A DNA stretch of 59,426 bases from Spizellomyces punctatus DAOM BR117 (GCA_000182565.2 KQ257462.1), one strand, 5' to 3'. Shown: positions 1 through 59,426, counted from the stretch's first letter. Made by a program: numbers and translations. The notes: generated from the letters alone by a model not told the origin.

Positions 1-142
1 AGGAATACGTCAGTGCCGGGTGCGAAGCAGCGGGCAACTACCAGCTCTTACCATTGAAAACATCGTTTAATTCTCCAGGTGGACTGTCAAGCAGAAACCC
101 CGACACAATGCTCAATTTCGCATCGTTACTCAGTTCTGACAT
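1..142 (-). CDS. CAP1: F-actin capping protein alpha subunit, 5' end (exon 1 at 142-52; gene runs off the window)
   Basis: Minus strand from ATG at 142 reads MSELSNDAKLSIVSGFLLDSPPGELNDVFN, then a GTAAG donor. SPPGE.NDVFND is the CapZ-alpha N-terminal motif. Not in the ORF track. Confidence 0.85.
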
Positions 143-469
143 GTTGCCGTGCCAATAGAAAACGCGGAATGGGGTAGAGTTCACTGTCGATGCAAGCTGC
201 AAGATGGCCGCCGCAGAGGCAAGACGCGATTGAGTGTTTCGTTCTAATCAGCGGATTAATCCGGCTTAACCATGTTATAATGTGCATTGTTTTTGGTCAT
301 CATCATCATGAAGATAAACAATAAAGTCAATTATTTACAATTATTGCCTTTGCGACAGCTGAGGTCTGGGACCTTATCCTGCGGCGCTTATTTTCTATAT
401 ATGGCCCCATTCTCACTATCTCCTCCCTTCTTGCTCTTTTACCCCCAACTCACCGCAAGCAAGTCAAGC

Positions 470-649
470 ATGACCGAGGACCTCGCCCTCCCGACAATAA
501 CAATGGGCAAGGATTGCCTTGCAATGCTATCACTACTATGCTGCTGTGATCACAGGTATGTCTTTGTAACATGCTTATTGTCTGTCGAATTCTGGTTTAC
601 TAATATCAGAACATCCTCTGAACCCAGTAGGCCTCGGAACCTGGCCTAA
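470..649 (+). CDS. Putative spliced small ORF (~41 aa, Cys-rich)
   Basis: TATATA near 397, a pyrimidine-rich leader, ATG at 470 and an intron-like segment 556-609 (GTATGT...ACTAAT ATCAG). Spliced peptide MTEDLALPTITMGKDCLAMLSLLCCCDHRTSSEPSRPRNLA. No family recognised. Confidence 0.3.
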   Translation: MTEDLALPTITMGKDCLAMLSLLCCCDHRYVFVTCLLSVEFWFTNIRTSSEPSRPRNLA

Positions 650-996
650 AAGGATTTCTCGTGATGGTGGGCGCTAGTTACCCGGATAGACCACTCGTAA
701 TGTGCATGTGTGAGCCTAGTTCATACTTAGTTCGGGTTGGTTGTCGCCAGACCCCAGTGGTTCGAATCCGCATTGGTGTACTGTATTGTTGTTTTAACTG
801 CTCATTGCCATACTACCACAAAGAAACGGTATTATGCGATAAGCACAAGAATCGTGGTATGTCTGCGACCACAGGAGTTGTTGCACGCATGATAGGTCAC
901 AAAGATTTATTTATACTCTCCCCTCACATCTCACAGGATAACTACATACAATCCGCCTCGGGAGCAGTTGAGCAGAAGCCAGCGAATTCCAAACCA

Positions 997-1695
997 TTAA
1001 ATGGGTTTAATCTTAAAGTGTAGCGAGATCAGTGAGAAGACCAAGCATTTTAGATCCTGGATTAGGTAGTAGAACACCCGTAGTCCTTCGGGGTCCTTGC
1101 TCTCTTGGACATCTACGAGGGAGCCGATCTTTGCCGTCTGATCAAAGGTTACAGATGAGCATATTATAAGATGACTTGTCATCCGAGCAATCGCAGCGTT
1201 AAATACTCACGGTGAATGATATGTGTTCTTTGCCCATCACGATCTCAAGCTCCTGTCGTCCAACCCGGTCTGGAACAGGCCACAGTTTGTCGTCCTCCCT
1301 AAATCGCAACAGTACACCCGAATGTCAACAACTTGTTCTACCACGACGCACCCAGCGACAAACGCTATTTCCAAGATCTCTGCAATACGCACTTTAGGAT
1401 CTCACTGTCGGTGACTATTCTCTTCAACTCCTGAATCAGCGATGGGCTAACGTACACCTCCTTTCGGATTAAAGTGTCGTTTTTGTAGTTCGAGGAGTTG
1501 GCATATCGTAGTTTGCCGTCCGGCCTAAACTCGAACTCGAGGAACTCATGTCCAAACTTGCCAATGTGGCCGACGCTGATGCGAGAATGGATTCGCGATG
1601 TCAGCAACAGATCTATGTTATGGCTGTAATGACATACGCAGGAGACGGAAAGCTTACTAATATCGAACATAAAGCTCTTCTTCTCCAGTGGCCAT
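997..1695 (-). CDS. MAGO: Mago nashi, exon junction complex core (4 exons)
   Basis: Spliced [39 protein letters not shown]...[19 protein letters not shown]...[15 protein letters not shown]. Confidence 0.97.
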
Positions 1696-1871
1696 TTCGT
1701 CAATCCAGGGGTGAATATCTGCTGGAGCGATGCTTTGGCAGGCGTTAATTGCCAACAACTAAGCAGTCCTTGTTGCCATAGAAATAGCAACGCGGAGTCT
1801 CACCAGATGCAAGTTGACTTCGCGCTCACCGTCCCAAGTCTGAGGTCCTTCTTTGGGAATCGACGCTAACC

Positions 1872-3375
1872 ATGTACCGGGGTAAAGCGACACCCATGGA
1901 CTTTGAACGTACGAACTTGTTTGCAGGAACTGAGGGCTCCCCGTGGCTTCGAGCTGTGTCCTCAGCAGCCGAAAAAGCGTCTTCCGAAGAGACGAGCGTC
2001 ACAAGAGAACAAGAAAGCTGTGCAAATGCAGGCGAGTTTGGACAACTTGTTCAGTCCCACACCTTTTCGCTGGTTCTAATTGAAGTCAAAACCTATAGGG
2101 AGTTTGTTCGCGTTTGACCCTAGTCCACTGCAGTCAACATCTGTGGTGTCACGATCTTCTCCGAAGGAGCAGCGCCGTGTCTTGCACCCTCGCCGTAGAG
2201 CGAACACCGGGTCTCCAAAGTACCGCTACGGATCCGACGGCTTTAGTGGAAGCGATTCAGGTGGAGACGAAGATGTTCCAGTCAAAGGGGTATGTGGATC
2301 TTTGGGTAATTGGATGGCGGCATCTTGGAAGCAGAGTCATTCCTAATACGATGCGCATCATATTCCAGAATGCAAAGAAGCGCAAGAAGAAGGAGGAAGC
2401 AAGCGCCTTCACTGGATATAGTTCTACATCAAAGCCAAGCGAGGGTTTCAGTCATCATGCCCTGCTCTTGCCTTACATGATCAGTGGGTATGTTTCGGTT
2501 TCGCTCTTCTATCATCCTACCAAATGTTGATACTTAAACGAGCGGGTGCGCTTAGATACATACAAATGTTCTTTTCGATGTTCATAATCGCCATCATGCT
2601 GTACATGATTGTGCAGTTTATCCTAACTGTGCGTCACGACCTGGAGATGAAAGCAGAGGAGTACTCTGTTGGTATGACCTTTCTGGTCTATCGGTCTCCG
2701 CTGCCCTTGTCTTACTATGTTATATTATAGAAATTATTCATCAAGTAGCGGAATGCTCGAAGAACTACATCGAAAACAAATGCGACCCAAAAACACGGGT
2801 GCAGTATATGCAGAAAGCGTGCCAGGAATGGGAAATTTGCATGCAGAGAGATCCGAAAGAAGTTGGCAGGTAAATCTTGTTAGACTCTGCTGGTGCTAAG
2901 CTGATACTGATTGTGTTTGTGGTCTACCAAAAGACTCAAAGTTGGTGCGGAAACGCTCGCTGAAATCCTTAACAAACTTGTGGAACCGCTTTCATACAAA
3001 ACCATGGTCTTTGGGACAGTTCTGTTGTTCGGCACACTCTTTTTAACGTCGACTGCCTTCAACCTAGTCAAAGCGAGGGCTTCCTCACCTCCGAACCCAG
3101 TTCCAATTCACATGCACGCTCCTCCCGGACCCGCGTATCAATACCAATTTATGCCCTCACCTTCCCCTACACAGTCATATTGGGATCAATCTTCGCGGCC
3201 TGCGATTATGGGTACGTATCGATGTCAATGATTTCCATTGCAACTGGACGCAAGCTGATAGTGGTACTGGGCAGGTGTTCCATCTAGTCCGAGCTCAACA
3301 GGAAGACTTGATTCAAATTCTATAATACGACGACAGAGACGAGTGCAAGGGTTCATGGAGGACGAATCAGATTAA
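1872..3375 (+). CDS. BRL1: Brr6/Brl1-family nuclear envelope protein (multi-exon)
   Basis: N-terminal MYRGKATPMDFE; two TM helices flanking a 4-Cys luminal domain (ECSKNYIENKCDPKTRVQYMQKACQEWEICM...AETLAEILNKLVEPLSYKTM). Confidence 0.88.
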
Positions 3376-3931
3376 GCAAGGTGTAGACCCAAGCGCATCC
3401 CCATATTTTGGTAACCGGCTAAGAAGTCGACCGTGCCCCGTCACTGAAGTGTATTTTGAGCTTGACTTTATTTGTAAAAATTGCCATAAGAAGATGTAAA
3501 TAAAATATTATATTAGAATTGCAAACAGGCATGCAAACGTCAGCCTTGAAACGCAACATTGCACCTAACTCGGATCCTGCATGAATAAGCGATTAAGGAT
3601 TGCTTGATATGTTTTAGATGGCATACACAGCGCACATGCCTTGGGATTGCGAAAGGAGAGTGTCGTCTAACGCTCGGTATTGAAATATCCGATCAGTTAC
3701 AATCCGTAGCAAGGGCAAGTGTTCAGCATTGCGTTGCTGGTTGCCAGCTAAAGTATTCAACGCTTCCAAACTCAACATTTGCTACTACTACCAGGACCTG
3801 CATTAGAGGAGTTTATACTCAAACTCTTGCCTAATGCTTTATAACAAAAGACTGATTTGCCCTTTCAATGCACACGACAAATCAACAGCTACAGATGCAA
3901 AACAATAAATTTGATCTCTTTGACAATGTAA

Positions 3932-6622
<2,691 letters not shown>

Positions 6623-6824
6623 TGCTGATACTGTGAAGAGGGTTCGCTTGCATTCAAATATACCAGATATCACATTGTTTCTGGTCGGACCGTGCTTACC
6701 TATCCCGGCATGACTGTGCTCATAGTGGTGGGGCTTAGACATGTAACGAAGTCTTCGCGTTTCAAGACTGCAGGAAACTGCATTCCATTCCATCTGCACA
6801 ATATTGTGGGCCATTTCTACCACT

Positions 6825-9347
6825 ATGGGGTCTCGAACGACCACGCTTATGGTGGTCGTCGTTGGCTTTTTTATGCTGTATCTGTACTTTCAATACGCTG
6901 CAGAAGCTCAGTTTCGATTGTAAGGGCATCCCCGAATCCTTTTGCCACCAGTGCGCACTCACTCACATTTCTCACATGAACAGTTCTATAGGGATAAAAC
7001 AAAAGGAACATTTTGAGCATCCTACTGACCCAGGTATCTCTGCAAAGAAGCAAGATTTCAAGTCTCCAGAGAAAGGGGAGCAGGCAGAAAGCAAACGGCT
7101 GCCGACGCCCCCGGGCACCTCATGTCCACCGTGCCCTAAGGTTCCTCAGGTTTCAAATTACAAAAGCCAATTTGCCGTACAGAATACGCTTACAGCCCGT
7201 TTCAACGAACTTACCATTGCGAAGCATCCTACCTATGGAACCTGTCTTCTAACAAACTCATCATCCACGCCTGTGACTTGCTCATCGGATGAGCATATTC
7301 ATTATGAAGCTTTGGTGCATCCCGCGCTAGTTCTTCACCCGTTTCCGCGGCGGGTTCTAGTAGTAGGAGGCCTTGTAGAGGCGCCAATTCGAGAGGTGCT
7401 GAAACACTTCTTGGTTCGCGAAATAACCTGGGTAGATCAGAAGGACCTGATAGAAGGACCCAAAAGATTTCTCCCCTCGGAATACGCGTATGAGGACCCT
7501 CTGAATCGTGTAGAGGTTGAGAATATGGCTGGCGCAGGATATATGCGATATGTGGATAACGCCAACCGCCATTATGATGTGATTATCATCGCCGATGATG
7601 CCCGGCATGTCCAGCGGGAGAACCATTGGAAAGGAGCAGCTTCAATGGAGAAGCGAGCAGAGGTCATTGAAGCCGCGCAGGCAGCCCTAAAAGCAGGAGG
7701 TGTATTGGCCGTCTTCAGTGGAGAAATTGAGGGACCCGCCTGGGAAGATCGGAGACTCCTTCGTCGATACTTTCCTCGAGTATTCCTCGGAACTCGTTAT
7801 GTCCCCTCTGTGGGTGCCCCGGTGGCATATTCTTACGCAACTAGATCAGAGGCGCCTCCCGACCCAAGAATGCTGGCACCCGAATATATCGACGCCCGGC
7901 TGCGGCGCACGACCATTGGAGGTACTAGAAGCTACGATGGACTGACGCATTTGCATATGTTTGCATTGACGAAGGATATGCGTGATGAGATTGACAAGGA
8001 AGATCTGAAGGCTAGGGAAAAATCTGCTGCAACAATTGTTGTTGGAGCAACGCCATCGGAGCTGCTGCATGCACCTTACAAGGAGGAGCCATTCTTGGAT
8101 CCTGTAACTCAAGGCGACACCATAACACGGGAATTTTATGGTTGTGCTAATGAAGCCTTCAATATGACGAATCTGAAGACTATCGTAGAAGGCGCCGTAG
8201 AAAAGATGAATGGACGTCTTGTGTTTCTGAACGCAACCGAGGTGAAGGAATTCAAGAACAACACAGGTGCAACCAAACCGATTCCAATGCTCTCCGTGGT
8301 AGCAATGACGGAGGGAGGGAGCATCACTCTGCATGCGTGGCCAAGTTACCAGTACGCTGCGGCGGATGTGACCAACTTCAACAACTGGGCAGTAGGAGAG
8401 GAGGCTATGAATCACATTTTTAATGAACTTGGTGCGTTCCCAGAATGAATTCGCGCGTTGGTCATTCACACTCTGATTTTGAATGGATCGCCAGATGCCA
8501 CAAAAAGCATCGGCTCAACTTCTCTACGAGGAAGTCTCACACGCTTTGCGTCTGCACCTATTCTTGACCATGTCAAATATCCCACTCCATATAAACAAAA
8601 CCCGAAAGTAGAGTTTCGAATCTCACCCACAGCGGGATCCGGAAATTTTGCCAGGGAACCCATCATGAAGGGAGAGATAATTTTCGAAGGTCCTATTGAA
8701 ACTTATTTACTGACTAAGGAAGAGATACGAGCGAAACCCGAATGGTTGGAGGAGTTCATGATGCATTATGGAGAGCAGGTTCGTCCAGACTAAAAGTACG
8801 CGAAAATGATTCTCCCCACTTATCTTCATGTATCCCGCAGGCTGAGGATGGGATCTTTGTGGGGCCACCCTACGCGGATCTCGATGCGTCGTACTTTACA
8901 AATCATCATTGCGATGCTAATCTTTGGTAAGGGTCAGGTTTTGCGAATTGCGTCTCAAGCTGACAGAACTAAAAATGTGAGACTAAAATTCTGTTGTTCT
9001 TAGGTACGAAGATTACGATATCATGGTGGCAAGACGAGATATTGCCATTGGCGAGGAGCTTAACTTTGATTGTGAGTGCCCATTATGTATTATCTACCTT
9101 TGTTGATGATAGTTTGTTGAGTATCCTTTCGGTTACAGATGGAACGATATATAGTGATCCTGAGATTTTGGACATCAATCCTTGCCAATGTGGGGCACCG
9201 AACTGTCGTAAACACATCACCGGTAACGACTGGAAGAAAGCAGACGTGCAGAAAATGCATGGCCTGGAGCATTTCTGGCCGCATATACAAAAGAAAATCA
9301 TCAAGACTTCGAAATTGCGGAAACGTGAAACACTTGCGGAACTGTAG
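6825..9347 (+). CDS. Signal-anchored fusion: aminopropyltransferase-like + AdoMet decarboxylase-like + SET/post-SET (~729 aa, 6 exons)
   Basis: Exons 6825-6919, 6984-8431, 8495-8778, 8841-8926, 9004-9071, 9139-9347 join in frame (2190 nt). Motifs: TM MVVVVGFFMLYLYF; DEHIHYEALVHPALVLHPFPRRVLVVGG; GDTITREFYGC...SITLHAWPSYQYAAADV; NHHCDAN, GEELNFDY, CQCGAPNC. Confidence 0.85.
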
Positions 9348-9966
9348 CATATTGAACTGGGAGAATGCTTTGATCTACCTATTCTGAACTTGCAGCATGT
9401 ACATAAACTAACTACATTTGCACGAGTACCTTACACGTTATCTGTAGATAACTGTGCCACTGGCTTCAACACTGACAAGAAGCTTCTTCATCTCCACTTT
9501 CTCACATTATACATTGCATCTAAACCATTCCACTTCGTACTTCACCTGCGAAAGCAGCACATTCGATAATTGGGTTGCGAAACGTTAATCACGACATTCT
9601 CCAACCTGGAACCGGACGGAAGGAATCTTGGCCGCATTCTCCCATAAACACGGACGTCAAAAGACAACTGGAATTGTTTGGTAGCAAACCATACCTTTAT
9701 TATCAATGGTTTCAGTAAAGTAGGGTGGACGTATTTACTTTGGGGGACAAATAGGTGGCAATATTTAAATCTCAAGCAAAGAGCCTTGGGAGAGGGCTTC
9801 TGGGAACTGGGGGCGACAGGCACCTGCTTTTTGGACCAGCGAACATACGACTTGTTTGACACTCTTTTGCGTGAGAATACATTTTGACTCGCGCAATTGA
9901 CGAGCGGAGTGGACGAAAGGGCGACGAGACTTATGTTGATTCCATGACCGAGTAGAGAAGAAGGGT

Positions 9967-12900
9967 ATGCCGTTAGTGGACAGTCAACGAGACTTTGCAA
10001 CCGTGCCGAAGAGGCCTCTTGCGGCTGATTTCATGGATTATAATATACCCAAGGTAATTCTGACCGGAAATAGTGTTAGCCTGCCTCTCTTTGGAGTCAG
10101 AAGCGGATGATATGAAGGTGGAGTGTAGAGCGTGGACGTTGTCATGTTCACTGCATCCTCGTCGTTTGGTTCTCAAGAGCATTGAGTGCTCGCTGGCCGA
10201 CTATCCTCCAGAAGCTTCTGCAAAACCACATGGGCGGCCTTCAATGTTATAGATGATAGTGTAGCTGACCTATTATTCGTTGTTGTATTATCACAATATA
10301 GAGTCAAACCCCTGACGAGCAGAACCTGTCCCCATTGAACCACAGAAATAACTGGCCACACGCGGGAATGCCAACAGAACAAGGAAAGCCTTCTGATACC
10401 ATCCCTGACATCGATCAAGCTTTGAAGAGGAAGTACAGTTATGAGATGGAGGAGCCATCAAACCTTGAAATCACCATGGACACATACGCCCATGAGCATC
10501 CGTTGCCTACGCCCGTATTAACCCGGGCTACAAGCCCTGTAAAGGAGCAAGGTTCCACTCAATTAACTGTCAAAACATGCATGGATGGCGGAACGGACAC
10601 TGTCTTCTGCGGTTCTACGATGCATCATAGCCCTGAATGTGATGATGTTGAGACTGCTTGTACGACGGAGGAGACCCCACGAAGCCTCCTTAGCTTCAGC
10701 GTAACGAATCCAGAAAGAAATCCCAGGAAAACATTCTATCCATCATTACAAAGTCGCCGCGACACTAATCCCAACGCTGTTGAGAGAACAGGAGTAAAGT
10801 CGCAACACTGGGAACCACGAGAGAAGTCATTCACACACCACCCTCGAGAGGGAGGTCCATTAACTGCCTGTAGGCAGAAGGGATGTCACTGGAAGTCACC
10901 GAAGAAGTTAAAGTGCGCTAGTACGTTTAATCAGGAACATTCTCATGAGTGTGTTGCATCCTTTACTCAATTCTATCTTCACTTTCGATTGCACGCAATC
11001 GTTAATAGAAAATAAAGTCGGTCATGCACACGATAGCCGGTCTTGGCCTCACCTCGATACTCGGACAATGGAAACCACAAAGGAAGCATCTGTTGCAGAT
11101 CATAATCACTTGCCGCGAAGCACAGAGTCCGCTCAACAAACAATGTCGAGCGAAACCAAAGGAGTTAACGGCGGAGATGATGCAAAAATAAATATACGAA
11201 AAGATGCTAAGTTTCACAATGCAAAATCCTCTTCAACAGAGAGCAAACAACAGGGGTCTCGCTTGCGCCTGAGTTCAGAAGTAGATAAAAGATGTTTCAG
11301 GTATGGTACTGCGCTATCACCGCATGGAATATCTCATCATTGGACGCTAATATAGCCTTTAGCCTGCACAAGGGCAACGATATCTACGTGGGCAAAGTCA
11401 CATTCCGTCACATGAATGAATTGTCTATGAGGCTCTTGAATGCATTATGTGAAGAGGATAATTCCACCGAAAACTTCTTTGAGAAGAAGATCTGCATTCG
11501 GTACATGATCGACGTGGATGTGGTCAAGTCCGTCTTCCAGAGATTGAGTGCAGCGGAAGATTACGGAATTGCGGCGTTCGAGTTTCCAGATGTGGGAGAC
11601 CAGGAACCCTTGAGAAATTTGATGCAATATCTGGGCGAAAAGCGACGGGTAGGTCCAATGTTCAATGAAGTACTTCGAGGTGCAGAACTGAGCCGATTGA
11701 TTGTTCCTGGTAGGTCGGTGTGGTAACGTTCACGGGGCTGGCAGGAATCATTATTCCGGGCAACGATGCTTCAGCGATTTTACATAAAGATCTGGACAGT
11801 GCTCCATATCTCTACTGCTCTCTTCTGCACGCTTCTCATTCTCCTTCTCACCTTGGCATGAGTAAACCGCCAAGAAATCCTTCGCATCCCAAGATCTCGC
11901 TTCCCGCGCCTATGGTGGCGATGACAGAGTACAGAAAGTTGTTTCTAAGAGCTGTTCACCGGATGCCGCCAAATGTAAGTACCCTCTTATCGAGATTGTG
12001 ACTCCTGCGGGCGATTACAGACGTTCATTTTTTGTTTTGTTTAGATCCAATGGATAGTAGAGGGCAAAAGAATCCATTTCTTTGCGCCTTCCATTCTGGC
12101 AACGTCCGAGGTGAAATGGCTCCTTGAACAGTATGGGGCAAAAGTGGATGATAACACTGCGGAATGCGAAGTGATCATGGTAAGCATCTGATATGGTAAA
12201 CCACTCCCTTACGAAAGATTAAGTCACAGTCTTTGTGCAGGTGCATAGGTGGTTTCACTACCAGATTCACATGTTACCAGGTCTTAATAATTTGAAAAAA
12301 GCCATGGTCACTTTCGTTCTCTGGGGGTTAACTCTTCCTCAATTGGTGAGAGGACCCGAAGTACTCTTCCCAGGAGGTGAGGATGTTGATGAAGGACAAC
12401 CGCAGTCTCTTTTGTCTGTCTGTGCACCTAATATATAAGGCGACAGACGGCGGTATAATCACGTTCACTACGGACGTGCTGATGGCGGACACTGGTCCTG
12501 CGTGGCTGAGGATGTTTCAAACATTCCTCCAAAAGGTAATGGTGCCATTGACGAACCCTTCATACTGTCAAGCTTACCGAACTGACACTCGCTTCTGCTC
12601 ATGGATCAGTCGCACCCAATCTCAGGACAGTGGGGGGTGATACTGCATCCTTCCGTCTGGGAAATGATGCAGCAACTATCTCAGGCACTCACTGAAGATG
12701 AGCCTTTCCTATATCGGTGAGCATTACTCCTCTTTGCGCGTTTACCGCAATCTAAGAGCTAAATGCCTTCCCCTGAAAAACAGAGTACAGGAGGTTTACT
12801 TTATTTTGCAGTCCCTCAAATTAAATGGCTTATTAAGGATTGGACAACGGAGTGACGTCTATGATGTAGGTTTTTGTCTTTTGCACAGTGCCCAGATGTC

Positions 12901-13123
12901 AAATAGAGCTGACCGCCAGGAACGTGCTTTCTTACAACAGCATCCTGAAGAGCAGCAGAGAGTGTATCACATGCTTGTTCGCTTACAATACTCTTGGAGT
13001 CTTAACTTTCGGCATTTTGTATGCGTTTCCTTGTCCGCGAATCGTGCAGAGGCAGAGGTTGTCGAAGGGATAGACCAGCTATCACCGGAAGAATTCTCGC
13101 GGCACTTCATTTACAAAACATAG
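9967..13123 (+). CDS. Chp1/TASOR-like protein: disordered N-terminus + SPOC + DomII/BRCT-like + PIN-like; 5' end uncertain
   Basis: Spliced C-terminal half: LRNLMQYLGEKRRVGVVTFTGLAGIIIP (SPOC-like), VIMVHRWFHYQIHMLPGLNNLKKAMVTFVLWG, LFPGDGGIITFTTDVL...WGVILHPSV...LVRLQYSWSLNFRHFVCVS...GIDQLSPEEF. Confidence 0.55.
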
Positions 13124-13437
13124 CCGCTACTGGTGCTGGACTTTGAATAGGCTCCAATTCCATTGTCTCTTATTGCTGCTTTGCGCTGTAATGCAAGGTT
13201 GAGAAATAAAGAAATTGCAAAAAGAATGAACATATCTTGAATTCACGTGATGATTGACTGTACCGAATCGCTGGGTCGACCAGACCCGCGCAAGCAACGG
13301 CTTCGTCGACCTTGCAATACCTTCAACATCTTGAATGAGAGCTTGTGACGCGGGCATTTTGCGCATCGAATTTCTTTACGCGGTCCCATACACCTCTACT
13401 ATCTTATAGCGAGGCGATCCTCTAGAAGCGTGAAAAC

Positions 13438-15505
13438 ATGGTCGCCAGCGCCCTTTTCATTTTGGACCTCAAGGGCAAGGTGACAACGCCATCTTGACCA
13501 CCGTTAACATGAAAATGAGTGCAAGCTCCTGACCTTCGCATGTCCACCTTAAGGTCCTTATTTCTCGAAACTATCGCGGAGATATTCCCATGTCTGCTGT
13601 AGAGAAGTTTATGCCTCTCATATTGGAGGCGGAGGAAGAGGAGCAGACTCCGACACCGATAATGTCGACCGAAGATGGCATTCACTTTCTCTATGTGAAG
13701 CATAACAACCTTTATTGTATCCTTTGAAAGCGATGGATGGTTTCTTGCACGAGGGAGCATGTAGCCTCTACTATCTTGTGTCATTTGTTGTTGTGGATAT
13801 CTTTTTGTGTCCTTAACTCTGACTACTGACAGTATTGGCAATGACCAGGAAGAATTCAAATGCAGCGACAATATTATTGTTCCTTCATAAGCTGATAGAG
13901 GTAGCGTTGGACTACTGGGAAGGGGCGCCAGAATGATGGACTGGATCGGAAACTTCAATGACACATTCCGTATCTGCGTCAGGTCTTTACAGAATATTTC
14001 AAGGAGCTGGAGGAAGAATCTATCCGGGATAATTTTGTGATTATTTACGAGTTACTTGATGAAATGATGGATTTCGGATACCCACAAACCACAGAACCCA
14101 AGATTCTACAAGAGTACGTAAAGTGAAACGGGAAATCGATCGCCGCATTCCAGCATTGACACATTTTCTACTTAGATACATCACACAAGAATCCTATAAA
14201 CTTGAAAGCCAACCCCGTCCTCCCATGGCTGTCACCAATGCGGTGTCATGGCGTCCCGAAGGAATAAAGTACAGAAAGAACGAGGTGTTCCTGGATGTGG
14301 TCGAATCGGTAAATTTGCTGGTAAACGCAAATGGAAATGTATTGCGGAGTGAGATTTTGGGAGCGATCAAAATGAAATGTTATCTGAGTGGGATGCCTGA
14401 TGTACGTTTGGGACTAAATGATAAGGTACTCTTCGAGAGTACTGGGAGAAGTAAGTAGACTTTTAAAGGGAGTTGACTGGTCGGCCTTGTGCTGACTTTT
14501 GGCTGCTCCTTCATATACAGCCCCGGGAAAGGGAAAGGCGGTCGAAATGGAGGATGTGAAGTTCCACCAATGCGTTCGGTTGGCGCGGTTCGAGAGTGAC
14601 CGGACGATTTCCTTCATTCCACCAGACGGCGAGTTTGAGCTGATGTCATACCGCCTGAATACCCAGGTTAGCGGCTAGCGGCTAACCGCAGGGCGGTGAT
14701 TATCTGCCTGCTCCCACAGCATGCACTGAAATTCTGCTCCTTTGTTTCATGGTCACAGGTGAAACCACTTATTTGGTGCGAAGCAGTTATAGAATCTCAC
14801 AGTGGGTCTAGGGTTGAGTACATGATAAAGGTGGGTTTGGTCTTTGTTTCTGGAAGGACTCGCTGCGGTCTAATAATTTTCCTTCCCACGAGTAGGCCAA
14901 AGCTCAATTCAAGCGAAGATCATCAGCAAACAACGTTGAAATCATTGTTCCCGTGCCCGAGGATGCTGACACTCCAAAGTTTAAGGTGCAGACGTCAGCA
15001 GAAAGCCACCTAGTTTGTTCTCTATACTGACTGTGGCGCGGCTGTAGAGCACCGTCGGATCGGTGTCTTACGCACCTGAGAAGAATGCAGCTGTATGGAA
15101 GATCAAACAGTTCCCTGGTGGCAAAGAGTTCATGATGCGGGCACACTTTGGCCTACCCAGTGTTAAAAGCGGTATGTTGTCGGGAGTTGATTAGATAAAT
15201 TTAAATATTGCCTGCTGATTGCACTTTAGAGGACCCCGATAAGCGACCGCCGATTTCTGTCAAGTTTGAGATTCCGTATTTCACTGTCTCTGGTATTCAA
15301 GTGCGGTATCTCAAGGTTGTGGATAAGAGTGGCTACCAAGCGTTCCCTTGGGTACGATATATTACGCAGAATGGAGGTATGGAATCAAAACTGGCGAATA
15401 TGGTATAATGTCTGTACAGCATGGAGATGTGACGCAATTCGTCTTCCAGATTATTTCATGCGACTCCCAGAACCCGTCAAGACATCAAAGCTCGGTGCAA
15501 TCTAG
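13438..15505 (+). CDS. APM1: AP-1 complex subunit mu (multi-exon)
   Basis: MVASALFILDLKGKVLISRNYRGD, EESIRDNFVIIYELLDEMMDFGYPQ, AVSWRPEGIKYRKNEVFLDVVE, FEIPYFTVSGIQVRYLKV. Confidence 0.96.
13717..13832 (+). other. U12-type (minor spliceosome) GT-AG intron in APM1
   Basis: Donor GTATCCTTTG; branch site TCCTTAAC at 13810-13817, 15 nt before the intron end. Removal restores HNNLY-L-LAMTRKNSNA. Confidence 0.85.
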
Positions 15506-15639
15506 ATTGACGGTAACTGGACTTTCAATCAAATGTCTCCCATTTCACTGCACTGGCAGTCGCCTAAGGTTCCGTTGGAACCTATACAGAGACATATGTC
15601 TCCGTTCTTCTATGTTATCCCCATCTAAGGGCAGCGTCT

Positions 15640-16830
15640 CTAGTTTGCTTTTTTGAGGCGTTTGCCTTCATTTACGGCTTTAGCATCAGCGCCCATTCTC
15701 CATATGGGCATGGCGATCCAAGCGATACAAGAGTATAGTCCGTCCATGAACGCGTTATTTGCTGGTGGTGCACCTAGTCCAATGGAAAAAATCTTTAGGG
15801 ATGAATTTGCGGCAGTAAAACGAACGTCCATTTTAACCGACCCTTTGTCATAGTCCTGATTAAATCGCCCGTAAAATCAGAGCTAATGCTGTAATGCTCC
15901 TTCTCTACCCCTCGCACCAAAATTGCAGCAGCCTTTGCGGGAGTCACACCTTCATCTGCCCCTTCTATATCTTTTGTAAGCTGCGGCTTCGTCTTATTTT
16001 CCTCTTCCAATCCCGGGGAGTAAATGGTTCCAGGGAAGTAGATATGAACCTTGATGCCATACATTAATAGCTCCATTCTGAGAGCTTCAGCTAATCCCCT
16101 GACAGCAAACTTGGCACCGCAATATGCTGCGTAACCTGGTAGACCCATCAATCCACACACGGAAGACACGAACACAAGCCGGCAGGATGCAGGGGATGAG
16201 TGGGTGAGAAACGACTGTACGGCGGCATGAGCAGTGTACGCGGCTGTAAAGTAGTCTGTTTGCATTTCCTTTTCGAGATCAGCGGGTGAGGCTGATGCGA
16301 AGAAACCAGGACGTGCCGAGCCTTGTGGGTTCAAGTCAGGGTGAGCAGGGTCTACAAGCGCTGTGATGAAATATTGCACATACCAGCACACATGAAAACA
16401 TAATCCACCTTCTTCTTCATTTCCTGTTCAGCTCTTTTCATTGCGTCAGCCGCTAGGTCCGGCACACATAAATCGGCACTTTCGTAGCGAATTATCTGCT
16501 CCTCATTCGACTTGCACGCGGAGATCTCCAGTTGTGCTGCTTTCAGCTTATCCACAGATCGAGCTACTATCGTGACGTGCGCCCCTCGTTCGGCAAGTAG
16601 CTTTGCGAGGGCAAGCCCTGTGCCTTGTGAACCGCCTGTAATGTAGACATGCTGGGTGTTTGTAGTCAGTGGTGTGCAGAAGGTAGCAAGAACGCAGGAG
16701 GTAATACCTTGTCTTTCGGTTCGAATGAGTTCTTATCCTTCTTCCGAAAGACCATGGTTGCAAAGGCCAAGAGGAAAACTATGCTACTTGCAACGACAAT
16801 GGAGTGAAGACCTCCAATCATTACCGACAT
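15640..16830 (-). CDS. TSC10: 3-ketodihydrosphingosine reductase (SDR)
   Basis: N-terminal TM; HVYITGGSQGTGLALAK; YAAYCGAKFAVRGLAEALRMEL; IYFPGTIYSPGLEEENKTKP; C-terminal hydrophobic tail. Confidence 0.9.
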
Positions 16831-16931
16831 GCCCTGCTGGAGAAACGCTGCGGCTTTTGCGCGATGGCCTTTGGATGATATGGTAATTGCTTAGCCGCTC
16901 GATCGTTTTGTTTCCCAAACCCTCCACCGTA

Positions 16932-17567
16932 ATGCCCGACAAAGACAGCCGAAGGCAGTCAACCAAGATTCCCAAGAATTGGCCACAGAATATCCGCTAC
17001 CTATCACAGAATGAGTGGTCCCGAGAGGTCCCCTCTGACATTCTTTCGTACTATCTCCCCCGATGCTCATGGAACAAACTGAAATGTTCTTCCTCTAGCC
17101 GTTCACCAATAACAAGTACCAAATTTCCTATGAAGTCAGGCCTCAATCCTCCAGGACCCTCCCGCGTTGTGCGAATTGTCCGCATATCATCACCCACCCA
17201 TCCCGCCAATGGCCAACTTGGCCTCGTCGCCGCTGCCAATCTCTCACCTCGCTCACACATTCTCGACTATGTAGGCTGTGTACATACCGCTTCCACAGCC
17301 TCAACAAGCAGCGATTATATTCTCTCTCTCGATCGTATCACGCAATTGTCCGTAGATGCCGAGCTTGCTGGCAACGAAGGACGTTGTATCAACGATTTTC
17401 GTGGAGTTGCTGAGAAGCCCAACGTGGAGTTTGAGACCTACCGTTGCGAAAAGACGGGGGAAGTCCGGGTGGGCGTTTGGGTACTGACCAAAAAGATTGC
17501 GAAGGGTGAAGAGCTCCTCGTGACGTATGGAAAAGGGTTTTGGAAGGAGAGGAGATTGATCGCTTGA
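16932..17567 (+). CDS. Small single-exon SET-domain protein (S. pombe Set7-like type)
   Basis: GQLGLVAA...ILDYVG...VDAELAGNEGRCINDFRG..KPNVEF...IAKGEELLVTYGKGFW. Confidence 0.8.
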   Translation: MPDKDSRRQSTKIPKNWPQNIRYLSQNEWSREVPSDILSYYLPRCSWNKLKCSSSSRSPITSTKFPMKSGLNPPGPSRVVRIVRISSPTHPANGQLGLVAAANLSPRSHILDYVGCVHTASTASTSSDYILSLDRITQLSVDAELAGNEGRCINDFRGVAEKPNVEFETYRCEKTGEVRVGVWVLTKKIAKGEELLVTYGKGFWKERRLIA

Positions 17568-17642
17568 TATGCCGCGATTATCGCAGGTCAACAGGGATTG
17601 TGGTGCACCACCTATCCTACTCTGGCGTCCTCGATCAGTGCA

Positions 17643-20456
17643 TTACGAGGCATTCAAGACGGACTGTGTGCCGGTGTCGTGAGAGATATATACAAAACGC
17701 AGCTGGAGGTACTATTACTACAGTACCTCTCGGAACGACTACACTTTCATTATCTACCCACAAGTCTTTGTCTATGGCCGCTACTGTTAGTTCTACTCTT
17801 CCAGCACTGAATAACTTCACATCTTTTTGCTGCCCCGCCTGTTCCAGGAGCACTCCACAAACAGCCATGATCATATCCCCGTGATACTGCCTTTCGTCGC
17901 TCCTGTACAGCAAGTTTACCCAGCTGCTCATTTATGCGAGTCCGTGCGTTCACCGCAGCGTTATGAGCATGAAGCTGTGTACTTTGTTCCCGGAGCTGAA
18001 TATTGTGAACGTACTAGTTGGGTTCCGGTCTTAGCGAGGTGGTATCCGGTGAACCGAGTTTGTTTATATTACCTTCATTAGCGATCCTATTGCGATACTA
18101 GCATGAGATCGTGCAAAGTCCCGCTCTCGCAGAGTCCAGTAAGATTTCATCGGTAGAGGGGCTTGTGGTGTCGACGGCTGGACGAGTACGTATCTGATGT
18201 TAGAATGAAATAAAATAGGTAGATGTGTAGCAGCAAAGAGGGCCTTGCCTTAGTTGGTCTCACAGATGCGCTCCTAACTGGAGTCGGCTAACAGAGAACC
18301 GAAATAGTGCGACGGTCAGCAAATTGAGCCCTTCACAACATAACATGTATGCTCACCCCAATTTCCTTTGCTGTAACCGGTCTTGAAAAATCAGGTCTGA
18401 CACTGCTTGGTATGGATGAAGGTTCTCCCATGACTGTATGTGATGGTAGAAATGATAGTGAAATGGGTCAATACAAAAGTGAATCAGATTGAGACGAAAC
18501 ATGGCATACAGAAATATCCCGGTGTAAAGTCTTCGGGTGGTTGGGGAGTTGGCGGATGCTCTAACACCAGAAATTACTTCAATTACATTAGCAAAAGTTA
18601 AAGACTCGTGCAGGTCCAATCACCTTCTGGGACAGATATAACTGGTGCGGGTTCTTGTTCTGGCTCCGGTGCTGGGAGAGGAGGTGTGGGTTCTCGGGTA
18701 GGCATCTCATCAACCGTTGAAGATTCTGATTGTGGAATAGGTGTCGTCTCCGCTACCTCCACTGTTTGCTCAATTTCTTGAATGATCATCTCTGGTTCCT
18801 GCTCAGGTTCTGGATCTAGTGGAGGTTCTGGAGCTATTGACAGAGGAGGAAGGGGTGAGGGTTCCCTTTCATCCATCACTACATCATCGGTAGTTACATC
18901 GGGTTTGCTGCTTTCCAGTTGGGCAGGAATCTCGTTGAACTCCATTGACTGAATATCCTTTTTCCTTGCTCTTCTCGACAATGCCCGCGCTGATCCATCT
19001 CGAGGTGCAGAGCCAACACGACCTCCCGTCCTTTCGCCTTGTTCACTTCCGTTCACCCTTGCCGTATCATTGTCCAGAGCAACAAATCTCACCCTGCTTT
19101 CCTTTTGTAATACGCGCATGAAGGTTGTCGCTTCTTGTAGATCAAACTGCATGTCTCGATCGGCTTTGAAAAAAAAGCTCCCACTATCGGTGACATTATC
19201 ATCGGAAACCAGATTTGCGTACGAAGCGGCGAATGTATTGGAACCAACATCCGGATCATTATTAAAAAAAAAGACGCTTTGCGTACGGGGCTGGACTTGT
19301 TGGTTTCCTAGCATATGCGATTGTGGGGACGTAATCGAGCGGCGAGGAGATGGCGACGGTGATGTTGCGACTAAAGGGGGAGTACCTCCCACTATAGTCA
19401 TATCCACTTGAGAGGTGTCCATCCCCCGCGCAGAGGTCGGTCGTGATGTTCCTTTGCCATATCCTACTACCGATGAGCGTACCGAACTATTGGGTATTTT
19501 GGCACTTTTCGCTGTTGTGAAGGAAGAAGCCAAATGTATTCTTCAGTTGTGGTCAATTGCCGTAATTCAATCGCAGGGATTCACCTACCCCGTTCTCCCG
19601 CACTCGCCGCCCTCCGTGCACTTTCCATTGGCAGATCCGTCCTCCCTGTTCTGCTCACATTCCCAAGTTCCGTTCCGGTCCCCACATCTTTGTCAGACCA
19701 CCACGCTTTTTTCCACCCTTCGCCATCATCCACGATCCCTCGCTTCACAGCATTCCCAAACGATCCTTCTGATTTCACGCGAGATATACCGGCGCTGCTT
19801 TGGCTCACTGATGCATCAGAGTCGATTGGGGGTAAGACTGGAACATTGTTGCTAGTTTTGAATCTTAGAAGGTCTGCATGTAGGATGGGGAGGTACGATT
19901 GCTTTTGACGGGATATGAGAGATAATCCCGTCAGAATGAGAATTGATGTTGGACTAATGATTACGGGAATCACTATACCATTGGGCTGCCCTCTTCATGT
20001 TTTCCACTTCCTGGCGGGCTTTTATAATGCTCATGTTTTCGTCCGCTTCCATGTCTTGATCTTCTTTGTATGATATCACTTCGCTGCTGGCCAGCACTAG
20101 ATTTTCGACTGGTTGATTGCATCCTTCACCAAGTGCTGGGAGTATGGATATCAAGGGAATGATGGGTATACCGGGCAGATTTGACAGTTTGTTGTGTTGT
20201 GTACTTCTGTTAATTTCTTGCGGATCGGAGATTACAACCCTCCTCAAGGGTCTGTCGGAGGATATTTCCCCAGGCCTTTATATGTCCGATTCGCGGGACA
20301 TCCTAACCCAAAGTACCTGATGAAAATGAATCTCAGCTAATAGGTTCACTTGTAGACTTGGCTCGGCCACCAACATATAGATATTGGGAGCAGTTACTGC
20401 ATGTCTTTACCAATAACGTCTAACGGTAGCAACGCGCCCAGATTTTTAGCAACCAT
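17643..20456 (-). CDS. Uncharacterised multi-exon, largely disordered protein; ends approximate
   Basis: Chained minus-strand ORFs (19954-20247, 19581-19973, 18598-19533, 17750-17953) separated by intron-like gaps; Pro/Glu-rich centre; no domain recognised. Confidence 0.55.
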
Positions 20457-20778
20457 CAACAGAGTTTATTTTTAAAACGATGACAAAATACTGTCTCTCT
20501 TGTAGGAAGATGAAGAATTGGACGCTTCAGGCATGTCGTCGAACGAGTAATGGTTAGCAGGCGTTGTAGATCCCAGAATGGGAGGCAATCATTGGACGAC
20601 ATTATCACAATGTAAAAATCTTATATCATTCCGTCCAAAAAAAAGAGAACGATATCACGTTGGATTAATATACATGCGTCAAGCTGCAATCTATATTACA
20701 ACAGCCAAAAGCCCCGTCTACCTGCTCTACCAGTCCCTATCTGACTCCTATAACACCTCTGCTCCTTAATTCCCTGTT

Positions 20779-23700
20779 TTATTCGATATCGTAACACAGG
20801 TTAGACGACAACCATCGCTCAACTACATCAACCTTCATGCTCTTCCGCCCCGCATAATCCTCAATCTGGTCCTTGTTAATTTTGCCTACAGCAAAATATG
20901 TGGAATCCTTGTGCCCAAAGTAGACACCAGAGACGGACGCCGCGGGTGTCATCGCCTATAAAACGTGCGTGAGCGCCAACTCTGATGTCAGTCAACATCA
21001 ATGCGGTTGAAGCAGCCTTACCAAAGACTCGGTCAACCCAATTCCAGTTTCCTTCTCAATGCCCATCAACTTCCACATAGTCTCTTTCTCGGTGTGATCC
21101 GGTTGGCTTGGATAACCAGGAGCTGGCCGAATACCTTGGTACTTGACTTGCAGCATCTCCTCAGGCGTCAGCTCTTCGTTTGGAACGTATCCCCAATAGT
21201 TCTTTCGCACATCCTCATGCACAAGTTCTGCCAAAGCTTCCGTCAGTCGATCTGCCAAAGCTTTCAGCATGATGATACTGTAATCGTCATGCTGTTTCTC
21301 AAATTCGACACATTTTTCGTCCACGCCAAATCCGCAAGACACTGCAAAGGCTCCCACGTGGTCGAGTAGACCCGTGTCTTTTGGAGCGACAAAGTCAGCA
21401 AGCGAATAATAAGGCTCATCAGATTCCGAGTCTTTTTCGGCTTGCTGCCGGAGCCCATAGAACTTAGCAACGGGTTCTTCTCGGTTGTTTTCGTCCGCAT
21501 ACAGCTCAATATCTTCCCCCACAGCATTCGCGGGCCAGAATCCGATAATAGCGGTTGCCTTGAGAATCTTCTCGTTGATGATGGTCTCTAGCATGTCCTT
21601 CGCATCTTCGTAGAGCTTCTTCGCTTCCTCACCTAATGCGAAAAGATGATAAGTGGATGTTAAATCAGCACAGACAGTCTGAAACGAACCAACGGTATCG
21701 TCATTGAAGATTTTGGGAAACCCTCGGTTAGGGTACTTTCCCCTGAGCTGCCACGTCTGGAAAAAGGGATTCCAGTCGATATATGCTACCAATTTGCGAA
21801 GGTCGTAGTCATTCAGCGTCTAGCAATATAAGATCTGTTACAACAATATCCATAGGCGCTGTACAGCAGATGAGATCCATGTATACCTTGGTACCATAGA
21901 ACTTCGGCTTGCAAGGAATAGTTTCCGCCTTCCAATCGATTTGCGCCTTCTTGGCAATAGCATCGTTCAACGTCAAGTAACGACGGTCTCTCAGAGAATC
22001 ATAATGCTCCGCCCGAAGGTCTTCGTACTCATCGACGATGTCCTCTACAAAATCTTCTCGGGCATTATCATCGAGAAGGGAGGAGACGACGACGACGGAT
22101 TTTGACGCATCCAACACATGGACAGCCGGGTTCGAGTAGCGTGGTGCGATTTTCACAGCAGTGTGCATCTTTGAGGTTGTTGCGCCACCAATAAGTAGGG
22201 GAATCTACAGAAAATTAGAAGTCAGTTTCTGACTTCTAGTCCATCCATCTCAGGAAACGTAATAATACCTTCAAGCCCTTGCGTTCCATTTCCCGTGCAA
22301 CATATACCATTTCATCCAAACTCGGGGTGATCAAGCCGGAAAGACCGATGACATCAGCCTTCTCTTTGGCCGCCGCCTCCAAAATTTTCTCACAGGGTGT
22401 CATGACTCCCAAGTCGATGATCTTGTAATTGTTGCATCCCAGCACAACACCCACAATGTTCTTTCCAATGTCGTGTACGTCTCCTTTCACCGTTGCGAGC
22501 ACAACGGTTCCATTATAGGCCGCGTTCGGGTCTTCGGCATCAATGCCAGAGGCAGCAAGGTTGGCTAACCGTTCCTCCTCCATGAATGGAATCAAATGTG
22601 CTACGGCACTCTTCATAACACTGCAAAACATGGTGTTAAGCATCATAACTTCATAGCAAAAGCATCAAGCACGTAGCTAACCGAGCACTCTTGATGACCT
22701 GGGGTAAGAACATCTTTCCAGCGCCGAAGAGCTCTCCAACCACCGACATGCCGGCCATTAGAGGGCCCTCGATGACGTTCAGTGGCCGAGGATACTAAGA
22801 CACCTTCGGTTAGAAATCGACATGGTCATTTCAAATAAAATTTCTTGGAATTGGAACATACCTTCACTTTGTCCAATCTAGCCTCCTCGGTGTCTTCCAC
22901 GATGAATTTTGTTATGCCTTTGACGAGCGCGTACTTGAGCCTCCCCTCCACATTTTCATTACGCCAAGCCTCTGTCTGTTCGCCGCCTTTTACCGCATCC
23001 TTGCCATGGGTTTCAGCGTACGCTAGAAGTTTTTCTGTCACTTCGGGGTCGCGGTTCCAGATGGCATTCTCGCAAATCTCCAGCAAATCCTTCGGAATGT
23101 CATCATAAATCGTTAAGAAACCAGCATTCACAATACCCATGTCCATCCCTGCTTTGATCGCATGGTACTGGGAAAGAGAAACTTTAGCGACATGGTTAAT
23201 GCAGACATTTCCTTTCTCGCCTGCGTACCAAAAACACACTATGCATAGCTTGACGAAGGACTTCTTTGCCACGGAAGGAGAAGGAAAGATTGGATACACC
23301 ACCGCTGATCTTAGCACCGGGAAGCTCGGCTTTAATAATTCGACATACGTTAATAAACTCTACGGCATAGTTGTTGTGCTCTTCGAGGCCCGTTGCAATG
23401 GTCAAGATGTTTGGGTCAAAGATGATCTCGCAACCCTTGAACCCAACTACCTCCGTTAAGATTTTATATGATCGCGCGCATATGTCGTACTTTCGCTGCG
23501 TGTCCACGGCTTGTCCTTCTTCATCGAAAGCCATCACTACGACTGCGGCACCGAATCGCTTCACAATCTTGGCTTTCTTGATGAAATCTGCTTCACCCTC
23601 CTTCAAGCTGATAGAGTTGACTATACATTTCCCCTGTGCGCACTTCAAACCAGCCAAAACCACTTCAAAGTTGGAAGAGTCCACCATGAGAGGAACTTTG

Positions 23701-25106
23701 GCGATGTCAGGTTCGGAAGCAATATAATTCAAAAACTTCGTCATCGCAGCCTTGCCATCCAGTAAACCCTCGTCCATGTTAACATCGATGACCTGTGCAC
23801 CACTCTCCACTTGGGCACGTCCAATGGCCAACGCCTCCTCATACGCGCCGTTGAGGATTTTTTTCGCAAAAATCCGGGAACCGGATACATTACACCGTTC
23901 TCCAATGTTTACGAATCCAGTGGCTTTATTAATCTTCAGCGTCTCCAGCCCGGAAACAATGAGCGTATCTGGATCCATGACCGGCGGGACACGAGGTTTG
24001 TAGCCCTTACACATGTCAGCAATCGCTTTTATGTGCGCCGGGGTCGTACCGCAACATCCTCCGACAATGTTCAACAGCCCGAGCTCTGCGAAAGGTCGGA
24101 CCTGTTCAGCCATGTCTTCTGGCGATTGGTCATATTCACCGAATGTATTTGGCAATCCTGCATTCGGGTAGCATATAATGAAAGTCGGATTGTTCTTTGA
24201 GATGTTCTGCAGAAATGGCAGCATTTGGTCGGCACCCAAAGCACAGTTTAATCCAATCGCAAGAGGGTTGCAGTGGCTGACAGACGCGATAAAAGCCTCT
24301 CCGGTTTGACCTGACAATGTTCGCCCGGACTGGTCAACAATGGTACCAGAGATCAAAACAGGACATCGGTCATAACCCTCCTCATCAAAAATCAAATCGA
24401 TGGCATACAGAGCGGCTTTAGCGTTGAGAGTGTCGAAGATGGTTTCCACTAGAAGACAATCGCTTCCACCGTCTAGGAGACCCCGGACCTGTTCTGCATA
24501 GGCGGTCACCATAGCGTCAAAGTTCGTTGCACGATAGGAAGGATTTTCAACCGAAGGAGAGATTGATAAAGTCTGATTAGTAGGTCCAATAGCCCCAGCA
24601 ACGAAACGGGGTTTTGATGGGTCTCGCTTCGTGTACTCTTCGCACGCCTTCTTTGCCAGTTCGGCCGAAACCTAACAATGCCACAATCGAATTAACATCT
24701 TCTATCAAGCAAGGAGTATGCTGCTTCCGCAAATATACGTTACCTTGTTCAGCTCGTATGCCAAGTCTTGCATGAGATAATCGGCTTGGGCGATTGTCGT
24801 TGAAGAGAACGTGTTTGTTTCAATTAGATCAGACCCAGATTCTAGATATTGACAGTGGATGTCGTAAATCGCTTTCGGCTGCGTAAGAGACAGCATATCG
24901 TTGTTTCCTTTCAAGAAGTCCTTGGGGTGGTCCTTGAACCGATCTCCTCTGAAATCTTCCTCAGTGAATTTGTAGCGCTGGATCATAGTGCCCATGGCAC
25001 CATCGATAAACATGATGCGCTCCTTCAGACACTTTTGAAGGTACTTTTCAACCTCAGCACCATGGCCGGGTACTTTTCCCGTTGGGTAAGGCGCACCGGC
25101 AGCCAT
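20779..25106 (-). CDS. MTR: Cobalamin-dependent methionine synthase (MetH type)
   Basis: [25 protein letters not shown] (Hcy/Zn); [11 protein letters not shown] (pterin); [15 protein letters not shown] and SGLITPSL (B12 binding); [16 protein letters not shown] (reactivation domain). Confidence 0.98.
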
Positions 25107-25858
25107 TACTGTTGAGACAATGCAATACGGTGAGACATGCTAGCTAAACATTTGCAGGTTTAACAAGCCCAGTGCACTTACCAGACTCGACAAAGTCAGG
25201 GAAAGGAATGGGTTGCCGTAAGAGGAAGTGGGCCTGTAGTGCTAATACCTGTAGCAAGGCGAAAACACTGAAATTGCAGCAAATTCCGAGCTGGCGAGGG
25301 CGAGCGGCCTTGTTCCCTTTGCCTTGATGGGCGAGTGTGGGGGGCTTAGGCAGGTGCGCTGATCGGCGTGCCGCGTGCCGGGAGATGGGCGATTTTATGA
25401 GCGTTTTAAACCGTCAGCGATATGTTTGAAAGTTTCTGTTTTTAAAGCAGGATACAAGTCTATGCTAAGAACAAGTGATAAATAAGAATCGCTGGGACAA
25501 TGATTGGAGAATTCATGTTTCCATCTTCAAGCTGAACTGTTTACTTTCCACAGGTATCACACAATCCACTCATATTGGACGTCCACAGGTAGTACGAGGC
25601 ACTCTTACTCCCAAACGTACACTGTGGACTCGGAGTCTATCACGTCCATAAAAAACAAAAAGAACCGGACAGGCACTGCATGCAACAGTGTAGCACAGAA
25701 CGAGCGATGGTGCCCAGAGTTCAATAAGCAGCATAAAAGCACATTCACTTAGTGTATAATACAAAGCAACTTTTTCTACAGGCGAATCGTGACTATACGG
25801 AAGCGCAATCCTCTTTCCTATATATCATCGTGAATTGAAAACCAACCCGGCATGACAC

Positions 25859-26493
25859 TCATTCTTGCATGTCATCTGAACCTTCTTCCTCGTCCAATCG
25901 TCGCACCTGTATCATAATAAAGAGTATATCGTTGAGTTTTTGCTCTTACAGCCTTGTTAAATCATCAACCAAGCATGAAAACATACATAAAGGATGTTGT
26001 TACACCTTTTTAAGATGAAATTAAATGTCAGAATTCCTGAAAACGCAATATTCAATTATGAAGCATACCGAATCAGCACTTCTCCCAAAACTCCTGTTGA
26101 CGCTCCATCAATATATTCCTCTGTGTTCGCCAACTATATTCGGAGGTGGTGATTAATAACAAGCCTGTGTAGAAACCGCCGATTCCCATTATAGAGATCG
26201 GCGTAGGAACAGGTTCAAATTACCTGCATGTTCATGTACGAATCTACTGACACCAGGTAGCCTTTGTATTCTTGACCCCACTTCAGTCTGATCATCACAG
26301 GCTTTCCGGTCAATTCGTTTAGGAAAGGCTTTGGGTTTACGGGGACAAACTGTGTGAAGATGGGACAAAAGAGGTCAACTAAACTGATTCGATACAAATT
26401 CGAATCGGATGCCAAAGATGAACAGCTGCTCTCCTCGGATTCTGACAGGTCGCCCTTGTACTTTGAGCCCATTTCTTTGATACTTACAGACAT
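25859..26493 (-). CDS. SNRPF: Small nuclear ribonucleoprotein Sm F (5 exons)
   Basis: [73 protein letters not shown]. Confidence 0.96.
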
Positions 26494-26589
26494 GTTGTGG
26501 AGTAGGTTGGTTTGGGGTTAAAGGAGGTGACGGAGAGATCAAGTACACCCACCCTACAATGGAGCGCATCCCAAGATCCAACATTGCTT

Positions 26590-26603
26590 GTTGCCATGGT
26601 AAT
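26590..26603. promoter_or_regulatory. RFX X-box-like motif in the SmF/EDC3 divergent promoter
   Basis: GTTGCCATGGTAAT is close to the GTTRCCATGGYAAC consensus. Related motifs at 1772-1785, 49743-49756 and 55264-55277. Confidence 0.35.
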
Positions 26604-26745
26604 TCACCAGAGACAGCCCAAGAGCGAAGGCTATTGTGTTAGTGTCCACAGAACGCCTTTGTGGAGTTCCGCCGTCTTTAAAGCGCTGTACAATCATCTT
26701 TGAGTTTTACCATTTGCCGTTGACCTAAGCCGCTGTGAGCTCAAA

Positions 26746-29263
26746 ATGGCAGAGTTCCTGGTATGTTCATGTGCTTAAGTAGAAGCGCCTTTTATTGCGT
26801 GAACAATGAGTGTTAATGTCTATCATACAAAACAGGGCATGGACGTTCGCCTCTACCTCAACAATGGTCTCCTTGTGGATGGTCGGGTGGCGAACATTGA
26901 CCAGCGGACGCAGCTGCTCACTCTCTTAGATGGTGGGTAACCGAAAACGCGTTTGCGTCTGGGAAACGTATTGCACTATTCTCCGCTAACACGGCATATT
27001 TCTCAGCGAGTACGGTTATCAATGGGGTTCAACAGAGATTTCCATCCTATCCAGTTCCAGGACAGGACATCAAAGATCTGCAGATATTACCCCTTTCGGC
27101 GCCGCCTCCTCCGGAGCCTCCTCTTCCAACACCACCTCAACCACACCATCATTATTCTCCCACTCCCAACGCCGTACATCCTTATCCGCCACAAATCCAG
27201 CATTCTCTCTCAAATCAAAGCTCCACCATAGAGCCGCCTCGTGCAGGACAGCTCCCTCAACCGCCTCAAAGTCTCCTCCATCCACAACACCCTTCATATC
27301 AACATGTGCAGCAAGTAGAACTGCCAAAAAGACCCGAAGTCCAGCCACCCGCTACCAGGGCCTTTCCTTCCAATTTTATTGATCCAGCCATTGTCTCGGT
27401 GCGCAGACATTTCAGTTTTCTTAGTTTCCATCTTTTTGTAACATGAACTCATGTTCTCTGATGGATTCAGTTGTCACAAGCCGCTCCTTCGCAACAAAAT
27501 CTTACGAGAAAAGCTTCTCATGGAGTCTTAGATACGCCGCCTACGGTGCATAGAAGTCCCTCCCTACAGACACCACCTAGGATTGATAAGACTCCGTCTC
27601 AGGGTTCCTTGGATAGACGTTCTCAAGGGGTATGTATATGAATGGAAGCTTCTGTGTGTACGGCGGTCGGTAATGATTCATGTCCCAGCATGCGATAAAC
27701 ACCCACAAGCAAGCCCCATTCTCACCTCCAGCAGCAGCCATAACAGTCACCGAGAGCGAATTTGATGACGAGGAAGTGGATTTCTCGGATTTTACTGGGC
27801 TCAATATACAAGATTCCCCTGCTGCTAGGGTCAATGGACGTGCTAAGGGCACTGCGGCTCGCAAAGATGGGAACCGCGTGCGGACTTCCGGAAAGCAACA
27901 GGGGCGTCTCCGCCATGAGAGTCAGTCTCCAGGTACTGTCTTGCATCATCGTTAGTGGTTATCGCATATTGCTTACGCATATTTATTTAGGCACTCGCAG
28001 TCGCAAAGGTCGACGAGGGGAGACCTTTGCAGGAGATGTGTCAAATTTCTCGGACGACTTTGACTTCCAAGCCGGATTGTCGCAATTTGACAAACATCGG
28101 GTATTTGCAGAGATCCGACAAGCGGATTCCACTGCACCAGAAACGCTCCTGGTGAATTTGAATCGCACGCGTAATCAGGTGCCCGGCATGCAAAAATTGG
28201 GAATTCGTGACATGGTACTAGATTCCCTGGTGCCAAGCGGCGACGAAACTGGAAATGATGCGGAAGTTGAGAGTGATAATGACAGTGATGGATTGATGAT
28301 ACAGGGGGGTCTAACCGCTGAGATGGGCATTCTGAGAGATGCCGCGCTGGTGGGAAGGAGAAGACTGTGCAAAACCATCAGCGGAGTCATCGTGCCAAGC
28401 GTAACGCCAGCGGAGATGATTGAAATTGAGCGAATCGCTGCGTCTGAAACTGGACCTAGCGATGAACAGATGATCGAGAACGGCGGCCGCGGGGCGGCAA
28501 TGATGGTGTTGCAGGCTTTGGGGGGTAACCGACGGATCAAACCTGGCAATCACAATGATGGTCCGGTCGTGGTTGTTCTCGTGGGGAATAACAAACTCGG
28601 TGCCTTTGGACTGTGTGCTGCACGACATCTCGCCAATCACGAGTGCAATGTCATCGTTTCCGCAGTCGGCAGTGATGCCGAACTTGTCAACGCCGTTGCT
28701 ACCCAGCAGAAAATTTATTTGCCAACAGGGGGGAAGCTCACAAGAGGTGTTGTTGATCTACCCCACCCGTCATCACAGCCAGTCGACTTGATCATTGATG
28801 CCTTGTTTGGGAGCTATCAGACACTGCTGGATTTGAGCGAGCACGATAAGAGTCTTGTGTGCGATTTGATGAAGTGGGCGAACGACAATAAGGCAAATGT
28901 GCTCAGTCTGGATGTGGCGAGTGGCGTGAATGGTCTGACTGGTAAGTTGATGTTTGTCTTTGGATATCCCACCAGTTGCTCATATGTCTATTCCTTGTTG
29001 TGACCAAAGGCTTGCCAATGTCGCCAGCACATTATGTAAGACCGAAGTGGACATTAGCTCTTGGACTTCCTAAATCAGGCCATCTCCGTGCGTCGCGCGA
29101 GATAACAGGCGAATTATTCTTGGCAGATCTTGGAATTCCACGGGTGGTGTTTCAAAAGGTGAACAAGAGCGTTGCAGCTGGTCGCGTCAAGTACATCCCT
29201 CCATTTGGGGATAAATTTCTGGTTGGACTCGAGGTTGTCGATGGACCAACCAATGCGGTATAA
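26746..29263 (+). CDS. EDC3: Enhancer of mRNA decapping 3 (LSm + FDF + YjeF_N)
   Basis: MAEFL|GMDVRLYLNNG..VDGRVANID (LSm); DDFDFQAGLSQFDKHRVFAEIR (FDF); QMIENGGRG, LVGNNKLGA, DLIIDALFG, TLALGLPK, LFLADLGIP (YjeF_N). Confidence 0.92.
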
Positions 29264-29394
29264 TGCTGTGGTAGAGGGAATTGTAACTCACATAATTTTG
29301 GCACCAATGACTTGGCTGTAATAACCTAACAGAGAAATCCCTCCATCGTTACTCTCATGTACATCTGTGGCATCCAAATATTCACCATGTGAGA

Positions 29395-30731
29395 CTATAT
29401 TAACCGCCCCATTCGTCCAGCCCACGATGTTCGTCCATCAACTTCCTTTCTCAACTTTTCGTACTTTTGTTCATCGAATCCTTTTCGTCGCATCAAGCGC
29501 CTTCGAAAAGTTGTACGTAGCCACGATGCAATATTGGAGTAATCTGGCTCGCGTCGCATGCTGACGTAGAGAACAGCAGAGAAAATCATTGTTGCTACCG
29601 TCACTAGATATGAAACGGGCTCTGGGAAAGAATATGTACGTTAAACGAAGTAACATGAAGGTTCCACTCAAATCAAATCAGCCCTTACCCATCAAATCCC
29701 AACCCAGCTTTTCAAAAAAGTGCAACAAAACGGTCGTTGGTGTGTCAGAAGGTAGCGTAAAACACCCAAAGACAAGCTTACCTGTTGTGTGAGGAAGACG
29801 ATTGTTCCAAGTTGCCCGCACACATAGGTTAATCCTGCATACTTGAGGAAAGCGACTCTTTTATTGACTCCCTTTTCTATTGTCGACATCATCTCATCCA
29901 AACCCATCAACTCTGCTCTCATTTTTGTCAATCGGACTTCTGTTTCCTTCAATTGGCTTCTCATTTCCCTCTTATCTACCATGAGATGTATTCTTGGCCC
30001 AATCTGGATATGATAGCTCCCCTTCACGAATTCGTCGAGGGACATTTGGTCGGGTTGATCGACACATGAGCGGTCGCCCTTCACTGCTTGAGGTACACCA
30101 AGTTCGGGGTACTCTTCTCTCAAATGTGCGAGAACATCCGATATTGTTTCTGTTGGAGAAATGAAGAAGATGCAAGTTTCTTTCTTGGAAGGGGACAATG
30201 CAGGACTTGAACTTTGCAATGTGGATGGAGCCTGTGGATCGGTAGGTGCTACATCGATGTATTGGGAAGTTTTACTATGGCATTTCAGATTGCTGGAAAT
30301 GGGTCGAGGAATGGATATGCGGAGCCAGTAAGCTCCGTTGTATTTATGATCGGGGTGGACGGATATGCTTCCCTGGATATCTACAATGGATGTGTGTGCG
30401 GTGAGCTTCTACTCGAAGGGCAAATAAATAGTGCTCACCATACCAGTCGTATCGGAACCTGGAATAGCCATGCCTGAAAAGTTACTGAAAGGGGGCCGAT
30501 AGGGACATGTGCTAGGTGAGAGTGAAAGTGGGCAAAACGGTGCTGGCGATCGGCATTGTCTGGCTGCTTGAAAGCGGTGGGGTCGATGGGATGACAATGG
30601 TCTCATACATTGATGGAGTGGTTGTTGTAATAAGCGGACAGCAGGTGTTTTCAAAAGGACCTCAAGGCCAACAGAATGTAAGTTGAGAGGCGTATTTAGT
30701 ACACCAATTCGTCGCGATGCACTAACGACAT
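29395..30731 (-). CDS. MCU: Mitochondrial calcium uniporter family protein; start approximate
   Basis: Coiled coil, TM1 (YAGLTYVCGQLGTIVFLT), spliced selectivity filter LGWDLM-EPVSY (DIME motif), TM2, then REPDY...KGFDEQKYEKL; Arg-rich presequence-like N-terminus. Confidence 0.85.
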
Positions 30732-31316
30732 GCAACTGTGATGACAGGGTTAACCGGCGCAAGTCCCCAACGTGTCGCAATTGTCTGCCCCCTACGGGAA
30801 TTAGGGAAACCATGCCAGATTCTAACAAACCAAAGTTGACTTGCGATCAAATCGCATACACGTCAAGAAAAGTGCTTTTCGGATACGCAAGTCCGACGAC
30901 GCGTCAGCATATCATCGACAAGTCTTGACTTTACAAACAAGCAAAACGGCATTGCCCAGTTCATAAAATGCATAAGCTTTATTGCCTTAGGTGTATGGGG
31001 TCTATGTAACATCATTTGCATGATTGGTGTACTTCACTCTATGTATCACAATGTTTTTGGACCAGTCATCAGAGGATCCGTCAAGCGCCGAATTGTGTGC
31101 ACTACGCTGTCGCTTGAAGCCAAGGAGTCGATGCAGTGAGTCTCACCAGCCCTCTCCCATTGTGGCCAACCTCATTTAAAAATTCAACAGCCTTTGAGAG
31201 ACATGGACATGAAAGCGCTCGCATAACTCCATTGCCAGGCAACCAGCGGCACAGTCTGGAGCAACTCAGACGAGCTTATCCCACGTCCATCTCAGCGATC
31301 TTCGTCAAATGCAAAA

Positions 31317-31919
31317 ATGCCTGCAATACCGCTTGCAGTACAGCTGGGAACAGAAGCTTTGTCGATCCTCGCCCTTTATGGCGTTTACACTCAATCGCAG
31401 CACCACTTCCCCCCGGGCCCATATGGCCAAGTAATGGCCGGAGCAACGGCCGGTACCGCTCTTGCTTTAACCGCAATGCCCTTCAATACCCCTATTTTTC
31501 CCGAGACATCTGTCGAGCACCGCGCAGGACTACCCGGTCAAGGCTGGAGAAACGTGGCAAAGGCTGCTTCAGGCTATGCCTGCTTCTTTGCTGTTGCTGA
31601 GGGTCTTCGAACGGGAATCTATAAAGCTCGACTGGTAGACGCATCACGAACGGGAAGTCAGTTACCACCACGCAGTGAGGATCCGCAATGGCATTTGACG
31701 AATTTCTTTGCGGGAGGTGTAGCGGGATTGGCGTATCGTGCGGCGACGTTGCCCTTTTTCAAAGGGCCCTTGGAAAACCCACTGTTGACAAAGAGTGGCG
31801 TGGGGATTCTGATTGGCACATTTGTCGCAATGGGCAGTTTGATGACCGGCTTTGGTTGGGCAGATACCGCATTCAACTTGGAAGTGCATCCTGAAAAATG
31901 GGGCAAGGTTGAACATTGA
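31317..31919 (+). CDS. 200-aa membrane protein resembling a truncated, degenerate mitochondrial carrier
   Basis: Single ORF; AGATAGTALALTAMPFNT and NFFAGGVAGLAYRAATLPFFK resemble carrier odd helices; GYACFFAVAEGLR resembles an even helix. Confidence 0.5.
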   Translation: MPAIPLAVQLGTEALSILALYGVYTQSQHHFPPGPYGQVMAGATAGTALALTAMPFNTPIFPETSVEHRAGLPGQGWRNVAKAASGYACFFAVAEGLRTGIYKARLVDASRTGSQLPPRSEDPQWHLTNFFAGGVAGLAYRAATLPFFKGPLENPLLTKSGVGILIGTFVAMGSLMTGFGWADTAFNLEVHPEKWGKVEH

Positions 31920-32022
31920 CACTTGAGCTTTTCCCACTTAGATAGTTGGCATGTACTATAGCTGCAGCGGGTGGAGCCCACTTTTACCCAAATTATATAC
32001 ATTACATGATTTCAAAGGGTTT

Positions 32023-32957
32023 TTACATTTCAGCTTTAACTCTCTTGACCATTTCGTCCGATTCTCCTTCATAAGGCCGTTTATTCAGACCATTTGGCTC
32101 ACTGCCTGGACCGTGATGGGGACCGCCTGGACCTGGGGGCGCCCAGCCAGGAGGTGGGCCACCGGGGCCCCCTGGAGGAACGCCAAACGGCGGCGGGTGG
32201 GGAAACATTCCAGGCGGTGGTCGTGGGAAGCCTCCCGGAGGCTGTAGGGGGAATGGCCCTGGTCTACCGAACGGGGGAGGCCCTCCCGGTGGAAATCCGG
32301 GTGGAGGCATACCAGGGCCTCCAGGGAAGCCGGGACGGAATGGGGGCCCGAACGGAGGGCCTGGCCGTCCCATGAACGGTGGCCGCATACCGGGAGGTCC
32401 GTTCACTAAATGTGGCGCGTGTGGATTAACACAAAATCAAAATGGTAACGATATGAAAGAGGTGACAACATACTTGCAAAGGGACCACCCATTGGTGCCA
32501 TCGTATTGAAATCTATATTCCAAAAGAATTGAATGATGTGCAGTTAGATAATCCACCTCATGCCCGACTCTCGAACGCAATGTCGCCATTCCAGTAAACA
32601 AGCTAGCATTTACCTGGAGCGCCTGGAAGTCCTGCGTATGCGGCAGTGAGTTTGTCGACTATCTGCTGTACGTGATCTTGGTCAAGGCCTGCATTGAGAA
32701 TAGCCACATGTGTTAAGTCTTCCAGCCAATTTCGAAAATCATAACCGCAGCCAAGTACCTGAATAGTAGTTTTGCACGTGCATTCTGTGTTTCCAACCCG
32801 CATTATGTGCTTTTCGGACAGAGGGCGAGTCGTGGGTCAGGAAGATATCGCAGTAATCTACATTCCCAGTCAGTAAAAAATATATCAGAAAAGATGCCTG
32901 AAAAGAGAAATCGGCTCCTTCGCACAAGTCTAACTCACCACAATAGTATTTTGGCAT
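32023..32957 (-). CDS. SNRPC: U1 snRNP protein C
   Basis: [30 protein letters not shown] zinc finger followed by a Pro/Gly-rich tail. Confidence 0.96.
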
Positions 32958-33824
32958 CTTTTAAACGTCTATATGGGATCAATGCCAAGATGACGATCCC
33001 CGATCTCAGCTCTTGGAAGGCGAGTCAACCTCCTTCTTGCTTGCTGCTGGCGGTTGGATGTGTCATGCTGTCACGTGAGCACCATGGTTACCACAGCCAG
33101 TGCGTTGAACTGGATTCGGACTTTATCCTAAACTAGGATTCAATGTCGTTATTAGGTTCTCAGATGTGCTATTCGTACGGATCCTTTTCTTCACTAGCTG
33201 ACAGCTGACGCTTTCCAGAGTATCAAAACTCATGGTCGAAAATCTTGCAACTTTATGGTCGATACTATGAACCATGACGAAGTGTTACAGGCAACAGGCG
33301 GTTTAAGTATCATGTCTTTGGAGTGTCTATAGGCGTCCATAGCTGTTTCTAGGCATTACTCTTCTTTTACGCCAAGGTGATCATGCCAAACTCATCACAA
33401 CAAGATGCTGAAATGCTACAACTGGTGCTTCCAGAAGCCCTCTGCGCATGGAAGCGGAAGCCAACACACCGCTCATGTACGTAGGAGGAACCAAGAAGGA
33501 AACAATATCCATCTAACTCCCTTCAACAGGTCCATGTACTTGTGGTTGCGATTTGAATCGCGAGTTGTCGAGCAAGATGATCAACTAGGCTCCAACTGAC
33601 AAAGCAGTAGGCTCAAGCCATCAATGCAATTTAGCCACAAAGAGTTTAATATATCACGTGTGCGCAGACCGTCACGCGAGTGACACACTGTTCGCGTCCG
33701 TCCACAACTGTCCCGTCTGCGCTCTCGCTGTTGTTGTTGTTGACCTTTTTGCTCAACGCCATTTCGTTTCCATCTCATCGGCATTACATTTGCACACTGC
33801 ACCATATCATATTTTCCTTTGACC

Positions 33825-36800
33825 ATGTCGCTCTCAATCTTGTTTCCGCGACCATATAGTCGAATGATTGCGTCATACGCATTTAGAAGGTCACCATCCT
33901 GTTGGCCGTTGTCTCAAGTTTCTGTTCAAAAGTCTAGAGGGCTTGCCAGTTTGGCCAATTTGGGTCCCATTATCGAGAACACAGTAGATGTAAACTCGCC
34001 CGAGTTCAAGGTTTGGTGTTTACGAATGCGTCTCAGGTTCAGTAACACACGCTCATAGCTTGTGGAATGTAGGAAAACGCTGCTGCCCAGGATGCTCTGG
34101 TAGAACAGCTTCGTCAAGAGGTGGACAAGATAAAACGAGGTATTCAGGAATTACCTCGCTGCACTTTGCTACATTGAAACCCGCAACATGCTTACGCGTT
34201 TACCTACGTTGGTAAAGGGGGCGGCGAAGAGGCACGCAAGAGACACCTTTCTCGAAAGAAGCTTCTCCCTCGCGACCGTATTGACACCTTGCTGGATCCA
34301 GGGTAAGTCTCGCTGGTGGCAAACATTGGAATCAATATCAAGTCGACCTGGACATGGACCGGCCTCCTTATGATTCTTCTATCAGGTCTCCTTTTCTGGA
34401 ATTATCGCAATTTGCTGGTCAGTACGCAAACATAACATCCAATTGGAAAAGCATGTCGTGATATTCATTTTCCAACTCGTAGGGTACAAGCTCTACGACG
34501 ACGATGTGCCGGCCGGCGGTATTATCACGGGTATTGGACGTGTAAGCGGGTATGTGCTCGTCGACCAAACAGCAGTGCTGTTACCAGCATGCATATCTAA
34601 TCCATGTGTGTCCGAATTGATGTTCTCAGGGTAGAGTGTGTCATTGTTGCCAATGGTGAGGGATGACAACTCGATGGTTATCTTGAAACGTAATGACTAA
34701 CGGACAGACACTGGATCACCTTGTTAGACTCGACTGTAAAAGGGGGAACCTACTATCCTGTACGTGTGCAAGCCTTGAGCCACCATGTCCCCATTACCCT
34801 GTCTAAACCTAACATGCTTTGCATAGATCACTGTCAAAAAACATCTCAGGGCTCAAGAGATCGCCAGAGAAAATAACTTGCCTTGCATTTACCTAGGTAA
34901 GCCGCTTGGACGTGTTGCATATTGTGCAGATGGTTCAAGCAGATTCTAAACCTTCCGATATCGAATAGTTGATTCTGGAGGTGCCAATTTGCCAAGACAG
35001 GCCGACGTTTTTCCAGATCGAGAACACTTTGGAAGAATCTTCTATAACCAGGCTACAATGTCGGGAGGTCGGTTGGACCATATATGGCGGACTTGACAAG
35101 ACACTCTACTAACGATTCGTTATTCATTGTATGCAGCTGGAATCCCGCAGGTATGTTTATTACTGGTATAGTGGTGGCCAAGGACGTTTTCTGATGCCTT
35201 TTACATGCAGATCGCGATTGTACTAGGGTCATGCACTGCTGGTGAGCACGCTTCTCACTATATCCCGCTTGGGGGTTATAACAATTGATGTCTGTCTGCA
35301 GGAGGGGCATATGTGCCGGCTATGGCAGGTAATGCGGCGAACACTGCTAGGGTTTTCCGTCGCCCATCTGATTTCCCTTTCTCATGTTATGTAGACGAAA
35401 GTGTGATTGTCAAGAATCAAGGAACCATCTTCTTAGCAGGACCACCAGTACGCTCCATCCTTTCGTTTGATCTTTGTGGTGGATGACTAATTGAGCTTTC
35501 AATGCAGCTTGTCAAAGCCGCCACAGGAGAGGTGGTTTCTGGGGAAGAGCTGGGTGGTGCAGACTTGCACTGCAAGGTGGGTTTCAGTGCCATGTTCCCT
35601 GGAGATGTAGCTGTTGGAATTCTGACTCATTTGTTTGTAGACGTCAGGAGTTACAGATTACTATGCGCATTCCGATGAACATGCTTTGAATCTCGGACGG
35701 CAGATTGTAGCGAATTTGAATTATCAAAGAAATCCCAAGGTAACTGCCTCAACTCAGAATTAGTCAAGTAGCTTGTGTTTTTGTTTATTTTTATTCGCGT
35801 GGTAGGTCACATTAACTGAGCCTGAAGCACCCCTCTACCCGCCGTCTGAAATTGGTGGTATTGTTGGCGATAATCTTCGCAAGCCATTCGACATGAAACA
35901 GGTGATTGCCCGTATTGTCGACGGAAGCCGGTTCAGCGAATTCAAAGAATTTTATGGCACAAGCTTGATCACCGGTAACGACGGAATCCTTTGTTTATAG
36001 CACAGTAATCCGTCTCACTCATTGCTTTTTAGGTTTTGCGCGCATTCACGGTTTTCCCGTTGGAATTGTGGCCAACAATGGAATCCTTTTTTCAGAGTCC
36101 TCCTTGAAGGGGGCACATTTTGTTCAACTTTGCAGTCAGCGGAATATTCCGCTCGTTTTCCTGCAGAACATCACAGGTTTTTTCCAACATGAATTGGCAA
36201 TGTAGAAACCGGTGCTCATATGTTGCTTTAGGATTCATGGTCGGAAAGAACGCTGAAGCTGGTGAGTACCCCGAGCGGCCCAATTTACTACAAGAAGGTT
36301 CACTTCATGGTCAATTGCTCCATAGGTGGCATTGCAAAGAATGGAGCAAAATTCGTGACGGCTGTCGCATGCGCAAACGTGCCCAAGTTTACGGTACGTT
36401 AAGAGAATGCATCAGCTTATGGCAATATTGACTGACATTGATAATTAGATTTTATGTGGAGGTTCCTTTGGTGCAGGTAAAGCCAGACTACATGTTAGAA
36501 AAGGGCATTCGGACACTTGAACTCTTATAACAACCCAGGCAATTACGGCATGTGTGGGCGTGCCTACAGTCCGCGATTCCTATGGACATGGCCTAATTGT
36601 AGGTTGACGTGCACGGATTGACATTTTACCTCAGTGACTGATCTCGAGCTCGTTTTACCGTTCATAGCCCGTATAAGCGTCATGGGAGGCGAACAAGCGG
36701 CCAATGTACTCGCGCAAGGTACCACTGCTCAATTCCAGCCTGGAAGATGCCTTTGTGCAGAGATTCCTGCTAACCACTTGTTCCTTGCACCCAGTTACTC

Positions 36801-37270
36801 GTGATAATAAAGAGAAGAAGGGACAAACGGTAACGTGGCTTTTTCCAACTGCTGCACTATATAGTGTACATCCTCTGAAGGCTCTTTTGTTTAGTGGTCT
36901 GCTGAGGACGAGGAGGCATTTAAAAGGCCTATTCGTGACCGTTACGAAGCGGAAGGACATCCTTACTTTGCAAGGTACGTTTCGCTTTGCTTTTTAGTGA
37001 CGCGGAGAAAAGAATCCGCAATTGGATCCCAAAACTGATGATCAAATCTGTCTCCCATCTCGTCAAAACAATTTGCAGTGCCAGGTATATGTTCTCCAAT
37101 GACTTTTATTTATGATCGATAAGCAATAGCATAACGCAGCAATTCTCAACAGGTTATGGGACGACGGCATTATTACGCCTTCATCCACCCGTGATGTTTT
37201 GGGGTTGGGGCTGAGTGTCGCACTGGGTTCACATGTTGGAGGAACCCGCTTTGGGGTGTTTAGAATGTAG
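33825..37270 (+). CDS. MCCC2: 3-methylcrotonyl-CoA carboxylase beta subunit (26 exons by manual assembly)
   Basis: [111 protein letters not shown]. Confidence 0.96.
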
Positions 37271-37532
37271 AATGACAAACCGTTTACAAGTAGATGGACT
37301 ATCCGATAGTCTGCATTCTTGTCGTTTTCCACGGCCGTGGGTGTTCAAAAAAAAAAGTGTTCCAAAAGACGAAACTCTCCGCCCGTTCAAAGGTGGCACA
37401 GGCAAAAACCGTAAGTTCTTTGGCATCAGAAGGGTCGCGTTTTAGAAATTGTTGAACCGCGCACTTGCTGGAGGGGCTGGGTGTGAAATCTTTGGGACTT
37501 GCCCCATTTCGACCAAACGATTTCAAGAGACA

Positions 37533-40500
37533 ATGGGGGGCAAGAAAACAGACGAGCGAAAAGTCAAGGACAAGAAGCGTTCTTTTTTCAAGTCTATATT
37601 TGGTCACAACACCTCATCAACGTCACCCTCACTCGCCAATTCACCACCTGCTGATTCTCCACTGTCACTTGGCCCCAAACCAACATATGGACAGCAACGG
37701 CCTCAGTCGTATCAACCCGGTAAGCCGAATATCCGACGAACAGACGACTTTAATGCTCCACCGCAAGACTCAGTAAGACCCGGTGCATGGAACCCGCCAC
37801 AGCAGCTCCTCAGCCAGCCTGAAAAAGGAGTCCACAAATCTCGAAGCCATGGGGAGCTAGCACCTTTCGGAGACAGCGGACGGGTGTCGCGGGGGCCTTC
37901 CACAAAGTCTGAGCCCCCTCCTGGGCTTATGGAGAGCACCCGTCCACTTGGTTTGCCTGTTCTTGTGCATTCTGGGAAAGACGATTCTGGAGTGTCATTA
38001 GAACTCTATTTCGAGGAACATTGTCCCTCTGTACCATCACCACCGTCCTCCAGCCCCACAACTCCCATCGCCAACACTCACACCCCTGTCCTCCGCATCG
38101 CGGCCACCTCCTCCCGGTTGAACGGAATACTCCGGATCACAAACACTCGGAAAGACTTTGTAAGCTCACGCCTCAGTATTGTTCTGTTTACAGGACAGGG
38201 TCGAACGGGCTTGAGTGTCATGGACCCGGAGGCACCATCTGCAGCTGGACTGCACACTCGACCGATCGCGAGAAGTGCGGCATATGTTTGGAAAGAGCCG
38301 GTGCAAGTAGGAGTCGGAACTCACGACTTTCCGTTTACACTGCCACTGTCAACTGGCCTGCCACAAACATTACAGACCTTCTCTCCCGGACATGCGAACC
38401 GCCTTGACGTTAGTCATGTGCTGTTTGTTAAACTCCGGCGTAGTGAGCAGCCTCATATGGTGTGCCGAACCGATTTGGGAATTCAGAGATGTGCCCCAGA
38501 GGACCGTCGGGTCGTGAGTGAGCGGCGAATGAGGACTGAGACAGGTGTCATCGCTGACGGTGAGTTCTTGACATTGACGGGGGTTTTCTTTCCATTGCTC
38601 ATTTCCTTTTTCTTCTGGGTGGTAGGGCTCATCATGTTCCGAGCGGAAGCTGTAGATATCTGTGATGTGGATAATCCTTTCATGGAAGCGCACTTCCAAG
38701 CTACTCGAAGTAGTGCCCCCGATAATTGCGTCATAATAGAAGCAGTCGAGTGTCAGTGGAGGGAGAAGATCTTTATGCGGAGCAGCGGACCTGGAAATTT
38801 TACGCGGCTAGACAGACCTCTCCATACACCCCTTCGCCGTCACCTCTCTCATAGTGCACCCGATGCTCTATTGCGTTTTACACCATCGTTGAGTGTCCTG
38901 GTGCAACCCGATGGAGACTTTGATAGTATCAAAGTTTCCCACGAGCTTACATTTACCGTCGATTACTTCACAACGCCATTGGATGTCGAGCCAAAGAAAG
39001 AGATGGTAATTTTGCCGGCGCGGTTCTTGGCGCTGTTTGGAAAGCCGACGGACACCTCTACTCCTGTGAACCACTTTTTGCGGGAAAGATTAAACTCACA
39101 AGGAGCATTGATGGGCCCCCAGATTCTTCCGGCTAGCGTGCAGGATCAGACATCCGGACGAATTGACCTGGACAGAGGCATGCAACAATTGAGCATTGCG
39201 CCCCCCGTTAGTCTGCCTCAACCTGCGATGTCTCAGCCCGCGCCGAGGTCACAACCCGTGGCTGGGGAACGGTATCGGTCACAGCATTCGTTTCAAGCGA
39301 CAGAAGCGGACGAGATTACACTGTCAGAGGGAGACGTGGTGATTATCTGGGAATCGTTCGACGATGGATGGGCGTCAGGACAAAACTTGACAACGGCGGC
39401 CTCTGGTTTCTTCCCCTTGAATGCCTTAGGGGAGGATGCGTGGAAGAAATCGGAAGCATTTGCTGCAGGCCTCCTTGCACCTCCCTTGGAGAATGGTGGA
39501 AAGTTGACTGTATGTCGACGAAAGACATCCAAATACTCCAATCCGCTGAGACAGGCAGATCTATTTGGCGGAGCTGAGGCGAATGCAGAGTATGAAAGAC
39601 TCAGAGCTGGGAAGCCAAGGGGTGGATTGGATTCCGGTGTAAGCCAATTAGGAGAGAGCGCACAGAGAAACAAAAACGACCTCATTGCCCCCAGTGCCGA
39701 AATCCCATCATCGGGTGAACCTCTAGGTTTGCAAATATCAGTGCCCAGTAGCTCACAAGCCTATTCTTCTGTTCCATCAACATTTTATGAACCTCCTTAT
39801 CAACCCACACCTACCTATTCGTCATCATCAACCCCGTATGGCCAACAGAGCGCAGCGTACGCAGACCCTATTCACCCAAGCACCCCCCCAATTCTCGATC
39901 CACGTTTACGACCCATGTCTTCCATCGCAGCGTTACCGCCCTGGGATGCTGCCACCCGAACAGATCCAGGTACTTCCATTCCCCGGCAACGCCCTAGGAC
40001 GCCGAAAGGTCCCCGAGGACCCGCACCTCTCCGATCTTTCTCGCTTGACGATATGGAGGAAGACGGTAAAGATGAGCAAAGCAAGCTGGAGTCAACGATG
40101 CTGTCATCCAGCATACCTTCCTCTGGGTTTCCCAATAGTGCGGCGAGTGTTGGCGGCATGGGGATCGCCGGAGACGTTCGACCAAAGTTTCAGGTCGTGC
40201 GAGGATTTGTCCCGCAGCAAAAGGGGCAAGTGGAAGTACGTTATGGAAATGTGGTGGTAGTAGAGTAAGTGTTCATTGCTTGAATGATGTGGATTCATGG
40301 ACATGCGTCTTATATAACTTGCGTTTGTCATAGGGAATCATATGCCAATGGCTGGTGCTTAGGAACGAATCTTGCCACAGGTCAAAGAGGTCGATTTCCT
40401 ACTAGCGCTTTGGATATTCAGCCTCGATCCTCTACTCCGCTTGCTCCCGTCAGTGACCCGTCATACGGCGTAGGTTACGGGTATGGTCAGAGCGGTATGG

Positions 40501-40730
40501 GTTACTCATATACTCCTGCGTATGTCGCACCGCAAATACCGGGGGTCGCAGGATATGCAGGTGTGGGAACACCGCAACCATCTGTAGGAGCAAGCAGACC
40601 AGTAGAGGGCAATAGTCTTCAGCAACAGATGATGAAGAAATTGGATGAAGATCTGTTGAAGGGTCAAATTGACCCTAGAGACTACCTAGCAAGACGAGAC
40701 GAAATTATGCGGATGGGTATGGCGCATTAG
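37533..40730 (+). CDS. Arrestin-fold protein with two SH3 domains and a SHOCT-like tail
   Basis: GTHDFPFTLPLSTGLPQT and IKVSHELTFTVDY (arrestin N/C-like); SH3-1 SFQATEADEITLSEGD...DDGWASG...GFFPLNAL; SH3-2 split by an intron (FVPQQKGQVEVRYGN...NGWCLG...GRFPTSAL); tail KKLDEDLLKGQIDPRDYLARRDEI. Confidence 0.72.
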
Positions 40731-40874
40731 TTTGCAGATGAAGCGAATGATCACTTGTACATAAAGTAAATCCTATCGTAGCTAGTTTAGTATTGCAATT
40801 CTCATATTTCATACTTGCAATAAAAGCAATGTTTATATTTTGCTATGCAAACCCATCTCCTACAACAATAAAGC

Positions 40875-41988
<1,114 letters not shown>

Positions 41989-42597
41989 GTTCCGTTGCGC
42001 CTTTCCTTGGATGGTTCAAAAACTTTTCGAGACACGGCTACGACACCTGAGCAACGAGCCTTTTTTTTCGTTGCCGTCTTGGGAACAAGATGGAAATAAC
42101 TGTTCCAACACGATCAACAAGCAAAATGAGGGCGAGAAAAACGCTCACCGCTGGGCTGATCGCCGTCACACCAACTGCGTCCACGTGTTTTTGACACATT
42201 CTCAGCCCTCGATCCATTAAGACAAATAAGGAAAAATGACGGTTGCTGCTCGCCCCCCCGCTTCGAGAAGGAGATGGGTTTTGAGGGTTGTGCGCAGCGG
42301 ACAAGGGGCGTTGGAAGAAGAGCTTGCTTTTTGGCCGTGATCCCATTTGATTGGGAGTTTGACGGGAATCGTTAAAGTAAAAGTAGGGGGGGAACACTCT
42401 GCAAAAGTGTCGAATTGCAGAGGGTGGAAGGTTTTGTAGAGCTGGACAGGCGTTTCGTTGTGAAAGCCACATTTGAAGGGCCTGTCGTTGACCTTGCACG
42501 CCACGTTCGAGTACCAACTTTGGTACCTTGACCGCTCCCCGTCAAACTCGGGTTGCGCCTTTTCCACATTGTCATCAAGTGCAAGTGGTCGTTAGAC

Positions 42598-44215
42598 ATG
42601 GATAGAATGAGTTACCCCCGGTCGAGAGGAGGTCGACCCGCATGGAGCATCTCATTGCTGTTGGCGAACCCTCGAATCCGCTGGTCCCTATTGGCAGCAG
42701 TATTCTTGTTAGTAATGTACATGGCTAGTACATCCCTGAGTTCAGACCTGGAGCAGCAGCGGAGCATGCGGTCGTCCGAGTTGGGACTTCAGGACGGACT
42801 CAACGAGGACGTGACCGTGGTGGACCCGAAGAAGCTCGACGAGCACAGAAATGTGCCGCCGGTAGCTGTGCAAAACGTCAAAGATGAACCTGTCACCGGA
42901 GTAACAAACAAAATTGTACCGGATCCATCGGCACCGGTCGCTAAGAATGGTGCAGAAGAGCAGGGCCTTATATCTCGAAACCAAACAAGACCGAAATCGA
43001 AAAATACTGTCGTTAAGCCCAAGCCGCAAGGGAGCGACTCGGCGATTAACCCAAGGTTTGATAACATTGCGGTCGCATTAAAGACTGGAAAAGACGTTGC
43101 ACTCCAAAGAACGCCAATTCAAATTATGACGTACCTTCAAGCCGTTCGCAATCTAATTCTTATTGGGGACGGCGAAATCTCCGTCGGTGATATGCCTATG
43201 GTCGATGTTATTAGCCAACTATTCAAGCCGCGAAATATAGAAACTACTGCGGAACGACTTAAGCGAGAGCAAGAAGGTAAGTCTGACCATTCATGTTTCC
43301 TGAACATCTCCCTCTGATACCTACCTTTTTTCAGAAAAACGGCTTCAGAATATTGATATCAAGTCTACTCCTCCGAAAGGGGAAGCCGTGACAGTGGATG
43401 AACAGTCAGAAGGTTGGCGATCGGATGGTCACAAAAATCTTCCAGGATTCCGTGAGCTCTGGACCCATTTTCCAGACGCTGACTGGTTTGTCATGATCGA
43501 CGATGACACTTATGTCTTCTTCGACAATCTAGCCGATATACTGAAAGAGTACGATCCAAAAGAAGTATATTACATAGGGGCGAAGAATATGTTTATCGGG
43601 TGTGATGGTGTTAAGAATTGGGGGGAGGGCCCATATTTTGCGCATGGAGGAAGTGGAATCGTTCTGTCAAGAGGCGCAATGAAAGTCATGATGGCCGGAT
43701 TGGACGCATGTATTGAGCAGTACAAAACATGCTGGGCTGGAGATGTACGGACCGCTCTTTGCCTACGCGACCAAGGCATTTTGTTGACGTCCCCTGGAGG
43801 GTTCCACAAAGATCCACCAAATGACGAATTCGGGTTCCCGCGGGATCCTTGCCAGCGCCCAGCAACATTCCATCATCTGCTGGTCAAGCAAATTCAACGG
43901 TTATACGACCTTGAGCGAAAACGGCAAGCTGAGACGGGGACTGGACGAGTCACGTTTGCGGATATCTACTATGATTGGCACAACCCCACCGAAGCGCTGG
44001 AAGCGAATATTGACCGCAAAGGTTCAGACTTCCTCAATATCAGAGTCGTCAGTGCCGAGGCATGCAATCGACTATGTAGAAGGCAACCAGAGTGTCTGTC
44101 CTTTGTTTTCGACGGAACCAAGTGTTGGCTCAAGAACCAGATTCCCCCACCTGTGGAAGGTATTGGTTTTATATCGGGAATTATACCCGATCGCTACCGC
44201 TGCACGGCACCGTGA
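42598..44215 (+). CDS. Type II membrane GT31 (C1GALT1/Fringe-like) glycosyltransferase with C-terminal PAN/apple domain
   Basis: N-terminal TM; IAVALKTG; DWFVMIDDDTY; FAHGGSGIVLSR; WAGDVRTALCL; PAN motif SAEACNRLCRRQPECLSFVFDGTKCWLK. One intron near 43277-43334. Confidence 0.85.
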
Positions 44216-44311
44216 TTAGAGGGGTCGTTATAAGTAATCACTCATTATAAGCCGAATCTGCTGCAGGAGATTAGAGTAGGGTTGTTACAGAAGCGGTGGA
44301 AAAGCATTTGT

Positions 44312-45289
44312 TTATTTATATACATTTTCAACCTCATCATTATCTCCATGGTTGGCCGATGACACCACTCTAACCTCAATACCATCCAATAAACCATACA
44401 GTCGCTGATGATCATGTATCCAATGAAATAATGCAGACCCAGCCGCCATCTGCGCTCCAAACGAGTTGAGTTCGATCGGCTCTACCCGTGCCGAAGACCA
44501 AACTTGTTCGTCCTCACTCTTCACTAGAGATACATGAACATCCAATACATAGCATTCTGGCATGTTTTTGTCAGCATTTTGCGCCCTTTGATTGAGTTCG
44601 CTGACAAGTGTCTCAACATCAGCGACGATTTCTTGAAGCATACGTTCTCGCGACGGGTCTGCCCACCCAAGATCCTCCTTCCATTTGTACTGACTCAACG
44701 CAACAAGGCGTCGTTGTGCGATGAAGGCGCGGAACTCGTTGGTCTCGTCAAATGGCTTCCAAGGGAGCAAATGCAAGTATGTTCCAACCCTCTGTTCGGT
44801 GCTGCGGAGGACTCGCTTTAATGCCTGCCCCACCCGTTTACTCGTACACAAGGCTTTCACAACTTCGTGTGCCGTTGTAAATGGCCCAACTCCACCAACG
44901 CCATCCTTTGTACTGCATTCGTCTAAGCGCACAAAGTATTCAGGTGAACTTGCGGTTACACGCTGTGGGAGACGAATTTTGGCTGTTACTTCTTCGTCAA
45001 TATCCTGTGCAATACTGGCAGGAATCCGCCCCGTGAACATGGCAGTTTGGCAGGCTTCCAAAATCAAGCTGCAGTCTCTGCGACTTAGCCATACGCTGTG
45101 TCCTCCAACGCCAAGCTTCAAGATATCTTTCCAATTTGAATAACGAGTTATTTGAACTATTTCGTCGTACTGCGTTGGGGTGAGAAGGGGCTCATCCCAT
45201 GGTATGTCCGAATGATTGTTGGAGTTGAAATTAGACTCATCCTTTTCAATTTCGGATATGGGTACATGTCTAATCGATATTTTATCCAT
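44312..45289 (-). CDS. Cdc123/R2K-clade ATP-grasp protein (intronless)
   Basis: YFVRLDECSTKDG, NEFRAFI...LVALSQY, YVLDV, IELNSFG...GSALFHW: the D123/R2K motif series. Confidence 0.75.
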   Translation of the reverse strand: MDKISIRHVPISEIEKDESNFNSNNHSDIPWDEPLLTPTQYDEIVQITRYSNWKDILKLGVGGHSVWLSRRDCSLILEACQTAMFTGRIPASIAQDIDEEVTAKIRLPQRVTASSPEYFVRLDECSTKDGVGGVGPFTTAHEVVKALCTSKRVGQALKRVLRSTEQRVGTYLHLLPWKPFDETNEFRAFIAQRRLVALSQYKWKEDLGWADPSRERMLQEIVADVETLVSELNQRAQNADKNMPECYVLDVHVSLVKSEDEQVWSSARVEPIELNSFGAQMAAGSALFHWIHDHQRLYGLLDGIEVRVVSSANHGDNDEVENVYK

Positions 45290-45476
45290 TTGCCCAGCAA
45301 CGTTGAGACTGAAAACGTACGCGTCGCATCAAGCGCAACAGACTATAGTGATTGATGATGCAATTGCTCATTTTCATCAAATGGTCTGCAAAGCTACCTA
45401 ACCTATGACCGTATCATAGCATCTACAACATACTATATACAAACAATCTGCTGGACCACAGATAACCCATAATATC

Positions 45477-49638
<4,162 letters not shown>

Positions 49639-49927
49639 TGGAGAATAATCGCCTCAGTGCCAGGAAGCTTTACATTCCAAGTAGAAGATCGTGCGAGCCC
49701 ATGCTAGCTTTGGCCTAACTGACTGTGCCACCATCCGGACGTATTGCTATAGCAACAAGATATTGTATATTCAGATGGACAAACGACTGTGTGAGTTTGC
49801 TAACAAAGTGCAGCGGGGAGCGCCAAAGTCCAGCCAAAGGGGACCTCAGTACGGAATATGGCCCAATCATCCTTGCTTTTTTTGCGTATGGCCGATATTA
49901 TAGTGCCGACCTATGTACAAGCAACAT

Positions 49928-50502
49928 TTAAGCCCTACCCAAAGTGAGACCCAGAGACATCAAGAGCCCGCGAAGAAACGTGAAAACTGCCGGAAGGAAC
50001 GGCCTAGCGATGAAAATGAGGCATCAGGTACATAAGATCCGCAACTTCTTATGGACAAAGTCAACTCACCCAAAGAGGTTAAATACGCCAAAAAGCTCCG
50101 ATATCAGCCCTACAAAAGGCCATTTTAACAGTACTAGCACAATCCCACCCAGAAAGCAAGCTGTACTGGGAAGACGATCCCGGCGTGAAAAGAACGCAAT
50201 AGTTCGTGAGGGTCCGATCAGTAAAGTTATTCCTGACAGAAATAGTAGCTGTACAAAAGGCAACTTCGAATTAAACGATTCCCCTAATCGCAGCGCATTG
50301 CCAAGTGGTTTGGCGCATTGATCCTCTTACGTTGCCCACTGCCATAAGCCCTTTATCCAGGAGTAACATTACCCCGAAAAGGAAGAAGAGAGCCCCAGCT
50401 CCCGCGAGACAAGCACCGAATCCTACCAATGCGATCCTCTTAATCAACATAAAGTAACGAGCACAATCCATAACACCCACTCTGTGATCCAGACAGAACC
50501 AT
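49928..50502 (-). CDS. GOT1: Got1/GOLT1-family vesicle transport protein; 3' end approximate
   Basis: FFLFGVMLLLDKGLMAVGN|LLFLSGITLLIGPSRTIAFF...FLGGIVLVLLKWPFVG..ELFGVFNLFG. Confidence 0.88.
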
Positions 50503-50659
50503 TTTTGGTTGAGATTGCGGTCTGAATGTCAATATGCCCTAACAGATCGCTCTCGTAATCTCACGTAGGCTGTTTGAGTCATGTCAAGTTCACGTGAGTA
50601 GCGGAACCTGAAAGCTTGCGTTGGCCTCAAGGTTCGAATTTGCTATCCCATCCAGCTTT

Positions 50660-52756
50660 ATGGAGTCAATAACACCCGACTGGCCCCCAGTCGCTGTCGG
50701 AGAAGGCGTTTCATCGCAGGAGCGCGAACTTCTTCCAGACGAGCACCGGCAGCTAGATGTTTCGGACCTGCCTGAAGACACGGTCCCAGAGCGGTCCTCG
50801 CCGAGCGTAGCGGATGCATTTCCCGAAGCAGAGAGCGCCGATGGTTTGTCGGAGGACATTACACTAGCAAATGACAGCAATGGCGTGGTTACGGACGGTG
50901 GCATTGCTGGGACGAGAGTGGGTGACCCTCTCGCCGACCTACGAAGTCTGGGGCGGTCCAATTTACAACCACCAGGACCGCCTTCGATGGTGCGAGCAGC
51001 GTCTCTAGGCTTTGACGAGGTTGCGGCCGCGACACCGTCAGCTTCATCCAATAATATGCCTCTAGGAACTTTCTCAAGTCCTGGATCTCTCATTGACATT
51101 CAGCCGATGGGCGAGGCTCCTGCCGCAGCACCTGTGGTTGATAATGGCCCCATTCCTTTCTTCCAGCAGTCAGAACCTCTCGGAGCTGTTGGTGGGGTTG
51201 ATTTCTTTGCAAGCTTACCTGGGCAGCAACCGAATATTCGCGTCGAGAATAGTGAAACGGGAGCGTCCTCCACCACATCTTCACAGCAGCCGTACATTTC
51301 ACCCGTCACATCCTCTCCATCAGGACCATCGCCATCTGGCGCTTCCATTATTTCGCTGGAAACTGCCACAATGACCGGACAAAAGCCCCCTCTACCTGCT
51401 AATAGCATAGATGTAAATGCAGCTCCCCCTTCTCACGCTGCACCATACCCCATATCGGCCGCTGCCACTACTCTTATGCCTGCCACCCAGCCTCTGTTCG
51501 CCGCAAATTTTGATATTTTGAACCGAGCTCACCCGACCGCATCCAAAGTACCACAAGCAACCGCTGCCCTTGATCCAAAGTACCAAAGTCTTCCCACGAA
51601 GCGCTGGACTGATCCCAGCGTCTTTTACGACATACCTCCCCGAGATCCCATTGGTGAGATCTTCCCTAAAGCTTTCCCAGTTGACACAGGTCCTAGACCA
51701 ACACGCAAGATCTTGCGGGTGGACGATGTCGCTTCGGAGTCTGATCCGTTCCTTGCGCTGATAGATGCAAACAGTTGGAGAAGTGTTGCCATTCTCGCAC
51801 GGCAGAGGCTTATAGCAACACACCCCGCACATGTGAAAGAGATCATGCGACTTTGGTTTGTGAGGCTAACTGCCCTAGCAAGACTGAGGTTGTTCGAATT
51901 TGCCTCGAGCGAGCTGCAGAAAGTCGGTGCAACAGATCTTGACCCCCCTAATTTGCGATATGAAAAGCATCTGGACGTATTTCCGAACGCCAGTGGCTCG
52001 ATGCTGAGCTTTGAGATACGGTTGTTCTGGGCACGAATACCGAGTTTCAAAGCCCACCATCAAGAAAGTGTCAACAGAATGTACAAATTATTGTATATAT
52101 GCCGGCGAATGGTTCAGCAATGTAAATCTGGAGGCGGAAAAGGCGAAGATGAACCAGAATCTGTCTGGAGAAACAGAGAGGGTCAAATTCAGCTTCAAAT
52201 AGCGAATCTCCTACTTGATCTGAAAGATCATCGTGCGGCTAGCGCGGTTCTGCGCGCCGTGAGCCAATCAAGGACCAGCGACGCTAATCTACTCTCGGCC
52301 TTGGGTCGCGTGCATCTACAAATGGGGAACGTCCCAACAGCTCGGGACATATTCCAACGCGTGTCTGACCTCGTCAGTAAAGATGTGTCCCAAACTGCAC
52401 GGCATGACCTAGTACTCAGCAATCGCGCCTTTCTTCACATGGCGGAAGGTGAATGGGAAAGTGCAGTGAACTGCCTCACCCAACTATTAGGCCTGAACCC
52501 AACATCAGTTGTCTGCGTCAATAATCTCGCGCTATGTCAGCTGTACACTGGGAATGTTGGACAAGCTGTGAGCTTTCTGGACAGCATTGCAATTGACATG
52601 CCCCGCAAAGCTGGAGTCTGTGAAGAGTTATTATTTAATCTATGCAGTTTGTACGATTTGACGGATATGAGTGTGGAAAGGAAGAGGAAGCTGTTGGGCA
52701 CCGTGGTTAGCCGATTCGCTGGAGACGATTTTGATCCTGCATGCCTAAAATTATAA
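50660..52756 (+). CDS. TRAPPC12: TRAPPC12-like TPR protein
   Basis: Disordered N-terminus, then LWFVRLTALARLRL, GSMLSFEIRLFWARIP, TPR repeats, VNNLALCQLYTG, LLFNLCSLYDL, GDDFDPACLKL*. Confidence 0.85.
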   Translation: MESITPDWPPVAVGEGVSSQERELLPDEHRQLDVSDLPEDTVPERSSPSVADAFPEAESADGLSEDITLANDSNGVVTDGGIAGTRVGDPLADLRSLGRSNLQPPGPPSMVRAASLGFDEVAAATPSASSNNMPLGTFSSPGSLIDIQPMGEAPAAAPVVDNGPIPFFQQSEPLGAVGGVDFFASLPGQQPNIRVENSETGASSTTSSQQPYISPVTSSPSGPSPSGASIISLETATMTGQKPPLPANSIDVNAAPPSHAAPYPISAAATTLMPATQPLFAANFDILNRAHPTASKVPQATAALDPKYQSLPTKRWTDPSVFYDIPPRDPIGEIFPKAFPVDTGPRPTRKILRVDDVASESDPFLALIDANSWRSVAILARQRLIATHPAHVKEIMRLWFVRLTALARLRLFEFASSELQKVGATDLDPPNLRYEKHLDVFPNASGSMLSFEIRLFWARIPSFKAHHQESVNRMYKLLYICRRMVQQCKSGGGKGEDEPESVWRNREGQIQLQIANLLLDLKDHRAASAVLRAVSQSRTSDANLLSALGRVHLQMGNVPTARDIFQRVSDLVSKDVSQTARHDLVLSNRAFLHMAEGEWESAVNCLTQLLGLNPTSVVCVNNLALCQLYTGNVGQAVSFLDSIAIDMPRKAGVCEELLFNLCSLYDLTDMSVERKRKLLGTVVSRFAGDDFDPACLKL

Positions 52757-52835
52757 CAATGGAGGTGTAGCTGGCAATAAAGATAATAACGACATCACCC
52801 ACATTGACAATCCATGAGGTTCTGCCTTTACACTT

Positions 52836-53776
52836 TCATTGAGCTTCTTTTATCCCGACTACCAACTCCATTCCATGCTCCGTTTCTCCATACTCTACTC
52901 TAAACCCAGCTTCCTTCACTGTCTGGCCAACCCACTCCCTGCTCATGGCTAATTTATAATACCAACTTTTGCATAGCTCCCAGGTTCCATTGCCTTTCTT
53001 AATGTGAACCAAATCATGGACACGGATCCTCGCTCCACTTCCATCCTCTTCCACAGCCGCCCCATCATCCCTTTGTCGCTCCCATTCTAAGAAACATGTG
53101 AAGACAGTCATGGCATCTGATCGCACGGGAACAAATCTATCTGTTCCTTCAAGGGGATGAGTCAAATCTCGGAATTGGAGAATGAGCCGTCCGTGTGGCC
53201 GTAATGCAGCATGCGCATCACGAATCATTTCACGGACTTCTTCAAGGGATGCTAAATGTGTCGGTGTATCGCCCATGCACACTACACACCCAGCAGCTCC
53301 GTCGTCAATTTGCTCCCGAAAGTTGAGGAGATCACCCTCAACGGTTCGCACTCTTTTCTCATCAATGCCTAATGTTTTAATCTCATCCCCAAGTTCCTCC
53401 AGCATGCCCACACTTGCATCGACAGCCACCACTTTGTATCCAAGCTCCAGCAAAGGAATAGTTTGAAAGCCTGGTCCACAACCTAGATCGACTGCCACCG
53501 TATCAGGGGCGACAGTGGCCGGAAGATGCCTTAATAGGATACATCGGTTTTGGGCTAGCTTTGTTTCATAACCGCCAAACATCCTGGTATGCAAGTGTTT
53601 GCATGTTTGTCTCTCAAATGTATGGATTGTTTGCCTACTTACCATGTGTAGTGCTCACTTAGAAGCCGGTCATAATGAGAGGCAACGGAAAGGTAATTGG
53701 AGGAGGTAAGAATAGGTTTGGATGCACGAGCAGATATGGGAGGAGGAGTAGGTGCGGAAGGTGGTGTCATGGCCAT
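52836..53776 (-). CDS. Class I SAM-dependent methyltransferase, bacterial-like (2 exons)
   Basis: HYDRLLSEHYTW|MFGG; motif I AVDLGCGPG; VVAVDAS; VCMGDTPTHL; RFVPVRSD. Confidence 0.85.
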
Positions 53777-54184
53777 TGCTGCCGATAAATGACGATCTCG
53801 TTTAAACTTCTGGGTATTCACCAGCACAGAACCGGTGTGGCGCAGCAAGACGCGGTTGATGCAGATCTATCAGTGATTTCAGATGGCGCCTTGGGGAGCC
53901 AATCATTCGGAATTTATGAACGTCGATCAACCAACCCATGTTTAATAGCAATGAAACAAGAAGATGAACTGATACGTTGCAATGATGTTGCGTTACGATT
54001 TTGTGAGGATTTGGGCCGATGCACGCAAAAGAAATGTGGAAGCATTACTGCAACGCTTCAAATATGAAATTGTACTTTGCCACTCCGTTATTTGTGGTAT
54101 CATGCTCATTAAAATATGCCAGCCACGACATACAATTGGGCCATCTTTTAACTTCCTCGCCCTATCCAGCAACTTTTGTGAATC

Positions 54185-55116
54185 TCATCCGCGAGCATAC
54201 TGGGCCGTCCAGTCGCGTGCTTTTGAATGAGATGTTGGTTAGAGGGAGAGGCAACCAGAATATGACGACTGACAAACCGTACCTGTTGCGATTGCCGCCT
54301 TTTCGTTCTCCTTCCAATGTTGTGCCACGTCATTCGCCAATGGATCGTCCGGGTTGGGAGCAGACAGTAGAGCTTGTATTGATAGTAATACTGTGCGAAT
54401 TTGAAGAGCTGGAGACCATTTATCTGTTATGTAGCCAGTATTATTGAAGCGTAGATCGTTTAGCTACTAACATGTGCCTCCCACGAACCTTTCAGTATAT
54501 CCAGACAAATGCGGCCAAGTTTGTCGATATTTGGATGATAGATCTTGGTCAAGAAGCGAACTTTTGGTGGTGCCATCGGATATTCCTCGGGAAGGAAAAG
54601 TTCGAGTTTAAAGTCTCCACCTATTGAAATGCAAGAGAGACGAGAGTAGACTCAGAGAAATGAATCTAAAATGGCCCGAGTTTCCAGCCAGATAATTATA
54701 TCAGGGTTTCCACAAGGTCAGCCTGCAGGCATAGTGGCATTTATCAGGCCACCGTACCTTCAAAGGGAGACTGTTGGGGACCAGCAATAACTACATCGAA
54801 ATATCGGAGATTATCTTCGTGAGGTGTGGCACTGATACCTGGGGCAGGCTCGGCCATTAGCCGCTCCGTTTCCTGTGGAAAATTGGAAGATGTCACGATG
54901 AGTGAAGAATTACTTGCCAGCTAACGCGCCGGTGATGCGTGGCTCTTTTGGGAAATCATTCTACATTTGCAAAATAACCAAAAATCGTAGAAAAAGCCGT
55001 GTATGTCCGACATTTCATAATTTTCATATGCGCTCAAGATTGCCATCGGGATAGTCAAGCGGGAGGATAAAGTAGTGGCATAACCATACCTTGACAATTC
55101 GCTTTGGTAGTGACAT
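54185..55116 (-). CDS. UBC13: Ubiquitin-conjugating enzyme E2 Ubc13 (5 exons)
   Basis: [34 protein letters not shown]...[52 protein letters not shown]. Missed by the ORF track. Confidence 0.96.
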
Positions 55117-55570
55117 GGGTCCGAGTAGCTTTTTCTATCGCAATCACACGCTTCGACTGTAGACCTTTAGTGACAAACACGACCAAATCTTGAATCGCGG
55201 GATCCTTTGCAAGTAAGTTGTGGGAGCCGTTGAGCACTTGCCCCTGTCATCTTCACGTGATGCAATGTCATGGCAACAAAATGAATCATTGAAAGCTGAG
55301 TGACCTGACAAATTGTATCTCCGCGTCTCGGCCATTCCGCACGGGGCTGGTTGTATCCATTTCAGGAAGACGTTTTTCCGGCAGAGGACTTTGACGATCA
55401 GCATTTCGACCACGACAGCGAAGCAGACGATCGCACCGAGGTTTGTTAGCCCAAAGTGTACCTGAAAACACGGCAACGTACATTCCCTACGCCGAAACAC
55501 TTTTTTACTGCCGCGACAAGAACGAAAACAAGACACCAATATCGAAATTTGAGCTAGTCATTTTGCAACC

Positions 55571-56782
55571 ATGGCCAGCAATTACGACTACATTACGATG
55601 CTGAACCTGCCAGAACTCTCTCCGCCCACAGCATCTGAGAGCGAATTTCAGAATGAACTGGACCTGTGGCTAAACACAGACTTCAGTTTTGATCCACTGG
55701 ACTCGAGTGCGTTCTCTGGCGACTCACGGAGACCCGAAGGTTGGTGCAGGTGGCCAGAGACCCCAGTTTTTATTGCATGACCTGCAACCGAGGTTATTGT
55801 GGGGAAGTTCCTAACCTCCGGCGATTTCCTCCCTTCCTGCAGACTTTGAGTATGATCATTCTAAAGAAGCCTTCCCGGAGCGCGCTGGTGCAGGTGCCAC
55901 TGCTCGTGTTGAGACACAAGCCCAACACAGTTCTCAAACGTCTGTTCAGCAACAAGCACCCACAACTTCCTTCACGCAGTCTGAGGCAATCGCAACAATC
56001 GTACCTCAGGTCGCGCATGAGGCTCCAGCTATATCTCAGTACCATCAGCCTGTACTGGCCCCGATGCCAGTACACAGCAATCCTACTTTGCCAAACACTA
56101 CGTCTGGTTTTAGCGTGTTTGGTACCGATGCTGCGTCCACGATTGGAGCATCGAACTTGACGTTGCAGCAAATCATCGCGGCGGCTGCTGCAATGGGGGC
56201 TAATACCACAGCCTCAGCATCCCAAGTATCATCTGAGGCAGCTATGAATAATACCAGTACTGCCACCTCTGTACCAGAATCAGATGTCGCAAAGTCAGAG
56301 GATAGGACCGACGAGGAATTGGACAAGCGTCGGAGAAACACTGCCGCCTCGGCCAGGTTCCGTGCCAAAAAGAAGCTGAGGGAACAGGCTCTGGAGAGGA
56401 CTGCAAAGGAGATGACGGAGAAAGCCCAGCAACTTGAGCGTCGTGTGAAGGAATATGAAATGGAACTCAAGTGGCTCCGCCAGCTAGTCACAGACCGAGA
56501 GGGCAAGAAGCGCCTACGGGATTTCTACGAAGAGGTATTCAAGTAGTCTGATTGTGGTGCTCCGGCAGTGCTAATCATGCATATCCTTCTCAGAGCGGCC
56601 TTACTTTTATTGAGGGGACGATGGCTGCAGGCTGCGGGATTGAGTCGCAGGGTACTACTTCGAATGTGCCAGCTGCCAATTTGGCTGCAGCTGCAGCTGC
56701 TTTTGCTGGAGTCATGGCTCTTGCTGGGAAGCCACTTGCTCTCCCATTGCCTCCAGATAATAAGCGTCGCAGGGCGGCCTAG
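55571..56782 (+). CDS. bZIP transcription factor of the MetR/CYS-3/Zip1 sulfur-regulator type
   Basis: N-terminal ELDLWLNTDFSFD; basic region DKRRRNTAASARFRAKKKLREQALE; zipper ending ELKWLRQLV. Confidence 0.8.
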
Positions 56783-57466
56783 ATTAGCTCGGAGCTTTCA
56801 TTGCGCCTGAGATTGCGTTGCAGCTCCCTTCGTTTTATATATTGCTCGTCATTCGTTCATTTCTTATATAGTGTAATGGCAATAAACACTTGTCACACAC
56901 TTTACACCAGCGTGGATTGAACAACTTGGGTTTGGCAATAACCGGCCCAGATAAAGCTATCTATTACTAGGCATGATCATACAGGTCATCGTCCACCTCG
57001 CGCCAGCCGCCTTGAGAAAGTTGGTCGGTCGTAGGAGTTTTGGATACTAGTCAACCAGAATTAGACTGGATATTAAGCTTGCGAATAAATACGAGCACTG
57101 GATGGCAGCAGCTTAGTGGTGGATGCATTGCAAGGTGAGCCTTGCTCATTGCTATTGGGTCCTGCCAATTTCTCATGTTTTGCTTGCGGCGAGTTGAAGA
57201 AACAATCAGGGAGGGGAGTGAGAATGAGGGGTTTATATAGAAAAATGAGTGCAGCAGGAGAAGGTTTCAAACAGCAAATGACTGTAGGACCCTTCCAAAA
57301 GTTGGTACTGATGCACGATGTGGCTGCGGAATCGATTTGACCAAAAAAGGCTAAAGTGCTACTGGACAAACCTCACCCTCCTTCGCCGATTCCATTGGAA
57401 AGCAGACCCCATCCTACACCACCGTTGAAGCTTCTGCCTTCTCCTGGTTAGCTGCACATCGCAAAA

Positions 57467-59426
57467 ATGGGGCGGTTAGTGCAGATTGAGGTGGAAAACT
57501 TCAAGTCCTATCGGGGTCAGCAAACTATTGGCCCATTTTATAACTTCACGTCGGTCATAGGACCTAATGGTTCCGGTATGCAGCAGCCTTTAGCTAACGG
57601 CCAGGGCATTCGGCTGGAACTAGACGCTGAGCATGTACATTCCATTTGTAATAGGCAAATCCAATCTGATGGACGCAATTAGTTTCGTGCTTGGCGTCAA
57701 GTCCACACAACTACGATCCGCACAGCTGAGGGAGCTTATATATCGGAGTGGGCGAGGAGCAGCAGAGAAGCAAGGGGGTAATGGAGGTGGCGAGGAAGAG
57801 CCAAAGCGAGCCTACGTGTGCGCAGAATATGAAACTTCCGATGGGGGCACTTTGCGCTTCATGCGAATGTTAGTCTTCGGTTCCGGAGACGACAGTTATG
57901 TTGTGGCTACTGCATCCTTCTGAATTATCCTTCCCTTTCAGTGTCACATCATCGGGAACCAGTGAATACAAGATCAATGATAAAAGTGTTCCTTTCGCAA
58001 AATATAGTGCGACCTTGGAGGAAGAAAACATCCTCATCAAAGCAAAGAACTTCCTGGTTTTTCAGGTATGAAGAAGATGCTCCTGGGAACCAGAGCCGAT
58101 TGTGAACCTTTATATCTAGGGAGATGTTGAGGCTGTCGCATCCCAGTCGCCGAAAGATCTAACTCGATTACTGGAACAAATTAGCGGGTAGGTAAGACTT
58201 GGGATTTGTCTATCCTCATCAATCCTGACTATTGACGACTCATGAGCAGCTCCCTCGAACTTAAGGCTGAATATGAGAGGCTGAAAGCACTGCAGGAGAT
58301 GGCAACGGAAAATTCGGCTGATAGTTTTGTTAAAAAACGTGGTGTTACCGCCGAAATGAAACAGTTCAAAGAGCAAAAGGAAGAGGCAGAACGGTTTGAC
58401 AAGCTACAAAAGCAGCGGGTAGGATACCCAGTCATATAACGATGCTCTTGCTTGATGCTCACTCCTGCACTTAGGCACAGCAACTCGCTACCTATTTGGT
58501 ATGGAAGCTCTATCACCTCAATAAAAACATTGAAGTCCTTGAGGCGGAGATCGATCAAGAAAGAGGAGCGTCACAACATTCGGAGGAGCAAATGGTAAGC
58601 GATGTTACCGTGAAGAGACACCCGCAGTCACTGAGTTAGGCCAATGTTTCCAATTTAGAGAGACTTGGAAACTCAACTCAAGGATGCCAAGCGTCAGCAA
58701 GCAAGGACAAACAAAGACCTTATGCGATTGGAGAAACATATCCACGAAAAGACGAAACAAATGGAGGACATGGTTAGTGTATGTGTTACTAGACATACCG
58801 GCTCGTGTGACTGAAGGACGCCTTTTCTCCAGAAACCTGTACTGCTCCGCCTAGACGAAAAGATTCGCCATGGAAACAAAAAGCTCAGGACAGCAGACGA
58901 AAATATTTCCAAGGCCAGGGCAGAGCATGAACGCGAGGTATACCGCAATGCTGTCAACTCTGTGGCCTACATGTCATAATCCATTTTCGGCCCTAGACCG
59001 TTATTATCCGTGATCTGCAGAAAGATTACGAACAGCTTACTAAGGCGTTAGCAAAGTATGAAGGTACTGTAAGCGTATCGTCAAGACTGGTACGTCTCAA
59101 TTCTAACATTGTTTGCAGAAAATCTTCGCAAACGTAGAGCCGAGGAAGGGCGATCTCTTGACGAGGCACAGTTAGCAGAATATAATCAGAGGTTGGGCCT
59201 TTTATCTTTCTTCAATGCAAGCTTATTCTTATCTTTATGTGTCTGATAATAGAAAAAATGAAGTCCGGCGCCGAACCTTTGCGTTTCAGCAGGAACTCAC
59301 CAATCTGCAACGTCAAAAGAAAACTGTAGTAGAAGCAAAGTTGCGACTGGAGGAGAATGTAAGCGGAGTACAGAATCGTAAACAGGTTTTAGAAGAAGAG
59401 GAAAGACTGCTTACGGAGCGGCAAGA
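57467..59426 (+). CDS. SMC1: Cohesin subunit SMC1, 5' part (runs off the window)
   Basis: [17 protein letters not shown], Walker [48 protein letters not shown], then coiled coil. Confidence 0.96.

Follow-up and report, generated by a model that had tools for sequence, protein, structure and literature searches.

Does a chytrid fungus carry a complete polyamine-extending and polyamine-methylating pathway within one polypeptide? The question is raised by a locus at positions 6825-9347 (+ strand) of a 59,426-nt stretch of genomic DNA from Spizellomyces punctatus DAOM BR117 (GCA_000182565.2, KQ257462.1), the whole of which is referred to below as the window. An initial annotation read this locus as a fusion of an aminopropyltransferase (APT), a short prokaryotic-type S-adenosylmethionine decarboxylase (AdoMetDC) and a SET methyltransferase, in which the AdoMetDC would supply decarboxylated S-adenosylmethionine (dcSAM) to the APT. 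Discussion of fusions between polyamine domains and SET has so far been confined to diatoms, where they are seen as candidate producers of silica-shaping methylated long-chain polyamines. The proposal that diatom AdoMetDC-APT(-N-methyltransferase) fusions make and methylate such polyamines appears in papers that cite other work for it (excerpts of PMC3820600, PMC12029483 and PMC6356823), and an excerpt of PMC12803844 lists the biochemistry of these fusions as needing study.

Gene structure

Joined, the six exons of the gene model total 2190 nt and translate into 729 aa plus a stop, with no internal stop codon. Exon 1 (6825-6919) carries the start codon and an N-terminal hydrophobic segment, and is followed on the same strand by exons 2 (6984-8431), 3 (8495-8778), 4 (8841-8926), 5 (9004-9071) and 6 (9139-9347); a basic C-terminal tail (9303-9347) has A-E-L as its last residues and closes with the stop TAG at 9345-9347. 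All five introns run from GT to AG and measure 62-77 nt: 6920-6983 (64 nt), 8432-8494 (63 nt), 8779-8840 (62 nt), 8927-9003 (77 nt) and 9072-9138 (67 nt). The predicted protein is 92% identical to its orthologue P0001, which is annotated in Spizellomyces sp. 'palustris' and is 728 aa long. In tblastn comparisons, P0001 residues 1-31 and 33-608 flank intron 1, P0001 is missing precisely the 21 codons that correspond to intron 2 (63 nt), and six family proteins align collinearly over 6825-9344 on the + strand. Splicing also reassembles two conserved motifs: the Trp of N-L-W-Y, whose codon is interrupted by intron 4, and the Tyr of the SET catalytic motif E-L-x-F-D-Y, whose codon is interrupted by the frame-shifting intron 5. 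Gene model, tblastn collinearity and rebuilt motifs together support the six exons, GT-AG introns and single 729-aa chain that had been predicted. The proposed order of membrane anchor, linker, APT fold, AdoMetDC fold and SET plus post-SET, with the APT ahead of the AdoMetDC, also stands: all three Pfam families score above their thresholds (Spermine_synth and AdoMet_dc on exon 2, SET on P0001), and the domain positions first given fit the boundaries found here, 7171-8016 for the APT-like domain, 8074-8532 for the AdoMetDC-like domain and 8608-9302 for the SET module.

Intron 2 is in frame and contains a TGA at 8446-8448, so that its retention would yield a protein stopping before the last AdoMetDC-like strand and before SET. 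The locus could accordingly be read as two genes, one for an APT/AdoMetDC-like protein ending at TGA 8448 and the other for a separate downstream SET protein. The unspliced reading is indeed a 569-codon ORF, and gene calling of the prokaryotic type breaks up a related Logan contig in the same manner (P0002 and P0133, each from 6421 nt, probably one contig). Moreover, spliced joints are absent from the nine contig pieces recovered from four public runs, which contained 8-28% of the sampled words; all nine are collinear with genomic DNA. Two of these pieces, at a depth of 2-2.6 and from runs labelled RNA or 'RNA?', are unspliced over intron borders (X1, 8958-9108; X2, 9084-9319), X2 coming from an RNA-seq library and passing through the 3' end of intron 5. 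Such pieces may be DNA carry-over or pre-mRNA, the two being indistinguishable, and are otherwise neutral on splicing. Against a division into two genes, the AdoMetDC-like fold is complete only with exon 3, which contributes its last strand and an R-G motif (aa 515-527, 8495-8532), and the AdoMet_dc match in P0001 (residues 412-522) crosses the 514/515 junction. In annotated proteins from at least four other genera, the reading runs on past the domain into the stretch K-S-I-G-S-T..R-G with no stop in between; ahead of SET, exon 3 offers no in-frame Met upstream except inside the intron-adjacent ORF, and the architecture is maintained across two phyla. We regard the two-gene reading as highly improbable.

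Distribution of the family

A one-off assembly is contradicted by the distribution of the protein's relatives: the protein belongs to an unnamed family conserved in Chytridiomycota and Blastocladiomycota, with 13 named taxa and 22 aligned rows that include near-duplicates and truncated gene models. The literature searched contained no description of a fungal three-domain protein, in keeping with the initial statement that none was known. Searching by words from the SET region returned only four fungal proteins, and a family-profile search only fungal members and bacterial APTs, with no diatom relatives in either; prokaryote genomes and viral contigs scanned with P0144 and P0191 yielded no relative. 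A connection between this chytrid protein and the handling of silicon was considered and dropped; Spizellomyces is unmentioned in the Lsi2/silicon-transport literature searched.

N-terminus and predicted secretory location

Exon 1 encodes a hydrophobic segment at aa 8-26 (nt 6846-6902; Kyte-Doolittle 19-aa mean of 1.91 at residue 8), which by its hydropathy is either a signal anchor or a cleavable signal peptide. A hydrophobic segment lies within the first 30 residues in 14 of the 22 family proteins. It is followed in Spizellomyces by a Lys/Glu/Pro-rich stalk (aa 33-94, 6985-7170), a region where mean pairwise identity in the family is 0.13. Two further features are particular to the family. 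One short family-specific insertion bears an N-x-[ST] sequon in 15 of 22 members, represented here by N-N-T (8257-8265) within the AdoMetDC-like domain. In the APT-like domain, Cys131 (7279-7281) is present in all 19 covering family rows and in none of 198 bacterial APTs, and its likely partner Cys119 (7243-7245) is likewise found in 19/19 covering rows. The secretory lumen is where the anchor, the N-glycosylation sequon and the family-specific Cys would place the protein, a putative location for which the orientation of the anchor was judged from hydropathy and indirect clues.

The APT-like domain

Pfam recognizes the APT-like domain (aa 95-376, 7171-8016) on exon 2 alone, with Spermine_synth (PF01564) scoring 48.5 bits against a cut-off of 22.9. 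Its likeness to Thermus SpeE and thermospermine-synthase types, noted from the outset, is confirmed by comparison with PDB entries, where Thermus SpeE (1uir) is the best match (75.6 bits, E=3e-20), and 3anx (75.6 bits), 7xif (73.1) and the thermospermine synthase 6bq2 (56.7) all score above human spermidine synthase (38.5). The closest relatives outside fungi are bacterial APTs of ~300 aa, several of them named Dehalococcoidia, and a C-terminal Y-D-G..H..F stretch, present in 22/22 family rows, is common to the domain and the Thermus SpeE/Chloroflexota-type enzymes. Scores at the equivalog level are not reached (NCBIfam PRK00811, 77.8 against a cut-off of 260; TIGR00417, 69.1 against 249.55), and the tetramerisation domain PF17284 has no Pfam match in the exon 2 region.

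Column tests locate what has been lost. Where 198 bacterial APTs agree to 90% or more, at 45 columns, the Spizellomyces domain retains 28 residues and the family 546 of 990 cells. Among the key residues, according to an excerpt of PMC10146546, the G-loop acid anchors the aminopropyl group of dcSAM, one Asp deprotonates and another Asp anchors the substrate. The catalytic Tyr (human spermidine synthase Tyr79, K. lactis Tyr73), found in 197 of the 198 canonical sequences, occurs in none of 20 family rows and is His138 (7300-7302) in Spizellomyces. The G-loop acid (K. lactis Asp98) is E or D in 194/198 canonical and 4/20 family sequences; here the G-G-G-[D/E]-G loop has become G-G-L-V-E (7366-7380), with Val163 at the acid position and a Glu one position on. 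The two Asp residues fall where D-x-x-D is replaced by A-D-D-A (7591-7602). The deprotonating one (K. lactis Asp167, human Asp173; 198/198 canonical, 12/22 family) corresponds to Ala235 in the MAFFT alignment, while HMMER alignment to Thermus SpeE, with a one-residue insertion before A-D-D-A, pairs it with Asp236; the substrate-anchoring one (K. lactis Asp170, human Asp176; D or E in 193/198 canonical, 1/22 family) corresponds to Ala238 (MAFFT) or Arg239 (HMMER). Three of the four key residues are missing under both alignments, the fourth being Ala or Asp depending on the method. Unlike Thermus SpeE-type enzymes, then, the domain is without the Tyr, the G-loop acid and the second Asp, and it has the extra family-specific Cys. 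One family member, P0126, retains three of the four residues. The substituting residues differ within the family, so that no new conserved pocket is evident. The APT-like domain is homologous to active enzymes and probably degenerate and non-catalytic.

Loss of the ancestral chemistry might nevertheless have made room for another. Putrescine N-methyltransferase evolved from spermidine synthase, and the APT-like Rossmann domain could by the same token have an altered transferase activity, with SAM or another donor, partnering SET on a polyamine or a modified lysine next to a dead AdoMetDC-like domain. The domain retains its fold along with many structural positions (28 of the 45 columns), the replacements G-G-x-V-E-A and I-I-I-A-D-D recur in several Spizellomycetales, and the sequence is under constraint, as its mean identity of 0.32 shows. 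Some APT chemistry, residual or altered, may persist in Spizellomyces, given that Asp236 can be aligned to the deprotonating Asp (HMMER) and that the Glu of G-G-L-V-E is displaced. However, the replacements are conserved neither in the order nor in the family, the Thoreauomyces, Gaertneriomyces and Fimicolochytrium copies differing at every site, which argues against a shared active site. An altered transferase is possible, if unlikely.

The AdoMetDC-like domain

The first part of the AdoMetDC-like domain (aa 396-514, 8074-8431) is matched on exon 2 alone by Pfam AdoMet_dc (PF02675; 29.3 bits against a cut-off of 25) and aligns with 1tlu. With hhalign, 19 family rows compared with 11 canonical bacterial domains gave a probability of 98.5% (E=1.7e-15) over 116 columns, in agreement with the class-1 prokaryotic-type fold originally assigned; the equivalog TIGR03330 (NCBIfam) scores 25.1 against a cut-off of 75.65. 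This full-length profile-profile homology places the domain with class 1b AdoMetDC (SpeD/SpeH), of which it keeps Y-G-C, W-P, the His68 equivalent and the terminal R-G.

An excerpt of PMC10407285 gives S63, H68 and C83 of Thermotoga maritima AdoMetDC as essential. The pyruvoyl Ser, S63, pairs with Gly477 (HMMER, 1tlu; 1tmi, the following chain, is distinguished only by an Ala there) at the former processing site E-G-G-S (8311-8322), where Spizellomyces has a Ser one residue past the canonical position. This column holds Ser in 11/11 canonical domains and in 0/22 family rows, which have Gly (19), Asp (2) or Ala (1). The catalytic Cys, C83, is present in 9/11 canonical domains and 0/21 family rows, and is replaced here by Phe497 (8377-8379). 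The His68 equivalent is retained as His482, a residue that only 6 of 22 family rows keep. Also unlike class 1b enzymes, the Glu after W-P is a Ser, and the sequon-bearing insertion lies before the former cleavage strand. Judged by these residues, the domain is homologous but predicted to be dead, and cannot form a pyruvoyl cofactor by the canonical route.

These results bear directly on the initial reading of the locus as a working three-enzyme machine, in which AdoMetDC makes dcSAM, the APT extends polyamines and SET N-methylates them. All three Pfam families do occur in a single chain, diatom fusions have been proposed to act in this way, and the ESM-Atlas cluster nearest to the orthologue, by a feature-based match, is a diatom cluster (score 0.95; Spermine_synth 100%, AdoMet_dc 99%, SET 30%). 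Yet across the family the pyruvoyl Ser is missing in 22/22 rows, the catalytic Cys in 21/21 and the APT Tyr in 20/20, the dcSAM-binding acid is kept in 4/20 and the second Asp in 1/22, and both domains fall far under the NCBIfam equivalog cut-offs (77.8 against 260; 25.1 against 75.65). Since key residues of both domains are lost, with Gly for S63 and Phe for C83 on the AdoMetDC side, feeding of dcSAM to the APT is unlikely, and we consider a working three-enzyme machine very unlikely.

The SET module

The SET module (SET, post-SET and C-terminal extension; aa 553-715, 8608-9302) extends over exons 3-6. Pfam SET (PF00856) matches P0001 at 37.7 bits against a cut-off of 22.4, alongside the other two families; exon 3 of the window alone gives E=0.1, a low score because the domain is divided among four exons. 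The best PDB match is the SET domain of KMT2A. G-x-G, N-H-x-C and E-L-x-x-D-Y with its Tyr are all present, in Spizellomyces as N-H-H-C (8901-8912) and E-L-N-F-D-Y (9056-9140), followed by the post-SET C-x-C-x4-C (9183-9206). KMT2/SET1-type SET plus post-SET domains (KMT2A/MLL1, PDB 5f5e) share these features, as G-x-G, N-H-x-C, E-E-L-x-x-D-Y and C-x-C-G-x3-C-R; the match amounts to 35.9 bits only, and the Spizellomyces SET lies behind a secretory anchor whereas that of KMT2 is part of a chromatin protein. The Cys of N-H-x-C and the three of the post-SET motif (Cys633, 676, 678 and 683) are each found in 15-16 of 17 family rows. For a SET domain in the lumen, a Zn-Cys post-SET cluster and a supply of SAM would be required in an oxidising compartment, a point against a lumenal SET.

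At near-invariant SET columns the window protein retains 19/22 residues and the family 313/374 cells, losses being mostly in two doubtful gene models; the reference sets of our column tests are unequal in depth and divergence (198, 11 and 38 sequences). Mean pairwise identity over 11 rows is highest in SET (0.50, against 0.32 in the APT-like and 0.26 in the AdoMetDC-like domain). On alignment the SET catalytic residues are intact, unlike those of both polyamine domains. A protein in which all three domains are inert, with a purely structural or binding role, would extend to SET what already appears true of the other two, but catalytic and Zn-binding motifs persist in nearly all members and SET is the most constrained region, so we find this hardly credible.

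The much closer relatives of the SET module are unnamed proteins of 170-260 aa, with SET alone or doubled, from metagenomes and one amoebozoan transcriptome. Among the 22 closer relatives with at least 18 residues before SET, a hydrophobic segment at the N-terminus occurs in only two, which themselves belong to the fungal family. Common descent from one ancestral fusion with the canonical APT-SET fusions P0143 and P0144 was rejected for the SET part: by path distance from the window protein, their SET domains rank 78 and 90 of 103 non-fungal rows.

Discussion

Our preferred reading, to which we give a probability of roughly 0.55, is that the protein makes no polyamines and works instead as a SET methyltransferase in the lumen, with two pseudoenzyme domains attached. 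The gene would encode a single N-glycosylated protein of the secretory pathway, either anchored in the membrane or secreted, whose C-terminal SET/post-SET would be the sole working catalytic centre and would methylate an amine with SAM as donor. The likeliest acceptors would be lysine residues in cell-wall or secretory proteins, with polyamine-type amines as a possibility. The APT-like and class-1b AdoMetDC-like domains would derive from a bacterial-type polyamine-synthesis pair no longer equipped with the residues needed to form dcSAM or to transfer aminopropyl groups, and both relics may have been retained as a folded scaffold that helps the protein to oligomerise or to dock its substrate. 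Lumenal location, SET activity, acceptor and scaffold role are what we infer.

Animal spermine synthase offers the analogy for such a scaffold. According to an excerpt of PMC12803844, the N-terminal AdoMetDC-like domain of the human enzyme is inactive yet needed for dimer formation, so that there too a bacterial-derived pair of class-1b AdoMetDC and APT has lost AdoMetDC-like catalysis, the inactive domain being kept for a structural role. The order is reversed with respect to Spizellomyces, and the animal APT is active where the fungal one is degenerate; spermine synthase has neither SET nor a secretory anchor.

The parallel with diatom fusions drawn in the initial annotation holds in part. 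Three domain families in one secretory-type chain with an N-terminal signal, polyamine domains of bacterial type and biochemistry yet to be characterized are common to both; domain order and intact catalytic residues are not. Excerpts of the citing papers give the diatom order as AdoMetDC, APT and (methyltransferase), whereas Spizellomyces has APT-like, AdoMetDC-like and SET. The Spizellomyces polyamine domains are moreover without key residues, and the host is a non-silicifying fungus. A second diatom class, reportedly described by Michael in 2011 (FEBS Lett 585:2627), is said to have rearranged domains and a catalytically dead AdoMetDC; it would be the closest match. On a bolder reading, a system for modifying lysines or polyamines would operate in the lumen of zoosporic fungi, comparable to what has been proposed for diatom silaffins; in it the anchored protein would methylate lysines of secreted or wall proteins in the ER/Golgi and perhaps recognize or transfer aminopropyl-type groups on them, with the relic module reading or docking polyamine-like side chains. 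We hold this to be improbable.

In this analysis the three elements of the diatom fusions turn up together in a conserved fungal family, so far unnamed, that spans two phyla of zoosporic organisms which do not silicify. What such fusions do could be asked more simply here, the chytrid lineage being open to genetic work. Under the favoured reading of a SET methyltransferase with two pseudoenzyme domains, the family would also be a clear case of two enzymes having become pseudoenzyme modules of a third. For genome annotation it carries a warning: Spermine_synth and AdoMet_dc matches in this family should not be equated with polyamine biosynthetic capacity. If the lumenal lysine/polyamine-modifying reading were true, the 'silica-specific' machinery of diatoms would be a branch of an older eukaryotic pathway of secretory protein modification.

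Gene structure and single-chain evidence

Six exons on the plus strand (6825-6919, 6984-8431, 8495-8778, 8841-8926, 9004-9071 and 9139-9347), which the initial annotation had read as one 729-aa chain interrupted by GT-AG introns, do form a continuous gene. Scripted joining of these exons removes five introns of 62-77 nt each, all GT..AG, and leaves a 2190-nt reading frame without internal stops, which encodes 729 aa. The top database relative of the product is P0001, a 728-aa 'hypothetical protein' annotated in Spizellomyces sp. 'palustris', which is identical to the spliced protein at 668 of 728 aligned positions (92%). In tblastn searches, six family proteins gave collinear coverage of 6825-9344, and P0001 lacks exactly the 21 codons corresponding to intron 2. 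Three splice junctions rebuild conserved features: the end of the S-adenosylmethionine decarboxylase (AdoMetDC)-like fold, a Trp codon restored by removal of intron 4, and the Tyr codon of the SET E-L-x-F-D-Y motif restored by removal of intron 5. At the first of these, exon 3 supplies the last strand and the R-G motif, aligning to the canonical bacterial C-terminus; a profile-profile alignment with canonical domains reaches 98.5% (E=1.7e-15) over 116 columns that include this motif, and the Pfam AdoMet_dc match in P0001 (residues 412-522) spans the junction at 514/515.

No spliced RNA was seen among public data, where 9 of 9 contig pieces from four runs were collinear with the genome. Two pieces from runs labelled RNA or 'RNA?' were unspliced over intron borders, at a depth of 2-2.6, and may represent DNA or pre-mRNA. 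Given the uninterrupted frame, the orthologue, the tblastn coverage and the junction motifs, we hold two separate genes at this locus to be very unlikely; the fusion architecture is confirmed.

Intron 2 (8432-8494) is 63 nt long, a multiple of three, in frame with both adjoining exons, and contains a TGA. Its retention, with intron 1 spliced, would yield a 540-aa protein (ATG 6825 to TGA 8448) that has neither the SET domain nor the final strand of the AdoMetDC-like fold, possibly a regulated isoform. A 236-nt contig from a root-metagenome RNA-seq library is identical to 9084-9319, unspliced and carrying 55 nt of intron 5, so that S. punctatus or a very close relative occurs in that metagenome.

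The surroundings are those of ordinary eukaryotic genes: exons encoding Mago nashi (1365-1799, minus strand, 94.9 bits), an adaptor-complex medium (mu) subunit (14063-14458, plus, 90.2 bits) and a short-chain dehydrogenase (15795-16427, minus, 62.3 bits), with no polyamine genes near the locus and an unremarkable G+C content. An antisense open frame of 222 codons (7846-8514, minus strand) overlies the aminopropyltransferase (APT)-like and AdoMetDC-like coding region; having no Pfam match, it is most likely a shadow ORF.

Domain homology and catalytic residues

Profile searches recovered the three proposed domains. In P0001, Pfam Spermine_synth (52.9 bits), SET (37.7 bits) and AdoMet_dc (29.8 bits) all exceed threshold within one protein, and the complete gene models of the family share the same domain order throughout. 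Exon 2 of the window alone (482 aa) passes the first and last of these (48.5 bits for a cut-off of 22.9, and 29.3 for 25) but falls far under the NCBIfam equivalog cut-offs of PRK00811 (77.8 vs 260) and SAM_DCase_Bsu (25.1 vs 75.65). Exon 3 alone matches SET only at E=0.1, because this domain is spread across four exons.

We scored window and family residues at near-invariant columns, with identity of 90% or more within a reference set; the three sets are of unequal size and divergence, and near-duplicates and truncated models are among the 22 family rows. The APT-like domain keeps 28 of 45 columns in the window and 546/990 cells in the family (198 bacterial APTs as reference), the AdoMetDC-like domain 6 of 14 and 107/308 (11 canonical domains of bacterial AdoMetDC-APT fusions), and the SET domain 19 of 22 and 313/374 (38 nearest SET relatives; 17 family rows, after dropping five in which half of the region was absent).

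As aligned, the losses in the first two domains hit the chemistry. According to PMC10407285, Thermotoga maritima AdoMetDC requires S63, from which its pyruvoyl group forms, as well as H68 and C83. HMMER aligns S63 with Gly477 and H68 with His482 of the window, and the C83 position is Phe497; across the family the S63 column holds 19 Gly, two Asp, one Ala and no Ser, and Cys is found at the C83 column in 0/21 rows. For APTs, the key residues are three Asp and one Tyr, according to PMC10146546. The catalytic Tyr (197/198 canonical sequences) occurs in 0/20 family rows and is His138 in the window; the dcSAM-anchoring acid (E/D in 194/198) is kept in 4/20, the window having Val163 followed by Glu; the deprotonating Asp (198/198) is kept in 12/22, with Ala235 in the window or, in an alternative HMMER alignment, Asp236 after a one-residue insertion; and the second Asp (D/E in 193/198) is kept in 1/22, with Ala238 in the window. 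The functional proposal is partly supported: it stands for three domain homologies on one chain but probably not for polyamine synthesis. With Gly477, Phe497, His138 and Ala238 at key positions, the working AdoMetDC-APT pair is not borne out, and a working three-enzyme polyamine machine is highly unlikely. An altered but still active APT-like transferase is a somewhat better prospect, though an improbable one: substitutes at the APT key positions vary from genus to genus, with no sign of a new conserved pocket.

The SET module of the window retains G-x-G, N-H-H-C, E-L-N-F-D-Y and the post-SET C-x-C-x4-C, its top solved-structure match being the KMT2A SET domain. It is also the most conserved region, with a mean pairwise identity over 11 family rows of 0.50, followed by the APT-like (0.32) and AdoMetDC-like (0.26) domains and the stalk (0.13). 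Beside such a module, and for all the losses in the other two domains, a fully inert protein seems very unlikely.

A conserved family in zoosporic fungi

The fusion belongs to a conserved family rather than being a unique assembly. With P0001 as query, an exhaustive HMMER search returned 3932 proteins at E<=0.001, of which 27 reached E<=1e-30; the full-length relatives are all from zoosporic fungi or from Logan contigs without a name. Members occur in Thoreauomyces (Spizellomycetales), Phlyctochytrium arcticum (Chytridiales), and Sorochytrium and Paraphysoderma (Blastocladiomycota), whose lineages were checked; further members are from Spizellomyces, Powellomyces, Geranomyces, Gaertneriomyces and Fimicolochytrium, which we take to be Spizellomycetales, Cladochytrium and a Lobulomycetales MAG, presumably other Chytridiomycota, and Catenaria and Blastocladiella, presumably Blastocladiomycota. 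Their source labels read 'hypothetical', 'SET domain-containing' or 'SAM-dependent methyltransferase'. As initially supposed, no description of this fungal family was found in the literature searched, and the main text of a 2025 survey of eukaryotic APTs (PMC12803844) contains neither 'Spizellomyces' nor 'SET domain'.

A quick maximum-likelihood tree of 22 rows splits the family into two groups (support 99). In the first, the window falls with Phlyctochytrium and most Spizellomycetales; in the second, Cladochytrium and Lobulomycetales fall with the Blastocladiomycota, which are monophyletic (99). Fimicolochytrium is represented once in either group, and both Cladochytrium copies lie inside the second; for Chytridiomycota, the tree depicts two old groups of paralogues. 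At the first catalytic Asp of the APT-like domain, 8/10 rows of the window's group have Ala, and 12/12 rows of the other keep the Asp.

Origin of the fusion

Past the fungal matches the score falls from 332 to 110 bits, and the best matches become bacterial APTs of ~300 aa, several named Dehalococcoidia. PDB sequence matches place the APT-like part with the Thermus SpeE/thermospermine-synthase type, as the initial annotation had it. Chloroflexota-type enzymes of this kind reached many eukaryotes by gene transfer, according to PMC12803844, which makes a bacterial origin of the APT-like part plausible.

The family SET domains form one clade (14 rows, SH-aLRT 99), nested among numerous short SET proteins of which only one, from an amoebozoan transcriptome, has a name. 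Two proteins from metagenome/Logan contigs, P0143 (494 aa) and P0144 (472 aa), fuse SET to an apparently intact APT in both orders (SET-APT, Spermine_synth 107.9 bits; APT-SET, 140.6 bits); searches of prokaryote genome and viral contig collections found no relatives. Their SET domains are not close to those of the family, standing 78th and 90th among 103 non-fungal rows, so the fungal fusion was assembled independently of them. The nearest ESM-Atlas cluster (score 0.95) is a diatom one that carries these Pfam families, with SET on 30% of its members, and a relation to the diatom fusions is thus possible; a search with the SET region and one with the family profile brought up no diatom sequence. 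Rearranged diatom fusions with a catalytically dead AdoMetDC were reportedly described in a 2011 abstract by Michael.

Predicted location and function

In 14/22 family members a hydrophobic segment falls among the 30 N-terminal residues; one more copy has it at residue 203, after a long predicted extension, and the remaining models are N-terminally incomplete. Outside the family, 20 of the nearest SET relatives have 18 or more residues ahead of the SET start, and none of these 20 shows such a segment. The AdoMetDC-like domain has a short insertion peculiar to the family, and 15/22 members carry an N-x-[ST] sequon within it. Cys119 and Cys131 are each present in 19/19 family rows covering them, and in 113/198 and 0/198 bacterial APTs, respectively. 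Together these sequence features suggest an N-glycosylated, disulfide-bearing protein, lumenal or extracellular. The window protein ends in A-E-L (9336-9344), and x-x-E-L ends occur in 5/22 family rows (L-A-E-L in the window and P0001, L-N-E-L in Thoreauomyces, H-H-E-L in Sorochytrium, K-S-E-L in Fimicolochytrium copy b); they recall the classic K/H-D-E-L ER-retrieval signal without matching it.

The most likely function, to which we give a probability of roughly 0.55, is that of a SET methyltransferase of the secretory pathway, whose APT-like and AdoMetDC-like domains would be pseudoenzyme modules, comparable to the AdoMetDC-like domain of human spermine synthase, which is inactive and serves dimerisation (PMC12803844).
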